A stretch of DNA of 64,000 nt from a phage. Numbering within the stretch: position 1 is the first letter of the stretch; every line of letters starts with the position of its first letter. Below the pieces are notes generated by a model that saw only the letters and a list, made by a program, of their open reading frames with translations, ran no database searches and was not told where the DNA came from. The stretch is from sequence record PZ295659.1; one strand, given 5' to 3'. Positions 1-64,000 of the stretch are shown here, piece by piece. The translations under genes were made by a program, and so were the position numbers.

Positions 1-1
1 T

Positions 2-2497
2 GTTATTGCTCTTGCTTCTCAAGAGCAAGCAAATGTCGATTTAGAAAATGCTCCTGGTAAAGAACTGGCTATTACTCCGGAAACATTAGCAAATCGTACA
101 GCAACTGAAACTCGTCGTGGTATTGCTCGTATTGCAACAACTGCACAAGTTAACCAGAATACCGATTTTGCATTCCAAGACGACTTGATTATTTCTCCTA
201 AGAAATTGAACGAACGTACAGCAACTGAAACCCGTAGAGGTGTTGCTGAAGTTGCAACTCAGGCTGAAACTAATGCTGGAACAGATGACACCACTATTAT
301 TACTCCTAAGAAATTGGATGCCCGTCAAGGTTCTGAAGTTTTATCCGGTATTGTAAAATACACATCTACGACTGGTACTACAGCTGCTACTATTCGCGGT
401 AATGCTGGGACTAACGTTTATAACAAAGCCGTAGATAATTTAACTATTTCTCCAAAGGCTCTTGACCAGTATAAAGCTACCCCTACTCAGCAGGGTGCAG
501 TAATTCTTGCTATTGAAAGTGAAGTTATCGCTGGCGAATCACAAGCCGGTTGGGCTAATGCTGTAGTGACCCCTGAAACTCTGCATAAGAAAACTTCTAC
601 TGATGGACGTATTGGTTTAATTGAAATTGCTACGCAAGCAGAAACTAACACTGGAACTGATTATACTAGAGCAGTAACGCCTAAGACGTTAAATGATAGG
701 AGAGCGACGGAAGGATTATCCGGCATAGCCGAAATTGCTACGCAAGTTGAATTTGATACTGGAACTGACGATACTCGTATCTCGACTCCACTGAAAATTA
801 AAACTCATTTTGATTCTTCTGACCGTACCAGTGTTAATTCTGATTCCGGACTTATTGAAGAAGGAACCTTGTGGAACCATTATACTCTTGATATTTCTAA
901 AGCAAATGAAACACAACGTGGTACACTTCGCGTAGCGACCCAGGCAGAATCTAATGCGGGAACTTTAGATGATGTTCTTATTACTCCTAAAAAGCTTTTA
1001 GGGACTAAGTCCACTGAAACGTCTGAAGGCGTGATTAAGGTTGCTACTCAGGCTGAAACTGTAACAGGAACTTCTGCTAATACTGCTGTATCACCTAAGA
1101 ATTTAAAATGGATTGTTCAATCGGAACCATCCTGGACTGCTACTACGGCAATTCGTGGATTCGTTAAAACTTCATCTGGTTCTATTACATTTGTCGGTGA
1201 CGATACTCAAGGTAATACCCAGGATTTGAATCTTTATGAGAAAAATAGTTATGCTATTTCTCCATATGAATTAAACCGTGTACTTGCTAACTACTTACCG
1301 TTGAAAGCTAAAGCAGCTGATAGTAATTTGTTAGATGGTCTAGATTCTCTTCAGTTCATCCGTAGAGACATCGACCAGACGGTTAATGGTTCTTTAAGTT
1401 TTACTAAACAGACCAACCTGAGTGCTCCTTTAGTATCTACAAGCACTGCTTCTTTTGGTTCCGAAGCATCTGTTACTCGTAGATTAACTCTTAATGACTC
1501 TAGCGGTTCCGAAATAATTTTCACTAAAGGAACCCAATCTCTTAGTAATAAAGAGAATTTCGTTGTTAGAGCATGGGGTAATAGCGCTACAGATGGTGCC
1601 CGTGACACAGTATTTGAAGCGGGTGACGAAACCGGATACCATTTCTATTCTCAGCGCGCTGCTGATAATAGAGTATCATTCAATATTAATGGAACACTTT
1701 ATTCAACAGGTATTGTTTCTACAAATGGATTAAATGTTACAGGTGTTTCTACCTTTACCGGGCCTATTAGTGCTACAGGCGAAATTGTTTCTAGTTCTCC
1801 TATTGCATTCAGAGCTATTAACGGTAACTATGGTGTTATGCTTTATAATGCTGGTAACAGTTCTTATATTGCATTAACTAACTCAGGTGACCAGACCGGG
1901 ACGTTTAATAACTTACGCCCGATCACGATTAACAATGCCACAGGATTAGTTCGTCTTGACAACGGTGTTCAAATCACAAGTGGTGCAACAATAACTACCG
2001 GTGGGTTAACTGTAAATAACAGAATTATTTCTAATGGCGTTAAAACTGCCACTGTTTATACCGATAAACCAACAGCTTCTACTGTAGGTTTTTGGTCTAT
2101 TGACATTAACGATTCTGCTGTATATAGCCAATTCCCTGGATACTGGACGCGTGATAACAAAGGTAACCGTGACCAAGAAATTAAATATCCTGGTACTTTG
2201 ACTCAATTCGGTAATAGCTTAGATTCGCTTTATCAGGATTGGATTTGTTATCCTACAGGTGCAAATGGCGGTAGTATTCGTTATACTCGTACCTGGCAGA
2301 AAAATAAAGATGCTTGGACTTCATTTGCAATGGTATTTGATAGTGGCAACCCACCTTCACCTAGCGATGTCGGTGCTATCCCATCTGATAATGCTGTTAT
2401 TGGAAACCTTACTATTCGAGACTTCTTACAATTAGGAAATGTGAGAATTGTTCCAGACCCGGTTAACAAAACAGTTAAATTTATATGGGTTGAATAA
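2..2497 (+). CDS. 34: Long tail fibre proximal subunit gp34, C-terminal part; frame is open from the window edge so the 5-prime end lies upstream
   Basis: No stop from nt 2 in this frame; degenerate ~35-aa repeats (ATQAE-N-GTDD...ITPKKL); followed by 35-36-37-38-t in T4 order. Confidence 0.8.
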   Translation, partial: VIALASQEQANVDLENAPGKELAITPETLANRTATETRRGIARIATTAQVNQNTDFAFQDDLIISPKKLNERTATETRRGVAEVATQAETNAGTDDTTIITPKKLDARQGSEVLSGIVKYTSTTGTTAATIRGNAGTNVYNKAVDNLTISPKALDQYKATPTQQGAVILAIESEVIAGESQAGWANAVVTPETLHKKTSTDGRIGLIEIATQAETNTGTDYTRAVTPKTLNDRRATEGLSGIAEIATQVEFDTGTDDTRISTPLKIKTHFDSSDRTSVNSDSGLIEEGTLWNHYTLDISKANETQRGTLRVATQAESNAGTLDDVLITPKKLLGTKSTETSEGVIKVATQAETVTGTSANTAVSPKNLKWIVQSEPSWTATTAIRGFVKTSSGSITFVGDDTQGNTQDLNLYEKNSYAISPYELNRVLANYLPLKAKAADSNLLDGLDSLQFIRRDIDQTVNGSLSFTKQTNLSAPLVSTSTASFGSEASVTRRLTLNDSSGSEIIFTKGTQSLSNKENFVVRAWGNSATDGARDTVFEAGDETGYHFYSQRAADNRVSFNINGTLYSTGIVSTNGLNVTGVSTFTGPISATGEIVSSSPIAFRAINGNYGVMLYNAGNSSYIALTNSGDQTGTFNNLRPITINNATGLVRLDNGVQITSGATITTGGLTVNNRIISNGVKTATVYTDKPTASTVGFWSIDINDSAVYSQFPGYWTRDNKGNRDQEIKYPGTLTQFGNSLDSLYQDWICYPTGANGGSIRYTRTWQKNKDAWTSFAMVFDSGNPPSPSDVGAIPSDNAVIGNLTIRDFLQLGNVRIVPDPVNKTVKFIWVE
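100..1090 (+). repeat. Degenerate tandem coding repeats (~105-120 nt units, at least 6 copies) inside gp34
   Basis: Recurring peptide blocks RRGIARIATTAQ / RGVAEVATQAETNAGTDD / IEIATQAETNTGTD / IAEIATQVEFDTGTDD / LRVATQAESNAGT / IKVATQAETVTGT each followed by (I/V)(T/S)PK-L. Confidence 0.7.
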
Positions 2498-2505
2498 GAG
2501 GTTAT

Positions 2506-3630
2506 ATGGAAAAATTTATGGCAAGGTTTGGACAGGGATACGTCCAAACGCCGTTTTTATCGGAAAGCAATTCAGTTAGATTTAAGCTAAGTATAGCGGG
2601 TTCATGCCCGCTTTCAACAACTAATCCGTATATTTTGTTCCAAGACGAGCCTTTAGGGTTGCAGTCTTTTGGTATTGGACTAAATGTTAGGGTGATAAAT
2701 CCGGAAAATGGAACTATAGTTGATAGTAAATTATACAATTTTGCGCCTACAAATAATGCAACTTCAGCTGCATTTATTTCGTTTGTTAATACATACGCAG
2801 ATAATTTCATTTTCGCATTTATTTCTAATAACAAATTTAATTTGCCGCCAGAAATAATTGAATGGTTTAAAGCTGCTGGGAGTTCAGTTATACCGTCAAT
2901 TGAAGTTGCTAGTCTTGTTGATATTTCATATTCAGCGTTTTATGTTTCAGGTAAAAATACTATTGCATTAGAACACATAAAATACAGTAATAAGAAAACA
3001 ATTTCTGATTACGCAACTCCATTAGATATTGTATATGACTCTATTGCTGATATAGGTGCTACCGGCTATCCTAGACGTACATATGAAGCTCTAGAAACGT
3101 TTTTATCTCCTGTTGGAAGAACTAACAATGAAATAAAAAGGATGCCTACATCATCCCTTGTTACTCCTATCGCAAACTATGGATTAAAGCCTACGGATTT
3201 TCTTTATTTGAAATTTCAATTAACGGCTGATGAAGAATTATTAGAGGAAGGAACCACAAGACTTTCAATTCGTTTCTTTAAGTCTCCATCTAGCTCTCCT
3301 ATATCATCTAAAGATATAAACTTTGATGGAACTGCCGGGGAGTGGAAGCTATATGAAGAATACGTTGAAATACCGGCTGAAGCTGATGGCTTTACAGTAT
3401 ATTGTTACCGTACGGCCTCAGTCGGTCAAGGTGGGCTAAGAAATGTTATTTTCACTGAAGTATCATGTAACGGAAGTATAGCAAAACCAGCCGAGTTTGG
3501 TATAAACGGTATTCGTGCTAATTACATTGATGAATCATTAACCGGTAATGATATAATGGACTTGCCTACTCAGTTATCTAACGACACAGGTAAGGTATTT
3601 GGGCAGGAATTTAAAGAGTACACAGAATAA
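2506..3630 (+). CDS. 35: Tail fibre hinge connector gp35
   Basis: 374 aa; N-terminus MEKFMARFGQGYVQTPFLSESNSV matches remembered T4 gp35; SD aagagg before ATG; synteny. Confidence 0.85.
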   Translation: MEKFMARFGQGYVQTPFLSESNSVRFKLSIAGSCPLSTTNPYILFQDEPLGLQSFGIGLNVRVINPENGTIVDSKLYNFAPTNNATSAAFISFVNTYADNFIFAFISNNKFNLPPEIIEWFKAAGSSVIPSIEVASLVDISYSAFYVSGKNTIALEHIKYSNKKTISDYATPLDIVYDSIADIGATGYPRRTYEALETFLSPVGRTNNEIKRMPTSSLVTPIANYGLKPTDFLYLKFQLTADEELLEEGTTRLSIRFFKSPSSSPISSKDINFDGTAGEWKLYEEYVEIPAEADGFTVYCYRTASVGQGGLRNVIFTEVSCNGSIAKPAEFGINGIRANYIDESLTGNDIMDLPTQLSNDTGKVFGQEFKEYTE

Positions 3631-3648
3631 AGGAGACTTCGGTCTCCT
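3631..3648 (+). terminator. Stem-loop AGGAGAC-UUCG-GUCUCCU followed by UUUU, directly after the gp35 stop
   Basis: Perfect 7-bp inverted repeat with UUCG tetraloop on the plus-strand transcript, then T-run. Confidence 0.55.
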
Positions 3649-3655
3649 TTTCGCG

Positions 3656-3663
3656 TATAAATA
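3656..3663 (+). promoter_or_regulatory. T4-type late promoter TATAAATA upstream of gp36
   Basis: Exact TATAAATA about 27 nt upstream of the gp36 ATG, with SD taaggag in between. Confidence 0.65.
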
Positions 3664-3689
3664 CTTTAATATTAATAAGGAGACACGAA

Positions 3690-4346
3690 ATGGCCGATTT
3701 AAAAGCCGGAAGTACAGTTGGTGGTTCCGTCATATGGCATCAAGGCAATTTTCCTTTAATGCCAGCTGGCGACGACATTCTATATAAAACATTTAAATTA
3801 TACACTGAATATAACAAGCCAAAAGCGGCTGATAACGATTTCGTATCTAAAGCAAATGGCGGGACATATCTCAAAAAGGTAATCTTTAACGAAGGTGTTG
3901 CAGTCAAAACAGCAGATGACCAAACGAATGGTATTTTTTCTGGTGGTGGTGACGCCGCGACATTCGACCAAACAAACATGGATATTGTTTCGTGGTATGG
4001 TATTGGGTTTAAAACATCTCAAGGTACAGGTGAAAGAACTGTTGTAATTGATACTCGCACCGGTAATATAAGTTCTAAAGGCGTTATTGAAGCATCTCAA
4101 TTCAGAGCCACAACGTTAGCACCTTTAAATAATTACGACCTTACTCGCAAAGATTATGTTGATAGTCAAATAAATACAGTTAATGCTAATGCAAACAGTC
4201 GTGTACTCCGTTCAGGAGATACGATGACCGGCGCGCTAACCGCCCCAAATTTTTTCTCACAGAATCCTGCATCTCAACCATCGCATGTTCCACGATTTGA
4301 CCAAATTGTTATTAAGGATTCTGTTCAAGATTTCGGCTATTATTAA
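3690..4346 (+). CDS. 36: Long tail fibre distal connector gp36
   Basis: 218 aa; MADLKAGSTVGGSVIWHQGNFPL... and C-terminal ...SQPSHVPRFDQIVIKDSVQDFGYY match remembered T4 gp36. Confidence 0.9.
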   Translation: MADLKAGSTVGGSVIWHQGNFPLMPAGDDILYKTFKLYTEYNKPKAADNDFVSKANGGTYLKKVIFNEGVAVKTADDQTNGIFSGGGDAATFDQTNMDIVSWYGIGFKTSQGTGERTVVIDTRTGNISSKGVIEASQFRATTLAPLNNYDLTRKDYVDSQINTVNANANSRVLRSGDTMTGALTAPNFFSQNPASQPSHVPRFDQIVIKDSVQDFGYY

Positions 4347-4354
4347 GAGGACTT

Positions 4355-7300
4355 ATGGCTACTTTAAAACAAATACAATTTAAAAGAAGCAAAACTGCAG
4401 GAGCACGTCCTGCTGCTTCAGTATTAGCCGAAGGTGAATTGGCTATAAACTTAAAAGACCGTGTACTTTTTACCAAAGATGACCAAGGAAATATTATTGA
4501 TCTGGGTTTTGCTAAAGGTGGTAGTATTGACGGGAATGTTATTCATACTGGCAATTATAACCAGACTGGCGATTATACTTTAAATGGCACCTTCACTCAG
4601 ACAGGTAATTTTAATTTAACTGGTATTGCTCGAGTAACTCGCGATATTATTGCCGCCGGGCAGATTATGACCGAAGGCGGAGAACTTATTACAAAAAGTT
4701 CAGGTACAGCACATGTTCGTTTTCATGATTCAGCTGATCGTGAACGTGGCATTATTTACGCACCGGCTAATGATGGATTAACTACGCAAGTAGTTAATAT
4801 CCGCGTTCAAGACTACGCCGCTGGTGATGAAAGCACCTATGCATTTTCAGGCAGTGGTCAATTTACTTCACCTGAAGTATCGGCATGGAAATCTATGTCA
4901 ACTCCTCAGATTTTGACTGACAAAGTCATTACAGACGGGAAGAAGGCCGGTGATTATGACATCTATTCATTAGCAAATAATAATTCTAACACAGATAAAA
5001 ATAATTTACGTGTCGTACGTACCGACCCAGCGGCCGCAATGCTCCATGAAATTTGTGAAAATAACGGTATCAGTTGGTATTCCGGTTCAACCCCTACTGA
5101 TTATATGTTGTCTTTTGCTTATTCCGGTGGTTTTCAAGCAGGTCATTCGATTGCAGTAGGTATGGAATCAGGGCCTTTGACATATTCAACCTTAGGTAAA
5201 GGTTCTATTGTTCTTGGTGATAATGATACTGGGCTAAAATGGCATCAGGATGGATATTATTTCAGCGTCAATAATGGAACGAAAACATTTTTATTTAGCC
5301 CTAGCGAAACAACTAGCCTAAGAAAATTTGTAGCTGGATATTCTACTAGCGGAACCGATTTAACGACTCCTCCGACAGAAAACTACGCATTAGCCACTGT
5401 TGTTACTTACCATGATAATAACGCGTATGGAGATGGTCAGACTCTTTTAGGATATTATCAAGGCGGTAATTATCATCACTATTTCCGCGGTAAAGGTACC
5501 ACAAACATTAATACTCATGGCGGTTTGTTAGTGACTCCTGGTAATATTGATGTTGTTGGTGGTTCGGTTAATATTGACGGCCGCAACAATGCATCTACTC
5601 TGATGTTCAGAGGAAATACAACAGGATGGAGTTCAGTTGATAATATGACTATCAGCGTTTGGGGTAATACCTTTACTCATATTGATAGCGTCCGTAAAAA
5701 CGTAATGGAAATATCTGATGCCACTAGCTGGATGAGCTATATTCAAAGACTTACTACTGGTGAAGTAGAAATGAACGTCAATGGTTCATTTGAATCATAC
5801 GGTGTTACTGCTGGAAATAGTGGAGTTCACACAACAGGCGAAATTTCATCTGGAGCAGTGAATGCTCTTCGTATTTGGAACGCAGATTATGGAGCCATTT
5901 TTAGACGTTCAGAAGGAAGTCTTCATATTATTCCAACTGCTTATGGTGAAGGTAAACATGGTGATATCGGTCCACTTCGCCCGTTTAGTATGGCTTTAGA
6001 TACCGGTAAAGTTACTATTCCAGATTTACAATCAAGTTATAATACGTTTGCTGCTAACGGTTATATTAAATTTACTGGTCATGGCGCAGGCGCTGGTGGT
6101 TATGACATTCAATATGCTCAAGCGGCTCCTATTTTCCAGGAAATTGATGATGATGCTATAAGCAAATATTATCCTATTGTTAAACAGAAGTTTTTAAATG
6201 GTAAAGCCGTTTGGTCTTTAGGTACTGAGATTAGTTCAGGTACATTCGTTATTCATCATCTGAAAGAAGATGGTTCACAAGGCCATACGTCTCGTTTTAA
6301 TCAAGACGGTACTGTTAACTTCCCGGGTAATGTTCTGGTCGACGGTGATATTAACATGAAAGGCGTGATGACTTTTGACGCCGGACGTTTAGGATCACGA
6401 GATTATTTTAAATTTAACCATTGGGGTGATAGTAATAATGCTCGTGATAACATCATCCAGTTAGAAGATAGTCAAGGCGCTCATTTTTCCACTGAACGTA
6501 CTTTAGCGACAGGTGCAATTAAAACTCGTTTCTTTGGCGAAACATTTACTGATGGTACATTATACCTAAATCAGATGAATAATAGCTCTGAACGATTCCA
6601 TATCAATAATTGGGGAAATTCAGAAGCTGGTCGCGCGGCAGTGATGGAAGTCGGTGATTCCAAAGGTTATCACTTCTATACTGAACGCAGGACAGATAAC
6701 AGTTTGAATTTTGATGTTGGTGGCAATTTTACTGTGCATGGACCTAGCGGGATCACTATCAAAAACTCTGCTGGCGCTCGCCACATCTGGTTTAGAGATG
6801 ATAGCGATGCAGAAAAGGCTGTTATCTGGGCTACAGATGATGGTATTTTACATATACGAAATAATCATGGGGGTCCATTTAGTCATCACTTCCAGGGTGC
6901 AATGATTCTAGCGGGAGAGCGTGTTCCATATAATAGTGAATACGCTCTTATCCGTGGTAATATTTCCGGTGGTGCATGGGTAGACTGGCGAGATCGTCCG
7001 GCTGGATTGTTGGTAGACTGTCAGGACTCACGAAATCAAGCATATAACATTTGGAAAGCTACTCATTGGGGCGAACAGCACATTGCGGCGATGGGTGTTC
7101 ATGCTGGTGGCGGTAATCCTCATGTTGTATTGCATGTTGGTGGGAGTGATTATGCATTTGGATTTAACGGTGATTTTACTGCTGGCGCTGCTGTATATTG
7201 TAACGACGTTTATATTCGTTCTGACCGTCGTCTGAAAATTAATGTTGAAGACTACGAAGAGAATGCGGTAGATAAGGTAAATAAACTCAAAGTTAAAACC

Positions 7301-7573
7301 TATGATAAAGTTAAATCTCTTTCTGACCGCGAAGTTATCGGCCATGAGATTGGTATTATCGCACAGGATTTGCAAGAAGTATTACCGGAAGCTGTTAGCA
7401 CTTCTAGTGTCGGATCTCAGGATAACCCAGAAGAAATTTTAACAATTTCTAACTCTGCTGTGAACGCGCTTTTAATTAAGGCCATTCAGGAAATGAGCGA
7501 AGAAATTAAAGAATTGAAAACGCCTCTCTTTACTAAAATTGCTCGCAAAATTAGTAAATATTTTAAATTCTAA
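4355..7573 (+). CDS. 37: Long tail fibre distal subunit gp37 with C-terminal intramolecular chaperone domain
   Basis: 1072 aa; N-terminus MATLKQIQFKRSK...AASVLAEGELAINLKDR as in T4 gp37; C-terminus carries SDRRLKINVEDY and GIIAQDLQEVLPEAV. Confidence 0.9.
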   Translation: MATLKQIQFKRSKTAGARPAASVLAEGELAINLKDRVLFTKDDQGNIIDLGFAKGGSIDGNVIHTGNYNQTGDYTLNGTFTQTGNFNLTGIARVTRDIIAAGQIMTEGGELITKSSGTAHVRFHDSADRERGIIYAPANDGLTTQVVNIRVQDYAAGDESTYAFSGSGQFTSPEVSAWKSMSTPQILTDKVITDGKKAGDYDIYSLANNNSNTDKNNLRVVRTDPAAAMLHEICENNGISWYSGSTPTDYMLSFAYSGGFQAGHSIAVGMESGPLTYSTLGKGSIVLGDNDTGLKWHQDGYYFSVNNGTKTFLFSPSETTSLRKFVAGYSTSGTDLTTPPTENYALATVVTYHDNNAYGDGQTLLGYYQGGNYHHYFRGKGTTNINTHGGLLVTPGNIDVVGGSVNIDGRNNASTLMFRGNTTGWSSVDNMTISVWGNTFTHIDSVRKNVMEISDATSWMSYIQRLTTGEVEMNVNGSFESYGVTAGNSGVHTTGEISSGAVNALRIWNADYGAIFRRSEGSLHIIPTAYGEGKHGDIGPLRPFSMALDTGKVTIPDLQSSYNTFAANGYIKFTGHGAGAGGYDIQYAQAAPIFQEIDDDAISKYYPIVKQKFLNGKAVWSLGTEISSGTFVIHHLKEDGSQGHTSRFNQDGTVNFPGNVLVDGDINMKGVMTFDAGRLGSRDYFKFNHWGDSNNARDNIIQLEDSQGAHFSTERTLATGAIKTRFFGETFTDGTLYLNQMNNSSERFHINNWGNSEAGRAAVMEVGDSKGYHFYTERRTDNSLNFDVGGNFTVHGPSGITIKNSAGARHIWFRDDSDAEKAVIWATDDGILHIRNNHGGPFSHHFQGAMILAGERVPYNSEYALIRGNISGGAWVDWRDRPAGLLVDCQDSRNQAYNIWKATHWGEQHIAAMGVHAGGGNPHVVLHVGGSDYAFGFNGDFTAGAAVYCNDVYIRSDRRLKINVEDYEENAVDKVNKLKVKTYDKVKSLSDREVIGHEIGIIAQDLQEVLPEAVSTSSVGSQDNPEEILTISNSAVNALLIKAIQEMSEEIKELKTPLFTKIARKISKYFKF

Positions 7574-7579
7574 CAACAA

Positions 7580-7597
7580 GGGGGAAATGCCCCCTTT
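7580..7597 (+). terminator. GC stem-loop (GGGGG-AAAUG-CCCCC) plus UUU after the gp37 stop
   Basis: 5-bp G/C stem with 5-nt loop and trailing TTT between gp37 and gp38; function (terminator or RNA stabiliser) not established. Confidence 0.35.
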
Positions 7598-7609
7598 GGA
7601 GTATAAATT

Positions 7610-8389
7610 ATGGCAGTAGTTGGAGTTCCTGGCTGGATTGGAAGTTCAGCCGTAAATGAAACGGGCCAGCGCTGGATGAGTCAAGCAGCTGGTCAATTAA
7701 GATTGGGTGTTCCTTGCTGGATGAGTCAATTTGCAGGTCGCTCAAGAGAAATTATTCACACACTTGGAGCAGACCATAACTTCAATGGTCAATGGTTCCG
7801 AGATAGATGTTTTGAGGCAGGTAGTGCACCTATAGTGTTTAATATCACCGGAAATTTAGTATCATATAGTAAAGATGTTCCTTTATTCTTTATGTATGGC
7901 GATACACCAAATGAATATGTTACTTTGAATATTCATGGTGGAGTTCATATGTGGGGACGAGGTGGTAACGGTACTGTAAACGGAAACCCGGGCACAAATG
8001 GCGGCGACGTAATCCAAAATGATATTGGCGGAAGACTTCGTATTTGGAACTATGGCGTTATTGCATCAGGTGGTGGCGGTGGCGGTGCAGTGTCATTACA
8101 GAATAGCTGGGCGCCAAATGCTACAGCAGGGGGCGGTGGTGGTAGACCATTTGGCATCGGCGGTGGCGGCGTTAATTGGCCGGGTGGTAATGCTAGTTAT
8201 GACTCCCCAGGCGGTGCCGGTTACACTTCCCAATTCGGCGGAGGCAATGGCGGTGATGCTGGAGGTCGTGGCGGAGATGGATGGGGTAATCACTTATCTA
8301 GATCTGGTGGTGGTGCTCCTGGCAGAGCAGTATTCGGAAGTTCACCGTCATGGGGTGCTACAGGCACAATCTACGGCTCCTGGATTTAA
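7610..8389 (+). CDS. 38: T2/T6-type tail fibre adhesin gp38 with glycine-rich motifs
   Basis: 259 aa; N-terminus [22 protein letters not shown]... and several poly-Gly blocks characteristic of T2-type gp38; SD ggag before ATG. Confidence 0.85.
7954..8323 (+). repeat. Simple-sequence GGN (glycine codon) tracts within gp38
   Basis: Runs such as ggtggtggcggtggcggt and ggcggtggcggc encoding [20 protein letters not shown]; locally GC-rich in an AT-rich genome. Confidence 0.7.
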
Positions 8390-8407
8390 ACGATAATACC
8401 TCTCAAT

Positions 8408-8415
8408 TATAAATA
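8408..8415 (+). promoter_or_regulatory. T4-type late promoter TATAAATA upstream of holin t
   Basis: Exact TATAAATA 22 nt upstream of the ATG at 8437, SD gggagagg in between. Confidence 0.65.
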
Positions 8416-8436
8416 TTGATAAATGGGAGAGGTAAT

Positions 8437-9096
8437 ATGGCAGCACCAAAAGTATCATTTTCGCCTAGTGATATTTTATTTGGGTTGCTAGACCGCATTT
8501 TCAAAGATAACGCCTCTGGAAATATTCTTATTTCAAGAGTTGCTGTTGTAGTTCTTTTGTTCCTAATGGCACTAATATGGTACAAAGGGAATATTTTTAT
8601 GGATTATTATGTGAGGTCTAAATATGATACTTACACAGAAGTAATTCAAAAAGAAAGAAATACACGATTTGAATCTGCGGCTTTAGAGCAACTACAAATA
8701 GTCCACGTCACATCAAGGGCGGATTTTAGTTCGGTGTATTCTTTCAGACCTAAAAATCTAAATTATTTCGTCGACCTTATTGCGTATGAAGGTAAGTTAC
8801 CTAGCACAGTAACTGAAAAATCTATGGGAGGATTTCCTGTTGATAAAACGACAGCAGAATATTCGGTCCATTTAAGTGGACTTCACTTTACTTCTAAAAC
8901 AGATTTTGCTTTCTTACCTACCAAATCAAAAACTCCGGAACTGGCGTATATGTATAGTTGTCCTTACTTCAATTTGGATAACATATATGCGGGAACTGTT
9001 TCTATGTATTGGTATAAGGGGTCGGATGTGTTAAATGAAGAACGCTTGGCTGCAATATGCAACCAAGCAGCAAGGATATTAGGGCGGGCTAAATAA
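8437..9096 (+). CDS. t: Holin t
   Basis: MAAPKVSFSPSDILFG..., single TM segment, C-terminus AARILGRAK matching remembered T4 holin; ATG at 8437 preferred over the upstream TTG at 8416. Confidence 0.9.
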   Translation: MAAPKVSFSPSDILFGLLDRIFKDNASGNILISRVAVVVLLFLMALIWYKGNIFMDYYVRSKYDTYTEVIQKERNTRFESAALEQLQIVHVTSRADFSSVYSFRPKNLNYFVDLIAYEGKLPSTVTEKSMGGFPVDKTTAEYSVHLSGLHFTSKTDFAFLPTKSKTPELAYMYSCPYFNLDNIYAGTVSMYWYKGSDVLNEERLAAICNQAARILGRAK

Positions 9097-9369
9097 TTAG
9101 TTGTTAGAATACATCGTCAAATGGCGATAAATATTTTCAAAACCTTCATTGAATTCACTAATCAGTGTTTTCTTTTCTTCGGCAGTTAAATTTGTAATTA
9201 GTTTTCTGAACGAATTCTGATTTAGCTGCCGACCATCTTTTTTAATTCCAATCTCATTCAAGAAACCGATGAAACTTGCTCGGTCTTCAACAATATCTTC
9301 CCTAGAGAATTTAATCAAAATAGAAGCAATAGTAATAATTTCACGTACGATTTCAATGTCTTTATTCAT
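9097..9369 (-). CDS. asiA: Anti-sigma70 factor AsiA
   Basis: 90 aa; MNKDIEIVREIITIASILIKFSREDIVE... closely matches remembered T4 AsiA. Confidence 0.9.
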   Translation of the reverse strand: MNKDIEIVREIITIASILIKFSREDIVEDRASFIGFLNEIGIKKDGRQLNQNSFRKLITNLTAEEKKTLISEFNEGFENIYRHLTMYSNN

Positions 9370-9415
9370 AACGTTTTATTCATTCCACTTAGTTGATATG
9401 GATATAGTACCATTA

Positions 9416-9577
9416 TCAGTGTTGATTGTAAACGGCTTTTTCTACGCTTTTAACGTAATTGGTGTAGTCTTCCTGTTCGTACGAGTGTAAGGCCAAGAAC
9501 GGAACTAATAGTTCATTATAGACTAAAGCCTCACGCTCACATTCGGCCTCTACTACGTTCTGAAGATTATGACTCAT
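9416..9577 (-). CDS. Hypothetical small protein (start taken at internal ATG with SD aagga)
   Basis: Six-frame ORF 9416..9631 trimmed to the ATG at 9577 to limit overlap with the upstream gene. Confidence 0.3.
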   Translation of the reverse strand: MSHNLQNVVEAECEREALVYNELLVPFLALHSYEQEDYTNYVKSVEKAVYNQH

Positions 9578-9866
9578 ATCGTTCCTTATAACTATCAATA
9601 TAATCCTGTATGTCGAAGAACGACATTTCATATTCTAGGGCATTAAGAGCCCGTTCTTCAGTATAGTCAGAACCAAAGACGATAGTGATTTCACCAGGCT
9701 TCATGTGATTGAAATCAACACTAAAAGGAATACGAGAACATACTTCGTCTGCCATATCTGCAACAACACTACGATATACTTCTCGGTTAACCTGATAAAG
9801 CTCTGCAAGTTCTTCGCATCGAATAACAAGTTCAGTGGCAGGATTTTCTTTGATTTTAGTAAACAT
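9567..9866 (-). CDS. arn: Acidic small protein in the position of Arn (anti-restriction)
   Basis: 99 aa, strongly acidic, immediately upstream of asiA as arn is in T4; SD aaggg; assignment by position and composition only. Confidence 0.4.
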   Translation of the reverse strand: MFTKIKENPATELVIRCEELAELYQVNREVYRSVVADMADEVCSRIPFSVDFNHMKPGEITIVFGSDYTEERALNALEYEMSFFDIQDYIDSYKERYES

Positions 9867-9940
9867 AGTCTTTACCCTTATGTTTTTGTTTGCGTTTAGA
9901 TTGAAGTTCTGATTTCTTCTTGTCCTTATGAACAGAAGCC

Positions 9941-10168
9941 TTATTGAAATCGTGTTTTGCTACAAGATTGTTCATAATGATTTATAACCTCATTTAAACA
10001 TTTATCGGTAAAAGAAAACTTTTTAGCCACAGAACATTCGATAATGTGCTCTTTCAAATCTTTAGAGTCGGTATATCCCATCTCAGTAATAAAGTGGCGA
10101 ATTAAAGCTTTATTCTTATCATTAACAGAATTAAAATAATCTGCTTTAGAATCAATTATTCTCATCAT
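9941..10168 (-). CDS. Hypothetical protein (arn.x region)
   Basis: 75-aa ORF in a co-directional gene run. Confidence 0.4.
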   Translation of the reverse strand: MMRIIDSKADYFNSVNDKNKALIRHFITEMGYTDSKDLKEHIIECSVAKKFSFTDKCLNEVINHYEQSCSKTRFQ

Positions 10169-10433
10169 CTAATTTCCTTAATTGATATTGCAACGAGCTA
10201 ATAATTTCTTCATTCATTTTAATATACATGTCACGCAAGAAAGGTTTTAACCCATCACGAATAATTGCTAACGTATCACCTTTACATAAATTAACCAAAT
10301 AAGGATGGTCTAAAGCGTCCCAACCAGGCTGATTAGCATACATACCATAGTTTTCTTCCATCATATGATTAAGACGTTTGATATCTTGGATACGTGATTC
10401 AATAGCATCTTTCTGGAGTTGTTTAATATTCAT
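10152..10433 (-). CDS. Hypothetical protein
   Basis: 93-aa ORF, 17-nt overlap with the downstream ORF. Confidence 0.45.
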   Translation of the reverse strand: MNIKQLQKDAIESRIQDIKRLNHMMEENYGMYANQPGWDALDHPYLVNLCKGDTLAIIRDGLKPFLRDMYIKMNEEIISSLQYQLRKLDDENN

Positions 10434-10894
10434 TAATAAAGGTCCTCTGAATAAAGTTCTTTCTCACTTCCGCCACGTTCAATACGTACCTGTCCAGCAT
10501 ACGTTGCAATAATCATTGCTTCTTCACGAGTCCAGTAATTAGAGTATTGGTCGATAAAGCCTTGGTCATCACCACAAACTTGTTGCGAGACTAATTGAGG
10601 ACCAACTATATCAAGTACTTCAGCCATATCTTTAGAGTAATGACGAACTCCAGGAATAACCAGAGTTCCACCGCTCTTCAATTTAAACCTATTAGCTGCA
10701 CATACTATAACACGTTGAACTTTTTGGTCATTATTCCAATAGCACGTTTGCCAACAGATTTCAGGAACTTCATTCACTATATCATCAGCAGAATAATTAT
10801 AACCGTAGGACTGGAATTTTTCTGCTAGACTTTCAGGAGTCTCACGAGACAAGGCCAAATCTAATAGCTCTAAACGTTCTTTAAATGATTTCAT
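10433..10894 (-). CDS. Hypothetical protein
   Basis: 153-aa ORF, start/stop overlap with neighbours. Confidence 0.5.
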
Positions 10895-11220
10895 TTAAAC
10901 CATTCCTTAATACGTTGCCAAATAGATTTTTGTGCTTGTTTATTTACACCAATCGAACGAATAACCGGTTGTGACTGCTGGTATTCTTTATAATCTTCTT
11001 TATAGATTTCGTAAGCTGCATCAACAAATGAACTGATCGCTGACATGTAGTTTTTGCGAAGGCCAAATGGTGCGTCATTATTTTCACGAATAACCATATA
11101 TTGGCCTGCTTTAATCTTTACAATTGTCCCTAAATAAGCCCCGTGGTACCAAATATCCCATCCTTCCTGAGTAGGTTCTGCACATTTACGAAGTTCGTTA
11201 ATAATATTCAGCTTATTCAT
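10891..11220 (-). CDS. Hypothetical protein
   Basis: 109-aa ORF directly downstream of motA. Confidence 0.5.
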
Positions 11221-11230
11221 TATGTATTCC

Positions 11231-11863
11231 TCACAGTACGTTAGTTACAAGGGTAATGATTTCTTTGGACACATTAGGGAAGTCAATGTAAGTATATTTA
11301 CCACCGATCTTAATCTTAACATCATTTTCAAGAGAAGTAAACAGCTTTGATTCAGTTTCTGACATGTTGTATGCAAATATTCTAAGACAACCATCTCGAC
11401 GAATTTCGATCTGACGAATACCTAGAACTCGTTTTGCAAATCGAACTTCCAAGTTACTACGGTTTTCACCAATTTCTTTAACTTCAACTTTATCTTTAAT
11501 ATTTTCAAAAACAAAGTTTGCTAGTTCATGCATTTCAGGAGTAACTCCACGTGCTTTTCTGGTGTTACGTTTCTGAAGAAGTTCTGGAGCATTTTCTTGG
11601 GCAAAGAGGTCTGCAGCTTTTTGGATAATATCCATTGCTTCGCCTGTTGCTATAAGTCCATCACCAGATTTTTCGACTAAACCTTTCTTAATCAATACAC
11701 CAATGTTAGAGTTAACAACCGATGCATTGTATTCCGCTTCCAGAGCTTCACGGACATTGGCAGCAGTGGTGAAGTTGTTCTTAATGATATAAACCATTAT
11801 TGCGGCAGTTTTTTCATTCAGAGCGTTTTCAGAAGCTTTGATGATGTAAGTAACTTTAGACAT
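11231..11863 (-). CDS. motA: Middle transcription activator MotA
   Basis: Start at internal ATG 11863 (MSKVTYIIKAS...), about 210 aa as in T4 MotA; SD ggaga; early promoter just upstream. Confidence 0.85.
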   Translation of the reverse strand: MSKVTYIIKASENALNEKTAAIMVYIIKNNFTTAANVREALEAEYNASVVNSNIGVLIKKGLVEKSGDGLIATGEAMDIIQKAADLFAQENAPELLQKRNTRKARGVTPEMHELANFVFENIKDKVEVKEIGENRSNLEVRFAKRVLGIRQIEIRRDGCLRIFAYNMSETESKLFTSLENDVKIKIGGKYTYIDFPNVSKEIITLVTNVL

Positions 11864-11900
11864 TTTATTTCTCCAAATTAGTATTTGTTTTGATAGGTCT

Positions 11901-11929
11901 ATAATATCATGTTTGAAGCACATGTAAAC
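11901..11929 (-). promoter_or_regulatory. Early promoter for motA
   Basis: Minus-strand reading GTTTACA-N17-TATTAT about 40 nt upstream of the motA ATG. Confidence 0.55.
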
Positions 11930-11954
11930 TGTTTTGTGAGAAAAATGCACAAAA

Positions 11955-11970
11955 GGGAGCCGAAGCTCCC
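11955..11970 (-). terminator. UUCG-tetraloop hairpin (GGGAGC-UUCG-GCUCCC) with U-rich tail
   Basis: Plus-strand gggagccgaagctccc; on the minus transcript a UUCG hairpin followed by UUUUGUGCAUUUUU, between gp52 and the motA promoter. Confidence 0.5.
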
Positions 11971-12046
11971 TAATCATGTTTGTCCAACCAATACAGCCAA
12001 ATCACTAGTGCGGCTATTGCACCGAGAAATCCTAAGGCTAGGGCAC

Positions 12047-13372
12047 TCAAAGTGCCTCCAAGTCTTTAGTGTACTCTGTCACAACATCAGTAGACTTCCA
12101 ATACTCATTTTCTTCTTTCTTAGCTTTAGCTTCTTCTGCTAGTTTACGTGCTTCGTCGGAAGTGATATGGAAGATGTTAAGACCCACCAGTTTATCGACA
12201 TGTTCTTTATACATTTCGATTTGTGCTAGCTCTTCAGTCAAAGCTTTACGAGTCTTGCCTTGAATCACAATTTCACCGTTGATAACTTTTTTGATGAAGT
12301 GTGCCTTAGCAAAAGCCAGTTTAAATGCTTTTTCAGATTCAAGGATTTTGTTGTCAATACGTTTCTGAACGTAAGTCTTACGGACTTCAACAAAATCTTT
12401 GATTAAGTCCACTACGTTATCGTAGACCGCTAATTTACCCTTTTCATTAATCACTGTGATGTTTTGTGAACGACGTTCGATGAGACTAAAATCTTTCATG
12501 ATTTTTTCATGACGTAGCTCTTCATCATCAGGAAGCGAGTACTCTTTACGGAACTTCACCTTAAACCCAAAGCCGTGTTCACCGCAATCATCTTCCCATG
12601 AGATTAGACCTTTGTCTTCCAATGGGTCAAGAACCTTACTCACATACGTTTCACGGTCGAATTTATATGGGATTTCAGTTATCTGCATTTGAGTGCGAGA
12701 TGTGAACTTATATGTTCCGTGAATCTCATAACGCCCATCAACTTCATGTACTTCACCACGGAATTCCGGGAATTCAACTTTTGGCTTAGTGACATTTTTA
12801 CCTTGAAGAGCTTGTAATACAGCCTTTTTGACTGATTTAAAACTATGGGGCAGAATATTTGTTGCGTAACCGGTTGCAATACCAGAGACGCCATTCAAAA
12901 GAACTGTCGGAATAATAGGAAGATAGAATTTTGGTGGAATGTGTTCTTTATCTTCATGAGCTGGAGCATATTCAGTATCTTTATATACGTTATAGAAATT
13001 TTTACTTACACGAGCAAAAATATAACGAGATGCTGCAGCTTTTTGGACTGTTCGAGAACCAAAGTTGCCTTGGCCATCTAACAGTGGATAGTTGTTGTTC
13101 CACGTGTTAGCCATCAATGCACCTGCATCTTGTGCAGAAGATTCACCATGGTGATAACCTAAATCTGCAACACCACCTGCAATTGACGCAAGTTTATGAA
13201 ATTTTTCTTTATTACCACGAGCCAAATCTAACGCACGATGAACCACAAAACGTTGAACCGGCTTAAATCCATCAATCATGTTTGGGATTGCACGGTTTTC
13301 GACGGTGTACATCGCATATGCTAAGGCTTCGTTATCAATAATACTTTTTAGATTACGAGAATTCAATTGCAT
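12047..13372 (-). CDS. 52: DNA topoisomerase II medium subunit gp52 (GyrA-like)
   Basis: 441 aa; MQLNSRNLKSIIDNEALAYAMYTVENRAIPNMIDGFKPVQRF... as in type IIA topoisomerase A subunits; T4 position. Confidence 0.9.
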   Translation of the reverse strand: MQLNSRNLKSIIDNEALAYAMYTVENRAIPNMIDGFKPVQRFVVHRALDLARGNKEKFHKLASIAGGVADLGYHHGESSAQDAGALMANTWNNNYPLLDGQGNFGSRTVQKAAASRYIFARVSKNFYNVYKDTEYAPAHEDKEHIPPKFYLPIIPTVLLNGVSGIATGYATNILPHSFKSVKKAVLQALQGKNVTKPKVEFPEFRGEVHEVDGRYEIHGTYKFTSRTQMQITEIPYKFDRETYVSKVLDPLEDKGLISWEDDCGEHGFGFKVKFRKEYSLPDDEELRHEKIMKDFSLIERRSQNITVINEKGKLAVYDNVVDLIKDFVEVRKTYVQKRIDNKILESEKAFKLAFAKAHFIKKVINGEIVIQGKTRKALTEELAQIEMYKEHVDKLVGLNIFHITSDEARKLAEEAKAKKEENEYWKSTDVVTEYTKDLEAL

Positions 13373-13376
13373 ATTT

Positions 13377-13517
13377 TCACCATATTAATGAACGAATATC
13401 CATTATAACATCTGAAATGAAAAGCACTACTTGGATTAGTCCAAACATCACACCATAGTACAGAACCGTAAGCAACAACAAGAGCCCGAAGGCTCCTGCT
13501 AAGATTTTCTTAATCAT
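13377..13517 (-). CDS. Possible small hydrophobic protein (46 aa); overlaps a UUCG-type hairpin so may not be coding
   Basis: ATG overlaps the upstream stop as TAATG; MIKKILAGAFGLLLLLTVLYYGVMFGLIQVVLF...; region where T4 has ac/stp. Confidence 0.3.
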   Translation of the reverse strand: MIKKILAGAFGLLLLLTVLYYGVMFGLIQVVLFISDVIMDIRSLIW

Positions 13518-13663
13518 TACTCGCCTTTTAATACGTTAAAAAGAGCTAAGACCGCTAAGGTACCTTGTGACACCGCCTGTTGAAATACTGATGTTTCGCC
13601 TGTAACTAAAGTGTTAATGAATAAAAACGACCAACACAACAATGCAATGATCCATGTTACCAT
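13517..13663 (-). CDS. Possible small membrane protein (48 aa)
   Basis: ATG with SD gaggt; MVTWIIALLCWSFLFINTLVTGE...; below the 60-aa cutoff of the six-frame track. Confidence 0.4.
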   Translation of the reverse strand: MVTWIIALLCWSFLFINTLVTGETSVFQQAVSQGTLAVLALFNVLKGE

Positions 13664-13684
13664 TTTAATTACCTCAAAAATAAA

Positions 13685-14131
13685 TTAATAACTCTGCAGA
13701 ATGAATTTGAAATTATCTGCCAGAAGACGGTTCATTTCAGTGAGTGTTTGATATTCTGATGTATGATTGCGAGTGAATGCCAGAGCCAATTGTCCTTTAC
13801 CATAACCAGTAGTCAGGGGTTTCATGTTCTTAGCTGCAACAAAGATTACATCATATTCGATATTGTTAGTGCCCATGGTACGGGCTAGTTGCGAACGGCC
13901 TTGACGAATGTGAGAAAGAATTGCATCCAACCCTTGTTTAGAACGTTGACGTCCTACAAAGAATCGTGCTGCTACTTGACGCCAATCAGATGAACCTTTA
14001 ACAAAGAAGTAAAAACCTTCACGAGAACGAAACTCTTTAGAAACTTCAGAACCGTATTCGCCATTACGAACTACTGCAACAACTTCACCGCCAACTGCCA
14101 GAAGGTCTTTACGAGTTAAATATTTGGACAT
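13685..14131 (-). CDS. ndd: Nucleoid disruption protein Ndd
   Basis: 148 aa; [29 protein letters not shown] and [20 protein letters not shown] resemble remembered T4 Ndd; synteny. Confidence 0.7.
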
Positions 14132-14174
14132 GCTAATTTCCTCAATTGATTAATGTTTTGTAATCCATGAGAGC

Positions 14175-14204
14175 ATTATACTCTGCTCTCAAGAGTTTGT
14201 ACAA
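14175..14204 (-). promoter_or_regulatory. Early promoter for ndd
   Basis: Minus-strand TTGTACA-N17-TATAAT, with the -10 inside a 7-bp inverted repeat (gagagca / tgctctc). Confidence 0.55.
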
Positions 14205-14206
14205 TT

Positions 14207-14407
14207 TTATTCGGCCATATCAGAACGTTCAAAAAGCTCTTCAACAGTTAAACATTCGGTGTCATCCTCAATAAAGAATCGGGTCCAACACGTTGGGGCG
14301 ATGCAGTTATGAGTTTGACCAGCTATAGAAGCTACACGAATAAGCTGCTGGCCATTATTCAGGACAAATTTTTCACCAATTTCAACATCTTTAAAAAGCT
14401 TAGCCAT
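14207..14407 (-). CDS. Hypothetical protein
   Basis: 66-aa ORF with SD gagga and its own early promoter upstream. Confidence 0.5.
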   Translation of the reverse strand: MAKLFKDVEIGEKFVLNNGQQLIRVASIAGQTHNCIAPTCWTRFFIEDDTECLTVEELFERSDMAE

Positions 14408-14435
14408 TTTGTATTCCTCATGTTTTGATAGGACT

Positions 14436-14465
14436 ACTATACCATAATCCTACCTTGATGTAAAC
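14436..14465 (-). promoter_or_regulatory. Early promoter (GTTTACA-N17-TATAGT) for ORF 14207..14407
   Basis: Consensus -35/-10 on the minus strand; -10 lies within the inverted repeat aggatta / taatcct. Confidence 0.55.
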
Positions 14466-14657
14466 AATTAAATTACATTAAAATATGTTAAAGCCAACCA
14501 TGTTCCAGTGAACGAACATGCGATGTAAAAACCCGTATCGCAAATTGTTCTTAGTACAATAAGAAGTGCATTTTTCATAAGTACCTCAATACAATTGAAA
14601 ATATTATACAAATCATAGGGATACTAAGCAACCATATTCCGATCCACATTTTAGAGC

Positions 14658-14921
14658 TCATATCTCAACTTCCGCGAGTTCCATATATCCTTTGTTGATA
14701 ACCTCTTTAAGGTCTTTAGAAAGAATAACATCAAAATGGTCGTTCATATGTCCATTAACCAGACGAGTTATTTCGGCTTCAGATGACATATAAGGCACGT
14801 CTGAGTCCCAATGAGATAGACCTAAATGGGTATAAATCATCCCTTCGTCATCTGCAGTGTTGTACATTGAAACAAATTCGCCTGTTACTTTATGTTTTGC
14901 GTAGAAAAATTTAAATTTCAT
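14658..14921 (-). CDS. Hypothetical protein
   Basis: 87-aa ORF with SD and early promoter. Confidence 0.5.
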   Translation of the reverse strand: MKFKFFYAKHKVTGEFVSMYNTADDEGMIYTHLGLSHWDSDVPYMSSEAEITRLVNGHMNDHFDVILSKDLKEVINKGYMELAEVEI

Positions 14922-14947
14922 GATGTTATCCTCTTTTAGATAGGACT

Positions 14948-14977
14948 ACTATATCATAGTCCTACTTAGTTGTAAAC
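14948..14977 (-). promoter_or_regulatory. Early promoter (GTTTACA-N17-TATAGT) for ORF 14658..14921
   Basis: Consensus elements on the minus strand; -10 embedded in the 8-bp palindrome taggacta / tagtccta. Confidence 0.55.
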
Positions 14978-14989
14978 ACTTTTATGAAA

Positions 14990-15547
14990 TTAAAGATGAA
15001 GATACCACCCGTTGTAGTTGCTCTTGCGGACGATTTTCTTTAGGTCTTCATGGTCTCCCACGAACTTTATAGAATAAGAGAAGACGTCAGGTGAGGTTTC
15101 TTTGACATCTAATATAATAATGCAATCTGCGACTCGATGGTTCAAGAAGGGCCCTATATTGATTCCATTACCACCCGGATAATCACCACTGTATCCTGTG
15201 GTAACCGAAATCCATTTAGAATCTATCTGGTGTGTCTTGACTTCTACACGAATTCCACAATACTTGGGATGGGCTAACACGTCCCATGCATACGTGTACG
15301 GGTCTTCTACGTCTTCAATACCTTTATTAACATATCCGTCTAGCCAATTTGCTACTACATACTCTGCAAAGACCGCAACCTTACAACGTCGAACTACATC
15401 TTCTTTGTTTTGGCCAGGATTTTGGCTCAGGGAATACCGAGCAGTATCAGCGATCTTCACCTTCATTTCACTAGTCAAAAACTCATTCGACAGGATAAAT
15501 GTCGGAAGATTCTTCAGTCTCAACAGTCCCAAGTTCGTCTTTACCAT
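14990..15547 (-). CDS. denB: Hypothetical protein in the position and size range of endonuclease IV (DenB)
   Basis: Start taken at internal ATG 15547 (SD agagg), giving about 185 aa as T4 DenB; assignment by synteny between ndd and rIIB only. Confidence 0.4.
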   Translation of the reverse strand: MVKTNLGLLRLKNLPTFILSNEFLTSEMKVKIADTARYSLSQNPGQNKEDVVRRCKVAVFAEYVVANWLDGYVNKGIEDVEDPYTYAWDVLAHPKYCGIRVEVKTHQIDSKWISVTTGYSGDYPGGNGINIGPFLNHRVADCIIILDVKETSPDVFSYSIKFVGDHEDLKKIVRKSNYNGWYLHL

Positions 15548-15770
15548 AGATACCTCTGATGTGTAGTTCGCCAAAATAAATGCGGTCACCTTCTTCAAGA
15601 TATTCTGCATCTACAGGCGGAATTTCAATAACAACTTCGTCACATTCTAACCAGCCGTAGTGTGCATCACCAGGATGTTTTACCAATTTAGCACAATAAA
15701 CTGATTTACACTTATGATGACCACGAAGATTAGCAATTTTGGATTCTGATACGTCAAATGGATGAATCAT
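15483..15770 (-). CDS. Hypothetical protein (start moved to internal ATG with SD agggg)
   Basis: The first 17 codons of the six-frame ORF overlap the rIIB stop and a terminator hairpin; ATG at 15770 follows the hairpin. Confidence 0.4.
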   Translation of the reverse strand: MIHPFDVSESKIANLRGHHKCKSVYCAKLVKHPGDAHYGWLECDEVVIEIPPVDAEYLEEGDRIYFGELHIRGIYGKDELGTVETEESSDIYPVE

Positions 15771-15789
15771 AATTACCCCTAAAGAAAAA

Positions 15790-15805
15790 GGGGACCGAAG
15801 TCCCC
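15790..15805 (-). terminator. UUCG-tetraloop hairpin (GGGGAC-UUCG-GUCCCC) + U-run after rIIB
   Basis: Plus-strand ggggaccgaagtcccc 5 nt downstream of the rIIB stop; minus transcript ends ...GUCCCCUUUUUCUUU. Confidence 0.6.
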
Positions 15806-15810
15806 AATTA

Positions 15811-16746
15811 TTATTCTGCAAATAATTCAGTAACGTCTGAAATTACTTCATAACGACAAGTACGCATCTTAGCATCACCATAGTCAACTGGGATAGATAC
15901 AACATCACGTGGATGAACTTTAACCTTAACAACTTTATCTGAGCTAGAACCAAAGTAACGAATATATGATTTAGCACAAACATGTAGACCACGGGAACAA
16001 GTTTGTGTATCATCATCGTTAACACGAGTACGAGGCATTGAAACAACTTTACCAGGCGAGTTATCAAATGTGCCGCTATAGCAATCTAAATAGTCCTTAC
16101 GAACTACTTTCCATGCGTAGAAATGTCCGTCTTCAGTGATTTCAATATCATTTGCAACCAAGAAGTCGAATAAACGTTGTACAGCTTTTTCGCTTGGGTT
16201 TTCTAACAGGTTTTCAAGGAACGGCAGATAGAATTTAAAGTCTTCGCCTTTTTCCATGGAATCAATAATACGGTTAACCAGTCCTGAACGAATTTCTATA
16301 CCTTGATAAAATAAACTACCACCTTCAATAGTAACATTACCATCAACAAACTTAGTAATAGCTTTCTTGATGTTAATAAGTTCGACAGCTTTACTAAGGT
16401 TTCCTGCGACCAAATTAGCTTTAATTTCTTCAAAATTTGCATGACTTGATGGGGTCGCATTGTATGCTACGCGTCCTTCAATGATTGAAATAAATTTAGA
16501 TGACGCGTTCCATACGATTTCTGGACGATGACCTGTAATAATAGGTTCATTATTTTCTGGGATCTGTTCTTCGTCTTCAAATTCAGCTGCTTTCTCTTCA
16601 GCTTTAAAATTCTTAACAATCTTACGAAGAGTATCTGTTGAAATGTCAAAGTAATCGGCAATTTCTTTACGGGTCCATTTGCCTGATTTGACCAGGTCGT
16701 AAGCTTCTAACTGTTCTTCTTGGGACAAGCATTTGATATTGTACAT
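15811..16746 (-). CDS. rIIB: rIIB protein
   Basis: 311 aa; MYNIKCLSQEEQ...; size and position as T4 rIIB. Confidence 0.9.
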   Translation of the reverse strand: MYNIKCLSQEEQLEAYDLVKSGKWTRKEIADYFDISTDTLRKIVKNFKAEEKAAEFEDEEQIPENNEPIITGHRPEIVWNASSKFISIIEGRVAYNATPSSHANFEEIKANLVAGNLSKAVELINIKKAITKFVDGNVTIEGGSLFYQGIEIRSGLVNRIIDSMEKGEDFKFYLPFLENLLENPSEKAVQRLFDFLVANDIEITEDGHFYAWKVVRKDYLDCYSGTFDNSPGKVVSMPRTRVNDDDTQTCSRGLHVCAKSYIRYFGSSSDKVVKVKVHPRDVVSIPVDYGDAKMRTCRYEVISDVTELFAE

Positions 16747-16755
16747 AATGTTTCC

Positions 16756-18969
16756 TTATTTGGCCGCTTCCACGGCCTTCATGAATTTAACGATTTGAGC
16801 GACCTGTTCTTTAGAAAGAGTACCACGTCGTCCCATGTATTCTGACACAATATGATAATTGGTTTCAAATTCAATAACCATTTTATCATCATTATCGTAA
16901 GCATTATCTTTAAGCTTATCGAAAATTTTAGCACACAATTCTAACTTCCTGTTTAAGTCTCTGTTATCAGCACCTGCGAATCGATTCCATCCCCAACGAT
17001 TATTTACTGTTGAAAGTTTTGCAAAATCTTTACTGATTTCTTTGTTCTTAGAGCTAAAATACTTACTAAGGAAGTTAAGCTCTTCATTACGAGTAATATG
17101 ATTCAAATAAGGCTGTGCTCTACGACTTGGTGATACATACTCATCATAATCCACTTTATCAATTAGCGTAATATAGTCATTAATTGATTTTTCGAACAAG
17201 CATTCTACTTCACCAAGTTTACGAACTTTCTTAGCAATCTGTGGACGGACTACAGTGAACTCTTTAATACCTGATAAATCGGCAATACGAGTCAAGAAAC
17301 TAGAATCGTAGTTCAACCAACCTTTATTTGCGTCAAGACATTCAGCGTTAGAACGATTACGAATTACAACATAACCTTGGATTTCATCAGCTTTACCGGC
17401 TGGAATAAAGAGATCTTCTGATACCCAAACATCGTTTTCATTCTTAAAGAACCGATGAGCACTCGGTGATTTAGGACGAGGCTGTGATGAACGTTCTTTA
17501 ACTTCAATCCACGGTTTAACTAATGCAAGAATTTCAGAGGTCTTATAGAATTTAAGGCTATCACCAGCGAAAATAACCTTTAATCGTTCTAGAAGTTTCA
17601 TTGCAACTTCATCTTCCGGGTTAATGAATAATACACTACTACCACGTCCGGAAGGAACCTTATCAACGAGTGTTGATGCATCGGCGGAAGCCAAAGCATC
17701 GTTCAGAGCACGCATCATTGGTACGCGGCCTTTCACATCGTCAATAACAATATCAATATGCTTACGACTAATACCTAGCAGGCTATTAATTGAAATAGTT
17801 GCAGACGAGCTTCCGCTTTCACGAATACGACGAAGTCGTGGGTCTGAAACGATATCATATACAACGCCGAGGTTGCACCATTCAGGTCCCATTTTAAAAC
17901 GTTTGTACAACTCAGAATAAGTTAGCTGTTCTTTAGAATATTTCAGTGATTCAATATTAGAACCAGCTTTTTCCATGTATTTACGAGCAGAGTAACCAAG
18001 AGAATCGATTTCACGGAATACATGACGTGGATATTCACAATCAATCCATTTCTTAGAATCTTCAGCAAATAATTTTGCATCGATTTCTGCAACACGTTTA
18101 TGGATATTTGCTACTGTACGTTTATCAAATGACAACGCTTCACGAGACGGGGCTACATCTAGTTCACCCATAGGGAATTTAATATAAGCTGTAGTGCATC
18201 GCGTCATCATCCATGTTTGTTCTTTAATAACACTTCCGATTGGATATACAATACCACCGTAAACAGCCATGATATTACCACGTTCACCCCATGGAGCTTC
18301 CTTGGCTAAATAAACATCATCGAATTCCGGGAAGTATTTGATATCTTTAACACCACGAACTTCTGCAATGTCACCCAGAGGACGCATAACATAAGCAATT
18401 TCGGATGCGAACTTTTCAAAATCTTCTGGGTTAACAGGCACAACTACTTCAACGCCGGTCCGGTCATCAGGGCCCATCTTATCTACGAAGGTTGGCTTAA
18501 TCTGTGGACCTGTGTCATCTTGGTAGATTACGTAACCACGAACTTCACCGTTGTGATAAGACGTAAGGTTAAACGTATCGGTATATGCTAGTGGAGCTTT
18601 AGAGCCGAGTCCGAATCCACCAATGAAATCGTTACTCGATGTTTTAGTTGAAGCAAAATATGAATTATAGATTCCTGGCTCTTCGTCATTACCTCGAATG
18701 GTGAAATCACTCATACCAGGACCAAAGTCTCGAACTACAAAACGTGGGTCTAAACGACCTGGAGCCTGAACAATAAACTTATCAGTGCAACCATTAAGAA
18801 TTTGACCGTCGATACAGTTTGTGATTAATTCACGTACACAAGCCAATTCTTTGTTTGTATAAAGGTCATTAGACAAAATCTTATAAACTTTGCTATTGCC
18901 TTGAATAGTAAATGCTGTGCTCTTACCGCCTGAACCAATAATCGTTTCTTTAGCCGTTTCAATAATCAT
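16756..18969 (-). CDS. rIIA: rIIA protein
   Basis: 737 aa; size and position as T4 rIIA, adjacent to rIIB. Confidence 0.9.
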   Translation of the reverse strand: MIIETAKETIIGSGGKSTAFTIQGNSKVYKILSNDLYTNKELACVRELITNCIDGQILNGCTDKFIVQAPGRLDPRFVVRDFGPGMSDFTIRGNDEEPGIYNSYFASTKTSSNDFIGGFGLGSKAPLAYTDTFNLTSYHNGEVRGYVIYQDDTGPQIKPTFVDKMGPDDRTGVEVVVPVNPEDFEKFASEIAYVMRPLGDIAEVRGVKDIKYFPEFDDVYLAKEAPWGERGNIMAVYGGIVYPIGSVIKEQTWMMTRCTTAYIKFPMGELDVAPSREALSFDKRTVANIHKRVAEIDAKLFAEDSKKWIDCEYPRHVFREIDSLGYSARKYMEKAGSNIESLKYSKEQLTYSELYKRFKMGPEWCNLGVVYDIVSDPRLRRIRESGSSSATISINSLLGISRKHIDIVIDDVKGRVPMMRALNDALASADASTLVDKVPSGRGSSVLFINPEDEVAMKLLERLKVIFAGDSLKFYKTSEILALVKPWIEVKERSSQPRPKSPSAHRFFKNENDVWVSEDLFIPAGKADEIQGYVVIRNRSNAECLDANKGWLNYDSSFLTRIADLSGIKEFTVVRPQIAKKVRKLGEVECLFEKSINDYITLIDKVDYDEYVSPSRRAQPYLNHITRNEELNFLSKYFSSKNKEISKDFAKLSTVNNRWGWNRFAGADNRDLNRKLELCAKIFDKLKDNAYDNDDKMVIEFETNYHIVSEYMGRRGTLSKEQVAQIVKFMKAVEAAK

Positions 18970-18981
18970 ATTTTTCTCTCA

Positions 18982-19182
18982 TCACAAGTTACGTTTAAAA
19001 ATTTCTGCTACTTCAAGAAGTTCTTCTTTAGTAGCTGTATCGGTTTGTATTTTATATCGAATTTCTTTAAAGCGTTCTTTAAAAGACTCTGCCGACTCGA
19101 TATCAAAAAATCTTTGGATAAGCCGGAATTCCCGGAGCACCGCTTTATCAAAAAGGTCCAAGTCCACGTTATATGTTCTCAT
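18982..19182 (-). CDS. Small protein rIIA.1-like
   Basis: 66-aa ORF immediately upstream of rIIA. Confidence 0.5.
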   Translation of the reverse strand: MRTYNVDLDLFDKAVLREFRLIQRFFDIESAESFKERFKEIRYKIQTDTATKEELLEVAEIFKRNL

Positions 19183-19207
19183 AATATTCTCTTCAGTAGA
19201 TTCCTAG

Positions 19208-19258
19208 GGCACTATTACTAAAGACCATATAATCTATCATCTTATGTGTAATAGTGCC
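19208..19258 (-). other. Long inverted repeat (11-bp stem ggcactattac / gtaatagtgcc, 29-nt loop containing TATAAT-like sequence)
   Basis: Perfect 11-bp arms in the intergenic space between the glycosyltransferase gene and rIIA.1. Confidence 0.5.
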
Positions 19259-19274
19259 TCAGGCTATTCAGGAT

Positions 19275-20375
19275 TTACGCTGTGAAGATTTTATCCCACA
19301 TCGCAACAACTGCATCTCGATTATACTTCTTCCATACTGCTTCAGCACGTTTAACTCGAGCTTCGTATGTGTCAGTGAATTCTAATACAGCTTTTGTGTA
19401 AAGCGCAACTACTTCTTTCTTAGGAGTAGAGGAATCAATTTCTACACGCACAGTATCTGGGTCGTATTCGAATGTCGCATGAGGATAATCCTTAAAAACT
19501 AACTGGATTACGGGGACACCTTTAGAGATGGCTTCAATAGAACTATTCTCTACTGTACCTGTGTCAGGACACGTATTAATAAGTGCTTTAGCTGTTTTAA
19601 GGCGTTCCATGATTTCACTGTGTGGAGCATCAATAATAACAGGATATTTAGCTGGTGGAGCCCATTTACTAGGACAGTATCCTACACCATTTTCGCCTAG
19701 TGCTTTAATCGCTTCAAGAGCAACATCGGTACGACGCATTTTAGTGTCATAACGTTGTGCACTAATAATCAGATCAGTCGCCGGAAGAACTTCAGGTTTC
19801 TCATTCAAACAAATAACCGGATAATCTTCGGCTTCAAACAACGGATTTGCTCGCCAATAATCATAATCAATTTTGTCAGTCAGAGCTGAAGTCATATGGC
19901 AATATTTACGTTCAAATTCACGGAAGGCTTTAGTAGGAGCATAACTCTTACCACCATTCTTATGAATTTGAATAGTCTGGTCCCAAATTTGAACAATGCC
20001 ACGAGATACCGGTTCAAATGGTGTTGCCATAAAATTCTTATGAACTTTAGAGAGACCTGCGTCTTTAATTGCCTGAACGGTTAGTTTAGTCGGTTCCATA
20101 GTAACAACAAAATCGTATTCATTGATGCCGGCTAGTTCAACAATCTTACGAGCCATAGTATAACTCATACCTAGACTGAATTTAGTCAGATGACCAACAG
20201 GATGGTGTGTAACTTTCCAGTCACCAAACGTGTCATTATCAAAGCCGATATAATCAATATCAGCACCGATGGACACAAGATATTTCAACACATTTAAATG
20301 TACTGCTTCAAGGCCACCTTGTACACGGTCAGGATTAAATGGGACTGCACGAGATGGGATAAACATAACTTTCAT
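19275..20375 (-). CDS. GT-B fold glycosyltransferase (candidate DNA sugar transferase)
   Basis: 366 aa; N-terminal MKVMFIPSRA... Rossmann-like start and C-terminal ENSSIEAISKGVPVI resembling the GT4 E-x7-E motif; sits between rIIA.1 and gp39. Confidence 0.65.
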   Translation of the reverse strand: MKVMFIPSRAVPFNPDRVQGGLEAVHLNVLKYLVSIGADIDYIGFDNDTFGDWKVTHHPVGHLTKFSLGMSYTMARKIVELAGINEYDFVVTMEPTKLTVQAIKDAGLSKVHKNFMATPFEPVSRGIVQIWDQTIQIHKNGGKSYAPTKAFREFERKYCHMTSALTDKIDYDYWRANPLFEAEDYPVICLNEKPEVLPATDLIISAQRYDTKMRRTDVALEAIKALGENGVGYCPSKWAPPAKYPVIIDAPHSEIMERLKTAKALINTCPDTGTVENSSIEAISKGVPVIQLVFKDYPHATFEYDPDTVRVEIDSSTPKKEVVALYTKAVLEFTDTYEARVKRAEAVWKKYNRDAVVAMWDKIFTA

Positions 20376-20401
20376 AATTAAGCCTTATTAAAATTAAAAT
20401 G

Positions 20402-20419
20402 AAGCTCCAGAAGGAGCTT
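20402..20419 (-). terminator. Hairpin AAGCUCC-UUCU-GGAGCUU overlapping the gp39 stop
   Basis: 7-bp inverted repeat aagctcc/ggagctt with 4-nt loop. Confidence 0.4.
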
Positions 20420-22235
20420 AGGACATCCATTCTTTACGAAGTTCTGAATCATCACCCAACAACATTTCAAAGAGTTCTTTCCAATTTTCAGGAAGTTTAA
20501 CTACGTCGTACACAGGGTTCTGAATCATTTCACGATATTCTGACTTTTCAAGGGAGCCTAATCCCTTGATGTATCGAATACTATGCTTAGGAAGTGTATC
20601 TTTAGCTTCTTCATACTCAGCTACAGTATAAAACCATTTTTGAGTTTTGCCAATTTGTGCAATAATTACAGGCGTTTTAACAAAGCGAATACGTCCTTGT
20701 TCAAACAATTCAGGCCAATTACTAAAGAAAGCAAGCAAAGCTGGATAAATACTTCCAAGACCGTCATGATCGGCATCGGTCATAATTGCAATATTACGAT
20801 AGTTTGTATTCTCTGCCTTTTCACCAAGAATAAGACCTGTGATAGCACAGATATCAAAGAGCTCTTTATTCTTCATCATATCAGCATATGACATACCCCA
20901 GCTATTCATCACCTTACCACGTAATGGGAATCCGCCGTGTAGTTCACGGTCACGAACATCAATGAGATAACCAATTGCCGAATCACCTTCTGTTAAAAAC
21001 AATGTCGTATCTGCATCTTTACCACATTGGTTAGCTTTAATATGCTTATGAACCTTAGCTTTAGTTGCCTTTTTAGCTGCTTTAGTTTCTGCAGCTTTTT
21101 CTGCCGCCAATTTACGAGCTAATGCTGCTTCAACAATAGGCATAATCAAGGCTTCGTTTTTAAGAAGTGCCTGAGCAATTTTCTTAGCATCTAATTGGAT
21201 ATGATTACGAATATCACCATACGTTGACGTTAAACGTTCTTTAGTCTGAGAATCAAAACGCATGTTGCTCATGTCTCTAATAAACATCAACATTGTGAGA
21301 CATTCTTTAACACGAGCTTTAGTGACTTCAATACCCTTATATTTCTTTTTAATACCTGGCAAAAGATGTTCGCAGATATCATCCATTACACATTCAACAT
21401 GATGACCACCATTTTTAGTATGGATGTTATTCACATAAGTTAAATGACGGAAGCCATCTGGTGATGTTGTGAATGCTATAGAGACTTTATCATTTTCTTG
21501 AATGATGTTATCTTCGCCAAATTGTTTAGCAAATCGTTTAAAATTACCATCAACCTTTTTACCGTTAAATGTGAACTTGATATCAGGATAAACGACTGCC
21601 AATGTTTGAAGTCGGTCTAAAGTAATATCTAAATAAATTTGAGATAAATTATGTTCTTCAAATGAAGAGAAATCAGGAGTGAAGATTACTTTAGTGCCTT
21701 TACCTTTAGATTTCTTAGAAGACCATGATTTGTTTTCCATTCCGTTTGAACAGTTAACAGTGATTTCATTTTCGCCATCTGATGTGATGCCTGTAAACAA
21801 CGTAGAGAAGATATTAGTTAAACTACTCCCGACGCCGTTCATACCACCAGTCTTGCGTTCAGAGTCATCACCAAAGTTACCACCAGCCTTTGGAATAGTC
21901 CAGGCTGCTACAGGACCTGGAATCTGTTCACCATTTTGGTCGGTGACCATTGCTTGAGGAATACCACGTCCGTTATCTTCCACTGAGACTTGATTATTTT
22001 TAATTTGCACATCAATTTTATTTGCAAACTTAAACGATGTACGAATAGCTTCATCAACCGAGTTGTCAATAATCTCATCGATTAATTTAACCAGACCAGG
22101 AACATATTCAACTTGTTGATATTTACCAAACAAAAAACGCTCGTGGGCTTCTTTAGCCGAAGAACCAATATACATACCACTTCGTTTCTTAATATGTTCT
22201 ACATCTGACAGTACCTTAATTTCATTTTTAATCAT
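20418..22235 (-). CDS. 39: DNA topoisomerase II large subunit gp39, uninterrupted GyrB-like form
   Basis: 605 aa continuous ORF MIKNEIKVLSDVEHIKKRSGMYIGS... covering the ATPase and Toprim regions. Confidence 0.9.
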   Translation of the reverse strand: MIKNEIKVLSDVEHIKKRSGMYIGSSAKEAHERFLFGKYQQVEYVPGLVKLIDEIIDNSVDEAIRTSFKFANKIDVQIKNNQVSVEDNGRGIPQAMVTDQNGEQIPGPVAAWTIPKAGGNFGDDSERKTGGMNGVGSSLTNIFSTLFTGITSDGENEITVNCSNGMENKSWSSKKSKGKGTKVIFTPDFSSFEEHNLSQIYLDITLDRLQTLAVVYPDIKFTFNGKKVDGNFKRFAKQFGEDNIIQENDKVSIAFTTSPDGFRHLTYVNNIHTKNGGHHVECVMDDICEHLLPGIKKKYKGIEVTKARVKECLTMLMFIRDMSNMRFDSQTKERLTSTYGDIRNHIQLDAKKIAQALLKNEALIMPIVEAALARKLAAEKAAETKAAKKATKAKVHKHIKANQCGKDADTTLFLTEGDSAIGYLIDVRDRELHGGFPLRGKVMNSWGMSYADMMKNKELFDICAITGLILGEKAENTNYRNIAIMTDADHDGLGSIYPALLAFFSNWPELFEQGRIRFVKTPVIIAQIGKTQKWFYTVAEYEEAKDTLPKHSIRYIKGLGSLEKSEYREMIQNPVYDVVKLPENWKELFEMLLGDDSELRKEWMS

Positions 22236-22284
22236 GTTGTCTCCTCGTTATGAAGGTATTCTATCATCCGAAATCTAAAGCAAA

Positions 22285-22300
22285 AAGGGCCGAAGCCCTT
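22285..22300 (-). terminator. UUCG-tetraloop hairpin (AAGGGC-UUCG-GCCCUU) + U-run upstream of gp39
   Basis: Plus-strand aagggccgaagccctt between ORF 22299..22724 and gp39. Confidence 0.55.
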
Positions 22301-22724
22301 ATTTAAATTTAATTTTCTGAAGTGCATCAATTGCGGCCAAACGCCCTTGTTCACTTTTAACTGTAATGACCACATCACCTGATACGATCACCGAACCATC
22401 AACGAATTCTATAGAGCCTTTTTTGAAATCGACAGTTGTATCTGGTTCCGGAACTTCTTCAAAGAATTTAAATTCTGCACCATAAAGCAAAATATCACCT
22501 TGCATACTATGAATAGTTCGGCCATAATCGCCTACGGCTTCTACAGCAATAATCGAAACGCCGTAACCAATCATCTCTTCCACAATAAAATCTTTGGACA
22601 ATAAAGTAGTATGCAAATTAGTATTAAGACGTTTACCGGTCGTATTAAGCATTCTCAAGAAATTATCTTCCTGACCTTTGATAATACGATATTTCTTACC
22701 AACTTCAAAACCTTTAAAAGCCAT
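22299..22724 (-). CDS. Hypothetical protein
   Basis: 141-aa ORF. Confidence 0.5.
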   Translation of the reverse strand: MAFKGFEVGKKYRIIKGQEDNFLRMLNTTGKRLNTNLHTTLLSKDFIVEEMIGYGVSIIAVEAVGDYGRTIHSMQGDILLYGAEFKFFEEVPEPDTTVDFKKGSIEFVDGSVIVSGDVVITVKSEQGRLAAIDALQKIKFK

Positions 22725-22726
22725 AA

Positions 22727-22906
22727 TTAACCCTTCTTAAGTAAGTCGTAAAAACCGCCGTTCACATGTTTAGGAGCAGAAACCCGACGAGTAGACAGAC
22801 GATGACATTCAGGGCAAACATCGTTTTCTCGTTCAGAAATTCTTTTAATTTTTTCATATTCATGGCCACAATCTTCAGATTGACATTTATAGTCGTATAA
22901 TGGCAT
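22727..22906 (-). CDS. Zinc-ribbon small protein (59 aa, two CxxC pairs)
   Basis: MPLYDYKCQSEDCGHEYEK...CPECHRLSTRR; fills the gap between two annotated ORFs; absent from the six-frame track because it is under 60 aa. Confidence 0.55.
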   Translation of the reverse strand: MPLYDYKCQSEDCGHEYEKIKRISERENDVCPECHRLSTRRVSAPKHVNGGFYDLLKKG

Positions 22907-22908
22907 TA

Positions 22909-23337
22909 TTATTCCTTAAAATGTGCTTTCAACATTTGATACAAAGACCATGCCTGGTCATTATTTTCGATAGTAATCGTCATCACAGGAAATTCAGACA
23001 ATTCGTCAAGTTCATCAGAATCTTGCTCTTCGGACGCTTGATATGGATTTTCAACTTCGTCAAAGAACTCTGCTTCATTCGTGGAGAGCCAGATAAAGTT
23101 TTCATCAAGGATATCACCGCCTGTTGCGTATCCAACCGTGCCAGTAGATGTCACAATTTTAGTAGGACGTCCAAGATGGTCAACATCTAATACTTTAAAT
23201 GGTTCCATGCCAAGACGTCGTGCATAAATCCCATTATCAGTGTGGTCTTTAATAAACTCTTCTTGGGCACGTTTATCTATAAATTGGTACCATGAGTTAA
23301 CGCGGAATTTATTAGCCATTAGTAAGTTTCCTTCCAA
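22909..23337 (-). CDS. Hypothetical acidic protein
   Basis: 142-aa ORF. Confidence 0.5.
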
Positions 23338-23546
23338 TAAGTTGTACCATTTTCAGTGATTTCACGGAAGATACCATAGATAGGCATTTCATCGCCGAGT
23401 TTTTCGTAAACGTAAACCACTTCGGTGTAGCATAAAAATTCGGTCCAGTTTTTCTGTACAACAACTAAATCAGGATTAAACAGAACATCTTCAAACTCAT
23501 CGATGTTTGAATCAGTAGTTACGTTTTTAATGATTTGACGTTTCAT
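23319..23546 (-). CDS. Hypothetical protein (start at internal ATG with SD aggag)
   Basis: Six-frame ORF 23319..23591 trimmed; promoter-like cassette lies between 23570 and 23605. Confidence 0.4.
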
Positions 23547-23603
23547 AATATTCTCCTCTTGTTTTGATAGGTCTATAGTATCATAGACCATAGTTGTTGT
23601 ACA

Positions 23604-24128
23604 TCATTTTAGCAAAATAAAATCAACTTGTTCTGCCAATGAACGTCTAAACATTAATTGACAACTTCCGAGGATGAAATCAGGTGCTTCATAGACCGCG
23701 ATGTAGTATCCTTTAGCTTTCAAGAGTTCAACATCCACCTGGTCGTCAAACCATGCATAAACCGCGTCAACACTTTCAAATCCAAAATAGAACCCTTGGG
23801 CCCAATCTTCACTCAATTCAAATGTGTGCCCAATTCTATAGTATCTTAAGATATTTTGTTCAAGGAGTTTATCTTCATTTACTGTAGGACGATTAGGAAC
23901 ATTATAGTTGTCGCCGTGATGGTAGAAGTTACCTGAGATTATTCCATGTTTATCAAGGAACTCCCATGTTTCTTCAGAGTTGTCGGTGCCCGACCAACCG
24001 TATGGCGAACGAGGTTCTTTATTCCAAGAGGTTTCCCAAATTCTGACCGCTTTACCGTCTTCGATAGCAATTCCTGGTAATGATTCACGTTGAGTACAAA
24101 AACTACGTTCTACGCGGTAAACTAACAT
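23604..24128 (-). CDS. Hypothetical protein (start at internal ATG with SD ggaga)
   Basis: About 174 aa after trimming the six-frame ORF 23604..24185. Confidence 0.45.
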   Translation of the reverse strand: MLVYRVERSFCTQRESLPGIAIEDGKAVRIWETSWNKEPRSPYGWSGTDNSEETWEFLDKHGIISGNFYHHGDNYNVPNRPTVNEDKLLEQNILRYYRIGHTFELSEDWAQGFYFGFESVDAVYAWFDDQVDVELLKAKGYYIAVYEAPDFILGSCQLMFRRSLAEQVDFILLK

Positions 24129-24154
24129 ATTATTCTCCTCTGGTTGATATGGGT

Positions 24155-24183
24155 ATAATATCAAAACCAGAGGAGAAGTAAAC
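24155..24183 (-). promoter_or_regulatory. Early promoter (GTTTACT-N16-TATTAT) inside an 11-bp inverted repeat
   Basis: ctcctctggtt...aaccagaggag arms flank the -10 region. Confidence 0.5.
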
Positions 24184-24187
24184 AACT

Positions 24188-24607
24188 TTATGCGAAAGCA
24201 GCTGGGGTATATTTTTTAATTTGGAATTCAGGAACTACCATGAACTGTCCAGCGAAAACGATGTTATAAAGCTTAACACCATCTTCTACCCAACGGTCGC
24301 TAATAAATCCGGCGATTTGCTTAGTTTTCCATGGTGTTCCATCAGTTGCCGCAGCAATAGTGAATTCATGGTCTTTTTCAACAGAAACTGATCTGCATAG
24401 TCCCCATTTGAACGCTTTTTCTTCCGGTTCAATGAATTGGCTTGAGACGTAGCCAATATTACCATTAGCATCACGAACTTTAACTTGGTTACGACCAAAA
24501 ACCGGATCACTCACAGAAAGAACTTCAACCAACTTCCCGGCAACTTTAGAGCGAGAAGCAACAGATACATATACATAATCACCTGTAGAGAGATTTACAA
24601 TATTCAT
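24188..24607 (-). CDS. Hypothetical protein, paralog A of a tandem pair
   Basis: 139 aa; shares FKWGLC...GFISDRWVEDGVKLYNIVFAGQF with the adjacent ORF. Confidence 0.55.
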   Translation of the reverse strand: MNIVNLSTGDYVYVSVASRSKVAGKLVEVLSVSDPVFGRNQVKVRDANGNIGYVSSQFIEPEEKAFKWGLCRSVSVEKDHEFTIAAATDGTPWKTKQIAGFISDRWVEDGVKLYNIVFAGQFMVVPEFQIKKYTPAAFA

Positions 24608-24616
24608 AATAATTCC

Positions 24617-25072
24617 TTAAGCTTTACGAGGAGACACATAGCGAGTGATTTCAGATTCTTTAACAACTCGGAAGTCACCTAAGAATACGATATTGTATAA
24701 CTTTTCACCATCTTCAACCCATTGGTCACTAATGAAGCCACACATAGTATCAGTTTTGCTTGGATAACCGTATTCGTCGATGAAGTCAAATTCTTTATCA
24801 GTCTGGAATTCAACACCTTTACACAAGGCCCATTTGAACTGTACATTAGGTTCAGTAGAAGCAGATGGAGCGCTCACACGAGTTTCCAGGAATTTAGGAC
24901 TTACGTAAGCGTACTGAGTATCCTGACGTCCAAAACTAGGAATGATTCGAACTTTAACTTCTTTAATACGTCCCATGCCATTTGTGCGAAGTCCGACAAC
25001 TTCAACCAGACGACCAGCGGCTTTAGACCGGGATGCAGTTGATACACGCTTAATTTCACCAATAGTAATCAT
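24617..25072 (-). CDS. Hypothetical protein, paralog B of a tandem pair
   Basis: Start at internal ATG 25072 aligning with paralog A; shares FKWALC...GFISDQWVEDGEKLYNIVFLGDF. Confidence 0.55.
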   Translation of the reverse strand: MITIGEIKRVSTASRSKAAGRLVEVVGLRTNGMGRIKEVKVRIIPSFGRQDTQYAYVSPKFLETRVSAPSASTEPNVQFKWALCKGVEFQTDKEFDFIDEYGYPSKTDTMCGFISDQWVEDGEKLYNIVFLGDFRVVKESEITRYVSPRKA

Positions 25073-25137
25073 ATTTTTTCTCTCTTTGTTTAAGTTGAAT
25101 TCATTATACTCCATCCATCCTTGGATGTAAACTGTTT

Positions 25138-25815
25138 TTATCGCTGTTTTACACTTAACGGGTCAGGATTCTCAGGGACATCTTCAAGACCAAGCGCATA
25201 ACGCTGAGCATATTTTAACATCAAAATATCTTTAGCACAATCATGAATACTATCATGGGCAACGAATCCTTTTAGCGTACCCATTGGTAATGGACACATA
25301 CTTAATCCTCGTGTCAACGAGTAAGCTTCGATTGCCGTACGAATATCACGTTGAGCCCAGAATTTAACCGGTTCTAATTTATCAGTATCAATCTCTGGTT
25401 CAGGAACACCTTCATCACGATAGAGGTCACGAATCAAATCGACCAATATCGGGAAGTCAAAGCTCATACCACGACACCACATCTGTGATTTCCATTGGTC
25501 AACTTTATTAGCTCGGCAATAATCTAAAAAGATTTTAATGCCTTCAAGCGTAGTGACATCGTCTTCAGACGGAGCCAAGTTTTTACGCGCTTCGGCCGAT
25601 TGTTCTTTCCACCATTTCATAGTGGATTTAGCGAAAACTCGCTTACCTTTCTGAGAAGCTAAATTAAATTTAATTCGCTTACCTCGTTGAACAAGTTCTT
25701 CAAATGATTCAACAACTTCAGGGTCGGAATTATACGCAATAACCGCAAGGTCAATAACAGCCGCTTTTGATGTATTGCCGAATGTTTCAAAATCTATAAT
25801 AACATCAGTGCTCAT
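25138..25815 (-). CDS. dexA: Exonuclease A (DexA), DEDD-type
   Basis: 225 aa; MSTDVIIDFETFGN...; adjacent to dda as in T4. Confidence 0.8.
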   Translation of the reverse strand: MSTDVIIDFETFGNTSKAAVIDLAVIAYNSDPEVVESFEELVQRGKRIKFNLASQKGKRVFAKSTMKWWKEQSAEARKNLAPSEDDVTTLEGIKIFLDYCRANKVDQWKSQMWCRGMSFDFPILVDLIRDLYRDEGVPEPEIDTDKLEPVKFWAQRDIRTAIEAYSLTRGLSMCPLPMGTLKGFVAHDSIHDCAKDILMLKYAQRYALGLEDVPENPDPLSVKQR

Positions 25816-25824
25816 AATTTTCTC

Positions 25825-27138
25825 TCAAATAAAATGGACGTCAAACCGGCCACGAGTTGTGCCGACATACAATAACTGTTTAGCTAATTCTGAATCGGCA
25901 TAATGGATACACGGTGTATAAACAAAGGCCGTGTCAACAGACATACCCTGGGCCTTATGGAAGGTTGATACTGGTAGTGCCTTCACCTTAGTGAACATAC
26001 GTTTAGCATCCCAGAATTCGCTCCATGGAGCTTTACCACCTTTATTCCAAAATTTGTATGTTTCTGCGGTCTTAGCCAAAAACAAATTGAATTTATAAAG
26101 CTCTTCTTCAGAAGAAATAACCTTTATATCTTCGCGGATGTATTCTTCATCATCCCCATATGTTTCTACTGTAAGATTCCAGTATCGTATCATATATTCG
26201 CCTGAAACACCACGTGCTTTAACGAATGTAGACGTTTCTACAGCATCTCGAATACGAACGAATTGGCCGTTATTGAAAAGCATTTCGGTCATATTTTTAC
26301 CATCTAGCTTATATGTCTTAGTAAACGGCTCTTGTAGAACAATGACTTCGTCTTTAATAAATGGTTTTTCTGTTTCAAGAAGTTTTCGGCGAATAATTGA
26401 ATTTAACTTGTCCACCGACTTATTTGTGAATGCCATCATTCGATTTTCGAAAAGGTCTTCAGGAGTTTTAACGACGTTAAAATAGTTCATCATATACGAT
26501 TTAAGGTCTGTATATCCATGAACACCATGCCCATCAACTACTTTATCGTAAATCCATTTGCCGTTACGAATATCAGTCGCAACATCAATAATTGGTGCAT
26601 TGCTACGTTTAACTTCTGTAAGGTTGCATTGCACGAAGTCTTTGTGAGTGAAGAAAGGACTTAGATACGCAGTTGATTCGCCTGGGTCTACCGGACGAAT
26701 CTGGCATCGGTCGCCGATTCCAATTACTGTACACCATTTAGGGATACTAGCTAACATTATTTTAAACAGAGAACGGTCGCACATTGACGCTTCATCAAAT
26801 AACAGTACACGGCACAAGGCTAAGTCGGGAACCTTTTTCTGTTCAAACAATATGTTTTCTTCGTATGTAGTTGGGTTGATTTTAAGAATGCTATGAATAG
26901 TCGATGCTTCTTGACCCGCAAGTTTGCTTAGAACCTTTTTAGCAGCATGTGTAGGGGCTGCTAAAATAATACCTGATTCTCCAGAAGAAATAAGGGCTTC
27001 AACGATGAATCTAGTAAGGGTTGTTTTACCTGTACCAGCAGGCCCATTAATAGTTACGTGATGTTTCTTTTCTTTAATAGCGTTCATAACAACGTTGAAG
27101 GCGTTTTTCTGGCCTTCAGTCAAATCATCAAATGTCAT
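25825..27138 (-). CDS. dda: DNA helicase Dda (SF1)
   Basis: 437 aa; MTFDDLTEGQKNAFN...INGPAGTGKTT Walker A; matches remembered T4 Dda. Confidence 0.9.
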   Translation of the reverse strand: MTFDDLTEGQKNAFNVVMNAIKEKKHHVTINGPAGTGKTTLTRFIVEALISSGESGIILAAPTHAAKKVLSKLAGQEASTIHSILKINPTTYEENILFEQKKVPDLALCRVLLFDEASMCDRSLFKIMLASIPKWCTVIGIGDRCQIRPVDPGESTAYLSPFFTHKDFVQCNLTEVKRSNAPIIDVATDIRNGKWIYDKVVDGHGVHGYTDLKSYMMNYFNVVKTPEDLFENRMMAFTNKSVDKLNSIIRRKLLETEKPFIKDEVIVLQEPFTKTYKLDGKNMTEMLFNNGQFVRIRDAVETSTFVKARGVSGEYMIRYWNLTVETYGDDEEYIREDIKVISSEEELYKFNLFLAKTAETYKFWNKGGKAPWSEFWDAKRMFTKVKALPVSTFHKAQGMSVDTAFVYTPCIHYADSELAKQLLYVGTTRGRFDVHFI

Positions 27139-27446
27139 CGTAAAGTCCCTGCAATTGGAATACTAACAATACGGCCTGTATCCAGGATTCGTTGATACAA
27201 TTTTTGCGTCTCCGCATCTAGTTTAAAGCGTTTCATTTCAAGCTTATTAAACCAGAACTTACGCGGAGTTTCGACCATTCTTAGAACTCCCATTTTTAAA
27301 TCTGTTTTATACTGTGTTTTCAAAGTATCGAAAACTTTATCTGCAATATCCTTTCTAAAAAATACTGCAGGACGATGCTCATCAAGTGGAACCGGGACAG
27401 TAAATCCTTCCATATCTCGATAAACTATTGCATATACATAAACCAT
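27135..27446 (-). CDS. Hypothetical protein (dda.1 position)
   Basis: 103-aa ORF with start/stop overlap to dda. Confidence 0.5.
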   Translation of the reverse strand: MVYVYAIVYRDMEGFTVPVPLDEHRPAVFFRKDIADKVFDTLKTQYKTDLKMGVLRMVETPRKFWFNKLEMKRFKLDAETQKLYQRILDTGRIVSIPIAGTLR

Positions 27447-27448
27447 AA

Positions 27449-28195
27449 TTAACCTTTAATCAGTTGGAATAATGATGCGCTAAGTGGTAAGCCACGTTTC
27501 AATTTTAATTTACCAATGAAACCGATCTTTTCAAAACGTTGCAGACCTTGGATAACTTTATCATATGTATCGAAAAGCGATTCAGCGTCAGTTAATTTAG
27601 TTTTAGTTTTCCAGTCAGAGCCTTTAAGAAGAACGTTGAGTTTAGTAAGTTCATGGCCTTCTGCTTGATGTGAGCCATTAATGCGTGCTTTCAAAGCAAC
27701 AATTCTAAGTTTAGATTCGTTAGATAAAGGTTGATTTTTCATCATGTTCGCCATATGCTTAACACGATTTTCACGTTTTGCTCGGATTTTTAAAATAGTG
27801 CCATAAATCTTTTTAATTTGGGCCCATTTCTTCTCGTCGAGATTAAGTTTCTCTACTTTACGAGCAGAAGGATTAGCGATACGTCTTGCAATGGCATCAC
27901 GTTTCTCAATAAGTTCTTCTAATGTTAAATCAGAACGAGCTGTGTTATATTTTTTCTTAACTGGGATAACATTACCTTTAATGTAGCCGATATCGTTATT
28001 AAAACGTTCTAAGGATAATTTCTCACCTTCAACAGAGTTATTGAAAGATTCACCTGAGTAAGCGCAGACCTTTTGATCAAGAATGTTTTTAAGGTAATTA
28101 AAATCTAAGTTAAAATCCTTAGAGCGTCTCTTCGCAGAAGCTCTGGTGTGGTCAAGACGACGATTGATTTTGTTAATTTTATTATTTGATAACAT
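27449..28195 (-). CDS. Hypothetical basic protein (position of T4 srd); degenerate HNH-like stretch without catalytic His/Cys
   Basis: 248 aa, lysine/arginine rich; ERFNNDIGYIKGNVIPV segment; no confident family assignment. Confidence 0.45.
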   Translation of the reverse strand: MLSNNKINKINRRLDHTRASAKRRSKDFNLDFNYLKNILDQKVCAYSGESFNNSVEGEKLSLERFNNDIGYIKGNVIPVKKKYNTARSDLTLEELIEKRDAIARRIANPSARKVEKLNLDEKKWAQIKKIYGTILKIRAKRENRVKHMANMMKNQPLSNESKLRIVALKARINGSHQAEGHELTKLNVLLKGSDWKTKTKLTDAESLFDTYDKVIQGLQRFEKIGFIGKLKLKRGLPLSASLFQLIKG

Positions 28196-28245
28196 AATAT
28201 TTTCCTCTGTCTTACGGACGTTAGGTCATTTAGCTGATATGTCCT

Positions 28246-28274
28246 ATAATATCATGCCCTCAGGTAGTGTACAC
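28246..28274 (-). promoter_or_regulatory. Early promoter (GTGTACA-N16-TATTAT)
   Basis: Upstream of ORF 27449..28195. Confidence 0.5.
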
Positions 28275-28348
28275 TCTTTTTTCGTAAAATGCTTTAATTT
28301 TTTATGTGTTATAATGGTTCTGAGTTCCATCCGGTTATTCCAATCCAG

Positions 28349-28957
28349 TCAGTAACCGACAATAGACAGATTCCAGATTGTATAACTTCCATCTTGAATA
28401 ATAGAATCTACACGCAGTGTAGTCCCTATAGGGAGCATAAATTCACATTCGTCAGATATAAGTCTAGCATTAGACCGTCTTGTCGCTTCAGGGAAAGCTC
28501 CATTGAACTCACAAGATGGCGCAGCCAGAATCATGTTAAGCATATGTTCACGGAAGTTGAAAGCAAATGGTGCATCTTTGATGCAGAACATATTAAATGT
28601 TCCGTAAAAATTATACGAAGCAAAGTTACGTGCTACACTGAACACTGGGCTGAAGCTCATTACTCTGTCAAATTTAATAATACTACCAACGCCTTTATCA
28701 TCGAGTGTGGCCATAGTTTTCTTAGAGATTCCACGATACATTGTCTCAGGAACAGAAGACGTCCAATTTCTACGAACGATTGAACTTAACTCCTGTTGGA
28801 TGCTATCAGGCTTGTTTTCCATACATTGCCATAGTACACTTTGTTCAATGTCGCTGAATTGCTCATCGATTTTGTACTGAAGCATATCTTGATAATCCGG
28901 GCATTGAGCACGACGAACCATTTCTTCAATTTCACATTCATTATACGGCATAAACAT
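28349..28957 (-). CDS. modA: ADP-ribosyltransferase, ModA/ModB-like
   Basis: 202 aa; R-S-ExE elements: YRGISKK, FSPVFSVA and SDECEF; position between dda and soc as T4 mod genes. Confidence 0.6.
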   Translation of the reverse strand: MFMPYNECEIEEMVRRAQCPDYQDMLQYKIDEQFSDIEQSVLWQCMENKPDSIQQELSSIVRRNWTSSVPETMYRGISKKTMATLDDKGVGSIIKFDRVMSFSPVFSVARNFASYNFYGTFNMFCIKDAPFAFNFREHMLNMILAAPSCEFNGAFPEATRRSNARLISDECEFMLPIGTTLRVDSIIQDGSYTIWNLSIVGY

Positions 28958-28985
28958 TTAGGTTTCTCCTGTGGTTGATAAAAGT

Positions 28986-29015
28986 ATAGTATCATCGTCG
29001 GTAGAGTTTGTACAC
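28986..29015 (-). promoter_or_regulatory. Early promoter (GTGTACA-N17-TACTAT) for the ADP-ribosyltransferase gene
   Basis: Consensus elements about 30 nt upstream of the ATG. Confidence 0.5.
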
Positions 29016-29304
29016 TAAAAATTCAACATTTTCAAATGAATGATTTTGTTAGGTATTCGCGTTCTTGAAGTTCAGATTGACATGTCATGATAGACCTCCA
29101 TTTAAAGATAAGCCTATCATAACACGAGAGGAGGGAATGTAAACTACTTTTTAAGCTTTCCTACTAAAGGTCCATCAGGTCCAGGTTGTTCTAACATGAA
29201 TAAGGATGCTTTAAAAAGCAATGCCAACCCTTTCACCATTCGATACCATGTCTCAAAGTCTTTTTCCTTGATTTCTAGTAAGAATTTCTCTTTAAATTTC
29301 TCTT

Positions 29305-29493
29305 TCATTTCCAAGGACTCCATGGTGGAGGGTCGTCATAATAAGAGGCAAGGTCTTTCAGGGCTTCAACAGGTAAACTAAAGCCGTGTCGTTGTATAAT
29401 ACTATCTAGTTCATCAACAAGTTCACTACGATGCACTTTAGGAGCCTCAACTTCAGGCTCATCAAACATACTCATCAAGTCCATATTATTCAC
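29305..29493 (-). CDS. Hypothetical acidic small protein
   Basis: 62-aa ORF. Confidence 0.35.
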   Translation of the reverse strand: MNNMDLMSMFDEPEVEAPKVHRSELVDELDSIIQRHGFSLPVEALKDLASYYDDPPPWSPWK

Positions 29494-29950
29494 CGAGATA
29501 AAAACTAGCAGGTTCAGAGAATGTTTCTAGTGCTACACCTTTTGTCTTAAAAAATTTCCAAATAGCTCGTTGCAAATGGGTTAAATCTGCTAATGATGTA
29601 ATAAAGTATTTTTTGGCAAAATACTTATGGTCTCGCTTTTCAAACAAGTCTAAACGCTTTTCAGGATTCACATAAACTGCATTTTCCGTAGATTCATAAC
29701 CTAAGTCCTTTATGCCTTCTTCAAGACTAAACGGAGAATTTTTAGAATGAGTAATAGCTCCAACTCGCTCTACACGAATTTTGTAACCTTTAGGAATCTG
29801 CAATTTACAGAATTCTTCTACGATATATTGCGGATTATTTAGACTTTTGTTAATGAGAATAGCTATTTCTAGTGGAGTCTTATCTTCTACTGGTATATGT
29901 TTAAACGATTTGGCTTCAAGCAAATACATTTTAAATAACATAGCATCCAT
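29486..29950 (-). CDS. Hypothetical protein
   Basis: 154-aa ORF. Confidence 0.5.
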   Translation of the reverse strand: MDAMLFKMYLLEAKSFKHIPVEDKTPLEIAILINKSLNNPQYIVEEFCKLQIPKGYKIRVERVGAITHSKNSPFSLEEGIKDLGYESTENAVYVNPEKRLDLFEKRDHKYFAKKYFITSLADLTHLQRAIWKFFKTKGVALETFSEPASFYLGE

Positions 29951-30339
29951 TATAATTTCCTCGATGGTTCACCCATATAAAGTTTTACAATACGTTCGCC
30001 TTCATCTTCGATGAGTTTCTCTTCGTGTTTCTGGAATTCTTTAGCCATATTCTCTTCAAGAACATCCAGCCAATCTTCTGGTTCGACTCCATCATTCAAG
30101 CTTTTAAACCATTTTACTATTTTGTTCATTCACAGCTCCCTGAGCTTGAACCACAATCAGAATAACTTGACCCAGAATCACCAGGCCAAGACGATACGTA
30201 TGAATGATTATAATCGGAAGAGCTTGAAGCATTAACCTGTTTTGTTTTTGGACGAACAACTTCTTCCATCATTCCGTCACCGATATATTCCCAACTTTTT
30301 TCGTGTGTATCAGGAATAGGCATCATACCTTCGCCTGGT

Positions 30340-30567
30340 TTAACAGCAAACAACTTCTTCAGCATCGTAAGCATTAATTGTTCCTCGAACAAAACGAACA
30401 CCACCGTCATCCCAACGGATTTCGGCATTAAATTTGACGTCTTCACCATCCATCATGAACGAGTGTACGACTACATCATCATAATATCCAAGGCCGTATT
30501 TCAATGAAACTTCTTGAGCAATCAAAGCACCTAATGTGTTATTAGGTTTAATCCAACGATTTAACAT
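30340..30567 (-). CDS. Hypothetical protein (start at internal ATG with strong SD gaggag)
   Basis: Six-frame ORF 30340..30636 trimmed. Confidence 0.45.
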   Translation of the reverse strand: MLNRWIKPNNTLGALIAQEVSLKYGLGYYDDVVVHSFMMDGEDVKFNAEIRWDDGGVRFVRGTINAYDAEEVVCC

Positions 30568-30595
30568 ATTGTTCTCCTCTTGAGTAAGTAAGAAT

Positions 30596-30625
30596 ATCTT
30601 AACACAGTTTTTAGCGGTTGTAAAC
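30596..30625 (-). promoter_or_regulatory. Early promoter (GTTTACA-N17-TAAGAT) downstream of the soc terminator
   Basis: Consensus -35 with weaker -10. Confidence 0.4.
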
Positions 30626-30642
30626 TGTAGAAACAAAAAAAA

Positions 30643-30662
30643 AGGAATCCCGAAGGATTCCT
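30643..30662 (-). terminator. UUCG-tetraloop hairpin (AGGAAUCC-UUCG-GGAUUCCU) + U9 after soc
   Basis: 8-bp stem, UUCG loop, nine-U tail on the minus transcript, 8 nt after the soc stop. Confidence 0.7.
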
Positions 30663-30669
30663 TAAATTA

Positions 30670-30906
30670 TTAACCACTTACTGCTGTAGGCGTGAACATT
30701 GCTGCGTTCTTGGTCTTCCAGTCAGCAGCATCAGTTACTACCGTTGTATAAGCAGCTTTTTCAGACGGGAAAGTCTGATAATGAGAATCTGCAATCCGAT
30801 GTTCGTTTGAATAAATCTCAAACGGTACAGAAACTTCCATACCTTTAACTTCTTTGCCTTCACCAGCAGGATGCGTAAAGGTTTTGATGTTTACATAACC
30901 ACCCAT
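30670..30906 (-). CDS. soc: Small outer capsid protein Soc
   Basis: 78 aa; GYVNIKTF...HYQTFPSEKAAY matches remembered T4 Soc; late promoter upstream; strong SD aaaggag. Confidence 0.85.
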   Translation of the reverse strand: MGGYVNIKTFTHPAGEGKEVKGMEVSVPFEIYSNEHRIADSHYQTFPSEKAAYTTVVTDAADWKTKNAAMFTPTAVSG

Positions 30907-30937
30907 AATTAACTCCTTTGTTGTTTAATTACAGGTG

Positions 30938-30945
30938 TATTTATA
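30938..30945 (-). promoter_or_regulatory. T4-type late promoter TATAAATA for soc
   Basis: Exact TATAAATA on the minus strand 32 nt upstream of the soc ATG. Confidence 0.65.
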
Positions 30946-30951
30946 ACTTAA

Positions 30952-31473
30952 TTAGTAACCATTATCCTGGCGTTCAAAGTTGTGTTGGTTTTTCAGGTAA
31001 TACAGTTTGAAGATTTCTTCAGCAGAAAGTCCTAGACCTTGGAACATATTTAGAACGAAATGCAGAATATCAATCATTTCAAATTTAATTTCAAGCTGGT
31101 CTTCAGGAGACAGTTCATCGATACGACGATTTCGATATTCAGCATGTTGTGCCTTCCACGGCTTCCATACAGAGCTAGCGGCTTTTTCACCATTGCTCAT
31201 ACCACCAAGTGAAGTCAGCAGTTCACGGAATTCATCATCAATATAATCTTTCTGATTACGCAGCCAGTCAACAACATCACCAGCAGTAGCCAATTCATCA
31301 GGATGTTTGTTATGTTCAGGCTTGTCATTTGCCAGACGAACCTGTAAAGATTTCTGCATATCAAGCATTACCTGCAGAGGGTCTTTATCTTCGTGAATCA
31401 GAGCATTAAAATAAGCTTCTTCTGCTTTATCAACACCAGAAATAAGTTGTGAACATTCGTTAAAGTGCGCCAT
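30952..31473 (-). CDS. 56: dCTP pyrophosphatase gp56
   Basis: Start at ATG 31473 (MAHFNEC...), SD aaagga; MazG-like; between soc and gp61 as in T4. Confidence 0.75.
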   Translation of the reverse strand: MAHFNECSQLISGVDKAEEAYFNALIHEDKDPLQVMLDMQKSLQVRLANDKPEHNKHPDELATAGDVVDWLRNQKDYIDDEFRELLTSLGGMSNGEKAASSVWKPWKAQHAEYRNRRIDELSPEDQLEIKFEMIDILHFVLNMFQGLGLSAEEIFKLYYLKNQHNFERQDNGY

Positions 31474-31563
31474 TATTTTTCCTTTCAATTCAGTATAAGA
31501 GAAGTTAATTCTAACATTAATTTTATAAAGCGTAATAAATAATAAGGTAACTAAGGAGATATT

Positions 31564-31761
31564 ATGTTTAAACTTCCATCGTTAATCAACGCTATTAAAG
31601 GCAATAAAAAGAAAACTGCTATCGCTGCAATAGTTGTAGGTGGCATTATTTCATGGAACTTTGGGATTGCACCATTGTTAGTTGCCCATGGTGTTATGGT
31701 TCCTTCTGTTCCATTGGATACTGTAGTTGATTTGGCCTTTGCTATTATAGGGCTTGTTTAA
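31564..31761 (+). CDS. Small membrane protein on the opposite strand (65 aa, two predicted TM segments)
   Basis: Strong SD taaggag 7 nt before ATG; hydrophobic IAAIVVGGIISW and VDLAFAIIGLV; the only plus-strand candidate gene inside the minus-strand run. Confidence 0.45.
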   Translation: MFKLPSLINAIKGNKKKTAIAAIVVGGIISWNFGIAPLLVAHGVMVPSVPLDTVVDLAFAIIGLV

Positions 31762-32780
31762 ATCTTAGAATAACGAGATAATCTCATTTTAGCATGCAAC
31801 CCACTTGAAATATTCTGTTTCATATATTCTAAAATTTCTTGTGGTGTTGCATTTTCTTTCATTACCATATCATTCACATCCTTTGATCTCCATGGAGCTC
31901 GGTCCCAGAACATGACACGTTCGCCTGCATCAACTAATCGCTTCATGCGAGCTATAGTATCCGGATGCCTAGGTTCATTATCCATTACCCATACCCGACG
32001 TTCTTTAAATGGTACCACATCTAAATCTATTGAGCCGCCTGTAATAGCGATTGCATTGGGTATGAATAAACTATCAATAGGGCCTTCCATTACCCAGACG
32101 TCTCCTTCCTTAACACGTTCAACACCATAAATTTTTGTTGCAGACTCAAACGCTTTAATAGTGATATATTTCTGAGGAGCATCTTTACGAAGTGCACGTC
32201 CTTGGAATGACTCGGCCTTCCCATCTTTATTAAAAATAGGAATCACTAAACGTGGTTCTGGAATCTCTTTCTTATACGTACCAGGTTGAATCTTGTTGAC
32301 CAATTTGGGCCATTCTAATGTGAACCATAATCTGTTCCATGATTCTTTAGGAATGCATCGAGACTTAACATATTTCACAATAGGATGCTCTTCAGGCAGC
32401 TTGTCCAGACGAGAACAAGACGGCAAAGAATTTATAGTCTTTTTCTCCGGTTCTGGTTTATGTTCAGGAACCTTTTCAATCTTTGGTTCCATTCTAGCTT
32501 TTTCTTTACGAACTTCCATTAGATATTCGCGGTAAAGCTCTTCATCATACTCTTTTAAGTATCCGGAAATTGTATTGTGGTATTGACAATTATAGCAATG
32601 TACATTACCAGGAGTACCGCCATAATACCATCCACGAGCTTTCATTACATCTGTCTGGGAGTCGCCACAAACTGGACAACGAAATGTTAATTTAAATGTG
32701 CTTGAATTATTGATTTGTCTAAAACGAGGTAGGTGAGAAAACGCACGATAAGCAAATTCATTATCTATCCATTCAGCCAT
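31758..32780 (-). CDS. 61: DNA primase gp61
   Basis: 340 aa; N-terminal zinc-binding CPVCGDS...CYNCQYH and Toprim region; size as T4 gp61. Confidence 0.9.
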   Translation of the reverse strand: MAEWIDNEFAYRAFSHLPRFRQINNSSTFKLTFRCPVCGDSQTDVMKARGWYYGGTPGNVHCYNCQYHNTISGYLKEYDEELYREYLMEVRKEKARMEPKIEKVPEHKPEPEKKTINSLPSCSRLDKLPEEHPIVKYVKSRCIPKESWNRLWFTLEWPKLVNKIQPGTYKKEIPEPRLVIPIFNKDGKAESFQGRALRKDAPQKYITIKAFESATKIYGVERVKEGDVWVMEGPIDSLFIPNAIAITGGSIDLDVVPFKERRVWVMDNEPRHPDTIARMKRLVDAGERVMFWDRAPWRSKDVNDMVMKENATPQEILEYMKQNISSGLHAKMRLSRYSKI

Positions 32781-32793
32781 AGTATTCTCCAGA

Positions 32794-32813
32794 GGCCTTA
32801 AATTAATAAGGCC
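32794..32813 (-). terminator. Hairpin GGCCUUA-(6 nt)-UAAGGCC upstream of gp61
   Basis: 7-bp inverted repeat in the 39-nt intergenic gap. Confidence 0.4.
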
Positions 32814-32819
32814 ATCATA

Positions 32820-33314
32820 TCACAACTTATTAATATTTACTTTAATTCGCTTTCTTTTCTTGGAAGGAATTTGTTCTGGACCTTTATTTACGACTGCACC
32901 TGTAGTTGTTCCTGATGCAATAGCTTGAGGACTACCGCCTGAATCACCAGCAACCATATCCTCAAATAAAGGGAGTTCTTTAAATATTTCTTTCTGTTGT
33001 TCTTCCGTAATGTTATAGCGTGAAGCTACAGCACTCCAGGCAGACATCATTGAGGCCATTCCATTAAGACCTGGAACAGTGCTCATCATTCGCTTCATTG
33101 AACGAACTGAAGCATGAAAAGGTGTATAAGCCGCTTTCTCTTCGGGAGTAGAAGGACGTTTAAGAACACTTCCACGTTCATCGATGATTTTGGCTTCGTA
33201 TGCTTTCCATTCGGTAAAAGGTTTTTGCATTAGTCGAATAAACTTATATGCATAAACAGAATCTATTGCAGTGTTAATAATACCCATAGGTACCTCCTGA
33301 GTATATTTAATCAA
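32820..33314 (-). CDS. Hypothetical protein
   Basis: 164-aa ORF. Confidence 0.5.
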   Translation of the reverse strand: MIKYTQEVPMGIINTAIDSVYAYKFIRLMQKPFTEWKAYEAKIIDERGSVLKRPSTPEEKAAYTPFHASVRSMKRMMSTVPGLNGMASMMSAWSAVASRYNITEEQQKEIFKELPLFEDMVAGDSGGSPQAIASGTTTGAVVNKGPEQIPSKKRKRIKVNINKL

Positions 33315-33504
33315 TTACAAAGATTGCTTTGTCACCATTTATATCTGTGACTTCATATGTAGTGCCTTCATACTGTGGAATATTCCAAATTACACCATCA
33401 TTAGCTTTTACGCTAATATGGTATTGGTGTTTTGAAACAACTTCATAATCTTCAAAACTTGTAAAAACACTAATTTTAGAACCAGTGCAAATTGCAGTAG
33501 TCAT
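33307..33504 (-). CDS. Hypothetical protein
   Basis: 65-aa ORF. Confidence 0.4.
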   Translation of the reverse strand: MTTAICTGSKISVFTSFEDYEVVSKHQYHISVKANDGVIWNIPQYEGTTYEVTDINGDKAIFVID

Positions 33505-33505
33505 T

Positions 33506-34165
33506 TTAACCTCGATTCATAAATGCATTAAATATTTGGTCATCAACAGAAATTTCTAATTCGACTTCAATTGTTTCAGCCTTTTCTTCAGGTGGTAATT
33601 CGTATCCACACACTACAATTTTTTCATCGATATCAAAATACACAGAAGCAATACGATTAATGTTATTTTCGGTTAAGTCTAAATCAACATCAACATCTTT
33701 TTGACCTACACTTAAAGGATAACTAATACGGGTTATTTTATTATCTTTAACAAAGAGACCACCAACATACTCTGTACTACGTTTGAAGTTTACACGTTTC
33801 CGAAATGAAAGATATGATGCATCTTTACCGTGAGCTCGGCTCATAGGACATAATGAATAGCTAGAATAAGAGATGTCAAATCCTACACCTTCAATATGAG
33901 CCAACGCGTCATGATTAAACCAATTATAATCATATGCCAAATCCATTATATTGTAATATGTGAAAGGCACCGGATTAACATCATACGTTGTACCTTTAAA
34001 ATCTGCCCAGGCAACGATTTCGTTATCTTTAACAATTACAAAAATTACACCAATATGATATCCGTTATTATTTTCATTCGGCGTTATATTATAACATTGT
34101 GCATTAGGAAATTTACCATATTTAAACGGCGCATTTTTGTGCATATAATAAATCATATTATTCAC
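33506..34165 (-). CDS. Hypothetical protein
   Basis: 219-aa ORF. Confidence 0.5.
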   Translation of the reverse strand: MNNMIYYMHKNAPFKYGKFPNAQCYNITPNENNNGYHIGVIFVIVKDNEIVAWADFKGTTYDVNPVPFTYYNIMDLAYDYNWFNHDALAHIEGVGFDISYSSYSLCPMSRAHGKDASYLSFRKRVNFKRSTEYVGGLFVKDNKITRISYPLSVGQKDVDVDLDLTENNINRIASVYFDIDEKIVVCGYELPPEEKAETIEVELEISVDDQIFNAFMNRG

Positions 34166-34451
34166 CTGTGATTTCGGTTACGATATCTTTGTTATCGAAA
34201 TTAGGGTCACAATACAAGACATAATTGTACTGCATGATACCACCGGACTTAAGTTGTTCAACAACTTTATTAACCATATTAGGACGGTCTCGTTTAGTGA
34301 TGTTCATGATATCAGAGAAAATTTGTTGTTCAACATCTTCTTGATTTGCAGTCATTGACCACTCACAGAGGTCTTTATCATAACCTGCCGTAACTGGAGC
34401 CGGTGCACATGATACTGCAAGTAAGATTGCTGCCAATGATAACTTTTTCAT
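34158..34451 (-). CDS. sp: Periplasmic protein Spackle (Sp)
   Basis: 97 aa; signal peptide MKKLSLAAILLAVSCAPAPVTA then GYDKDLCEWSMTA...MQYNYVLYCD as remembered for T4 Sp. Confidence 0.7.
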   Translation of the reverse strand: MKKLSLAAILLAVSCAPAPVTAGYDKDLCEWSMTANQEDVEQQIFSDIMNITKRDRPNMVNKVVEQLKSGGIMQYNYVLYCDPNFDNKDIVTEITGE

Positions 34452-34480
34452 TTTAACTCCTTAGTTGATTTGATAGGACT

Positions 34481-34510
34481 ACTATACTATAGTCCATCTA
34501 TAATGTAAAC
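34481..34510 (-). promoter_or_regulatory. Early promoter (GTTTACA-N17-TATAGT) for sp
   Basis: Consensus elements; -10 inside the aggactac / atagtcc inverted repeat. Confidence 0.55.
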
Positions 34511-34514
34511 AAGT

Positions 34515-34763
34515 TTATTCTTTTTCGCGAATAATAATTACTTGTTGAGGCTGCTGAGCAGATTTCTTTTCGGCAACGATAGACCAAATTAAAGTTCCAA
34601 TCCAACCAACCATCGTCCAGTTAAAGAGTAAAGATACAAAGAAGATTGCTGTTGTGCTTTTTGTGCCACGAATAAGTGCGATTACCCAAGGCAACATGTA
34701 AATGATGATTGAACCAATACCTGCGATTAAAACCGCTACTGAACTAGCTACGAATAATTCCAT
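34515..34763 (-). CDS. Small inner-membrane protein (two TM segments)
   Basis: 82 aa, hydrophobic throughout. Confidence 0.55.
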   Translation of the reverse strand: MELFVASSVAVLIAGIGSIIIYMLPWVIALIRGTKSTTAIFFVSLLFNWTMVGWIGTLIWSIVAEKKSAQQPQQVIIIREKE

Positions 34764-34824
34764 GTTAATTTCCTCTTGATTTGTTATGTTTATAATATCT
34801 TATTTTAACTTTGGCGTAAACCAA

Positions 34825-35193
34825 TTAATTAAATTTGTTTAAACGTTCAATACACTGGACGTAGTTATTTGCGATTTGTTTCTGGGTAGGCTCTTTACCA
34901 GTTGTTTCAATATAGCGAATGAATGCGATTTCAGTAGCCTGTAAGCAATGTTCTTTAACGCGCTGTTCTTTTGACATAGCTACGGTATCAGAATCACGAT
35001 AACGTTGAGCATGAGCATCAGCTTGAATCATTCGATTACCTACAGTAACCGGGTCTTCCACTTCAACTTTAGGTTGGTCATACTGTTTAACATTCGGATT
35101 GTAAATCAGTTGGCCAACGTTATTAGGGATAAAGCCGTGGGCACCACATCCGGTTAATCCAAATACCATTGCTAAAGCGATTAATTTTTTCAT
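34825..35193 (-). CDS. Putative lipoprotein
   Basis: 122 aa; signal peptide with lipobox LTGC. Confidence 0.55.
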   Translation of the reverse strand: MKKLIALAMVFGLTGCGAHGFIPNNVGQLIYNPNVKQYDQPKVEVEDPVTVGNRMIQADAHAQRYRDSDTVAMSKEQRVKEHCLQATEIAFIRYIETTGKEPTQKQIANNYVQCIERLNKFN

Positions 35194-35221
35194 TTCAATT
35201 TCCTCTGTAGTTGATAGAAAG

Positions 35222-35251
35222 ATAGTAACACAGTATGCGATGCTTGTAAAC
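35222..35251 (-). promoter_or_regulatory. Early promoter (GTTTACA-N17-TACTAT) for the lipoprotein gene
   Basis: Consensus elements about 30 nt upstream of the ATG. Confidence 0.5.
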
Positions 35252-35253
35252 AG

Positions 35254-35511
35254 CTATTTTAAACTTTTGCGAAATTTGCGTTTTTCTTGACGAATCTGTC
35301 GTTTAGTCGGACGTACAGCAAATTTAACGAAGTCCACTTTACCGTGTGGAAACTTTTCAGATGCTTCACAGTCCATCATTAGTTCCCATCCTTCCAGAAT
35401 AAGAGCTTTCCATTGTGTAGTTGATGCAAATTCGTATGTTGATGGTTTAAACACAGTTGAATACATATTATCCTCTGAAATCAGCTTCGAAAACTTTCTC
35501 GTCATTAACAA
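35254..35511 (-). CDS. Hypothetical basic protein
   Basis: 85-aa ORF. Confidence 0.4.
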   Translation of the reverse strand: MLMTRKFSKLISEDNMYSTVFKPSTYEFASTTQWKALILEGWELMMDCEASEKFPHGKVDFVKFAVRPTKRQIRQEKRKFRKSLK

Positions 35512-35659
35512 ACGCTTTAACTAATGCGTTGTTCACTTCAGCAAGTTGTACCGCAACCCACTCGATTTCTTCGCTATCACCTGATAACATGATATCTTTA
35601 GTGAACATCTCGCCGCTTTTAAACCAACCGATAAAAGTAACTTTAGTTAATTTGCTCAT
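35468..35659 (-). CDS. dmd: Dmd-like antitoxin
   Basis: Start at internal ATG (MSKLTKVTFIGWFKSGEMFTKDIMLSGD...), about 63 aa; resembles remembered T4 Dmd; between sp and gp41. Confidence 0.55.
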   Translation of the reverse strand: MSKLTKVTFIGWFKSGEMFTKDIMLSGDSEEIEWVAVQLAEVNNALVKAFVNDEKVFEADFRG

Positions 35660-35973
35660 ATTTCCTCGCAAAATGCCCATTCAGCGTGATAAACTGTAGC
35701 ACCTTTAGTATTATTCATTTGAACTACGTCTACCGGAGAAATTACTCGATAGAGACGTGGTTCACCTCCATAAGAGCGTGCTGCTCGTCCTGCATAAATC
35801 TTTGCTAAACCGATATCTTCAGTAAAGAATACACGATCCAAGTTTTTCTTACGTCCAGTTTCAGACAGAACTCCTGTTTCTTCAGGAGGACAAAGTATAT
35901 TTTCGATGTTAGCTGAACTACTTGAACCGTGATAAAAAATCTTAAATTCTGCTTTACAATCGATGGTTTTCAT
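35656..35973 (-). CDS. Hypothetical protein
   Basis: 105-aa ORF with SD and early promoter. Confidence 0.5.
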   Translation of the reverse strand: MKTIDCKAEFKIFYHGSSSSANIENILCPPEETGVLSETGRKKNLDRVFFTEDIGLAKIYAGRAARSYGGEPRLYRVISPVDVVQMNNTKGATVYHAEWAFCEEI

Positions 35974-36002
35974 TTTGTTCTCCTCTTGGTTGGTGTAAGT
36001 AC

Positions 36003-36032
36003 ATCATATCATGCCTAGAGGAAGATGTAAAC
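36003..36032 (-). promoter_or_regulatory. Early promoter (GTTTACA-N17-TATGAT)
   Basis: Immediately downstream of the gp41 terminator hairpin. Confidence 0.5.
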
Positions 36033-36036
36033 CCCG

Positions 36037-36058
36037 AAAGGAGACCGAAGTCTCCTTT
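36037..36058 (-). terminator. UUCG-tetraloop hairpin (GGAGAC-UUCG-GUCUCC) + U-run after gp41
   Basis: Plus-strand aaaggagaccgaagtctccttttt 4 nt after the gp41 stop. Confidence 0.65.
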
Positions 36059-36061
36059 TTA

Positions 36062-37504
36062 TTAAAATTTTAACTCATTGGCTAAGCTATCTAGGTCAGC
36101 ACGTGTTGTTTTGGCTTTACCTACGCGTTCCGTACGATTCATCTCTGCCTGACGCATCTGAGCACCTGCGTTTTCATTTACTGTGTTAGGTGTGTTCATG
36201 CCTTCTTGCTCAATCTCAACCCATTTCTGGTTGCCTTTACGTACACCCATCAGGAATTTATTCCACTTATTCTTATCACCGTATCGTGATTTGATTTGTT
36301 TGATAAGTTGTTGTTCAGCTTGTGCAAGTTCTTCGGTTTCAATTACGGCCAACATGAAATCTGCCGTTGCTGGTAAACCTGCTGATTCTGCAATATCGCT
36401 CATGTTCATATCCGAAGCATCCCATGCTGCACGTCCTACTTGAGCTGCAGTCCATAGAACTGTTTCAGATTCTACTGCTAATGCACGAAGTTCTTCTGCG
36501 ATAGCTTTAACTAATGTGTAGCTATTTTCAGTGTAAACTCTGATACGACAAGACCCACAAATACCTAAGTAATCAACCATGATTACAGATGGCACAAAGT
36601 TCTTCTTGAGTTTCAATTCATTAAGCAATGCACGGAATGTATTAGCATTAGCTCCACCAGTAGGATACTGTTTAACTACTAAACGTCCTAATGTGGATTT
36701 TGAACGCCATTTTTCCATCTTGGCTTTATATTCAGCATAAGATACGTTACCATCATCGATATCATCAAGTGATACGTCAAGCATGTTTGCATCTATACGC
36801 TTAGCACAAACTTCTTCAGCCATTTCCATGGAAATATAAAGAACATTATGACCTGTTTGAAGATAATCTGCAGCAAGTGAACAAAGGCCTAAAGATTTAC
36901 CAACGTTAACACCGGCCATTAAAACATTCAGTGTACCGGTTTCAGCACCACCTTTAGTGATTTTATTCAGAATGTTTAATTTGAACGGGACCTTACGTGC
37001 TTTGTTCAGATAAGAAAGCCAGCGGGCTTCATAGTCTTCCATCCAGTCGTGTCCAACATAACTATCAAACGAAATTGAAAGTGCTTGACGCATAATATCA
37101 GGAATAGCTCCTACGTCAGGCATTTTCTTGTTACGTTGTTCTGGAGGTAGTTCAGCATTAGACTGAATCTCAATGATTTTGGATGTAGCATTATACATCG
37201 CTTTTTGCTGGACATATTTCTCAGTTTCTTTAACCAACCATTCGTGGTCTTCAGGAGTATCAGCCAATTTTTCAATTAGGTCTGAAGTTCCTTTATATTC
37301 GGCTTCAGTTAAAGAACTGTTATCTAAAGCCACCTTTAATGCGTTGATAGACGGCATTGCATTATATTCGTTAACGTGGCTCTTTATAATTTTAAAGACG
37401 TTTTTTGCCGGTCCACGCTCAAAATACTCAGAATCCATATAAGGCCAAACCTTAGAAAAATAAGCCTGGTCATATACTAGATGAGACAAAATAATTTCTA
37501 CCAC
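36062..37504 (-). CDS. 41: Replicative DNA helicase gp41 (DnaB-like), GTG start
   Basis: 480 aa; MVEIILSHLVYDQAYFSKVWPYMDSEYF...; first codon is GTG preceded by SD aaggag. Confidence 0.9.
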   Translation of the reverse strand: MVEIILSHLVYDQAYFSKVWPYMDSEYFERGPAKNVFKIIKSHVNEYNAMPSINALKVALDNSSLTEAEYKGTSDLIEKLADTPEDHEWLVKETEKYVQQKAMYNATSKIIEIQSNAELPPEQRNKKMPDVGAIPDIMRQALSISFDSYVGHDWMEDYEARWLSYLNKARKVPFKLNILNKITKGGAETGTLNVLMAGVNVGKSLGLCSLAADYLQTGHNVLYISMEMAEEVCAKRIDANMLDVSLDDIDDGNVSYAEYKAKMEKWRSKSTLGRLVVKQYPTGGANANTFRALLNELKLKKNFVPSVIMVDYLGICGSCRIRVYTENSYTLVKAIAEELRALAVESETVLWTAAQVGRAAWDASDMNMSDIAESAGLPATADFMLAVIETEELAQAEQQLIKQIKSRYGDKNKWNKFLMGVRKGNQKWVEIEQEGMNTPNTVNENAGAQMRQAEMNRTERVGKAKTTRADLDSLANELKF

Positions 37505-37513
37505 GATAACTCC

Positions 37514-37855
37514 TTAAAAGAATTTAAATTTTTTCTTGGTCCGTTCATTAAAAGCTTGTTGTACTTGCATTGTAACACATTTTTCAACATGTGGTGCAAG
37601 TTCTGCTTTTCTGTCCTGGTCAAGAACTGCAAAGTCCATTACGATTTTACCATCAACCCAGTCTAGTTTTGTAATATAGACTATATGATGAGAACCATCT
37701 TCAAGCGTAATCAGAATCTCTTGAATGACATTTTCCATTGCTGAACGGATAATTTTAAGAGATTCATTAAACACTCGTTCTTTGCGAATGTCTTCCCCTT
37801 CCGAAGAAGGGGATTCATCAACGATTTCTAGATTTAAATCATCGAGATTATTCAT
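37514..37855 (-). CDS. 40: gp40-like small protein
   Basis: Start at ATG 37855 overlapping the uvsX stop by 8 nt; the alternative TTG at 37876 gives 120 aa; position as T4 gene 40. Confidence 0.5.
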   Translation of the reverse strand: MNNLDDLNLEIVDESPSSEGEDIRKERVFNESLKIIRSAMENVIQEILITLEDGSHHIVYITKLDWVDGKIVMDFAVLDQDRKAELAPHVEKCVTMQVQQAFNERTKKKFKFF

Positions 37856-39020
37856 CGAAATCTTCCATTTCGTCAAGGTCGTTTTCTATATCTGCTGCAG
37901 ACGGAGCATCAGAAGTTTTAACCGGAACTTTAGTTGTTGCTTTGCAATTAATAAGGTCGTTAACAGCGTCATCAACTTCTTTAATAGAAGAGATAGCACC
38001 TAGTTTATATTTAGTTTCAATTGCATCTCGGAAAGGTTTGTGTTTAAACAACGGTCCCCAGAATTCTACACAATCAGTAGCTTTAGCACGCCATGATTTT
38101 TCTTCACGAATCATTTCACCTGTTTCTTCGTCAAGGAATTCACGAGCATACCAACCAGCTTTAGGCTTAACTACAAAACCAATTTCAGTTGCCATTTCTA
38201 ACAAGCCACTGAATGGGTCAATACCACCATCAAAATTAACTGTGATCGGAAAAGTAGATTTCTCTTTAACCGTACGAGATTTTTCTGCTTTCAACGTGAA
38301 GTCATAACCGGTCAATTCTGTACCTTCTTTAACCTGACGTTTAGAGATAAAGAATACAGTGTTAGCAGAGTAAAGAATACCTGTACCACCACCCATAATC
38401 TCTTTAGGATACAATCCGCCAATTTCCATTGCGGTATGGTTAATTGCAACACACGGAATATCTTTAATAGTCAGATACGGGGTCACAATGCGGAACAGAG
38501 ATTTAAGTGCCTTAGCACGAGACATATCACCTACAACTTTCTCGTTCAATGCATCTTCGGTTTCTTTCTTAGATGCAGTATTACCGATTGAATCGATAAA
38601 GATAATAACTTTATCACCGCGTTCAATCGCGTCAAGCTGATTAGTCATATCAACTTTAAGTTGTTCGACAGATTGAATCGGAGTATGAACTACACGGTCT
38701 AAATCAACACCCATTGAACGAAAATAAGATTCTGAAGCACCAAATTCTGAATCATAGAACAAACAAATTGCATCTTTATATTTCTTCATATATGCTGCAA
38801 CCATGGTCAGACCAAACAACGTTTTAAAGTGTTTAGAAGGAGCAGCAAAAATAGTTAAGCCTGATTGCAACCCGGCATTCAGTGCACCACCTAATGCAAT
38901 ATTCAACATCGGAATACGAGTAGGGACTTCATCACGATTATTAAACAGCTTAGACTTAGTCAAGTCTGCAGTCATTTTAGAAGTAGAAGCTTTAATCAGA
39001 CGAGATTTTAAATCAGACAT
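37848..39020 (-). CDS. uvsX: Recombinase UvsX (RecA-like)
   Basis: 390 aa; MSDLKSRLIKASTSKMTADLTKSKLFNNRDEVPTRIPMLNIALGG...; matches remembered T4/RB69 UvsX. Confidence 0.9.
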   Translation of the reverse strand: MSDLKSRLIKASTSKMTADLTKSKLFNNRDEVPTRIPMLNIALGGALNAGLQSGLTIFAAPSKHFKTLFGLTMVAAYMKKYKDAICLFYDSEFGASESYFRSMGVDLDRVVHTPIQSVEQLKVDMTNQLDAIERGDKVIIFIDSIGNTASKKETEDALNEKVVGDMSRAKALKSLFRIVTPYLTIKDIPCVAINHTAMEIGGLYPKEIMGGGTGILYSANTVFFISKRQVKEGTELTGYDFTLKAEKSRTVKEKSTFPITVNFDGGIDPFSGLLEMATEIGFVVKPKAGWYAREFLDEETGEMIREEKSWRAKATDCVEFWGPLFKHKPFRDAIETKYKLGAISSIKEVDDAVNDLINCKATTKVPVKTSDAPSAADIENDLDEMEDFDE

Positions 39021-39120
39021 TGTATTTTTTCCATAGGCATCATTATATTTTACTCATGTTTAAAAGATAAGACGATTATATACTAAGGGTTATACAGCAT
39101 TTAAAACTTTAAACAGGCTC

Positions 39121-39669
39121 TTAACGAGCCCATTTGATAATTTCTGTAATCAAATTATTACGTTCGCTTGCATTAAATCCTATAACTTTGTTAGCACCAT
39201 CATGATTAAGTAATTGATACGTTTGGATTTCGTTATGAATTGCAAACTCTTCAAAATATGAAATGACTGTATTAAAACCGAACGAAGACAAAGTAATAAG
39301 GTCGTCTTCAAAACTTTCAGTCATTTCGTTACGTGTTAAAATAATTGTGAACACATCATGGTTTTGGCAAAGACGAACATAATCCTGTTCATAAACGTCA
39401 AGAACCGAGTCCGCATCTTGTCGAATACGTCCATAAACCCAGTTACTAATATATCCACGGTCTAACAGATAAATCTTAGTAGGGTCTAAATAATTCAACA
39501 TCGTTTCGAAACAGCCAACTTCATTTCGAGACTTAACATCGAAACGTCCATCAACTGTTCGTTTAGGGAAATCAATCTTTACATATCTTTCGCTAATTTC
39601 CATTATGTCATTAATGAAAGTTGTTTTACCAGCATTATCCGGGCCATCTACTAAAATAATTTTAGCCAT
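39121..39669 (-). CDS. P-loop NTPase, nucleoside/nucleotide kinase-like
   Basis: 182 aa; Walker A ILVDGPDNAGKTTF; no direct T4 counterpart at this position. Confidence 0.5.
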   Translation of the reverse strand: MAKIILVDGPDNAGKTTFINDIMEISERYVKIDFPKRTVDGRFDVKSRNEVGCFETMLNYLDPTKIYLLDRGYISNWVYGRIRQDADSVLDVYEQDYVRLCQNHDVFTIILTRNEMTESFEDDLITLSSFGFNTVISYFEEFAIHNEIQTYQLLNHDGANKVIGFNASERNNLITEIIKWAR

Positions 39670-39670
39670 T

Positions 39671-40570
39671 TTATTCCTCGATTACGACATCTTCATATTT
39701 AGGTATATTATACGGCGAAGAAATTAAAGCATTAAAGTAGATGAACTCACCAAGACCTGGATGGAATACTTCTTCAGGATTTTCGAAATATTGAATCTTC
39801 GGTCGTCCTTTAAGAATTTGATAGTACTCAGTTTTAGTTGGGTTAAAAATTCGAATCAGCGCTTCTTCAGGATACTTATTTCTGTCGAAGCTATTATTTG
39901 GATCGGTTATATAAAGCGGTTGGCCTAATTGAATTGCACATTCAACCACTTGTTCAAAACGATAACACGGGTCACTAATTCGAAATGGATGAAAAATACC
40001 ATCTAGATGAATAGGAGCCAAATCACCTACAAGACGCTGCATGATGGAAGGACGTATAACTTTCTGCGTTACGATAATCTTATTACCATCTGCACCTGCG
40101 TTAACCAGCACTTCTTTTTGACGTTCATTCAACACAGTAGTTTGAAGTGAACGATTAACCGACAACATGTCGGTTTTTAAGAATTCGTCAATATAAAAAC
40201 GTGGTTTATTAGGGTCCGCAGTGATATTGAAATTGAATTCCACATCAAAAGCGCCGTCATATCCAGTGATATCTGTGATTAGAAAATCACAATCATAATA
40301 AGCAATTAATGAATCAACCACAAATTCATTTTCAGACCAGAAATATTTACGAGTGTTATATGCGTTATCTTTATACCATAATGGAACAAACTTAAATTCT
40401 GGGAAAAGACGTTCACATTCTTTAATATCAGATGCATTACGTGGATATGTAATCACATCACCCGGATTAGCACGGTGCAAATGAAGTTGGAAGTTGCCAT
40501 CCTTAAGGATAGCATACTGTCCAGTTTCATAAGACCGCATACTCAAGATAGGTACGCGGAAAATAGCCAT
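39671..40570 (-). CDS. Protein of unknown function at the beta-glucosyltransferase locus; candidate DNA sugar transferase
   Basis: 299 aa between uvsX and gp42; no recognisable similarity to remembered T4 beta-gt; no motifs identified. Confidence 0.35.
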   Translation of the reverse strand: MAIFRVPILSMRSYETGQYAILKDGNFQLHLHRANPGDVITYPRNASDIKECERLFPEFKFVPLWYKDNAYNTRKYFWSENEFVVDSLIAYYDCDFLITDITGYDGAFDVEFNFNITADPNKPRFYIDEFLKTDMLSVNRSLQTTVLNERQKEVLVNAGADGNKIIVTQKVIRPSIMQRLVGDLAPIHLDGIFHPFRISDPCYRFEQVVECAIQLGQPLYITDPNNSFDRNKYPEEALIRIFNPTKTEYYQILKGRPKIQYFENPEEVFHPGLGEFIYFNALISSPYNIPKYEDVVIEE

Positions 40571-41286
40571 TAGTCAAGGAATCCTTTAACATAATCAAAA
40601 TCACGTTCAAACACATGGGCACTTACCATGGTATGAGTATAATCACCAACTTCTACACCACATTCGTTAGCGATATAATGAAGTAATTTTCCTTGGAGAT
40701 AAAAATCCAACTGCATAACAACAGCACAGTTCTGAGAACGCATATGACAGTGGGTATAAAGCTTACCATCACGAATATAATAAGTCACTGAGTCAGTACA
40801 TGGATATTCAAGTGTTTCGTCCGAATCAAGCAAAGCCTGATCTGAACTTTCTAGAATTTGGAACACAACTCTTCGGGAGTTAGGCTTCTCTTTAAGTTCT
40901 TTTAGAAGAGCTGGTAATTGAGCCGCAATGCGAGGACCGTAGAAAGTGTTGAAGTTTGCAGGCAAAGCGTCTGATTTAGGTTTAGAAATAAATTTAGCGA
41001 CATTAGGATATGCCTTAAATGCTTCTTCTGCATCAGTACCACCAGAAATCATAAACTTCCAGAAGTCTTCGGCATATTCATAAGAGATGCGATTAATACG
41101 TGGATCGGTCATTTTGAATGATGAAGGGGTATCAACAACTACTGTCATAGACCCAATTTCATTACAACGTCCAATACGAGAATCAGTAACGAACTGTGGA
41201 TTTTCTAAAATTTCACGATTAACAGCTTTAAATGCGGATTGAAAATCTGCGGCTTTAATATATTTCATTGTGTTATGTTTTCCCAT
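40570..41286 (-). CDS. 42: dCMP hydroxymethylase (thymidylate synthase family)
   Basis: 238 aa; PCTDSVTYYIRDGKLYTHCHMRSQN aligns with the T4 gp42 active-site region CTNTVQYLIRD; SD gaggt; N-terminus diverged from my recollection of T4. Confidence 0.65.
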   Translation of the reverse strand: MGKHNTMKYIKAADFQSAFKAVNREILENPQFVTDSRIGRCNEIGSMTVVVDTPSSFKMTDPRINRISYEYAEDFWKFMISGGTDAEEAFKAYPNVAKFISKPKSDALPANFNTFYGPRIAAQLPALLKELKEKPNSRRVVFQILESSDQALLDSDETLEYPCTDSVTYYIRDGKLYTHCHMRSQNCAVVMQLDFYLQGKLLHYIANECGVEVGDYTHTMVSAHVFERDFDYVKGFLD

Positions 41287-41304
41287 GTTTACCTCAATAC
41301 AGTT

Positions 41305-41328
41305 ATTATATACTCAATTCATAAAGCT
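41305..41328 (-). promoter_or_regulatory. Candidate MotA-dependent middle promoter for gene 42
   Basis: Minus-strand AGCTTTA (one mismatch to the TGCTTTA MotA box) 11 nt upstream of TATAAT. Confidence 0.35.
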
Positions 41329-41406
41329 TATTTGAATTTCTTAGCAATGTTGATATAACGTAAAGCTTCAGCATCGATACTTCCAAGAACACTATGAAGA
41401 AATGCA

Positions 41407-41568
41407 TCAGCGTAGTATTCTAGTTGAACAGGTTTCTTTAATCACTTTAGCCGCTTTAGTTTCAAACAGGCCCATAAGGGCCTTTTTAAGAATTTGTTCG
41501 TTGCTGTTAATTTTCGTAGTCAAAATCTCTTCATTAAGTTGGTGGTTAAAAGTTTTTCTAGAAATCAT
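41407..41568 (-). CDS. Possible small protein (53 aa) coupled by ATGA to the Cys-rich gene
   Basis: ATG overlaps the upstream TGA; region also contains a GGCCC/GGGCC hairpin, so coding status is uncertain. Confidence 0.3.
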   Translation of the reverse strand: MISRKTFNHQLNEEILTTKINSNEQILKKALMGLFETKAAKVIKETCSTRILR

Positions 41569-42725
41569 TCCGGGTACCTCAAAGCGTCGTCAGAGTTAGT
41601 TATATCAATAATAGATATAGAGTTTTCTGCTAACCCATTTTTAGATAACTGACGTTTATAATATCTTTCACAATATGTACACGTCGTCCCGCAGATTTCA
41701 TTAGCACAATCGAAATCTGGATGTCTGAACCACCTTTTTTCTAAAAAGCCATCTAACAAAGAGGTTTCAATATTTACCGTATGTGAAAACTCGGTCTCAT
41801 TTTCAAGAGTGAAAATAGTCTCTAAAGGCTTCCACAATTCCAACAAATTACCTTCAAATTTTTCAGAAGCATAAGCTTCAAGAACTTTCAAAATGTAGTC
41901 TGTGCTACCTGTACGTCCTGAAACTTTGAATTGAGTGATACCAATATCATTATAAAGTTTCAAATCTTGAGGACGAACAAAACGAGTTCTCAACCAGTTA
42001 AATGGGTCTGTATCACGAGCTTTAATACAGTGTTGCATTGGATAGCCATTTAAGGATTTGGCATCATCTACTGTAACGTCGGTGCTATGGAAAATATAGC
42101 AAGAGTCACGATAGCTACAATGTGTTGTATACCCTTTACCAGCATTAGAACAGAACTCATTTACAAGAACTTCAAATATTATATTGTTCTTATTGCAAAA
42201 CTCTGCTGCACGCTTCAGGAAAGAAACTGAACGGTTCTTATGAATTCCACAGCAGACCTTTTTGATATTATATTGGTCATGCAAGTATTTGATTTGAGTT
42301 ACAGCATCGACATGTAGAATTGTTGAAACTTCAATCTCAATGTCTTTATTAACTTCACGAACAATTTCCATAACAACAGGGTTAGCGATAGTAATACGCC
42401 ATACGCCTATTGACCAAAGATACTGAACATAATCCTGAATAGCTTTCTTCTTCCACTCAACTAGTTCTCTTTTTGAACCAGGATTTATCGTGTTGAGTGT
42501 ATAGTTAAAGCAAATACCTAATTCGTTACAACGTTTAACATAATCTTCTAACATCTTTTTGTCAACGTCAGGAAGCCTAAAATCAGGTCTGGCTGCTACA
42601 AAAGCCATTTCTCTTGTAGAGCCGTATACTTCATTTATCAAGCTATTAGGATAAGTTTTATTGAGCTCTACGATTTTATCAAGAAGAGCTAAATCAAAAT
42701 TCGTTCCGATTTTAAAAGTATTCAT
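41565..42725 (-). CDS. Cys-rich protein of unknown function, possible metal or Fe-S binding, in the sugar-nucleotide module
   Basis: 386 aa; C-terminal CANEICGTTCTYC (C-x4-C-x3-C-x2-C) plus further Cys pairs; weak resemblance to U32-type Cys-rich segments not confirmed. Confidence 0.5.
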   Translation of the reverse strand: MNTFKIGTNFDLALLDKIVELNKTYPNSLINEVYGSTREMAFVAARPDFRLPDVDKKMLEDYVKRCNELGICFNYTLNTINPGSKRELVEWKKKAIQDYVQYLWSIGVWRITIANPVVMEIVREVNKDIEIEVSTILHVDAVTQIKYLHDQYNIKKVCCGIHKNRSVSFLKRAAEFCNKNNIIFEVLVNEFCSNAGKGYTTHCSYRDSCYIFHSTDVTVDDAKSLNGYPMQHCIKARDTDPFNWLRTRFVRPQDLKLYNDIGITQFKVSGRTGSTDYILKVLEAYASEKFEGNLLELWKPLETIFTLENETEFSHTVNIETSLLDGFLEKRWFRHPDFDCANEICGTTCTYCERYYKRQLSKNGLAENSISIIDITNSDDALRYPE

Positions 42726-42779
42726 TTTTACATCTCGCGTTAATTGATGCGATGGTTTTTGCAGGTCTTACTTAAATTA

Positions 42780-43181
42780 TTATAGATTCGGTTTATATGA
42801 TTTAAATGTTTCGAATTCGCCTTTATTCATAAGAGCTTTGAATTCGTCAGGACGCATAGCTTTGTCGTCGATAATCCAATCATATACTGGTTTATGTGTT
42901 AGCAAATTATGGTACTTCAAGCCAATGTTTGCCAAGTTCTGAATCAGACTTGGGAGAATGTCAATTGCTATACGACCAGGACCTACTGACTTCATACCGC
43001 GAGCAGTGTAAAGCGTTATTGTATGCCCTGCATCATACAGGGCATTAATGGCAGACACCATTTCGACGTCTGGTTTGAAGTTCACGTAATCACGATTGTT
43101 ATTCCACTCGGTTATACAATCATCGACATCAAAACAAAGATTAAGCATGTTTTCTACACGGTGCATTAGATTCGTTCCCAT
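42780..43181 (-). CDS. HAD-superfamily phosphatase (small, capless)
   Basis: 133 aa; motif I-like FDVDDCIT, then LYTAR and KP...WIIDDKA; an alternative ATG at 43166 overlaps the upstream stop as TAATG. Confidence 0.55.
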   Translation of the reverse strand: MGTNLMHRVENMLNLCFDVDDCITEWNNNRDYVNFKPDVEMVSAINALYDAGHTITLYTARGMKSVGPGRIAIDILPSLIQNLANIGLKYHNLLTHKPVYDWIIDDKAMRPDEFKALMNKGEFETFKSYKPNL

Positions 43182-44851
43182 TGATGAGTGATATCGCCAC
43201 CGATTGGACGATAGGAAACACCAGTTTCTTTATCAGTTAGTACCCATTTACCAGGATTTTTTGTAATCAGAGTAGCCGTTACAGGTTCTGCTACGTCATA
43301 ACTAATAGAGCCGTCTTGAAGTACACGGCCCATGTTACGTAATTGCTTAGTCAGAAGTTCCATACCTTTATAATATGCGGCTACCGCTTTAAGTGGATTA
43401 TTCTTGAAATAACCACCTAATGCAATCCAGATAATTGCTACAGCCAAATGATGATACTCGTTAAACGAACTCATCTTTCCATATTTGTAAACTAATGGAT
43501 TGATGTTAATAGTCACATTACAAGTTGTTTCATCAATAGTAAACTGACCCCAGGTCGGATTAGCGTTGAATTCATCATAACCTGAAACAGCGTAAAGCAC
43601 TTTAGCTTCATCATACAATTTTGGCCCGTAAATCTTGGTTTCACCAAAATATCCACGAGGGTCGATAAACTTGACTTCACCATTATCAGTAATCATAGTA
43701 TTACTGAAGTTCGGGTCACCATGAATAACAGAGTACTGTCCCTGAGAACGGTTATGATAACGAATAAGGTGTTCTAAAGCTTGTTTCAACATTGGCTTCA
43801 GACGTCCAATCTTAGTGTAGTTCACATGTGTGATTTTACCAAATGAATCAATCAATGGTTGAATACTTTCACAACGATCAATAACTTTCGTATAGAATTC
43901 TTTAGTGAAATCACGACGAACAGTTTCAGGACTTACAAAATAAGTGTCTGTGCTGAATTTCAGTGCATCTAAAATTGCATCAACAATTTGTGGACGAGCA
44001 AGACTCGATTTGGATTTAATATATTCAAATGCCGGCTTACCTTTAATGCGTTCCATTTCAAAGTTATTTTCATTAACAGAAACTAACTGAGGAACTGAAT
44101 CTGATTTCACTTTAAGATACCATGAAATCTCATCTTTCTGAAGAGCTCGACCCTGTTCGGTTAATGCGAATTTAGTTACAGTTTCTTCACCAATTTCAAC
44201 TGCATTAAAACTACGATTAAGTTCACGAACTTCATGAGCTTTTTCAAGTTTAGGCATATCACCTAAATCAATTAGATTCATAAGCTCTGATTTATTGAAT
44301 GCGCTGCCGTAAAGGAATTCTACGAAATCACGCCCTTTGCAGTATTCATGAATTTCCTCATCAGTAGAACCCATATAGAATTCCCAGTCTTTGAACTGAT
44401 AAATTCCTACAACATTACCACCTGTTGAACCTACGTTAGTGATATTTTCACCGTCGAAATTATATCGACATTCGTCACCCTTAACATAGATTGCGTTAAC
44501 ATTCCAAGACCATGAACCAAAATCAGGAATAATATCGCACCAGTTAACAATTACATTATGGCTGTCTAAATCTTTGTGTAATTTAGCAAGAGCATAAGCA
44601 GAACCATACGCTTCATCAACTGTACGAATAGTCACATTGAACCCTTCTTGCTCACAATAAGCTCGAACAGTTTCAGCAAATTTTGAATGAACTACTACAA
44701 TAATTTCATCTGCGCCAAGGTCAGAATAAATTGTATACAAATTGCTCAGAATAGTGTCTTGTTTATAGTTAACAAGCACCTTAGGAATATGATGCGTTAT
44801 TGGATACAAACGAGTTGCCAGTCCAGCACCAAGAATAACAGCTTTTTTCAT
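43166..44851 (-). CDS. Bifunctional sugar-1-phosphate nucleotidyltransferase / APH-fold sugar kinase fusion
   Basis: 561 aa; N-terminal AVILGAGLATRLYP (RmlA-type G-x-G-T-R-L), C-terminal VIHGDPNFSNTMI...FIDPRG (Brenner and D-x-x-G motifs of choline/aminoglycoside kinase fold). Confidence 0.65.
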   Translation of the reverse strand: MKKAVILGAGLATRLYPITHHIPKVLVNYKQDTILSNLYTIYSDLGADEIIVVVHSKFAETVRAYCEQEGFNVTIRTVDEAYGSAYALAKLHKDLDSHNVIVNWCDIIPDFGSWSWNVNAIYVKGDECRYNFDGENITNVGSTGGNVVGIYQFKDWEFYMGSTDEEIHEYCKGRDFVEFLYGSAFNKSELMNLIDLGDMPKLEKAHEVRELNRSFNAVEIGEETVTKFALTEQGRALQKDEISWYLKVKSDSVPQLVSVNENNFEMERIKGKPAFEYIKSKSSLARPQIVDAILDALKFSTDTYFVSPETVRRDFTKEFYTKVIDRCESIQPLIDSFGKITHVNYTKIGRLKPMLKQALEHLIRYHNRSQGQYSVIHGDPNFSNTMITDNGEVKFIDPRGYFGETKIYGPKLYDEAKVLYAVSGYDEFNANPTWGQFTIDETTCNVTININPLVYKYGKMSSFNEYHHLAVAIIWIALGGYFKNNPLKAVAAYYKGMELLTKQLRNMGRVLQDGSISYDVAEPVTATLITKNPGKWVLTDKETGVSYRPIGGDITHQWERI

Positions 44852-44892
44852 GTTGTGGTCCTCATTGGTAAGTAGGAGTATTGTACACTATT

Positions 44893-45036
44893 CTAGTTAA
44901 AGCATTCATACTTTGCTTGTAGTCCAATCATAATCCATCCGATTACAAGTGTTGGAATCATTACTGGAGCCGTTAAGCTCCAGTAGATAGTCATGACAAG
45001 CATCAATAGTAAAAGTCCTATTGTTATTGCTTTCAT
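44893..45036 (-). CDS. Small hydrophobic peptide (47 aa) coupled by ATGA to the isomerase gene
   Basis: MKAITIGLLLLMLVMTIYWSLTAPVMIPTLVIGWIMIGL...; ATG overlaps the TGA of the SIS gene. Confidence 0.4.
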   Translation of the reverse strand: MKAITIGLLLLMLVMTIYWSLTAPVMIPTLVIGWIMIGLQAKYECFN

Positions 45037-45668
45037 TGTTCGCCTCGTAACATGGCACCTAGTGCACCGCCAGGGTGGAACTTAAGGAAGTCATTAGAGG
45101 TAAATCCACGTTCAGACGAAAGGTTGATAGCAAACGTATCGATAAGCGCTAACAACAATGTAGTGGACATGGTCGGAGCCAGAGAATTCTCATCAACCTC
45201 TACTGCGATGCCTGTACAGAACGTATAATCAAAAAGAGCTTCATATTCTTGTGGAATGTCTGGGTTACAATGCAACAGAATCTGTTTGACGTTCGGACGA
45301 ATCATTTTAAGATGCTTAGCCACGCCTATCATTTCTTCAGTTTTACCAGAACGACTAATATGAATCAACACATCATTAGGCGCAATGAATCCTGCATCAC
45401 CGTGAGAATAATGCCCGGTGTTCAAGTACATACTAGGGATACCGAGTGAAGCAAATGTTTCAGAAGCTTTAGTTGCAATATTAGCATTCTTACCAACACC
45501 TGTAATAATTACTCGGCTTTCATAATTACTAAGCCCTGGGCGTCGAAGAGTTTCTAGAATAGCATTATAACGAGCAGGGTTTTGACTAATTACTTTGGCC
45601 ATAGCGGCCAAAGAAGAAGCTTGTTTTATGATTGCGTCAATAGCGATAGTAATAGGAGTAGTTTTCAT
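45033..45668 (-). CDS. SIS-domain sugar-phosphate isomerase, KdsD/GutQ-like (arabinose-5-phosphate isomerase type) without CBS domains
   Basis: 211 aa; ITGVGKNANIATKASETFASLGIPSMYLNTGHYSHGDAGFIAPNDVLIHISRSGKT parallels the KdsD SIS core GMGKSGHIG...HGDLG...ISNSGES. Confidence 0.7.
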   Translation of the reverse strand: MKTTPITIAIDAIIKQASSLAAMAKVISQNPARYNAILETLRRPGLSNYESRVIITGVGKNANIATKASETFASLGIPSMYLNTGHYSHGDAGFIAPNDVLIHISRSGKTEEMIGVAKHLKMIRPNVKQILLHCNPDIPQEYEALFDYTFCTGIAVEVDENSLAPTMSTTLLLALIDTFAINLSSERGFTSNDFLKFHPGGALGAMLRGEQ

Positions 45669-45708
45669 ATTTCTCTCATTTAATTAGTTTACCGTCCATG
45701 ACATTATA

Positions 45709-48420
45709 TCAAAAATCGAACATATCGAAAAGAGATGCTTTCTTCTCGTAATCGAGTTTCGCTGCTGATGTGAATCCTTCAAGTGGTTTAATAAATGTCT
45801 TCTCAAGGAGAACAGTGTAGTCCATCCAATGAAGTACGTCGTCTTTAATTAAATCTGTGATTTCAGTACCAGAAGGCCATGCGATACATTTATCACCGAA
45901 TGGGTTTCCTTCACGTAAAGGCAGAACATATACTTTTTCACCTTCTACAACTTGCGGTGCATCGATATTACCTTTGATGGCCCGGTTATATGTCAGAATT
46001 CCACGAATATGGAACGGACATTTAGGACCAGGGAATCCACCTACGTCATATTTAGCGATGTTATTCGCAGAAGATACCGACGCGATGCTAATATAATTCA
46101 ATTGACGGAATTCTTTTTCAAACTCTTTAAAATATTCTTGTAATGATTCTTCACCTTCTTGAAGCATACGACGAATACATTCTTTAAGAGCTTTCTGTAC
46201 GGCTTTAGGAGTCGAAGATTTCTGCGTCTCTAGACCCATGATTTTGAGTTTAGGCTCAGCGTAACGAGTACCTTCCATATCCCACACGTTTAATGCATAA
46301 CGTTTCTTACCAGTCCAGAATCCACCAATACCTTTAGAACCAAGTGGAGGCCCAGCGATAGCTTCTCGGTCCATGAACATTAAGTGTTGTTTATTGTTCA
46401 TGTATTCACACATTTCACGGAAACCTCTATCAATAGCTGGTTCCATACGTTCACGTGCAAACTTATCTAAGAAGTCTACCCAGTGGTTGGTATCACGGAA
46501 TTTAGATTCACCAACCTTATCGATAATTTTATCAGCAGATACGTAAATAGAGTCTGTATCACCATAAAGAACGAAAGCTTCACCTTCTGTACCACAAACT
46601 TCGTTCAGATATTCATTAACTTTACGTTCAATCCACTGTAAAGCCATTTGCCCAAATGTTGTGATTGCAGTAGCATTACGCAAATCATAATAACGGAACC
46701 AAACGTTGCCAAGTGCACCATAAAGTGAGTTGATAAGCAATTTACGGTTAATTTGAGCAGTCATACCTGCAACTTCGGTACGTTGAGCTCTAAACAACAT
46801 TTCATTAAGAGATTTAGCAGACAACTTTTTAATCTTTTCTTTAATCTCATCACTGAAGTCGAAACGATAATCAACATCTAATGGTTCGTCAACAGAAAGA
46901 TTAGGATTATGCAATGCCTCTTTAATTATTTCACCGTTACGTTGAGCTGCAAGCATGTAACCTTTATGTTCTTTACGTTGATTAAAGACCTTAGTGATTT
47001 CAGTTGGAACTACACCATCACGGTCTTTATAATACATCATGCCGTTAGGAGAGCAACTGTACACATCTGAAGGACGTTCAGCAACAGCGTTAATATAATC
47101 ATGCAATGGAGCTACTTTAAACGTTCCTGCTATTGTTTCCGGGCTAATATTCACTTGGCGAATAATACTTGGATACAGAGATGTAAGGTCGAAACTCATT
47201 ACATATTTGTATCGATTTGGAATAGGTTCCTTAACAAAAGCACCAGGATAAGGTTGAACCGGGTGAGAACGACCTTGTGGAATCACCTTGTTCTGCTCTT
47301 TAAGGCTATTAAAAATAATAGCATCCCATGTTTTAATTGGGCTAAACACAGATTGAATCTGTATCTTAGCATAATAACCCATGTCCAAACTCAAGTTGAT
47401 GAACTGACGCTTAGCATCAATTTGCAATACACGATACACGTCGATAATGTTATAAGAAATATATCGTTGGTGATTGCTTTCACGAAGCTTAGAAATAGGG
47501 CCGTCATATTTCAGTTTACCAACGTTCAATTCAAATTCTGAAATGTAATCCAGAGAATATGACGGCTGATTGGTAAAAGAGAATTTTTTGTAAAGGTCAA
47601 TGTAATCAAGAACAGAGATACCGAACAATGTAATGATTTCACGAGAACCATACATGTTTTCGATAACTTTAACACGAGTTTTACGATGTGGTGATAAACG
47701 TTTCGCAGTAGATTCGCCAAAAATATTCTTGATTCGGTTATACACATATGGAATATCAAATGACTCAACGTTCCATCCAGTCAAAATGACAGGAGTTTTC
47801 TGTTGCCAGAAGTTGAGATATTCCATCAACAATTCTTTTTCGTTATCGAACGGCATATAAATGATTTTATCGATAATTTCGGATGGAACTTCATCACCGC
47901 CTTGTTCTTGAAGCTTGGCCGCAATTTCGATAGACCATTCTTCTACATTACCATATGGAGAATTCAATAGATCAAATACGTAGAACCTGTCGTCAATTGA
48001 GTCATAATGGGTGATAGCATCAATCGGATGTTTTGCTTGTGACGGCTCAGGGAACCCATCCGGGGATGTTACTTCGATGTCGAAGTTAGCCACACGAATT
48101 TTTGTATGGTCGTATTTGATTTCATAGTTATAAGTGTCAGACAAATACGCCAATTTGAAATCGTCCATGCCAAGTGCTTCAAGTCCGATATCTTCCATGC
48201 GTTTAATCCATTGGGAGGCATCACGCATATTGGCGAACAACTTACGAGTACACGGCTTACCATAGATATCAAAATATTTCGTGGCCTGACTTTCAGGACA
48301 ATGTGCAAACAATGATGGTTTATACTCTACTTCACGAGTACGTTCACGGCCGTTAGAATCGATGTAACGTTCAAAAATTGAATCACCAATCTGTTCAACC
48401 GTTAAGTAAAATTCTTTCAT
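45709..48420 (-). CDS. 43: DNA polymerase gp43 (family B), RB69-type
   Basis: 903 aa; MKEFYLTVEQIGDSIFERYIDSNGRERTREVEYKPSLF... matches my recollection of RB69 gp43; exonuclease and polymerase motifs (YGDTDS) present. Confidence 0.95.
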   Translation of the reverse strand: MKEFYLTVEQIGDSIFERYIDSNGRERTREVEYKPSLFAHCPESQATKYFDIYGKPCTRKLFANMRDASQWIKRMEDIGLEALGMDDFKLAYLSDTYNYEIKYDHTKIRVANFDIEVTSPDGFPEPSQAKHPIDAITHYDSIDDRFYVFDLLNSPYGNVEEWSIEIAAKLQEQGGDEVPSEIIDKIIYMPFDNEKELLMEYLNFWQQKTPVILTGWNVESFDIPYVYNRIKNIFGESTAKRLSPHRKTRVKVIENMYGSREIITLFGISVLDYIDLYKKFSFTNQPSYSLDYISEFELNVGKLKYDGPISKLRESNHQRYISYNIIDVYRVLQIDAKRQFINLSLDMGYYAKIQIQSVFSPIKTWDAIIFNSLKEQNKVIPQGRSHPVQPYPGAFVKEPIPNRYKYVMSFDLTSLYPSIIRQVNISPETIAGTFKVAPLHDYINAVAERPSDVYSCSPNGMMYYKDRDGVVPTEITKVFNQRKEHKGYMLAAQRNGEIIKEALHNPNLSVDEPLDVDYRFDFSDEIKEKIKKLSAKSLNEMLFRAQRTEVAGMTAQINRKLLINSLYGALGNVWFRYYDLRNATAITTFGQMALQWIERKVNEYLNEVCGTEGEAFVLYGDTDSIYVSADKIIDKVGESKFRDTNHWVDFLDKFARERMEPAIDRGFREMCEYMNNKQHLMFMDREAIAGPPLGSKGIGGFWTGKKRYALNVWDMEGTRYAEPKLKIMGLETQKSSTPKAVQKALKECIRRMLQEGEESLQEYFKEFEKEFRQLNYISIASVSSANNIAKYDVGGFPGPKCPFHIRGILTYNRAIKGNIDAPQVVEGEKVYVLPLREGNPFGDKCIAWPSGTEITDLIKDDVLHWMDYTVLLEKTFIKPLEGFTSAAKLDYEKKASLFDMFDF

Positions 48421-48480
48421 TTAATTTCCTTTAGACGAGTTATTGTCTTTTGTTTGTTGATGAACTTATTATACTCCAAA

Positions 48481-48496
48481 TGGGACCGAAGTCCCA
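48481..48496 (-). terminator. UUCG-tetraloop hairpin (UGGGAC-UUCG-GUCCCA) between regA and gp43
   Basis: Plus-strand tgggaccgaagtccca 6 nt after the regA stop, about 60 nt upstream of the gp43 ATG. Confidence 0.55.
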
Positions 48497-48501
48497 TTGC
48501 T

Positions 48502-48870
48502 TTAATTACCAATTGTATATTTTGCTTTCAAAGTCCAGTCATCTTTCTGTTTAAAAGAGATAACTCGGAAGTTATTAGTCAGGCTAAATAGATCTTCACG
48601 AGCAGAGTCTTCAATAATAATCAATCCCCAGTCTTCAAGCAACTGAGCAATCGAATCACGTCGCTGATAGTCTTCACCATCAATATCAACCTGACGTCCG
48701 TCCATACGCAGCATTTCTTTAAAGTGGACGATATAGTACTTACCTTGCTTTTGGAGGATATGACAAGACTGGTAAAGGACTTTATCCTTGTTATTAGCGA
48801 TGCCCATACGGGTCAAAGTCTCTTTGACTTTCAGAAAATCTTCAGGGTTCTTCAATTTAATTTCAATCAT
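48502..48870 (-). CDS. regA: Translational repressor RegA
   Basis: Start at ATG 48870 (MIEIKLKNPEDFLKVKETLTRMGIANNKDKVLYQSCHILQK...), 122 aa as T4 RegA. Confidence 0.9.
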   Translation of the reverse strand: MIEIKLKNPEDFLKVKETLTRMGIANNKDKVLYQSCHILQKQGKYYIVHFKEMLRMDGRQVDIDGEDYQRRDSIAQLLEDWGLIIIEDSAREDLFSLTNNFRVISFKQKDDWTLKAKYTIGN

Positions 48871-48872
48871 TT

Positions 48873-49436
48873 TTACCATTCCAATGCTAATTTTTTAAAT
48901 TGTTTTTGTTCTTTCACATTTTTTGTAACTTCTTTGAGAAACTCATCGGTGACCATGGCCTTCAGTTCTTTAAGGACTATTGGCAACTTGTTATTTTTTT
49001 CAAGGAGCCGCTTATACTCAGTAGCATCATTCATGTTGATTGTGTAATGTTTCATCAACAGTTTGATAACTAGTAACTCTGAAGTGTCTTCGACTAGTTT
49101 AGCCCATTTAGAGAATCGACGACCACGTGGAATTGCCGCCATCATATAGTTGAAGTGCGCTTCATCACTTAATTCAGAACCGACTAAGTTCATCATGTAA
49201 ACAGCTGGCATACATTCTGGGAACTGGGATAATGAGTTCTCAACCATAAATTTTGAGTAGTCGACCTGAGCAATTGACATAGATTTCTTTTCATTAATAG
49301 CATTAATGATTTTAAAGAATTCATTCTCAGGTTTTTCTTTAAACATATCAGCACATTTTTGAATCGCATCAGCGTCATTAGACTTCCATGCAATTTGGTG
49401 CTCGTTAAGCCGGACGTCATCATCGAATAAGTTCAT
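48873..49436 (-). CDS. 62: Clamp loader small subunit gp62
   Basis: 187 aa immediately after gp44; size and position as T4 gp62. Confidence 0.85.
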
Positions 49437-49437
49437 A

Positions 49438-50400
49438 TTATTTCCAAGTCAGTTCGCAGGTCAGTTGAAGAAGCATATACATAACATGTAATTCAATATT
49501 ACTTGCTAATCCATGAAACTTATTGTTTTCGCCTGCAATTTCATAAAGCGAAATAATACTTTTACCAGGTGCAACTTGGTCATAACATTCTGAAACTAAT
49601 TTATCGATGAACCATGAATAATCTGCGGCATATTTTGGAGCTAATGCACGAAGCTGTTTGATATCTTTGTTCTTCATTGCTTCGATAACATCAGAGACTG
49701 TGCCACGGTCATTAGTTACGATAGACAAAATACCCGCATCAAGAACACCTTTAGACGAGTACTGGTCTAATTGACCAATTGTACGACGAAAGTCCGGGAA
49801 GTTCTTTTTAACCAGAGCTGCAACAACTTTCATATCAGCGATTTCGATATTTTCGTTCTTACAGATTTCAACCATACGATGAATCATTTTCTTCATCATC
49901 GAGATTTTATCTTCTTCGGTTGGACGTCCGAATTCGATAACTCGACAACGACTACGTAACGGTTCGATAATTCCATCGATGTTGTTGGCAGTAATAATAA
50001 TAGAACAGTTACTAGAGAATTCTTCCATGAATGTACGAAGGTGTCGTTGTGATTCGGCAAGGCCACTACGGTCAAATTCATCAATAACAATAACTTTCGG
50101 CTTGCCTTCCATTGAGACTGAACGAGCAAATGCAGTTAACGGTCCACGTACAAAATCAATCTTACAATCAGAACCGTTGACGAACATCATTTCGGCATTG
50201 ATATCATTACATAATGCTTTTGCTACGGTTGTTTTACCTGTACCAGGAGAAGGAGAGTGCAAAATAATATGAGGAAGTTTTCCTTTAGATACTAAAGACT
50301 TGAATGTTTCATGGTCATACGCAGGCAGAATACATTCGTCAATGGAAGAAGGACGATATTTCTGTTCTAGAATGTGTTCTTTGGAATTGATAGTAATCAT
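49438..50400 (-). CDS. 44: Clamp loader ATPase gp44
   Basis: 320 aa; [27 protein letters not shown]...[10 protein letters not shown] Walker A; matches remembered T4 gp44. Confidence 0.9.
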
Positions 50401-50475
50401 GTAATTTTCCTCATTATCATTAAACTGGAGGATTTCTCCTCCATAATCGTATCACAATAAACGTAAAGCTTTGAC

Positions 50476-51162
50476 TTAGAAGTCGTGAGTAGAATCAGCT
50501 TCCATCGCAATAACATAACTTACTTGAGAGCTTTCAAACTTAGCTGCAACTTTATCACCAGCTCCCCACAACATTACTTTATAGTTACCTGGCTGGATTT
50601 TCATATTAGCCATATTGATTACGAAGTTAAAGTTATTAGAACCATCATAATCGGTAAGAGTCAAAGAATACTTAGGACGGGTTAGTCTAGAATCTTCAAC
50701 TTTATTATAGCCATTGATAACAATTTTACCATCTTTATTTGTAATAGCAATTGTATCAATCTGAAGACCACGTGAAACTCGAAGCAATTGTTGAAGGTCT
50801 TCAGCTTTAATTTCAGTAATCACAGAAGCCACTGGGAATTGAATTGGCTTATTAGGAAAAACAATGGTGCTCTTGTCAGCGGCAGGCCAATAAACCGTGG
50901 AACGTGTATCTGCAATTTTAATATTGCCATCAGTGTGCATTGAAATTTCAGCATCATCAGACACTAGACTCAAAATGCTTAAGAAGCTATTCAAATCATA
51001 AAGTGCTACGTCAAAATCAATTTCATCAGAGATATTTGCTTCTGCATAAGTGGTGCCATTAACTGCACGAGTCATAATAAATTTACCTTGACTCAGCAGA
51101 ATGCCGGAGTTAATAGAGGCAAAGTTTTTCAGAATAGCGATAGTATCTTTAGACAGTTTCAT
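50476..51162 (-). CDS. 45: Sliding clamp gp45
   Basis: Start at ATG 51162 (MKLSKDTIAILKNFASINSGILL...), SD aagga; the upstream TTG of the six-frame ORF is not needed. Confidence 0.9.
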   Translation of the reverse strand: MKLSKDTIAILKNFASINSGILLSQGKFIMTRAVNGTTYAEANISDEIDFDVALYDLNSFLSILSLVSDDAEISMHTDGNIKIADTRSTVYWPAADKSTIVFPNKPIQFPVASVITEIKAEDLQQLLRVSRGLQIDTIAITNKDGKIVINGYNKVEDSRLTRPKYSLTLTDYDGSNNFNFVINMANMKIQPGNYKVMLWGAGDKVAAKFESSQVSYVIAMEADSTHDF

Positions 51163-51202
51163 TTTATTTCCTTTCAAGACAATTCAAAGTTTAACAAATT
51201 TA

Positions 51203-51619
51203 TTATGCAGCAGCCATTTGCTTTTTAATAGCTTCAGGCAGTGATTCAATATATTCTGGAATTTTAGAAGCAACAATTTCGCCAGCTGCAATTAGTTGTT
51301 CGTCGGCATCAACACAGTAGAAATCTTCCAGACGCTCAGAACCATCTTTATCAAGAACGATTTTTCCGCCGGCTTCAATAGAATCTTTATAGTGCTTACG
51401 CATCAGATGAATCCACATATCAGATACATCGTTATCAATAAAACCATAAATCATAAAACGAGTTTCTTGTGGCAAAGATTGGAGTTTTTTAGCACTTGCG
51501 TCATCACAATGCAGGACCCATGCTTTACGAACACGATTATGGTTATGTGGGTTAGCGTCAGTACGGATAGAAGTAACTTTCAGATCAGCAGCAGTGAAAC
51601 CTTTAGCAGTAGTAAACAT
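51203..51619 (-). CDS. rpbA: RNA polymerase binding protein RpbA-like
   Basis: 138-aa ORF between gp45 and gp46 as in T4. Confidence 0.55.
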   Translation of the reverse strand: MFTTAKGFTAADLKVTSIRTDANPHNHNRVRKAWVLHCDDASAKKLQSLPQETRFMIYGFIDNDVSDMWIHLMRKHYKDSIEAGGKIVLDKDGSERLEDFYCVDADEQLIAAGEIVASKIPEYIESLPEAIKKQMAAA

Positions 51620-51631
51620 ATTATTTCTCTC

Positions 51632-51832
51632 TTATTCGTAGAAGTCGGTAACTGTCCATGCGGAATTGCGATTAGACATTATTTTATTATACTCATCTTT
51701 AAAAGCAGATTTGAGCATTTGTTCAGTAACAATATGTTCTTCACCTGAAAACGTATTGGTCAAAACATATTTTTTAATTTCAGGGACAACGAGAAGATGT
51801 TGGCCAGTTGAATACTCCATGTTGTTCTCCAT
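51632..51832 (-). CDS. Small protein (45.2 position)
   Basis: 66-aa ORF. Confidence 0.45.
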   Translation of the reverse strand: MENNMEYSTGQHLLVVPEIKKYVLTNTFSGEEHIVTEQMLKSAFKDEYNKIMSNRNSAWTVTDFYE

Positions 51833-51874
51833 TTAATTTGATGTGGTCATTATAACCACATCGTGTTAAAGCAT

Positions 51875-53563
51875 TTATGAAACAGTCATTACAGTAAATC
51901 GTCCAACTTTGCTCATCTGAAGATGTTGTCCATAACGTTGAGGGTCATGGTCTCGATGAGAGATAATGAACACGTTAGTATTTTGTAAACTTCCAAGAAT
52001 GGTATCTATAGCCTTAACAGCCTCAGAATCGACAGCACCATCAAAAACCTCATCAAGAATCAGAGTGTTGATTTTAACACCAGAGACCTTTTCAGCAATA
52101 TCTCGCCATGTAAACAACAATGCGATATCGATACGTGCCTTTTCACCTTGACTAAATGAAGCATAACTGAAATCTTCACGGCCACGTGATTTTATAGATT
52201 CATTGAATTCTTCGTCAATAGAAAACACGTAATCAGCTTCCATGATTTTAAGATAATAGTTAATCTGCTTGTTGAACAGAGGCACATATTTTTTAATGAT
52301 AGCACCTTTAATACCAGAATCTTTTAACATATCTGTGATAATACCACGATGGTATTTTTCAAGAACGATATCCGATTTTGTTTTAATGATTTTATCAAGT
52401 TCTTTTTGAAGCAAAGCTATCTCATCGGCATGGTCGATAAATTCCGCCGAGGCTTGTTCTATTGCAGCTTTAACTTTCTTAGCTTTATCAATAGTGGCAA
52501 TCATTGCTTGTTTCTTGGTACGAATATCAGATGCAAGGTCCTGTTTAGTCTTAACATTAGCTCTATATTCGTCCACTAGGACACTCAGATTATCTCTGTG
52601 ACATGTAAGTTGCTCGAATGAGTGATTACATTCATGAAGCTTATCGGTAATCTTAGAGACAATAGGGTCACCCTGGTGCAACTGTGACGCACAAGTAGGA
52701 CATGTGCCACCGTCATGATACATCTTAATAACTTTGTTATATGAGTCGATTTTAGATTTAATCAAGAATGCTTCTTGTCCGATCTTGTTGAATGCCTCAG
52801 TAGGGTCTTCATCAAGAACGATATTAAGTAGTCGCTCATTAGCTTCTTCGATTTCTGCTTTTAATGAACGAGCTTCTTTGGCTAGGTCGTCATACATATT
52901 CTGTAGACGCGCTACATTATCACCAGATAATTTCTTTTGACGTTCGATATTCTCGTTATAAATCTTAATTTGTTGGATAATACCATCTTTCTTGGCATCG
53001 AGAACTTGTCCCTGGGAATTAAGTTCTCGAACTTGAGACTTATTGATTTTATCCATTTCAGCGAGTGTGCCGACTTCTAAAAGGTCTTCGACAAGTTTTC
53101 TACGAGCAGGGGTGCTAAGAGCCATGAAAGGGGTATACCCTGCCGTCCCAAGCACAACGATTTGTTTAAAAGACGCGTATGACATTCCGATGCTACGTTC
53201 AAATTCTTCTTGGAAGTCACGACTGCTGGCAGATTCATCAAGACGAACACCGTCAACGGAGATTTCGAAAATATTGGGCTTTTGGCCACGTTTAATGAAG
53301 TATTTTTTACCATCGAATTCCATCCAAAGCTCAACTAAGAGCTCTTTCTTGTTCGTGCTATTAATGATTTGCCCTTTCTTAACATCACGAAATGGTTTAC
53401 CGAAAAGTCCGAAAGTAATGGCTTCTAACATCGTAGATTTACCACCGCCGTTTTTACCAGTGATTAATGTCTTTTGGACTTTATCTAATTGGATGTCAAT
53501 AGGATTCCCACCTACCGACATGATGTTTTGATAACGAACACGATTTAATTTAAATGATTTCAT
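51875..53563 (-). CDS. 46: Recombination endonuclease subunit gp46 (Rad50/SbcC-like)
   Basis: 562 aa; MKSFKLNRVRYQNIMSVG...ITGKNGGGKST Walker A, coiled-coil middle, CPTC zinc hook, C-terminal ABC signature. Confidence 0.9.
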   Translation of the reverse strand: MKSFKLNRVRYQNIMSVGGNPIDIQLDKVQKTLITGKNGGGKSTMLEAITFGLFGKPFRDVKKGQIINSTNKKELLVELWMEFDGKKYFIKRGQKPNIFEISVDGVRLDESASSRDFQEEFERSIGMSYASFKQIVVLGTAGYTPFMALSTPARRKLVEDLLEVGTLAEMDKINKSQVRELNSQGQVLDAKKDGIIQQIKIYNENIERQKKLSGDNVARLQNMYDDLAKEARSLKAEIEEANERLLNIVLDEDPTEAFNKIGQEAFLIKSKIDSYNKVIKMYHDGGTCPTCASQLHQGDPIVSKITDKLHECNHSFEQLTCHRDNLSVLVDEYRANVKTKQDLASDIRTKKQAMIATIDKAKKVKAAIEQASAEFIDHADEIALLQKELDKIIKTKSDIVLEKYHRGIITDMLKDSGIKGAIIKKYVPLFNKQINYYLKIMEADYVFSIDEEFNESIKSRGREDFSYASFSQGEKARIDIALLFTWRDIAEKVSGVKINTLILDEVFDGAVDSEAVKAIDTILGSLQNTNVFIISHRDHDPQRYGQHLQMSKVGRFTVMTVS

Positions 53564-53799
53564 ATGTATTCTCTTCGAATGAAGTCCTCTACATATTTTA
53601 ACATGTTATCTCTATCAGCAAAATATTCATCTAGTTCTGCATACATAACAACACCTGGTGCGTACTCACAGGTAACATACATTGTTCCAAAGAAACGAGG
53701 AGTTGATTCCTCGTAATTCTCGGTCCATTCAACGATACCAATATAACCGTCACCAATACTAAATTCATGACGATGGATTTCATAATCAGTCTTCGTCAT
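53560..53799 (-). CDS. Hypothetical small protein (46.x position)
   Basis: Start at internal ATG with SD gagga. Confidence 0.45.
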   Translation of the reverse strand: MTKTDYEIHRHEFSIGDGYIGIVEWTENYEESTPRFFGTMYVTCEYAPGVVMYAELDEYFADRDNMLKYVEDFIRREYI

Positions 53800-54043
53800 T
53801 ATACGCGTCCTCAATACACGCTTCAGCCATTTTAAGAATAGAGCCAGGAGTATCGTTGTCCATTATATTAAAGCTAAATTCAATAGCCCAGTCTGTGCAG
53901 ACATGAACTGCTTTAACTTCATTGCCTTCAACGCGTAATGGCTCAATCCAATACTTGATAGTGTTCTCGAATCCATCATCATCTTTAACGTCCATTTCAA
54001 CTTCAAGCCCAAGCCCAGCATTGTTAAATTCATCTAAAGTCAT
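53786..54043 (-). CDS. Hypothetical small acidic protein (46.x position)
   Basis: 85-aa ORF. Confidence 0.45.
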   Translation of the reverse strand: MTLDEFNNAGLGLEVEMDVKDDDGFENTIKYWIEPLRVEGNEVKAVHVCTDWAIEFSFNIMDNDTPGSILKMAEACIEDAYNDED

Positions 54044-55059
54044 TGTGTTGCCTCAATATAAAGTTCATTGGAATATTTGACCAGCGCTTCTCTTTCTTCG
54101 TCTGAGATATCTGGAATCGCGTCAATATATTCTTTAATGATATCTTGAAGTGATTTAATCTCGATTTCCTGGTCATCATCAGATTCAACACTGTTATCAA
54201 CTTTAGAAACCATACGAAGAGAGTGAACTACTTTTTCAAGTTCAGATTCAAACTTAGTCAACTCTGAATCAATTTCTGATACTATAACACGTACGGCTAG
54301 ATTAGTATAATCAGAATAATTGATTTTGCCTTTAAACGGATAAGTGATTCGTCGATGCCATGTTGTTTCATTAGGAATAAATTCCATACGTTCAACATCA
54401 GTGTCAAATACCCAGAATCCGCGCGGGTCGTTCTCATCGCCTGCAGTAAGGGTCCATGGTGTCCCAATATATTTAACGTTAGCAGCTTCAGAGATTGTGT
54501 GGAAGTGGCCAGACCAGACTTGTTTATAGGTCTTTAAGAAATCAGGTTCAAGCCCATGAGACTTCATTCCTTTATAGAAATAAAAGCCATTCAGTTCCCA
54601 GTGACCAACACAATACGCCGCAGAAGAAGTCTTGATGTGCTCTAAGATTTCACCTGTATTTTCTTCACACATCCATGGAACGATATCAATAAGACATCCG
54701 TCAAAATCTACAGTAGTTGGATGTTCGTAAATAGTAAAGTTTTCAAATTGAGTTAACAATTCAGAAACAGTGTTAGGTGTTATTGTATTCTTAAACGCCA
54801 TGTCATGATTTCCTATCGTGACATGAACGTGAATGCCTGCTTTAGAAATCATATCAACGATTTCACGATTGAATTCCATTGTACGATGTGTTATTGCTTT
54901 ACGGACGTCAAACCAATCACCGTACTGAATCCAAGTTTTAATCCCGTGTTTCTTAGAGTATTCAATTGCTTGACGAATACCATCACGTTGAATATCTTGA
55001 ACCCATGGGTCGTCTTGTTTGACTCCGATATGGAAGTCGCCTAAGTGCAAAATTTTCAT
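54040..55059 (-). CDS. 47: Recombination endonuclease subunit gp47 (Mre11/SbcD-like)
   Basis: 339 aa; MKILHLGDFHIG phosphoesterase motif I and further calcineurin-like motifs. Confidence 0.9.
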   Translation of the reverse strand: MKILHLGDFHIGVKQDDPWVQDIQRDGIRQAIEYSKKHGIKTWIQYGDWFDVRKAITHRTMEFNREIVDMISKAGIHVHVTIGNHDMAFKNTITPNTVSELLTQFENFTIYEHPTTVDFDGCLIDIVPWMCEENTGEILEHIKTSSAAYCVGHWELNGFYFYKGMKSHGLEPDFLKTYKQVWSGHFHTISEAANVKYIGTPWTLTAGDENDPRGFWVFDTDVERMEFIPNETTWHRRITYPFKGKINYSDYTNLAVRVIVSEIDSELTKFESELEKVVHSLRMVSKVDNSVESDDDQEIEIKSLQDIIKEYIDAIPDISDEEREALVKYSNELYIEATQ

Positions 55060-55112
55060 ATTATTTCCTCATTAGTTAATTCATTCTATCATCCGTTTAT
55101 AAAGCAAAAAAA

Positions 55113-55132
55113 AAGGAACTCCGAAGAGTTCC
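55113..55132 (-). terminator. UUCG-tetraloop hairpin (AGGAACUC-UUCG-GAGUUCCU) + U8 upstream of gp47
   Basis: 8-bp stem, UUCG loop, eight-U tail; overlaps the stop of the small ORF 55131..55289. Confidence 0.7.
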
Positions 55133-55289
55133 TATCCACATAGTACACCGTACAGAGGCTCACGGTTCGATTTGAACTTGATCGGCCTACGGGTAATAGT
55201 ACCTTCTGCTTTAGCTTTTTCATATGATGCGTTAAAACGCTTAATCATATTAGTTTTGCTTTCTCTAATCTTGTTGAAATCGATGTCCA
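55131..55289 (-). CDS. Possible small basic protein (52 aa)
   Basis: ATG with SD aagga; not in the six-frame track (under 60 aa); followed by the terminator hairpin. Confidence 0.35.
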
Positions 55290-55344
55290 TAGGAGTCCTT
55301 AGAAATCTGGATGTTCGTCATTCATTAACCAGCGGTCCATGTTA

Positions 55345-55545
55345 TCACCGTTGCCACCATTTTTTAAGTTGATGTGAATCTACCCACACCTTCGCTACAG
55401 GTTCAATCTGAAAAATACCATCAGACGTACGTCCAATCATTTTGTATTCGGTCTCAGATTGTTTGACACAAATATCACCGTAAGAGCGAAGTCTAAAAGC
55501 GGCTCCTACTAGAAGCCGTTTAAATGGTTTATTTACTAGCGCCAT
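55345..55545 (-). CDS. Hypothetical small protein
   Basis: Start at internal ATG 55545. Confidence 0.4.
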   Translation of the reverse strand: MALVNKPFKRLLVGAAFRLRSYGDICVKQSETEYKMIGRTSDGIFQIEPVAKVWVDSHQLKKWWQR

Positions 55546-55852
55546 TAATGATGTCCTCAATAGCCTGACGAGTAGTAACCCACTGAATTTTAATCAATTC
55601 GTCAGTGTAGGGTTGACGCAGAATATCACGAGATTTTTTAATAGCGTATTCGTAAGCTTCGAAGTTATTTTGAATTGCAGCTTCTTGCGCGTGAGCATAA
55701 AGACGATTAAGTTCGCTACGATTCTTTTTAAGAATCTTTTCGGCTTTCTTAACCGCTTCTGCTTCATTTTTCTTTTGAATTTCTTGTAGCATTTTAGCTA
55801 CTTTATCTTCGGCTTCTTTGTTTTCAGCTCTTTCAATAATCTCAGTATTCAT
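55529..55852 (-). CDS. Hypothetical protein
   Basis: 107-aa ORF, charged, helical-looking. Confidence 0.5.
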   Translation of the reverse strand: MNTEIIERAENKEAEDKVAKMLQEIQKKNEAEAVKKAEKILKKNRSELNRLYAHAQEAAIQNNFEAYEYAIKKSRDILRQPYTDELIKIQWVTTRQAIEDIINGASK

Positions 55853-55853
55853 A

Positions 55854-56069
55854 TTATCTCATTAAATTAAAATAAAAACGTCCGTCCTCTTCAATACAGA
55901 ACTCATACTCAACCGGAGTCCCATTTATCGAAAATGACACGTCATGTGGGTTCAAAGGGTCGATGTCAAAATTAATTTTAAATTCTCGACCCAACAGTTT
56001 TACCAAATAAGGGATTGCTTCGTCAAAAGGTTCTTCTAAGTAGTTAGAGATGTCAATTGTCATCCTCAT
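55854..56069 (-). CDS. Hypothetical small protein downstream of gp55
   Basis: Six-frame ORF trimmed to an internal ATG to limit overlap with gp55. Confidence 0.4.
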
Positions 56070-56610
56070 ATAAAAAATCCAAACTAGGCGAATCGCTAAC
56101 AACTTCCTTCTTTTCAGCCCCAGGAGCTTTATAAGCGGATTCTTCATAATGCGTCATTTTATCGTAGATGTCTTGAATAAACGTTTCATCTACCAACGCT
56201 ACCATATCATCGTCATGACTGTCGTAGACATTATGAACGAAGTAACTATATTTCTTTGCAACTTCCTTACGTTCTTTTTTGATACGTTGGACAAAAGCAT
56301 TAAAACAAGCTCGAGTTATGTATGCATGTGGGTTATTGTACTTAGTTTCGTCGAAATTATGAAGTCCCTTAATAGAGGCTTCAATCCCATCTGCAATCAT
56401 CTCCTGCTTCCAAGACTGGGTATATCCTGAAAAGTTGAAACGTTTGGACAGGCCTTCGGCGATAAGCATAATTGCTAAACCGATGGTATCATTCTGACGA
56501 ATAATTTTGTTTGGGTCTTTATTATTTAAGAGCTCCTTTTTCCACTCGATTATAGCGGCGAGAAGCTCTTTATTATTCACATAGTTATTTTTAGGTTTTT
56601 GTTCAGTCAT
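56053..56610 (-). CDS. 55: Late-transcription sigma factor gp55
   Basis: 185 aa; [28 protein letters not shown]...; size and sequence as remembered for T4 gp55. Confidence 0.9.
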
Positions 56611-56682
56611 AAGTACCTCTTAGCTCAATTCATAGGTCTATTATATCATAATATTTAGAGACCTATCTTAAAGCACGAGATA

Positions 56683-56952
56683 CTATCGGAGCAAACAATA
56701 AGCCTGAAACACTTTTTCCATTAAACGTTTGAACTCATGGATATCGATATAAAGCTCAGTAAGACCGGCATTATAAAGAAAATCTAAAAAGTTCTCATGT
56801 GTTTCATTATAGTCGCCTTCGTTTAATTGAGATACATGAGTTTCCCAAAAACCAACACCTTTAACAAATGGAAAATACGTGACTTTCATGTATTCGTCAA
56901 CATAAAATTCGCCCAGCTTTTCTTCAGTTATACTGATTCGAGTTAATTTCAT
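56683..56952 (-). CDS. Hypothetical protein (55.x region)
   Basis: 89-aa ORF. Confidence 0.45.
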   Translation of the reverse strand: MKLTRISITEEKLGEFYVDEYMKVTYFPFVKGVGFWETHVSQLNEGDYNETHENFLDFLYNAGLTELYIDIHEFKRLMEKVFQAYCLLR

Positions 56953-57176
56953 TCTAGTTCCTTTGCTGCTTCAAGAGCAGCATCCAGCGAATCAAATTGG
57001 TCAACGAAATCAATATTCAACGCATCGTCAACCGTAGCATATAACCACCATTGTTTGAATTCATATTCTAGGATAAATCCAGGACCTTCAATCTGAGGAA
57101 GACCTAGGCTATTTGTACCAACTTCGTAACCAGCTAGACGCAGGTCGTTAATCAAAGTTTCTGTTAATACGCTCAT
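56949..57176 (-). CDS. Hypothetical acidic protein (55.x region)
   Basis: 75-aa ORF with stop/start overlap. Confidence 0.45.
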   Translation of the reverse strand: MSVLTETLINDLRLAGYEVGTNSLGLPQIEGPGFILEYEFKQWWLYATVDDALNIDFVDQFDSLDAALEAAKELE

Positions 57177-57505
57177 TTTACCGCCTTAACAATTTTCAGG
57201 TCAACGAATTTTTTCTTACGTTGATTTTTCATACGACGGATAGTCTTTTCAGAGATTTCATGTTTCTGATAAGCTTTAGATTCAACACCAAATGCAGCAA
57301 CGTCAAATTCAGAAAGAATATATTGTACTAGAATTTCACGAATAGAATTACGTCCAATTTTCTGGTCGTGTTTTTGCATGATTTCATAAAGACGGAATTC
57401 CCACGCGTCAAGAACTTGAGGAGTAACAATATTGCCGGATTCCAGAAGAGCAACAACTTTATCGAAAGCGAAAGAATTAACTACGTTTTTGATTTTAGTA
57501 GACAT
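57173..57505 (-). CDS. Hypothetical protein (55.x region)
   Basis: 110-aa ORF with early promoter upstream. Confidence 0.5.
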   Translation of the reverse strand: MSTKIKNVVNSFAFDKVVALLESGNIVTPQVLDAWEFRLYEIMQKHDQKIGRNSIREILVQYILSEFDVAAFGVESKAYQKHEISEKTIRRMKNQRKKKFVDLKIVKAVK

Positions 57506-57542
57506 ATTATTTTCCTAGGTTATTTTATTATCCAATGAGAGA

Positions 57543-57572
57543 ATTATACTTTGCTCTCAAGAGTTTGTATAC
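57543..57572 (-). promoter_or_regulatory. Early promoter (GTATACA-N17-TATAAT), near-identical copy of the ndd promoter cassette
   Basis: gagaattatactttgctctcaagagtttgtatac vs gagcattatactctgctctcaagagtttgtacaa at 14171..14204. Confidence 0.5.
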
Positions 57573-57811
57573 TATTTTTTAAGCATGAAAAGTAAGTAAT
57601 TTGTATCACGTGGAGTAATATCAACACCCATATCAAAGATGCCTTTATAGATTGGGTATTTGTTTTCGGTTGTATCGAAGCTGAAACTATTTCCATCGCA
57701 TCTAACAGTAATAGCATCTGTTAAAATGTCATACTCAATCCTAACAATTGAATCCCCAATTTTAACGTCGAGGTGTTTTTTGAATTTGATAAAATCTAAT
57801 TCTTGGGCCAT
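57572..57811 (-). CDS. Hypothetical protein
   Basis: 79-aa ORF; 10-bp inverted repeat gataggaaga/tcttcctatc upstream. Confidence 0.45.
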   Translation of the reverse strand: MAQELDFIKFKKHLDVKIGDSIVRIEYDILTDAITVRCDGNSFSFDTTENKYPIYKGIFDMGVDITPRDTNYLLFMLKK

Positions 57812-57874
57812 GATATTTTCCTCGTTTTAAGACGATAGGAAGACATGTTATTATCTTCCTATCGTTGTACATTA

Positions 57875-58075
57875 TTAACCGAACTTTTTAGCGCCTTTCC
57901 AGCCTTCGTACATAACTGCACAAGTCAGTAGTACAGCGTGCTGGCATTCTTTGTATTTGTAAATCCAGAACCAGCGTAAGAAGTCTTCGTCCTCAACGCC
58001 GTTGAGTTTCATATTGGCAAAGAATTCGGCACGTTCTTCACGAAGTTGCCATGACACAATATTTTCAGGATTCAT
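57875..58075 (-). CDS. Hypothetical small protein
   Basis: Start at ATG overlapping the upstream stop (ATGA). Confidence 0.4.
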   Translation of the reverse strand: MNPENIVSWQLREERAEFFANMKLNGVEDEDFLRWFWIYKYKECQHAVLLTCAVMYEGWKGAKKFG

Positions 58076-58206
58076 TTTGTGTTCCACGCCCCGTTTTCGT
58101 CGATGAACTTAATCCAGTCATTTACAGACCATTTAGTTGTATCATCCTTTGGATTAACATTTAAAGTATATAATCCCTGCTTAAAAAGCATTCGTTTGAT
58201 ATTCAT
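58072..58206 (-). CDS. Hypothetical small protein (44 aa)
   Basis: Start at internal ATG with SD gagga. Confidence 0.35.
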   Translation of the reverse strand: MNIKRMLFKQGLYTLNVNPKDDTTKWSVNDWIKFIDENGAWNTK

Positions 58207-58213
58207 AATTTCC

Positions 58214-58507
58214 TCAACTGTAACGATAACATTCGTTAGCTTTACGTTTGGCTTCAGTATGAGAAGTATTATAATCATAATCTTCTTTACTGTAAACATC
58301 TTTTTTCAACTTACGAACTTCTTTGCGAAGTTGTCGATTCATTTCGTTCTTGACTTCAGAATCAACCCCGCTCATACGCTTCCATTTATCTGAGCGGAAT
58401 ATGTTTTCAACCATGTCTTTGTGGCTAACACCGTCAGGAGCTTTACGTTTACCAAAATAGTCGTAATCACGAACTTTCAAATCTTTACGACGATACGTTT
58501 TACCCAT
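58214..58507 (-). CDS. Hypothetical basic protein
   Basis: Start at internal ATG with SD gaggt; lysine/arginine rich. Confidence 0.45.
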   Translation of the reverse strand: MGKTYRRKDLKVRDYDYFGKRKAPDGVSHKDMVENIFRSDKWKRMSGVDSEVKNEMNRQLRKEVRKLKKDVYSKEDYDYNTSHTEAKRKANECYRYS

Positions 58508-58514
58508 AAGTACC

Positions 58515-58763
58515 TCAGAGGTTGATTGATACAATGCGTTTGATAAAATTCACTTCACTTACTGAAAGGTCTTTGAGACCGATTGATTCTAAACGTTGAG
58601 TAAGCGTCAACATTGGGATATAGTCCCATTGTGTTTTAGACGTTTGATAAGTACGGACGCCATTAGCAATTTCAACATGCAAATCGGAAATGGTAACGAA
58701 TACTGGACGCTCATCATTAACTTTAAGGGTTAGAACAACTTTCTTTGAATCTAAACTAATCAT
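58515..58763 (-). CDS. Hypothetical protein
   Basis: 82-aa ORF. Confidence 0.45.
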   Translation of the reverse strand: MISLDSKKVVLTLKVNDERPVFVTISDLHVEIANGVRTYQTSKTQWDYIPMLTLTQRLESIGLKDLSVSEVNFIKRIVSINL

Positions 58764-59062
58764 GGCTTAATTTCCTTTGCAATTGAACAGAAGATACCAC
58801 GGTCACAAAGCATTTCACCAATTTCTGGATATTTGATTGAACGGTACCAAACATCCAGGCTTGAAACTCTGGTTATCTGTACTGCATTACCGTTGACAGA
58901 ATAGTACTGGTCGACCTTAATTTCTTTATCTTCAATTGTCATTTTATTTTCCTCTATAGTAGATGGCTTAATCTTAACACATCTATTGAGGATGTAAACT
59001 GTTTTATGAAAATATTTTCGATTTGAGAGGGGCACAAGGAGATAGTGAAGTGAAGATTCCAA
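58760..59062 (-). CDS. Hypothetical protein
   Basis: 100-aa ORF. Confidence 0.45.
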   Translation of the reverse strand: MESSLHYLLVPLSNRKYFHKTVYILNRCVKIKPSTIEENKMTIEDKEIKVDQYYSVNGNAVQITRVSSLDVWYRSIKYPEIGEMLCDRGIFCSIAKEIKP

Positions 59063-59107
59063 TGGATTATATTAGAAATGAGATAAAGAAGACCAGGCGG
59101 CACCTGG

Positions 59108-59431
59108 TCAATCTTCTATAATATCAGAGTCATATCCTAATGAAATCAAGGACTTTTTAAACTCTGCAATATTCTTTTGTTTCTTATCATTTAAAAATAT
59201 GACAGGATAACGAATATTAAGTGAAGTGAATCCTGCACGTTTAGCAAGAGATACGATTAAAGGACGGTCATATTCAATCTTACCATTATTAGTGAGGACT
59301 TTATAAAATGTATAAGGAGCATTGAGCTCCTTTAAAAGTTTTGTAACAGTATAACATCCCGGACAACGTCCTACTTCTTCAGGGATGCCGTAAATTTCAA
59401 TCTTATTCTTTAAGTTCGAGTTTTGTTCCAC
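59108..59431 (-). CDS. nrdH: Glutaredoxin/NrdH-like redoxin (start uncertain, possibly GTG)
   Basis: KIEIYGIPEEVGRCPGCYTVTKLL with CxxC active site; no in-frame ATG near the start, GTG at 59431 preceded by aagga. Confidence 0.45.
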   Translation of the reverse strand: MEQNSNLKNKIEIYGIPEEVGRCPGCYTVTKLLKELNAPYTFYKVLTNNGKIEYDRPLIVSLAKRAGFTSLNIRYPVIFLNDKKQKNIAEFKKSLISLGYDSDIIED

Positions 59432-59714
59432 GAGAAATAATTCCTTGGTAAGCCCAATAAGGAGGATTAACAGAATCCTCGCCAGAGTTTTCTTCAGGAA
59501 AATAAACCTGGATAACAAATCCAGATTCATCAAAGGTAAAATAAACTGTAGGCAGTTCACCTAACAATTCGGCACGAGCATTAATTTCTTCGAGATCTCG
59601 TTCACGTCCAGCCCAAAAACTAGGATTTAGATTACATTCGTAAAAATAATAGTCATTACCGAACATATCAAAACCTTTCCAACTCTCTACCACATACCGC
59701 TCAAAACTAATCAT
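59403..59714 (-). CDS. Hypothetical acidic protein
   Basis: 103-aa ORF. Confidence 0.45.
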   Translation of the reverse strand: MISFERYVVESWKGFDMFGNDYYFYECNLNPSFWAGRERDLEEINARAELLGELPTVYFTFDESGFVIQVYFPEENSGEDSVNPPYWAYQGIISRGTKLELKE

Positions 59715-59716
59715 AA

Positions 59717-59956
59717 TTAAGCCTTTTTATCAAGAACAGAATTCAGTTTATTAGTAATTTTGTCCAAACGTTCATTGAATTCGCTGGAGGATAATCCCTT
59801 TTCCGGAGAAATTAAACTAATCACGAAAAATACACCAGTAAAAGGAATAAGAAAAATAGCTCCAACTGCCATAAACAAAAAGAATGTTACGGTTGTAAGA
59901 AAATCAGCTAAACCTTTACGAAATTTATACATATTTACCCTTAATTGATTAACCAA
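59717..59956 (-). CDS. Small membrane protein
   Basis: 79 aa with one long hydrophobic segment. Confidence 0.5.
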   Translation of the reverse strand: MVNQLRVNMYKFRKGLADFLTTVTFFLFMAVGAIFLIPFTGVFFVISLISPEKGLSSSEFNERLDKITNKLNSVLDKKA

Positions 59957-60046
59957 GCATTGATAAGCACTAAACTATATTGCGAATAAAATTCTGGACC
60001 AAAATGAAAAATCATATCATTTATAGTATCCATAATATAATTCAAT

Positions 60047-60517
60047 TTAATCATGTTTCCACACCCCATCGGTATTTGACCAAAGTCGCTGATTATCTGA
60101 TCCTCGCCACAGTTTTTTGGTCGGAAGATTTTTCTCATACTTCCCATCAATAATAACATCAACATATTTAAGCATTTCTAGTTGTTTAATATCTTCAAAC
60201 TTATATCCTGTCCACAACCAAATGCTTTTATTGGGATAAAGATTTTTTACTGTTTGAACAATGCAATGAACAACATCTCGGTTATCAGGATAGAGAGGGT
60301 CTCCTCCAGTTATAGTTAATCCTTCTATATAATCATTATTCAAACATTCAATTAATTGTTCTAGCGTTTCACCAGTGAATGGAACGCCATTTCTAGCATT
60401 CCATGTTGATTTATTATAACACCCTTCGCATTTATGCAAACAACCGGTAACGAAAAGAACGACCCTGCAACCAGGGCCATTCACAAAATCACAGGGATAA
60501 AATCTATCATAATTCAT
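60047..60517 (-). CDS. nrdG: Anaerobic ribonucleotide reductase activating enzyme NrdG (radical SAM)
   Basis: 156 aa; cysteine cluster CLHKCEGC; ATG overlaps the nrdD stop as ATGA. Confidence 0.9.
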   Translation of the reverse strand: MNYDRFYPCDFVNGPGCRVVLFVTGCLHKCEGCYNKSTWNARNGVPFTGETLEQLIECLNNDYIEGLTITGGDPLYPDNRDVVHCIVQTVKNLYPNKSIWLWTGYKFEDIKQLEMLKYVDVIIDGKYEKNLPTKKLWRGSDNQRLWSNTDGVWKHD

Positions 60518-62331
60518 TGGTGTTTAACCCTATGCATGATTTCTTTATTTTTGCCGAGATTAAATCCACGTTCGTTCGGATTTCCAAGATAACCGCATGT
60601 TCTTCTTATGGTGTTCATCTTTTTAGGATCAGTTTCTCCACAAATAGAACAAACAAATCCGTTTTCAGTAGGAGTCATTTCATGGGTACTTCCACACGTA
60701 AAACATTTATCTACTGGCATATTAACACCAAAATAATCTAAATGTTGCGCAGCATAATCCCATACAGCCTCAAGACCTTTTAGGTTATTTTTCATATCAG
60801 GAAGTTCAACATAAGAAATGTGACCGCCAGTCGCAATGAAATGATATGGGGCTTCGCGAGAAATCTTTTCAAACGGAGTAATATTTTCTTCTACTGAAAC
60901 ATGGAAACTATTAGTGTACCATCCTTTATCAGTAACATCTTTTACACTTCCATATTTTTCAGTATCGAGTTTACAGAAGCGATAGCACAGGTTTTCAGCA
61001 GGAGTAGAATACAAGCTAAAAGCAAAACCGGTTCTTTCAGTCCACTGCTTAAGACGAGCATTCATTTTAGTTAAAATTTCTTGTCCAATATCACGACCGA
61101 CAAGAATATTCAATTCGTGAATACCAATGTATCCTAGGGACACTGAACTTCTACCGTTTTTAAATAACTCAATTATGTCGTCGTCAGGTTTAAGACGAAC
61201 CCCGAATGCACCTTCTTGGTAAAGAATAGGAGCAACAGTCGCTTTAACTCCTTTTAAGGAACTAATTCTACACATCAAAGCTTCAAAACATAAATCCATT
61301 CGTTCATTGAACAATTCGGTAAATTTCTGTTCATTGAACTGTGTTCCAATATAAGAATCTAACGCAATACGAGGAAGATTCAGTGTTACAACACCAAGAT
61401 TATTACGTCCATCAAGAATTTCATTACCAGTCGAATCTTTCCATACACTCAAGAAACTACGACAACCCATTGGAGAAACAGGAATAGATGAACCGGTGAT
61501 AGCTTTATTATTCTTAACTGAAATAATATCAGGATACATTCTTTTGCTTGCACACTCTAGAGCAAGCTGCTTAATATCATAGTTCGGGTCGTCTTTATAA
61601 AGATTGACACCCTCTTCAACGAACATAACAAGTTTAGGGAAAATAGGAGTTATTCCATCACGACCAAGGCCTTTAATACGGTTTTTAAGAATTGCCTTCT
61701 GAATAATTCGTTCAGTCCAGTCAGTTCCAGTACCAAATGTAATTGTTACAAAAGGCGTTTGCCCGTTTGAACTAAAGAGAGTATTTACTTCGTATTCATA
61801 CGCTTGGAATGCATCGTATACGTCTTTTTCTGTTTTAGATTGGGCATAATTCAACGCATCAGCGATTTGCCATTTTTCTGCATCCTCAATATGTTTTGCA
61901 TAGGTGCGTTTAACATAAGGAGAAAGTACTTTATCTACATTCGCAAAAGTCGTTCCGCCATATTGATGGGAAGCAACCTGTGCAGTAATTTGTGCCATAA
62001 TTGCAGTAGCAACGCCGATTGATTTAGGAGTTTCAATCTGTGCATTACCTAGCTTAAATCCGTTTTCAAGCATTCCTTTTAAATCTACTAAACAGCAATT
62101 AGTAAATGGAAGAGCAGGGGAATAATCAATATCATGGAAATGGATAATTCCGCTTTCATGTGCTTTCATAATAAAAGACGGGACCATATTTTTGGCAATG
62201 TGCTTAGACACAATACCAGCCATAAGGTCCCGTTGAGTTGGAAAAACACGAGAATCTTTATTAGCATTCTCGTTCAAAAGATCTTTATTAGTTTTATGAA
62301 TTAATCCTTCAATTTCTTTTTCAATTTTCAT
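60514..62331 (-). CDS. nrdD: Anaerobic ribonucleoside-triphosphate reductase NrdD, uninterrupted
   Basis: 605 aa continuous; C-terminal zinc-ribbon cysteines CFTCGS...CSICG and glycyl-radical region RRTCGYLG. Confidence 0.95.
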   Translation of the reverse strand: MKIEKEIEGLIHKTNKDLLNENANKDSRVFPTQRDLMAGIVSKHIAKNMVPSFIMKAHESGIIHFHDIDYSPALPFTNCCLVDLKGMLENGFKLGNAQIETPKSIGVATAIMAQITAQVASHQYGGTTFANVDKVLSPYVKRTYAKHIEDAEKWQIADALNYAQSKTEKDVYDAFQAYEYEVNTLFSSNGQTPFVTITFGTGTDWTERIIQKAILKNRIKGLGRDGITPIFPKLVMFVEEGVNLYKDDPNYDIKQLALECASKRMYPDIISVKNNKAITGSSIPVSPMGCRSFLSVWKDSTGNEILDGRNNLGVVTLNLPRIALDSYIGTQFNEQKFTELFNERMDLCFEALMCRISSLKGVKATVAPILYQEGAFGVRLKPDDDIIELFKNGRSSVSLGYIGIHELNILVGRDIGQEILTKMNARLKQWTERTGFAFSLYSTPAENLCYRFCKLDTEKYGSVKDVTDKGWYTNSFHVSVEENITPFEKISREAPYHFIATGGHISYVELPDMKNNLKGLEAVWDYAAQHLDYFGVNMPVDKCFTCGSTHEMTPTENGFVCSICGETDPKKMNTIRRTCGYLGNPNERGFNLGKNKEIMHRVKHQ

Positions 62332-62801
62332 TTTAAACTCTTTCTAAGCTGCTTTTTGAATGAAGCTATTAATTGTGTTTTGGTATCAGATTCATTATAT
62401 TCAAATCCTCTTTGAAGCATCTCAGCCATCATTTCCTCTTTACCTAGTCTTGAGAACTCTTTAGTTTTGTCTGGAACAAAATTAGGATGGATATTATTAT
62501 CAGAATAATCTTGTTTCAAATAAGCAAGAAGAGCTTCAAGCCATTCGAGGTAGTCGACATCACGTCCTTTAAGACCGGAACGGTTGAACTTATGCTTCAT
62601 TTGACCTTCTGCTGCGTTGCACAGATTACAGAGTAACCCACGAACTCTACCTGCTTTTGGCCCGTTTAATTCGTGGTCGTGGTCAAGATGGTTACCTTGA
62701 ACATCAGGGTCTAATTCACGGTGGCAAATAGGACACTTACCATTCTGTGCATCATAAAATTTTTGTTTTTCTTCTTTATATTTTGTGCCTGATAATAACA
62801 T
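62328..62801 (-). CDS. 49: Endonuclease VII (gp49), Holliday junction resolvase
   Basis: 157 aa; CPICHRELDPD...HLDHDHELNGPKAGRVRGLLCNLCNAAEG matches remembered T4 endonuclease VII. Confidence 0.9.
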   Translation of the reverse strand: MLLSGTKYKEEKQKFYDAQNGKCPICHRELDPDVQGNHLDHDHELNGPKAGRVRGLLCNLCNAAEGQMKHKFNRSGLKGRDVDYLEWLEALLAYLKQDYSDNNIHPNFVPDKTKEFSRLGKEEMMAEMLQRGFEYNESDTKTQLIASFKKQLRKSLK

Positions 62802-62836
62802 GATAAACCCTTACCTTAAATAGATAAGGGTATTTA

Positions 62837-63247
62837 TTAACTTAAACGTCTTTCTAAATATTCAATGTATTCTGCGGCTGCTTGCATCAGGTTACCTTCA
62901 TAGCCGTCGTTATTTTCTTGTCCGGCTAATTTAGCTAATGCATAAGAAATTCGTTCACCTTCGAATTCACCAAGTTTACTGCCACAAACTACTTGATCAA
63001 TTTCTTCGAGTTCATCTATTGAATTGGATTCCCAGAAACACCAAAAACCAATATCACGGTCGTGAATGCAAAGTTTCTCGCCGGTAGACAACATCACTTC
63101 AACGATGCCGCCGTCAAGGTCAGCCGTTGTTGAAATACCAATTACCTTGATTATTGTTCCTTTCTTTAATTCAGGAAACTTGACTTGTAGTTCTTCATCT
63201 TCTTTAACAATCTTGAACCATTTACCGCGAGTTTCAGAAATATTCAT
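62837..63247 (-). CDS. Hypothetical acidic protein (start at internal ATG)
   Basis: Six-frame ORF 62837..63385 trimmed to ATG 63247, immediately after the stop of ORF 63249..63446. Confidence 0.4.
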   Translation of the reverse strand: MNISETRGKWFKIVKEDEELQVKFPELKKGTIIKVIGISTTADLDGGIVEVMLSTGEKLCIHDRDIGFWCFWESNSIDELEEIDQVVCGSKLGEFEGERISYALAKLAGQENNDGYEGNLMQAAAEYIEYLERRLS

Positions 63248-63248
63248 A

Positions 63249-63446
63249 TCAATATTCTCTATAAAAGTTACGATGAGAACGTTTAGCTTTGCGAAGCTGA
63301 CGTTTAGTAGGACGAACTGTAAACGGTTGTCCAGAGAAAAAATTCGGATCGGTTTTAATAAGCAAATACCAATCATGCTTGCCATTTTTTAATAAACGGT
63401 ACAATAATTTAACTTGCATAATAATCTCTTCCCATTTCCATATCAA
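63249..63446 (-). CDS. Hypothetical basic small protein
   Basis: 65-aa ORF. Confidence 0.4.
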   Translation of the reverse strand: MIWKWEEIIMQVKLLYRLLKNGKHDWYLLIKTDPNFFSGQPFTVRPTKRQLRKAKRSHRNFYREY

Positions 63447-63547
63447 TTAATTCATTTATTGAAGGTTCATCATAACATGGTTCTTCGTAGTTGTAAACCG
63501 TTTCGACGTCTGGCTCGACAGTTTCCCATCGAGCCGAATACCATGGT

Positions 63548-63904
63548 TTAACCCCGGAGTTTATTGAGCTCTTCATAATCAATCCAGGATTCTAGCCCTG
63601 ATGGCAAATCAGATTCAACATCCCACAGAAGCTCTTCAATGGCTTGCAGGCGATTATATTCTTCAACGGTAATGGTAACCATTGGTGCAACCGGTTCCGC
63701 CTTTTTAACCATCATATCGTTCATCAGGACGTAAAGGTCATCACGAACGACAGTGTCGTTCCAACCCCATGATTTGGCTTCGTAAGCTAACGATGAAGGG
63801 AGCACATTTAAAACTTCAATAATAGTTGGAGCATCAGGACCAAGTTCATTGGCACAAACTTCGTATACATCTTGGAAATCTTTAAGATTTAATGAATATG
63901 TCAT
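63548..63904 (-). CDS. Hypothetical acidic protein
   Basis: 118 aa; ATG overlaps the nrdC stop as ATGA. Confidence 0.5.
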   Translation of the reverse strand: MTYSLNLKDFQDVYEVCANELGPDAPTIIEVLNVLPSSLAYEAKSWGWNDTVVRDDLYVLMNDMMVKKAEPVAPMVTITVEEYNRLQAIEELLWDVESDLPSGLESWIDYEELNKLRG

Positions 63905-64000
63905 TTAAAATATTCTCGTAGTTGGTCAAATCCACCAATGTGACTTCCGTCAGGAGCAAACACTTGAGGCATAGTCAATCCGACTTGTGATTCACGTCCA
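63901..64000 (-). CDS. nrdC: Glutaredoxin/thioredoxin NrdC, C-terminal end only (gene starts beyond the window)
   Basis: Minus-strand translation ends ...QVFAPDGSHIGGFDQLREYFK, matching the remembered T4 NrdC C-terminus. Confidence 0.7.
   Translation of the reverse strand, partial: GRESQVGLTMPQVFAPDGSHIGGFDQLREYFK

Follow-up and report, generated by a model that had tools for sequence, protein, structure and literature searches.

The 64-kb stretch of phage DNA analysed here (the window) belongs to an RB69-like Mosigvirus; a megablast search with the segment 39000-41300 matched 614 phage records, the best match being Escherichia phage HY126 (98.8%), with RB69 at 98.0%. On the minus strand, a gene for a thymidylate synthase (ThyA) homolog of 238 aa (40570-41286) is followed by open reading frames (ORFs) of 299 aa (39671-40570) and 182 aa (39121-39669), and then by uvsX (37848-39020), gp40 and gp41. 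The order in the T4 record is 42 / b-gt / segA / uvsX / 40 / 41, so that the slot occupied by the 299-aa and 182-aa ORFs corresponds to the position of b-gt, beside which segA is also present in T4. The ORFs, their coordinates and the T4 order agree with the initial annotation of the locus, which had placed a 182-aa Walker-A protein and a 299-aa protein between uvsX and the gene at the gene 42 position. Both ORFs are real genes and not chance ORFs; the HY126 record carries CDS boundaries identical to both (XAN60474 for the 299-aa protein, XAN60473 for the 182-aa protein), and in tblastn searches of the phage collection 349 phage records matched the 299-aa protein and 344 matched the 182-aa protein. 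The initial annotation, made by a reader of the letters alone, had picked the right genes.

The stop codon of the synthase gene overlaps the start codon of the 299-aa gene (TAATG), and a gap of 1 nt separates the stop of the latter from the start of the 182-aa gene. Both genes are coupled in translation to the ThyA homolog that precedes them and are the last two members of a unit of three genes. In a motif scan, a sequence resembling T4 middle promoters, GCTT-N13-TATAAT, was found immediately ahead of the gene for the ThyA homolog (41305-41327, minus strand); this motif is likely to be the start of the transcript of this unit; the T4 middle-promoter pattern has 10 matches in the window as against 0.97 expected. 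A second motif of this kind lies within the 3' end of the 299-aa gene, upstream of the start of the 182-aa gene (39707-39730, minus strand). A short GC hairpin, GGCTC-GTTAA-GAGCC, extends over the stop codon of the 182-aa gene and is followed by a T-rich tail (39103-39131, minus strand); it is a weak terminator-like feature and was not called by the consensus terminator scan. Both middle promoters, and a rho-independent terminator at the stop of the 182-aa gene, are annotated in the close relative SA79RD. A sigma-70 promoter scan fell below shuffle expectation and was uninformative.

The synthase and the neighbouring pathway genes

The ThyA homolog matches the Pfam family Thymidylat_synt (2.4e-15) and the HY126 structures 9iqc, 9ir2 and 9iqu in the PDB (E 6e-163), and its translation carries an RSQN...D signature equivalent, when numbered as in E. 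coli ThyA, to D169N and N177D. The signature RS(Q/N)N...D serves as a predictor of 5-hydroxy-dCMP (5hodCMP) synthases in the study of Lee et al. (NAR 2026, PMC13326640), in which the ThyA homolog of RB69 (gp48) was found to be a flavin- and O2-dependent 5hodCMP synthase, the DNA of RB69 and DLP3 to contain mono- and poly-arabinosylated 5-hydroxycytosine with an ether bond, and Thanatos was described as mono-arabinosylated. The neighbour taken for 'gene 42' in the initial annotation is, on this evidence, a 5-hydroxy-dCMP synthase and not a dCMP hydroxymethylase, and the modified base in question is 5-hydroxycytosine and not the hmC that had been named as acceptor (PMC13326640).

A neighbouring cluster on the minus strand, identified by Pfam and PHROG matches, consists of genes for a U32-family protein (41565-42725), a HAD phosphatase homologous to AfhF (42780-43181), a 561-aa protein with nucleotidyltransferase (NTP_transferase) and kinase portions homologous to AfhE (43166-44851) and a SIS arabinose-5-phosphate isomerase (45033-45668), with functions as given in PMC13326640; together they would supply UDP-arabinofuranose. 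The Afh enzymes of HY126 are credited there to He et al. (Nat Chem Biol 2026), and AfhE, a fusion of steps 1 and 3, is reported as a UDP-arabinose pyrophosphorylase. A second glycosyltransferase of GT-B fold, 366 aa long and homologous to RB69 ORF003c, is encoded at 19275-20375 (minus strand) and matches the PDB entries 9iqz and 9ir0, 'phage HY126 glycosyltransferase', at E 1.8e-251. The PDB contains this protein and the synthase from HY126, and nothing in it matched the 299-aa protein or the 182-aa protein.

Both gene assignments discussed below have already been published (2025-2026) as predictions and are not new. Table 1 of Lee et al. labels the counterparts of the 299-aa protein, RB69 gp46:47 and DLP3 gp79, 'arabinosyltransferase 1', and those of the 182-aa protein, RB69 gp45 and DLP3 gp78, 'nucleotide kinase' (PMC13326640). 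An earlier study, which had missed the 299-aa gene on account of its being split, proposed ORF003c as the arabinosyltransferase in its place (Thomas et al. 2018, PMC6024577).

A GT-B fold in the 299-aa protein

Sequence searches with the 299-aa protein were empty and only structure prediction was informative. No match was found in Pfam or NCBIfam, a PDB search with the family profile gave no sequence match, and none of 44 family members matched a glycosyltransferase Pfam model at E<=1, including Glycos_transf_1 and its GT4 EX7E signature. The PHROG that it does match, 3891, is annotated as of unknown function. The homolog search gathered 138 proteins, and only 228 matches came from a profile search run exhaustively against 1.84 billion cluster representatives, so that the family is a narrow one.

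The AlphaFold model built from a 44-sequence alignment (pLDDT 94.7, pTM 0.89) is built of two Rossmann-like beta/alpha/beta domains separated by a cleft, and the fold is predicted with high confidence to be GT-B. The fold check suggested in the initial annotation, for GT-A or GT-B, thus came out clearly as GT-B. The protein is a sequence orphan and a predicted GT-B glycosyltransferase (hereafter GT), GT4-like and probably retaining. It is 7-12% identical to retaining GT-B enzymes of the GT4 type (sucrose-phosphate synthase 6kih, BshA, PimA and WaaG), from which it differs in its smaller size (340-500 aa in those enzymes), in the lack of a Glycos_transf_1 signal among the 44 members and in its predicted acceptor, a modified DNA base or nucleotide. 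Residues R197, D200, K246 and H270-P271-G272 in the C-terminal half are invariant in the family, as read from the alignment, and R12, K23, R33 and R74 are further invariant positions.

In the structure search, RB69 ORF047c was the counterpart of the N-terminal 181 residues of the model (99%) and RB69 ORF046c that of the remaining C-terminal stretch of 116 residues (98%). The gene is intact in the window and split into these two ORFs in the original RB69 record, which Lee et al. put down to a sequencing error (PMC13326640). By tblastn the protein is 45.6% identical to DLP3 gp79 and 47% identical to Thanatos TH1_063 over 98-100% of the length. It belongs to the 'arabinosyltransferase 1' family, whose function is a prediction, both by full-length homology and by its position directly downstream of a 5hodCMP synthase. 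These data, namely the GT-B fold, the published label and the gene linkage, support the proposal of the initial annotation that the 299-aa protein is a candidate DNA pentosyltransferase.

Profile comparison of the family with T4 b-gt (GT63) revealed no similarity (hhalign probability 0.1), in line with the initial remark that no resemblance to b-gt could be seen, which holds at the sequence level; the idea of a diverged b-gt was dropped. The GT is predicted to differ from the T4 alpha- and beta-glucosyltransferases in its donor, UDP-arabinofuranose and not UDP-glucose, and in its acceptor, the ring 5-OH (giving an ether) and not a hydroxymethyl group. No similarity was found between the profiles of the 299-aa family and the 366-aa GT either, and an origin as a paralogue of ORF003c was likewise dropped. 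Both the GT and the 182-aa protein are acidic (pI 5.05 and 4.74, respectively), which is weak evidence against the mechanism proposed below and does not discriminate DNA binding, UvsX being acidic too.

A thymidylate kinase-like 182-aa protein

The 182-aa ORF, which corresponds to RB69 ORF045c, DLP3 gp78 and Thanatos TH1_064 (44% identical to the Thanatos kinase), starts with MAKIILVDGPDNAGKTTF and contains the Walker-A string quoted in the initial annotation. It matches PHROG 761, 'thymidylate kinase', at 5e-45 and adopts the thymidylate kinase (Tmk) fold; the T4 gp1-type dNMP kinase (1dek/1del) is not its closest structural relative. Its score against TIGR00041 is below threshold (15.6 bits; cut-off 83.25), and Pfam gave weak AAA matches only and no match to Thymidylate_kin (PF02223); a DLP3-type member of the family is matched by AAA_28. 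Tmk sequences in the PDB matched the family at E 0.004-0.07 over the N-terminal ~40 residues only, from the P-loop to FPKR.

Since hhalign aligned only the P-loop of the family with E. coli Tmk, and no PDB match was obtained once the P-loop had been removed from the kinase query, the motifs were mapped in a MAFFT alignment with E. coli Tmk (sequence verified with 4tmk), which is ambiguous around the base-binding helix. The Walker A, GPDNAGKTT, has an invariant acidic residue, D11, which we take to be the equivalent of the Tmk residue contacting the deoxyribose 3'-OH. D70-R71, S75, N76 and Y79 are also invariant, so that the family has both the acidic Walker-A residue and the DR(Y/H/F) motif. 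FPKR is the counterpart of FTRE in Tmk with the stacking Phe (F54) kept, and DRGYISNWVY stands against DRHDLSTQAY in Tmk, DRxxxSNxVY being kept in the family. The four residues that follow the stacking Phe, ETML in the window protein, include neither Arg nor Lys in any family member, and for the position of Tmk R78, which reads thymine O4, the alignment is ambiguous in the base-binding helix, yet no placement gives an Arg. The features kept, together with the lack of the R78 Arg, fit a deoxypyrimidine-monophosphate kinase without thymine specificity. In comparison with Tmk (E. coli 4tmk, vaccinia 2v54), the 182-aa kinase lies below the HMM thresholds, has no Arg for thymine O4 and is linked genetically to a module for cytosine modification. 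The initial annotation had suggested that the P-loop protein phosphorylates a nucleotide or a sugar intermediate; of the two, it is a nucleotide kinase and not a sugar kinase, the predicted substrate being a modified deoxypyrimidine monophosphate.

Distribution, distant relatives and fusion proteins

The GT and the kinase occur almost one-to-one in the tblastn matches of the phage collection, with nearly identical genus counts, while the 366-aa GT was found in 212 phage records only, those of Mosigvirus and Acinetobacter phages. Klebsiella, Enterobacter, Yersinia and Proteus phages and Thanatos carry the 299-aa GT and are absent from the 366-aa matches, and the 299-aa type is the only GT in the stretch examined around the Thanatos cluster. 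The distribution data (349 as against 212 records, and the Thanatos stretch) speak for the 299-aa family being the transferase that is universal and acts first.

The synthase-GT-kinase order is the same in DLP3 (gp80/79/78) and Thanatos (TH1_062/063/064), and the three genes are found together again in phages of Shewanella and Acinetobacter as well as in distant metagenome contigs. Two such contigs, of 356 kb (L004) and 122 kb (L005), encode a ThyA homolog with the RS(Q/N)N...D signature, a GT of ~37% identity and a protein of 181-185 aa. The last is a kinase homolog in both contigs, by 30% identity (E 7e-20) in the 122-kb contig and by an hhalign probability of 99% in the 356-kb contig. The 299-aa-type GT is directly downstream of the ThyA homolog in the window, DLP3, Thanatos and contigs L005 and L010; in the 356-kb contig a single 200-aa gene lies between them.

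The GT was also found in two kinds of fusion, both absent from the literature on this pathway surveyed here. In four representative clusters (P0255, P0259, P0266 and P0286) it carries a C-terminal Tmk-like domain, and in at least five (P0166, P0176, P0178, P0195 and P0247) an N-terminal HAD phosphatase domain. Over 130-150 columns, which take in the P-loop and the [TD]R-x-[FY]-IS-[DN]-x-VY motif, the C-terminal domains can be aligned with the kinase family, though weakly (hhalign E 7.5e-4 to 1.6e-3); Pfam Thymidylate_kin gives 1.2e-4, under its threshold, and their Walker A is atypical (GK[DN][ST]). The genomic context could be read for one of the four GT-kinase fusions, the contigs of the other three being too short. 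This fusion lies on a T4-like contig (L012) and adjoins SIS, NTP-transferase and U32 genes; no ThyA homolog was detectable in the flanking genes. One HAD-GT fusion, on contig L010, comes after a ThyA homolog and before SIS and NTP-transferase genes, with an AAA_28 P-loop gene 4 kb downstream.

Proposed mechanism and alternative explanations

From the folds, homology, gene linkage and phage distribution observed here, we infer which donor, acceptor and kinase substrate are used and in what order the two transferases act. As a whole, the data are best explained by the synthase-GT-kinase unit lying at the heart of the pathway by which RB69-type phages modify their DNA with arabinosyl-5-hydroxycytosine, an explanation that we regard as reasonably probable. 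The ThyA homolog would make 5hodCMP, and the isomerase and the AfhE and AfhF homologs of the neighbouring cluster would supply UDP-arabinofuranose. The 299-aa GT, the predicted first (base-proximal) arabinofuranosyltransferase, would most likely transfer D-arabinofuranose from UDP-Araf to the C5 hydroxyl of 5-hydroxycytosine, giving a base-proximal, alpha-linked arabinose, to which the 366-aa GT may then add a second sugar. The 182-aa kinase would most likely convert 5-hydroxy-dCMP to the diphosphate, thereby feeding 5hodCTP to the polymerase. Transfer onto replicated DNA is favoured over transfer to a nucleotide because of the analogy with known phage DNA glycosylations, which to our knowledge all act after replication where characterised, and because 5hodCTP is made and incorporated. 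Against this explanation stands the observation that no transfer activity has been shown for the 299-aa family in the literature surveyed; Thanatos TH1_063 gave no transfer to plasmid DNA, dCMP or dCTP, all of them substrates without a 5-OH (Brandt et al., PMC12838424). The presence of a general kinase for 5hodCMP, taken up below, also counts against it.

The acceptor is the point at which a different pathway can be envisaged, in which the 299-aa GT would arabinosylate free 5-hydroxy-dCMP, the Tmk-like kinase would be dedicated to the resulting arabinosyl-5-hydroxy-dCMP, a bulky nucleotide that the general gp1-type kinase may refuse, and the glycosylated triphosphate would be polymerised. Such a model would account for three things: the second kinase, the failed DNA assay and the coupling and fusion of GT and kinase. 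RB69 gp159, a dNMP kinase of the T4 gp1 type, is already able to turn 5hodCMP into 5hodCDP, so that a second 5hodCMP kinase looks redundant and is left with no obvious substrate; the individual DLP3 transferases, among them the homolog of the first transferase, had no activity on 5hoC-DNA, and Lee et al. leave undecided whether the first arabinosylation takes place on the mononucleotide or on DNA (PMC13326640). DLP3 gp76 and gp77 were active only in combination. The gene order is moreover tight, translationally coupled and deeply conserved, and the natural GT-Tmk-like fusions have their domains in the order of the genes. However, unglycosylated 5hodC enters the DNA when the synthase and the gp1-type kinase are co-expressed, which means that 5hodCTP is made and used, and fused domains need not be consecutive steps, as AfhE illustrates (PMC13326640). 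The fused kinase domains, with their atypical Walker A, match the family weakly (hhalign E about 1e-3), and the kinase is 4 kb away from the HAD-GT fusion in L010. Full modification is also easier to attain on DNA, and the precedent of post-replicative glycosylation counts against polymerisation of a glycosylated nucleotide, a route that we consider rather unlikely. Still less probable is a reversed order of the transferases, with the ORF003c homolog acting first on 5hoC-DNA and the 299-aa protein adding the second sugar or serving as an accessory. The early proposal for ORF003c (PMC6024577) and the choice of the HY126 group to solve the structure of the 366-aa protein (9iqz/9ir0) and not of the 299-aa protein are in its favour. 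The 299-aa family is nevertheless present in 137 more phage records, including those of hosts and phages not among the 366-aa matches, and accompanies the synthase in distant contigs. The 366-aa protein, proposed to add the second sugar, is unrelated to it in sequence, is encoded 20 kb away and has the narrower distribution. A Bas46 mutant lacking the arabinosyltransferase Aat was made and tested against defence systems (PMC13216743, which does not state which transferase Aat is); the deleted gene may well be that of the dispensable outer-sugar transferase.

The remaining alternatives concern the two proteins singly. The Tmk fold of the 182-aa protein and its label 'thymidylate kinase' in many genome records might imply an ordinary dTMP kinase, not specifically connected with the modification; this is very doubtful in view of its TIGR00041 score, the missing Thymidylate_kin match and the lack of an Arg at the thymine-O4 position; it also accompanies the GT almost one-to-one (344 and 349 records), is absent from the equivalent region of T4 and has relatives fused to the GT. 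The least probable of the explanations weighed here makes the 299-aa protein a UDP-pentose pyrophosphorylase that supplies the donor, on the strength of its 47% identity to Thanatos TH1_063, which when purified gave UDP-xylose from UTP and xylose-1-phosphate (Brandt et al., PMC12838424). The predicted fold is that of a GT-B enzyme and not of a nucleotidyltransferase, and the neighbouring 561-aa protein, two genes away, has the NTP_transferase domain and, in AfhE, a counterpart reported to have that very activity (PMC13326640). The control reported for the TH1_063 assay was a no-enzyme control only, and a co-purified host enzyme may have produced the UDP-xylose.

Implications for the phages

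Arabinosyl-5-hydroxycytosine gives these phages protection against DNA glycosylases, restriction enzymes and CRISPR-Cas, and arabinosylation bears on phage therapy and on the enzymatic making of glycosylated DNA. The GT-kinase and HAD-GT fusions, together with the distant synthase-GT-kinase modules, provide material for testing the acceptor of the GT and the substrate of the kinase. Arabinosylation at the nucleotide level, if true, would represent the first pathway that glycosylates DNA building blocks ahead of replication, of which the synthase-GT-kinase order and the GT-kinase fusions would then be the genomic footprint.

Relatives and domain fusions of the 299-aa glycosyltransferase

The domain organisations of the proteins related to the 299-aa GT-B-fold protein, the predicted first arabinosyltransferase, were examined, and single natural proteins were found in which this family is joined to a C-terminal Tmk-like domain (P0255, P0259, P0266 and P0286, from the loci L009, L011, L012 and L013). 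The domain order in these fusions is the gene order in the window, the glycosyltransferase being followed by the kinase. The fused Tmk-like domain carries an atypical Walker A motif, GK[DN][ST], and TR replaces DR. In five other proteins (P0166, P0176, P0178, P0195 and P0247) the glycosyltransferase family is preceded by an N-terminal HAD phosphatase-like domain (DFDG...GDS...GDD); one such HAD-glycosyltransferase fusion, at 8001-9650 of locus L010, lies between a ThyA homolog on one side and SIS and NTP-transferase genes on the other.

TH1_063 of Thanatos-1 (4995-5897 of locus L006) is a homolog of the 299-aa protein with 47% identity. UDP-xylose pyrophosphorylase activity has been published for TH1_063 (PMC12838424); however, such an activity and the GT-B fold of its homolog do not fit. 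Remote relatives of the family also occur in other T4-like phages, namely the Serratia phages PS2 (NC_024121, 24150-24683; 24% identity, N-terminal half) and Muldoon (A0A5P8PH66; 18% identity, TM 0.75), both very distant.

Second glycosyltransferase and representation in the RB69 record

A 366-aa protein encoded at 19275-20375 (-) is the second GT-B enzyme of the pathway and is near-identical to the 'phage HY126 glycosyltransferase' of PDB 9iqz/9ir0 and to RB69 ORF003c. Like the 299-aa glycosyltransferase, it has no match in Pfam. Two pathway genes are split in the RB69 record AY303349, as ORF046c/047c (7670-8570 of the extracted locus) and ORF052c/053c (11167-12853), while their counterparts in the window are intact (299 aa and 561 aa); both genes are therefore under-reported by searches against RB69 annotations.

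Middle-promoter-like motifs

Across the whole window, 10 sites match the T4 middle-promoter pattern GCTT-N13-15-TATAAT, where shuffled sequences give an expectation of 0.97. Eight of these sites are on the minus (coding) strand, such as those at 41305-41327, 39707-39730 and 51849-51872 (-).

Candidate flavin reductase and a possible anaerobic route to 5-hydroxycytosine

A Flavodoxin_2 gene of the FMN-dependent NAD(P)H oxidoreductase type adjoins the trio of ThyA homolog, glycosyltransferase and kinase directly upstream in one distant metagenome contig (L005, 6739-7293) and lies ~6 kb upstream of it in another (L004, 1-523). The product of this gene may serve the 5hodCMP synthase, which is flavin-dependent, as its flavin reductase.

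The 386-aa Peptidase_U32-family protein at 41565-42725 (-) (Pfam 6e-11; UbiU match weak) is named a 'sugar or heterocycle reductase' by Lee et al. (PMC13326640). Its gene closely precedes that of the O2/flavin-dependent 5hodCMP synthase, with only a small ORF between the two, and a U32-family gene is also present in Thanatos (TH1_065) and in the metagenome clusters L011 and L012. The U32 members RlhA, TrhP and UbiU/V are O2-independent hydroxylases, RlhA producing the 5-hydroxycytidine of rRNA. Because of these relatives, the 386-aa protein could provide an anaerobic route to 5-hydroxycytosine.

Follow-up and report, generated by a model that had tools for sequence, protein, structure and literature searches.

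The closest described relatives of the gene considered here are the flavin-dependent 5-hydroxy-dCMP synthases HY126 AfhB, RB69 gp48 and gp80 of Acinetobacter phage DLP3 (PDB 9IQC, 9IQU and 9IR2). RB69 gp48 together with a dNMP kinase yields 5hodC in the DNA of E. coli, an FMN-like flavin co-purifies with the protein, and labelling of its reaction with 18O2 gave a product heavier by 2 Da with its oxygen derived from O2 (PMC13326640). In the same assay this 5hodC was resolved chromatographically from the 5hmdC produced by T4 gp42 (PMC13326640). In vitro reconstitution has been credited to He et al. (2026, Nat Chem Biol; as cited in PMC13326640). The cofactor differs by source, being FMN in one study and FAD or riboflavin according to PDB titles (9IQC, "Monooxygenase dependent on riboflavin with dCMP and FAD"; the title of 9IQU is "phage HY126 dCMP hydroxylase-AfhB with substrate dCMP"). 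In RB69-type DNA, arabinose is ether-linked straight to C5 via oxygen, giving arabosyl-5-hydroxycytosine (PMC13390438).

The window analysed here, a stretch of 64,000 nucleotides (PZ295659.1), was found to belong to an RB69-like Mosigvirus, a coliphage. The gene of interest is a 238-aa ORF, for which the initial annotation gave exact limits (40570–41286) but no strand, this being the minus strand; the two motifs it quoted, PCTDSVTYYIRD and HCHMRSQN, are both present in the translation. The protein matches the Pfam family Thymidylat_synt (E=2.4e-15), and the ORF is real, the strength of its matches being far beyond chance. It shares 99.2% identity with RB69 gp48 (two residues differ) and 99.6% with HY126 AfhB (one residue differs), E87K being the sole substitution relative to the crystallised chain of 9IQC/9IQU. 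An AF2 model of the protein (pLDDT 86) superposes on 9IQC with a TM score of 0.93 and an rmsd of 2.0 Å. The gene is thus that of an already characterised enzyme, by way of near-identical published orthologues, and the finding is a known one. The ORF very probably encodes a phage dCMP 5-hydroxylase (5-hydroxy-dCMP synthase) of the RB69 gp48/HY126 AfhB family, a function predicted for the copy in the window from 99.2–99.6% identity, signature residues and full synteny of the cluster. The coordinates of this gene and of the associated features are collected in Table 1.

Table 1. Coordinates of the putative 5-hydroxycytosine arabinosylation genes and associated signals within the 64,000-nt window.
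Feature	Position	Strand	Basis
Putative arabinosyltransferase 2 (RB69p003)	19278..20375	-	tblastn 98% identity, full length; PMC13326640 Table 1
dCTPase gp56 (RB69p028)	30955..31473	-	tblastn 97% identity, full length; RB69 annotation
Thymidylate-kinase-like nucleotide kinase (RB69 gp45)	39121..39669	-	Predicted function, PMC13326640 Table 1
Putative DNA arabinosyltransferase 1 (RB69 gp46:47)	39671..40570	-	Intact 299-aa ORF; predicted, PMC13326640 Table 1
TAATG stop/start overlap, hydroxylase to downstream arabinosyltransferase gene	40568..40572	-	Read from sequence
Very probable dCMP 5-hydroxylase / 5-hydroxy-dCMP synthase (RB69 gp48 and HY126 AfhB orthologue)	40570..41286	-	TS fold, 238 aa, identity and signature residues
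Shine-Dalgarno GAGG	41292..41295	-	5 nt upstream of ATG 41286-41284; read from sequence
Possible T4-type middle promoter	41305..41327	-	Predicted from GCTTTA (41327-41322), 11-nt spacer, TATAAT (41310-41305)
ORF049, small protein	41329..41568	-	Start/stop-coupled to U32 gene; frameshifted in window
U32-family Fe-S protein (RB69 gp50)	41565..42725	-	Pfam Peptidase_U32, E=6e-11; two genes upstream of hydroxylase
HAD-type phosphatase (RB69 gp51 / HY126 AfhF)	42780..43181	-	Orthology
Bifunctional arabinose-5-P kinase / UDP-arabinose pyrophosphorylase (RB69 gp52:53 / HY126 AfhE)	43166..44851	-	One intact 561-aa ORF; PMC13326640
Arabinose-5-phosphate isomerase (RB69 gp55)	45033..45668	-	RB69 annotation; PMC13326640 Table 1

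The key residues of the protein are Cys163, Glu160, Arg183-Ser184, Asn186 and Asp194. In the numbering of E. coli ThyA, Cys146 is kept (Cys163), with the replacements L143E (Glu160), D169N (Asn186) and N177D (Asp194), and this signature was found to be invariant in the closest 120 of 120 homologues (54–98% identity). Asn186 lies within MRSQN and corresponds to Asp169 of E. coli ThyA and to T4 Asp171, and D169N has been put forward as diagnostic of flavin-dependent 5-hydroxy-dCMP synthases (Lee et al., 2026; PMC13326640). Of the tryptophans that contact folate, Trp80 is replaced by Ala or Ser and Trp83 by Ile, Leu, Val or Met (with one Thr) in the same 120 homologues; the region of both residues in TS and gp42 is taken up here by a nearly invariant, family-specific block at residues 93–119 (YPNVAKFIxKPKSDxLPANFNTFYGPR). 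The presence of the Asp specifying cytosine indicates that dCMP is the substrate. Residues, close homologues and gene cluster all place the window protein in the flavin-dependent 5-hydroxy-dCMP synthase family. On three large-phage contigs, a gene of the Flavodoxin_2/FMN-reductase type was found immediately upstream of the homologue, a context which is independent of the literature.

The best Pfam and NCBIfam matches are to TS models, and many records describe the protein as a thymidylate synthase. That it is a canonical enzyme of this type, converting dUMP to dTMP, has practically no likelihood, as the NCBIfam TS models score only 17–70 bits against cut-offs of 108–427, Asn177 is replaced by Asp (cytosine specificity) and Leu143 by Glu, and Asp169, Trp80, Trp83 and the folate-closing C-terminal tail are all missing. 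Furthermore, the product measured for the orthologue is 5hodC (PMC13326640).

The initial annotation described the gene as a dCMP hydroxymethylase homolog with a diverged N-terminus. Homology to T4 gp42 within the TS superfamily was borne out (BLASTP over residues 27–230, 25% identity, E=1e-12), as was the alignment of the catalytic segments (PCT/MCT at Cys148, MRSQN/MRSND and LD/ND at Asp179). However, divergence is not limited to the N-terminus: identity to gp42 is 26% over residues 1–120 and 28% over residues 121–238, which rules out a protein altered in its N-terminal part only, although the block at residues 93–119 is indeed peculiar to the family. Against E. coli ThyA, the N-terminal half of the protein shows 17% identity and the C-terminal half 31%. 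Because identity to gp42 is uniformly low, at ~26–28%, the window protein is placed on a separate branch of the TS superfamily, a clade of its own, rather than being read as a gp42 with a diverged N-terminus. The clustering of the protein with either thymidylate synthases or hydroxymethylases, which had been suggested as a means of separating the two, is not cleanly applicable because it forms its own clade; the HMM of the hydroxylase family scores T4 gp42 at 47 bits and E. coli ThyA at 34.5 bits. With T4 gp42 and E. coli ThyA as tblastn queries against the whole window, TS-fold matches were confined to ORF 40570–41286. Nor did tblastn reveal any further, "true" gp42 in the window, and the RB69 annotation lacks one as well.

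A T4-type, folate-dependent dCMP hydroxymethylase (gp42, EC 2.1.2.8), making hm-dCMP that is then glycosylated, would account for the homology to gp42, for the place of the gene between uvsX and gene 43, the slot of gp42, and for the presence of the catalytic Cys, the equivalent of Asp179 and an acidic residue at L143. It is also the name used in many GenBank records and it agrees with the ara-hmC reported in RB69 by Thomas et al. (2018). This reading is nevertheless very improbable, and for the orthologues it is already refuted: their product is 5hodC, with oxygen derived from O2 and separable from the 5hmdC of gp42 (PMC13326640), the ara-hmC assignment is now described as erroneous (PMC13390438), flavin and no folate is present in the PDB structures, and the folate site is absent throughout the family (Asn186 in place of T4 Asp171/E. 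coli D169, and Ala for Trp80 in the window protein). The product of the orthologues, the signature and the separate branch together indicate that hmC, proposed initially as the base, is wrong in chemistry; the orthologues that are 99.2–99.6% identical bind flavin and make 5-hydroxy-dCMP. The accompanying expectation that the base made by this enzyme is later glycosylated holds. RB69-type DNA carries arabinose on the C5 oxygen (PMC13390438).

The whole published arabinosylation gene set was found in the window and is collinear with RB69; the cluster comprises kinase, glycosyltransferase, HAD phosphatase, nucleotidyltransferase/kinase and A5P isomerase genes, with the dCTPase gene located elsewhere in the genome. 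The gp46:47 split in RB69 has been put down to a sequencing error (PMC13326640, Table 1). HY126 AfhF converts Araf-1,5-P2 to Araf-1-P (PMC13326640), and the role of gp56 is the supply of dCMP and the removal of dCTP. Of 163 phage records, 155 carry an intact ORF049 of 79 aa; in the window, one extra A (at about 41432–41434) leaves a 53-aa ORF at 41407–41568. ORF049 was also considered as a diverged chorismate mutase (CM) and rejected, there being no Pfam or NCBIfam match and no BLASTP similarity to phage CM; moreover, an ORF049-like gene and a CM occur together in Yersinia phages.

Decoration of the phage DNA with arabinose begins with the hydroxylation of dCMP. In the proposed mechanism, the TS scaffold would be kept for nucleotide handling, with the phosphate gripped by Arg138, Arg139, Arg183 and Ser184, cytosine N3/N4 recognised by Asp194, and C6 attacked by Cys163, a nucleophilic role assumed from TS chemistry. 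Methylene-tetrahydrofolate would be replaced by reduced flavin, which with O2 would deliver OH to C5. Kinases of the host and the phage dNMP kinase would then phosphorylate the 5-hydroxy-dCMP, whose nucleotide gp43 would incorporate instead of dCMP while gp56 destroys dCTP. Finally, the neighbouring glycosyltransferases would arabinosylate the 5-OH on DNA, with UDP-arabinofuranose supplied by the remainder of the cluster.

The TAATG overlap suggests that the hydroxylase and arabinosyltransferase genes may be translationally coupled. Upstream of the hydroxylase, the GCTTTA and TATAAT elements at 41305–41327 resemble the MotA-box/-10 consensus. This possible middle promoter was not flagged by a generic sigma-70 scan, which found 22 promoter-like sequences in the 39–46 kb region against 27.1 in shuffles, a count not above chance. 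Six terminator-like sequences were counted in the same region against 3.6 (sd 1.8) in shuffles, which is not clearly above.

The U32-family neighbour, gp50, scores 42.4 bits with Peptidase_U32 against a GA of 22.4 (Pfam), and a PDB sequence search with this protein gave no meaningful match. Nine Cys are invariant among its homologues. The four-Cys [4Fe-4S] motif (CX6CX15-16CXnC) was compared by alignment with UbiU, UbiV, TrhP and RlhA. In this alignment, at only 15–22% identity, C192, C209 and C233 of gp50 align with C169, C193 and C232 of UbiU; the position of UbiU C176 is a Tyr in gp50, with the invariant C203 four residues downstream. C192, C203, C209 and C233 are each kept in 120 of 120 homologues.

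In 222 phage records the U32 protein is conserved at 81% or more; Enterobacterales make up the bulk of the organism tally, in which Shewanella also appears. Acinetobacter and Rhizobium are absent from this tally, though the same TS hydroxylase is present in their records; the U32 gene is missing from the Pseudomonas and Acinetobacter phage clusters examined. Related phages of strictly aerobic hosts thus lack the gene; this correlation with host aerobiosis holds, but it is phylogenetically shallow and only supportive. At least two independent changes between presence and absence are suggested by an NJ tree computed without bootstraps. A chorismate mutase gene lies between the U32 and TS genes in phages whose hosts span about 11 genera. 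Distant viral U32 homologues adjoin DAHP-synthase/chorismate-mutase fusions, Tmk-like kinases, dCMP-deaminase-like genes and a TET-associated glycosyltransferase, and these loci are mostly without any TS homologue.

It is tentatively proposed, at somewhat less than even likelihood, that two parallel routes to 5-hydroxycytosine exist, the flavin/O2-dependent TS-fold hydroxylase being accompanied by gp50, which may hydroxylate dCMP, or dC in DNA, at C5 with prephenate and without O2. Hypermodification of the phage DNA could then continue in the anoxic gut. The distribution of the U32 gene, its chorismate mutase neighbours, the contexts of the distant homologues and the nine invariant Cys speak for this reading. 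To our knowledge, there is as yet no direct demonstration of hydroxylase activity for this U32 family. The hosts are facultative anaerobes of the gut and the known reaction is O2-dependent, a logical gap which would also be filled if the TS-fold enzyme had a dual mode, hydroxylating with flavin and O2 aerobically and using another donor without O2 (such as folate and water, with hm-dCMP as the product). Apart from this gap nothing favours a dual mode, and it is most unlikely: the folate-binding residues are gone throughout the family, re-analyses report no hmC (PMC13326640; PMC13390438), and the adjacent U32 gene would fill the anaerobic gap more economically.

For the hydroxylase gene, these results amount to a correction, in that resemblance to gp42 and the literature before 2025 lead to the wrong base (hmC). 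The true chemistry is that of a TS-fold enzyme turned flavin monooxygenase, giving 5-hydroxy-dCMP. Many GenBank records still name the protein thymidylate synthase or dCMP hydroxymethylase, and the D169N signature allows annotators to separate hydroxylase from hydroxymethylase. Which base is made also bears on forecasts of the defences (restriction, type IV and glycosylase) that a therapeutic phage will evade. The U32 neighbour matters more than the gene flagged at the outset. If the proposed reading of gp50 is true, it would be the first viral U32 hydroxylase and the first acting on DNA precursors. It would then account for the working of an O2-requiring pathway of DNA modification in anaerobic hosts, and many uncharacterised phage DNA hypermodifications may start from a U32 protein without a TS homologue.

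When compared with known enzymes, the window protein is like AfhB and gp48 in length, signature (C146, E143, N169, D177), neighbourhood and phage genus, and differs from them by E87K and by two substitutions, respectively, with no functional difference apparent. With T4 gp42 it shares the TS fold, catalytic Cys, cytosine-selecting Asp and acidic residue at L143, as well as the dCMP substrate, the genomic slot and the role of making a base that is later glycosylated. It is unlike gp42 in its ~25–28% identity throughout, the change of Asp171 to Asn and the loss of the folate Trp; T4 gp42 uses CH2-THF and water to form 5-CH2OH, whereas the AfhB/gp48 family uses flavin and O2 to form 5-OH. T4 gp42 is absent from the top 50 fold matches of the window protein. 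The closest foreign structure is that of the CMP hydroxymethylase MilA (PDB 5B6D, 5JNH; Foldseek E of about 1e-16, TMq 0.83), which is likewise specific for cytosine, with an Asp at each of the positions N177 and L143 (PMC13326640). MilA differs in its 22% identity, ribonucleotide substrate, folate-dependent hydroxymethylation and extra C-terminal region (about 320 aa). E. coli ThyA has the same fold, Cys146 and phosphate-binding residues (Arg126/127/166 and Ser167), and the window protein departs from it by N177D, L143E, D169N, W80A and W83I and by lacking the C-terminal tail.

A similar comparison can be drawn for gp50, which shares the U32 domain with the O2-independent hydroxylases RlhA (ho5C2501), TrhP (ho5U34) and UbiU/UbiV, RlhA being a precedent for C5 hydroxylation of cytosine. 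Its linkage to chorismate mutase is a further likeness, as CM makes prephenate, the oxygen donor of UbiU/V. In contrast to the E. coli U32 proteins, with which it shares 15–22% identity, gp50 has a shifted second Cys and an extra invariant C-terminal CX4CX3CX2C, is viral, and lies among deoxynucleotide and DNA-glycosylation genes. The proposed arrangement of two routes would mirror the pairs formed by UbiI/H/F and UbiU/V and by TrhO and TrhP.

The thymidylate synthase (TS) homologue of the window is a member of a family already characterised in 2025-2026, and the finding is therefore already known. The initial annotation had read the ORF as a dCMP hydroxymethylase of the T4 gp42 type; its coordinates were exact (the strand being minus), both of the motifs which it quoted are present in the translation, and it was right in both the homology to gp42 (25% identity over residues 27-230, E=1e-12) and the inference of dCMP as substrate. 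The further step to a hydroxymethylase, and hence to hmC, was wrong, as near-identical orthologues are dCMP hydroxylases yielding 5-hydroxy-dC (5hodC) (PMC13326640). Residues 122-235 match Pfam Thymidylat_synt (E=2.4e-15), and no other TS-fold ORF occurs in the 64 kb of the window.

A PDB sequence search returned 9IQC, 9IR2 and 9IQU, which are one residue off the window protein (E87K) and correspond exactly to the translated gene of phage HY126. An AF2 model of the TS homologue (pLDDT 86.4, pTM 0.85) was used as the query for a fold search, the two top matches of which (TM 0.93, both released 2025-07-16) were 9IQC, titled 'Monooxygenase dependent on riboflavin with dCMP and FAD', and 9IQU, titled 'phage HY126 dCMP hydroxylase-AfhB with substrate dCMP'. 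These were followed by MilA CMP hydroxymethylase and then by ordinary thymidylate synthases, with T4 gp42 absent from the top 50 matches. The DNA of RB69 and DLP3 carries mono- and poly-arabinosylated cytosines in which the sugar is joined to C5 itself by an ether oxygen (Lee et al., NAR 2026, PMC13326640), an earlier assignment of arabinosyl-hmC for RB69 having been called erroneous (PMC13390438). It has been reported that 5-hydroxy-dC enters E. coli DNA given RB69 gp48 and its dNMP kinase, that the gp48 product is labelled by 18O2 and that an FMN-like flavin co-purifies with the enzyme; the same paper cites He et al. (Nat Chem Biol 2026) for a flavin-bound crystal structure and in vitro reconstitution of the HY126 enzyme (PMC13326640). 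Three related large-phage metagenomic contigs provide support for a flavin enzyme independent of the literature: directly upstream of their N169-type TS homologue lies a Flavodoxin_2/FMN-reductase-type gene, likely to encode a dedicated flavin reductase partner of the hydroxylase.

The hydroxylases are diagnosed by Asn in place of Asp169 of E. coli ThyA, with nine of nine diverse D169N homologues giving 5hodC (PMC13326640). On alignment of the window protein with T4 gp42 and E. coli ThyA, this position was occupied by Asn186 (D171 and D169, respectively), the other equivalents being Cys163 (Cys148 and C146), Glu160 (D145 and L143), Arg183-Ser184 (R168-S169 and R166-S167) and Asp194 (D179 and N177). 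Among 120 homologues (54-98% identity), N169, D177, E143, C146 and V173 (ThyA numbering) are invariant; the folate-contacting W80 is replaced by Ala or Ser and W83 by Ile, Leu, Val or Met (one Thr), and their region is occupied by a family-specific, nearly invariant block (residues 93-119). The N-terminus had been described as diverged, but identity to gp42 is even (26% for residues 1-120 and 28% for 121-238), and the protein is therefore a separate branch rather than a gp42 with a diverged N-terminus. Against the family HMM, gp42 reaches 47 bits and ThyA 34.5 bits.

Across this region, identity to RB69-like Mosigvirus genomes is 98-99% (top match phage HY126; RB69 97.9%). The RB69 equivalent of the TS homologue is ORF048c/gp48, flanked by uvsX and gene 43, an interval that in T4 holds beta-gt and gene 42; no second gp42-like gene is present in this interval of RB69. 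By comparison with the RB69 genes, the neighbouring cluster is complete in the window, with eight genes including the TS homologue, and gp56 dCTPase and ORF003c are also encoded. The gp46/gp47 and gp52/gp53 genes, split in the RB69 reference, are each a single ORF in the window, supporting the published view that the splits are sequencing errors, which have been stated to exist in that reference (PMC13326640). ORF049 (79 aa in RB69 and start/stop-coupled to the U32 gene) has one extra A in an A-run near 41432-41434 of the window, resulting in a frameshift that shortens the ORF to 53 aa; an intact form is present in 155 of 163 records, and the gene looks disrupted in HY126 and PNJ-6 too. Distant homologues of ORF049 were observed in Yersinia and Serratia phages, and its identification as a diverged chorismate mutase (CM) was rejected. 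A GAGG ribosome-binding site lies ahead of the TS homologue. The GCTTTA/TATAAT pair resembles a T4 MotA-dependent middle promoter, and was left unflagged by a generic sigma-70 scan in which the promoter-like count was not above chance.

Features of the window and of the viral and phage loci compared (L002-L070)
Feature	Sequence	Position	Strand	Remark
Glycosyltransferase gp46:47	window	39671-40570	-	intact, 299 aa
TAATG	window	40572-40568	-	TS homologue stop overlaps next gene's start; sequence reading
TS homologue	window	40570-41286	-	238 aa; ORF calling and translation
GCTTTA, 11-nt spacer, TATAAT	window	41305-41327	-	just upstream of hydroxylase ribosome-binding site; sequence reading
ORF049	window	41329-41568	-	in cluster
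U32 protein gp50	window	41565-42725	-	in cluster; Pfam E=6e-11
Nucleotidyltransferase/kinase fusion gp52:53	window	43166-44851	-	intact, 561 aa
Kinase gp45	window cluster			present
HAD phosphatase gp51	window cluster			present
Arabinose-5-P isomerase gp55	window cluster			present
Flavodoxin_2/FMN-reductase-type gene	L008	7162-7668
Flavodoxin_2/FMN-reductase-type gene	L011	7475-7969
Flavodoxin_2/FMN-reductase-type gene	L012	7497-7991
Monofunctional CM	L002	4783-5022		phage KLB31
DAHP-synthase/CM fusion	L044	5411-6433
DAHP-synthase/CM fusion	L046	9-971
DAHP-synthase/CM fusion	L047	5321-6376
DAHP-synthase/CM fusion	L048	5332-6387
DAHP-synthase/CM fusion	L058	8079-9197
DAHP-synthase-family gene	L016	10145-10891		directly downstream of U32
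U32 and TET-associated glycosyltransferase	L017	9001-11000
U32 amid dCMP-deaminase-like gene, DnaE, UDG, Tmk-like kinase, MazG, radical-SAM/SPASM gene	L013	8447-10086		very large phage-like contig
As L013	L015	8279-9858		very large phage-like contig
U32 beside NT5C, dNK, nucleoside deoxyribosyltransferase	L014	9001-11888
TS-fold gene, Ser (RSQS) at Asp169, V173, D177	L065	5913-6944		beside distant U32
TS-fold gene, Ser (RSQS) at Asp169, V173, D177	L070	5852-6871		beside distant U32

The U32 gene, two genes upstream of the TS homologue, encodes a U32 'peptidase' homologue, guessed by Lee et al. to be a 'sugar or heterocycle reductase', with neither chorismate nor U32 named (PMC13326640). RlhA is needed for ho5C2501 of 23S rRNA, TrhP for ho5U34 of tRNA and UbiU/V for the ubiquinone hydroxylations carried out anaerobically; each is an Fe-S protein and O2-independent, and prephenate, the oxygen donor of UbiU/V, is proposed as donor family-wide, although direct hydroxylase activity is not yet demonstrated for any U32 protein (PMC10990095, PMC6747719, PMC6599085, PMC5727448). 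Nine Cys are invariant across 120 homologues of the phage protein, which aligns with E. coli U32 proteins at only 15-22% identity; C169, C193 and C232, ligands of the [4Fe-4S] cluster in UbiU, are matched in the alignment by C192, C209 and C233, respectively, with C203 nearby, and the nine also include a C-terminal CX4CX3CX2C motif.

The phage U32 protein is encoded in 222 records, each at least 81% identical (tblastn). Enterobacterales dominate the organism names, with Shewanella among the listed matches; Acinetobacter and Rhizobium are not in the ten commonest of the 17 names, and account for 64 and 22 records, respectively, of the TS homologue. In a prospective check, Pseudomonas phage PspYZU05 and an Acinetobacter Acj61-type phage had the SIS, NTP-transferase, TS, GT and kinase genes in their clusters and no U32, which DLP3 also lacks (PMC13326640). 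PspYZU05 groups with Thanatos, which does carry U32, and apart from the Acinetobacter clade in an NJ tree built without bootstraps. It is suggested that U32 presence tracks host type, with few independent events behind the correlation.

Klebsiella phage KLB31 has a CM gene between the U32 and TS genes (CM_2, 38.5 bits vs. GA 27). CM homologues have the same location in 48 records, which span about 11 host genera, and in 12 of the 15 T-even-like viral loci (L021-L031, L033); the Mosigviruses, window included, are without CM. A large clade of U32 homologues (25-58% identity) is found in other viral contigs, and in 38 of the 46 distant loci a TS-fold gene is missing from the 7 kb on each side. 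The fused DAHP-synthase/CM genes beside U32 in five distant loci are a second, independent link of the clade to prephenate supply, and the Pfam tally of 125 ORFs neighbouring distant U32 is led by Thymidylate_kin, DAHP_synth_1, CM_2, DnaE and dCMP deaminase. The TS-like genes adjoining distant U32 have Asn or Ser in place of Asp169, together with V173 and D177; the Ser represents a third state, neither folate-type Asp nor hydroxylase-type Asn. In a 61-kb viral contig (L017), U32 is directly followed by the glycosyltransferase (TAGT, 33.9 bits vs. GA 27.5), with dUTPase/DCD and UDP-galactopyranose mutase nearby and no TS homologue within 9 kb; U32 here occupies the usual place of a base-hydroxylating TET. 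The contexts in L013, L014 and L015 suggest undescribed pyrimidine hypermodification pathways.

The most economical reading, tentatively drawn from sequence and gene neighbourhood, is that the U32 clade might hydroxylate pyrimidine deoxynucleotides or DNA via prephenate; other substrates, namely tRNA, a sugar or flavin, may apply instead. As a pyrimidine hydroxylase, the candidate U32 activity would offer an O2-independent route to the 5-hydroxy base made aerobically by the flavin enzyme. In the fifteen T-even-like loci examined, U32 is always paired with an N169-type TS homologue and never with a gp42-type gene; the folate/water chemistry of T4 has no need of an O2-independent backup.

Follow-up and report, generated by a model that had tools for sequence, protein, structure and literature searches.

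The DNA of RB69, HY126 and DLP3 contains arabinosyl-5-hydroxycytosine, and the cluster of Afh genes behind it is the closest described relative of the locus considered here (Thomas, 2018; Mahler, 2025; He, 2026; Lee et al., 2026). The isomerase and the fusion gene of such clusters were already flagged by Thomas (2018). According to Lee et al. (2026; PMC13326640), who cite He (2026) and Mahler (2025), the sugar route leads from ribulose-5-phosphate via arabinose-5-phosphate, arabinose-1,5-bisphosphate and arabinose-1-phosphate to UDP-arabinofuranose, and for RB69 that account relies on the cited biochemistry of HY126 AfhE and AfhF. The 5-hydroxy-dCMP synthase has been characterized by its activity, by 18O2 labelling and by its flavin cofactor, and it is recognized by an N169/D177 signature (Lee et al., 2026; PMC13326640).

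The window, that is the whole 64,000-nt stretch of DNA analysed (PZ295659.1), originates from an RB69-like Mosigvirus. On its minus strand, the gp43 DNA polymerase gene (48420..45709) and a thymidylate synthase homologue flank four genes of the same direction, and all four ORFs of the original prediction are found where it had placed them. Their products are at least 99% identical to RB69 ORF055c, ORF053_052c, ORF051c and ORF050c. The genes and their order are the same as in the RB69/HY126/DLP3 cluster, and nothing of substance differs in the three sugar genes; the window differs from RB69 in a shortened ORF049c, and it has in one piece two genes that the RB69 record splits. With 153 phage records covering 80% or more of this 5-kb region at the megablast level, the arrangement is not due to chance. 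The genes had been described as tightly coupled, which mostly holds: the start of the phosphatase gene overlaps the stop of the fusion gene (TAATG, or 16 nt counted from an upstream ATG), but 54 nt separate the phosphatase gene from the next one.

Two small minus-strand ORFs had been overlooked in the original prediction, one of 47 aa at the stop of the isomerase gene and one of 53 aa at the stop of the fourth gene. The former (45036..44893), whose start overlaps the isomerase stop codon, occupies the RB69 ORF054c slot and encodes a hydrophobic product with no meaningful Pfam match (best E 2.8, 8 bits); it is annotated as a 144-nt CDS in PHB12, ST0 and 348Ecol098PP. The latter (41568..41407) is a homologue of RB69 ORF049c, which has 79 aa in RB69, the frame being shifted here by an extra A. 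PHB12, JS09 and 348Ecol098PP have this 53-aa form in their annotation as well. It belongs to the phrog_8601 family and sits in the slot used for a chorismate mutase gene in other genera. It was rejected as a chorismate mutase itself: it has no Pfam match, and Yersinia phage TG1 encodes both families.

The first gene of the stretch (45668..45033, minus strand) is the homologue of RB69 ORF055c/gp55, with 99% identity, and encodes a 211-aa protein with a Pfam SIS domain (E 1.7e-10). The motifs GVGKNANIA (aa 57-65) and HISRSGKT (aa 103-110), noticed in the original prediction, are present, as are GxGK, HGD, LAPTxSTT and HPGGALG, all conserved in the KdsD/GutQ family. Matches to the NCBIfam models KpsF/GutQ (E 2e-32) and KdsD (E 1e-30) stay under the equivalog cut-offs because the tandem C-terminal CBS domains of E. 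coli KdsD and GutQ are absent. Indeed, the BLASTP alignment with E. coli KdsD (36% identity over 192 aa, E 2e-33) stops at KdsD residue 202 of 328. Among solved structures 3etn, 5uqi and 2xhz are matched with E 5.5e-25 to 6.5e-19, and the protein resembles the SIS-only isomerases 3etn and 5uqi. It is thus predicted to be a SIS-only D-arabinose-5-phosphate isomerase of the KdsD/GutQ type, and a ribulose-5-phosphate/arabinose-5-phosphate isomerase role has been assigned from structure models (Lee et al., 2026; PMC13326640).

The second gene (44851..43166, minus strand) encodes a 561-aa AfhE-like bifunctional enzyme. It is 99.7% identical to the RB69 protein over 343 aligned aa; in the RB69 record the gene is split through a sequencing error. 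The N-terminus matches Pfam NTP_transferase (E 7.3e-10, aa 3-100) and has a GxGxRL-type loop, GAGLATRL, at aa 8-15; its best solved relatives are LicC (1jyk, E 1.7e-5) and MurU. The C-terminus displays kinase-like Pfam matches below the cut-off (Fructosamin_kin, RIO1, EcKL), and the top PDB matches of its profile, the APH(2'') structures 3uzr and 3ham, reach only E 0.005-0.01. This APH/protein-kinase-like domain contains an HxDxxxxN catalytic loop, HGDPNFSN (aa 377-384), and FIDPRG (aa 395-400). HGDxxxSN is kept in 36 of 42 fusion homologues, near-duplicate loci included. For HY126 AfhE both catalytic activities and UTP as the nucleotide donor are reported (He, 2026, as cited in Lee et al., 2026; PMC13326640). 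The enzyme of the window is accordingly proposed, from its sequence, to act as an arabinose-5-phosphate kinase and an arabinose-1-phosphate/UTP pyrophosphorylase.

The small HAD-type phosphatase gene (43181..42780, minus strand), homologous to AfhF and RB69 gp51, encodes 133 aa when read from its first ATG. The start is more likely M6 at 43166, which gives the 128 aa annotated in relatives. The product, near-identical to PDB 9iqw (E 7.8e-88), also matches 1xpj (E 5e-10) and, below the cut-off of the model, NCBIfam TIGR01689 'capsule biosynthesis phosphatase' (E 4e-13); there is no Pfam match. The N-terminal DxD nucleophile motif is FDVDDC (aa 17-22). In line with the role given to AfhF (He, 2026, cited in Lee et al., 2026; PMC13326640), it is proposed to convert arabinose-1,5-bisphosphate to arabinose-1-phosphate.

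Downstream of the four genes lies the ThyA-fold gene (41286..40570, minus strand; RB69 gp48 homologue), which the original prediction took for a gp42 dCMP hydroxymethylase. Its product is near-identical to PDB 9iqc (9iqc, 9ir2 and 9iqu at E 6e-163). When aligned with E. coli ThyA, it has N169 and D177 in the E. coli numbering; a T4 gp42-type hydroxymethylase, which has D at both positions, is rejected, since the protein shares D177 but has N at 169. The neighbour is instead a flavin- and O2-dependent 5-hydroxy-dCMP synthase by its signature. Of two candidate transferases suggested nearby, one has stood. The glycosyltransferase gene at 40570..39671 (minus strand; RB69 gp46:47 homologue, phrog_3891, E 1.5e-155), intact here and split in the RB69 record, is a candidate for DNA arabinosyltransferase 1, as the enzyme is named in Table 1 of Lee et al. 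(2026; PMC13326640). The other, at 39669..39121 (minus strand), is a thymidylate-kinase-like nucleotide kinase (phrog_761, E 5e-45) whose RB69 homologue, gp45, is listed in the same table.

Taken together, three of the four genes correspond to the already published UDP-arabinose route that decorates 5-hydroxycytosine in the DNA of RB69-type phages. Others have demonstrated the route on near-identical proteins, and by homology the same steps would take place here. The SIS protein would divert ribulose-5-phosphate to D-arabinose-5-phosphate, the C-terminal kinase of the fusion would phosphorylate C1 to give arabinose-1,5-bisphosphate, the HAD phosphatase would take off the 5-phosphate, and the N-terminal nucleotidyltransferase would yield UDP-arabinofuranose, whose sugar the adjacent glycosyltransferase would put on 5-hydroxycytosine in DNA. 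The 5-hydroxy-dCMP would come from the neighbouring ThyA homologue with flavin and O2. The original prediction of a nucleotide-activated D-arabinose made from ribulose-5-phosphate by an ADP-heptose-like logic, and ending on a modified cytosine of phage DNA, agrees with what is described for RB69 (Lee et al., 2026; PMC13326640). Its acceptor was wrong, hmC having been replaced by 5-hydroxycytosine and the earlier hmC assignment being now called erroneous in the literature. Also, dephosphorylation had been placed before phosphorylation, while in Lee et al. (2026) the kinase acts first, on arabinose-5-phosphate, and the phosphatase second. Profile searches, proposed at that time as a check, placed the SIS and NTP_transferase domains, and TIGR01689 and 9iqw the HAD protein; the kinase was matched weakly, and the Cys-rich protein fell into Peptidase_U32. 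The reading made from sequence alone thus recovered the right chemistry for three genes, and as stated it is a rediscovery of a published pathway.

The fourth gene (42725..41565, minus strand; RB69 ORF050c homologue) encodes the 386-aa phage-type U32 protein (Pfam PF01136, E 6.3e-11, 42.4 bits against a gathering cut-off of 22.4). Its AF2 model (pLDDT 88.9) has the U32-type TIM-barrel fold, the top PDB match in Foldseek being the U32 protein 5d88 (E 2e-7). Those U32 members that have a defined role in the literature consulted, UbiU/V, RlhA and TrhP, hydroxylate without O2 and need prephenate to do so; for RlhA and TrhP the target is C5 of a pyrimidine. The Fe-S hydroxylases of the family bind 4Fe-4S by four cysteines in a CX6CX15CX3/4C-type motif (PMC6747719). 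In the phage protein ten cysteines are invariant in its family (C158, C177, C192, C203, C209, C233, C340, C345, C349 and C352). C203 and C209 (CX5C) align with C169/C176 of UbiU, C170/C177 of TrhP and C169/C176 of RlhA; canonical cysteines 3 and 4 have no aligned counterpart, so that two of the four align, and eight other invariant cysteines are present. Among the E. coli paralogues RlhA scores best in hhalign, though weakly (E 3e-5, probability 73%), and the only NCBIfam match is UbiU (E 5e-4). No other protein of the cluster is conserved as well as U32 across genera: its identity is 79-87%, that of the fusion enzyme 42-73%.

The gene neighbourhoods of phage U32 point to prephenate supply and nucleotide metabolism. 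A chorismate mutase gene directly follows U32 in 13 of 15 T4-like loci (IMG/VR), and Pfam-significant chorismate mutases lie directly 3' of U32 in the examined phages of Enterobacter, Klebsiella, Serratia, Yersinia and Shewanella. Chorismate mutase was found in 51 phage records, every one from a host genus for which U32-encoding phages exist; at the matched positions these records are annotated with the ThyA homologue or the U32 'peptidase'. Of the 36 divergent phage loci, a set with several near-duplicates, 12 have U32 beside a gene for chorismate mutase, for DAHP synthase or for both as a fusion. The same glycosyltransferase family is found next to U32 in 24 of the 36. A ThyA-fold gene occurs in only one divergent locus, with the canonical D169/N177, the loci spanning about 20 kb each, so that a ThyA-type hydroxylase could lie elsewhere on the contigs. 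In loci without a ThyA homologue of the hydroxylase type, U32 is paired with kinase and glycosyltransferase genes. Across unrelated phage lineages the neighbours of U32 include genes for ThyA-type hydroxylase, thymidylate-kinase-like proteins, dCMP deaminase, dUTPase, NT5C/dNK and DNA glycosyltransferase.

The absences are also informative. Acinetobacter is strictly aerobic, and U32 is absent in at least 55 of 57 Acinetobacter phage records bearing the fusion gene. It is absent from the locus of Acinetobacter phage DLP3, which makes tri-arabosylated bases (Lee et al., PMC13326640). It is likewise missing from Dhakaviruses such as JS10, which infect E. coli, and about 45 Escherichia or Enterobacteria phage records have the fusion gene and no U32; U32 is therefore no requirement in a facultatively anaerobic host. 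The chorismate mutase gene is absent in Mosigviruses, this window included.

On this comparative evidence U32 more likely belongs to the base-hydroxylation branch than to the sugar branch. The phage protein may be an Fe-S enzyme that hydroxylates a cytosine deoxynucleotide at C5 in a prephenate-dependent, O2-independent manner, and it would supply the 5-hydroxylated cytosine nucleotide when O2 is lacking. Such a backup would be needed because a phage that excludes unmodified cytosine would otherwise stall in an anoxic host. The two hydroxylases would then form an oxic/anoxic pair, similarly to UbiI/H/F vs UbiU/V and TrhO vs TrhP. The U32 fold and family, the aligned C203/C209, the adjacency of prephenate genes, the glycosyltransferase and kinase neighbours and the near lack of ThyA-fold genes in the divergent loci, the absence from Acinetobacter phages and the high conservation count in favour of this proposal; the Dhakaviruses and other Escherichia or Enterobacteria phages without U32, the Mosigviruses without chorismate mutase, the two Fe-S cysteines of four, the weak RlhA match, the 20-kb span of the divergent loci and the label given to U32 by Lee et al. 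(2026) count against it. On balance, we consider it somewhat more likely than not that the stretch is part of a cluster replacing virion cytosine with arabinosylated 5-hydroxycytosine, and that its U32 protein is such a hydroxylase. The wider proposal, to which we give slightly less than an even chance, is that the phage-borne U32 subfamily as a whole consists of prephenate-dependent, O2-independent deoxycytidine-nucleotide hydroxylases, fed in many phages by their own chorismate mutase or DAHP synthase. These would back up the ThyA-type hydroxylase under anoxia in RB69-type phages; in many uncultured phages, whose kinase-glycosyltransferase-U32 modules have no ThyA-type hydroxylase in the 20 kb examined, O-glycosylated hydroxypyrimidine DNA would depend on them alone.

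U32 could alternatively serve the sugar branch, as a reductase or in tailoring of the pentose or of a poly-arabinose chain. Its gene is located between the phosphatase and hydroxylase genes, the fusion enzyme is present in 17 and the SIS isomerase in 10 of the 36 divergent loci, and the only label given to it in Table 1 of Lee et al. (2026; PMC13326640) is 'sugar or heterocycle reductase'. Seven divergent loci, however, are kinase-glycosyltransferase-U32 triads with no sugar genes, the dCMP-deaminase-linked U32 loci have no arabinose genes either, and in Thanatos-2 the U32-chorismate mutase pair lies apart from the sugar genes. In addition, no sugar-acting U32 member is described in the literature consulted, and pentose chemistry gives no reason for chorismate mutase and DAHP synthase to be associated with U32. 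A sugar-branch role thus appears unlikely. It is similarly doubtful that U32, with chorismate mutase where present, hydroxylates tRNA or rRNA like TrhP and RlhA and tunes translation in infection, or that it works as a genuine peptidase; on either view it would have no part in DNA modification. The characterized pyrimidine-C5 enzymes of the family do work on RNA, RlhA is the best E. coli match, and databases annotate 'peptidase' or 'collagenase'. Yet the nucleotide-metabolism and DNA glycosyltransferase neighbours persist across unrelated lineages, the phage protein (386 aa) is without the additional domains found in RlhA and TrhP (653 and 453 aa), and no peptidase activity is known for the phage subfamily. 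The original reading of all four genes as a single NDP-arabinose pathway, with the Cys-rich protein as its fourth step and hmC as the base glycosylated, drew on adjacent, co-oriented genes, three fitting protein families and the arabinose of RB69 DNA, but it can hardly hold, as the base and the hydroxylase already contradict it, the kinase precedes the phosphatase, and U32 is dispensable for the sugar route, being missing from DLP3 and JS10, while its relatives track nucleotide-metabolism and prephenate-supply genes and also occur without arabinose genes nearby.

The deoxynucleotide hydroxylase proposed for U32 bears on a difficulty: all cytosines are replaced in RB69-type phages, the known hydroxylase needs O2, and the hosts largely live without it. 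If the proposal is true, an O2-independent enzyme explains how such phages replicate in the gut, and the chemistry with prephenate as oxygen donor extends from RNA and quinones to DNA precursors. U32 together with the kinase and the glycosyltransferase would then be a marker for hydroxypyrimidine-glycosylated genomes among uncultured phages. In that case the modification status may also depend on oxygen, with consequences for phage therapy and for evasion of restriction and CRISPR.

The sugar branch shares its four-step logic with ADP-heptose synthesis (GmhA, HldE, GmhB): a SIS isomerase, a bisphosphate-forming kinase, a HAD phosphatase that takes off the distal phosphate, and a nucleotidyltransferase. 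In both pathways a single protein combines the kinase with the transferase. The HldE kinase fold is ribokinase-like. Here, in contrast to ADP-heptose synthesis, a pentose is activated, with UDP as its carrier, the transferase precedes the kinase in the fusion, and the kinase fold is APH/protein-kinase-like. The same two folds in series, an APH-fold kinase and a small nucleotidyltransferase, activate a small molecule in AmgK-MurU and LicA-LicC. There they are separate proteins acting on free MurNAc or choline, whereas here they are fused and the kinase substrate is reportedly a sugar 5-phosphate.

Phage U32 has the U32 domain and TIM barrel in common with RlhA (23S rRNA ho5C2501), TrhP (tRNA ho5U34) and UbiU/UbiV (ubiquinone), as well as a CX5-6C pair that falls on Fe-S ligands in the alignment, and a (F/V/L)K(V/I)(S/E)GR motif. 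It is genomically linked to prephenate supply, and the chemistry needed, hydroxylation of cytosine at C5, is that of RlhA. It differs from these hydroxylases as a separate subfamily with an extra C-terminal CX4CX3CX2C cluster and without the accessory domains of the RNA enzymes, and its proposed substrate, unlike theirs, is a deoxynucleotide. The overall scheme resembles glucosylation of hmC in T4 (gp42, alpha- and beta-glucosyltransferases), with the same genome position, a ThyA-fold enzyme modifying dCMP before replication and the sugar added later on DNA. Here, however, cytosine is hydroxylated instead of hydroxymethylated, the sugar is held by an ether linkage at C5, and the phage makes its own sugar donor, whereas T4 uses the UDP-glucose of its host.

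Four ORFs on the minus strand were found between the genes for the family-B DNA polymerase (48420..45709, minus strand) and the thymidylate-synthase-fold protein (41286..40570, minus strand), with coordinates exactly as in the original prediction. They encode a SIS isomerase (45033..45668), a nucleotidyltransferase-kinase fusion enzyme (43166..44851), a small phosphatase (42780..43181) and a Cys-rich protein (41565..42725). The phosphatase start overlaps the fusion gene stop, and base composition over the stretch is unremarkable. Escherichia phage PHB12 is 98.7% identical across the 5-kb stretch, at least 80% of which is contained in 153 phage records, mostly Mosigvirus, and the module proteins are at least 99% identical to RB69 ORF055c, ORF053c+052c, ORF051c and ORF050c. 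RB69 ORF053c/052c and ORF047c/046c, split in GenBank, correspond in the window to single intact ORFs of 561 and 299 aa (43166-44851 and 39671-40570, compared with the RB69 locus L002), as expected from the published explanation of the RB69 splits as sequencing errors. Between 39000 and 45800, sigma-70 consensus promoters show no excess (22 sites vs. 25.3 expected from shuffled sequence), and terminator-like sites show a modest one, too small in number to be used (6 vs. 3.4 ± 1.7 in shuffles).

The isomerase is a 211-aa sugar-phosphate enzyme of the SIS-only kind (Pfam E 1.7e-10; NCBIfam KpsF/GutQ 2e-32, KdsD 1e-30; PDB matches 3etn, 5uqi and 2xhz). It shares 36% identity over 192 aa with E. 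coli KdsD, keeps the GxGK, HGD, LAPTxSTT and HPGGALG motifs and is devoid of the CBS pair of KdsD. The N-terminus of the fusion enzyme is a nucleotidyltransferase domain (Pfam E 7.3e-10; LicC 1jyk, E 1.7e-5), and its C-terminal domain carries the motifs HGDPNFSN and FIDPRG, aminoglycoside phosphotransferases being the top, marginal, match of the domain family profile (E 0.005-0.01). The small phosphatase had no match in the Pfam search and scored below the cut-off for TIGR01689 "capsule biosynthesis phosphatase"; it is nearly identical to PDB 9iqw (E 8e-88) and related to 1xpj. The fourth protein, originally described only as Cys-rich, is a Peptidase_U32 member (42.4 bits vs. a cut-off of 22.4). 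In Klebsiella phage CP-p-KP-21072 (L006) and JS10 (L018) the fusion enzyme and phosphatase genes are kept and no isomerase gene was seen nearby; arabinose-5-P is presumably supplied there by host KdsD or GutQ.

The core of the original prediction, arabinose-nucleotide synthesis for DNA modification, is correct and already known from published results. Arabinose in RB69 DNA has been reported, ORF053c and ORF052c were shown to be one 561-residue gene, and this gene and ORF055c were proposed as UDP-arabinose genes (Thomas et al., 2018; PMC6024577). In the pathway proposed later, gp55 converts ribulose-5-P to arabinose-5-P, the C-terminal domain of gp52:53 yields the 1,5-bisphosphate, gp51 removes one phosphate to give arabinose-1-P, and the N-terminal domain of gp52:53 makes UDP-arabinofuranose (Lee et al., 2026; PMC13326640, citing for the sugar steps the biochemistry of HY126 AfhE/AfhF by He et al., 2026, and Mahler et al., 2025). 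In this pathway the kinase acts before the phosphatase, opposite to the order first suggested. Nor is the acceptor hmC: the RB69 sugar was shown to be ether-linked to 5-hydroxycytosine, with no hydroxymethyl group (Lee et al., 2026; PMC13326640), and the RB69 hmC assignment was called erroneous in a 2026 paper. The neighbor taken for dCMP hydroxymethylase is a homolog of RB69 gp48, a flavin-bound ThyA homolog that forms 5-hydroxy-dCMP with oxygen from O2 (Lee et al., 2026; PMC13326640). In our alignment its residues at ThyA positions 169 and 177 are N and D, the 5-hydroxy-dCMP synthase signature of the same authors, and it is nearly identical to PDB 9iqc, 9ir2 and 9iqu. In all, the observation was confirmed and its interpretation partly supported, being already published for three of the genes. 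Interest now centers on U32, still unexplained, and on the conserved tie of its gene to those for prephenate supply.

Two small minus-strand ORFs had been overlooked. One, of 47 aa (45036..44893; slot of RB69 ORF054c), has its start overlapping the isomerase stop, is strongly hydrophobic (beginning MKAITIGLLLLMLVMTIYWSL) and probably encodes a small membrane protein. An Imm homolog was rejected, as the best Pfam match was insignificant (E 2.8); an Imm superinfection-immunity gene lies near the module in the related phages JS10 and Thanatos-2. The other, of 53 aa (41568..41407), overlaps the U32 stop with its start and is homologous to RB69 ORF049c (L002:7158-7397), compared with which it has one additional A and is truncated (53 vs. 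79 aa). The 53-aa form is also annotated in PHB12, JS09 and 348Ecol098PP, and ST0 has a 47-aa form. Since the longer RB69 frame is backed by gp051 of Yersinia phage TG1, JS09-like Mosigviruses seem to carry a decaying copy. Neither the RB69 nor the window form is a diverged chorismate mutase, there being no Pfam match, a different PHROG and, in TG1, both genes.

The U32 protein appears in the literature as RB69p050, given without discussion as a "sugar or heterocycle reductase" (Lee et al., 2026; PMC13326640). A tblastn search matched it in 222 phage records, with no identity below 80%. Acinetobacter is outside their ten most common host names (smallest count 3), and 57 Acinetobacter records have the fusion gene. 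Compared across genera, no protein of the cluster is better conserved than U32 (79-87% identity; fusion enzyme 42-73%, glycosyltransferase 46-69%). In DLP3, an Acinetobacter phage with tri-arabinosylated DNA (Lee et al., 2026; PMC13326640), and in E. coli Dhakavirus JS10, the phosphatase gene is followed directly by the hydroxylase gene. Judged from these two loci without U32, the protein is dispensable for the sugar pathway.

AlphaFold2 gave a confident model of U32 (pLDDT 88.9). Among solved structures this fold was closest to 5d88, a U32 protein, and the other matches were generic TIM barrels; direct sequence search of the PDB gave nothing at E < 1. In an alignment of 21 family members, with identity down to 48%, ten cysteines are invariant: C158, C177, C192, C203, C209, C233 and those of a C-terminal CX4CX3CX2C. 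Against four E. coli paralogs, C203 and C209 align with C169/C176 of UbiU, C170/C177 of TrhP and C169/C176 of RlhA, and FKVSGR aligns with their (V/L/F)KIEGR motif. In UbiU, experiments support C169 and C176 as ligands of a 4Fe-4S cluster. U32 has no aligned counterpart of the third and fourth ligands, and its motif matches the canonical one only in part.

UbiU/V, RlhA and TrhP take part in O2-independent hydroxylation that requires prephenate, which for UbiU/V was shown to be the oxygen donor. A chorismate mutase gene lies directly 3' of U32 in 13 of 15 T4-like IMG/VR loci. In Enterobacter phage Entb_45 a gene so annotated, above the Pfam CM_2 cut-off, overlaps the U32 stop, and the arrangement recurs in a Klebsiella phage, Serratia CHI14, Yersinia TG1 and Shewanella Thanatos-2, where the pair adjoins a recombinase gene apart from the fusion gene. 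Mini chorismate mutases of 79-114 aa (CM_2 33-45 bits), mostly annotated as hypothetical, were located just 3' of U32 in Kanagawavirus, Klebsiella, Shewanella, Winklervirus and Tegunavirus phages (L001:7158-7397, L006:7158-7403, L007:7134-7391, L008:7158-7502, L009:7378-7671). Matches to the phage chorismate mutase come from 51 phage records and lie in features annotated as a ThyA homolog or U32 "peptidase" gene; all host genera of these records also have U32-encoding phages. Mosigviruses, the window included, have an unrelated small ORF in this slot, and no chorismate mutase was found in the whole 64-kb window (all E > 0.1); prephenate would have to come from host PheA and TyrA.

Metagenomes commonly contain homologs of U32 with 40-58% identity. 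All those examined lie on phage-like contigs beside nucleotide-metabolism or replication genes: dCMP deaminase, UDG-PolIII-alpha, thymidylate kinase, dUTPase, NT5C, deoxynucleoside kinase and nucleoside deoxyribosyltransferase. An IMG/VR scan gave 47 loci, surveyed by local HMM census with Pfam spot-checks. Because some phages fuse chorismate mutase and DAHP synthase, their iterated HMMs converged into one and the counts are given together, representatives being checked with Pfam. Among the 36 divergent loci, which include several near-duplicates and span only ~20 kb each, one of these enzymes or their fusion adjoins U32 in 12, in three distinct architectures. The glycosyltransferase family of window ORF 39671-40570 is found near U32 in 24, the fusion enzyme in 17, the SIS isomerase in 10 and a ThyA-fold gene within 10 kb in one, with canonical D169/N177. 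One contig has the order glycosyltransferase, SIS, fusion enzyme, U32 and DAHP synthase (NCBIfam E 3e-70 vs. 3e-17 for KDO8P synthase). A DAHP synthase-chorismate mutase fusion with both Pfam domains significant is located just 5' of U32 on uncultured phage contigs (L049:8411-9433; also L050, L052 and L053), and a stand-alone DAHP synthase just 3' in L015 and L037. Phages appear to carry both entry and exit enzymes of the shikimate pathway beside U32.

Seven of the 36 loci (L016, L040, L044, L045, L051, L054 and L065; contigs mostly 40-49 kb) have a bare triad of thymidylate-kinase-like, phrog_3891-type glycosyltransferase and U32 genes, beginning ~1.5 kb upstream of U32. The ~20 kb seen contains neither arabinose genes nor a ThyA homolog, and the triad may be the signature of a DNA modification not yet described, an O-glycosylated hydroxypyrimidine. 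In L046 the kinase and glycosyltransferase are fused in one 605-aa ORF. Two U32 paralogs in L004:8001-14360 are accompanied by NT5C, a PnuC-like transporter, deoxynucleoside kinase, a radical SAM/SPASM protein and a nucleoside deoxyribosyltransferase-like gene; the region resembles an island for nucleoside modification, and its flanks look bacterial (dockerin/GH43, Glu-Cys ligase). A radical SAM/SPASM gene is near U32 also in L003.

We infer a role for U32 in the base branch, not in the sugar branch. Read most simply, it would be an Fe-S enzyme that 5-hydroxylates a cytosine deoxynucleotide, depending on prephenate and needing no O2. In RB69-type phages it would duplicate the function of the O2-dependent ThyA homolog, and in many uncultured phages it would take the place of that homolog; that E. 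coli Dhakaviruses do without U32 is a caveat. The physiological logic is that all cytosine is replaced in these phages, the ThyA-type hydroxylase depends on O2 and enteric hosts are often anoxic. No link between U32, chorismate mutase and phage 5-hydroxycytosine was found in the accessible literature, a scope outside which He et al. (2026) and Mahler et al. (2025) fall. Compared by hhalign with the E. coli paralogs, the U32 family profile gave weak or nil matches to UbiU, TrhP and UbiV, and its best match, itself weak (probability 73%, E 3e-5), is RlhA, the 5-hydroxycytidine synthase of 23S rRNA.
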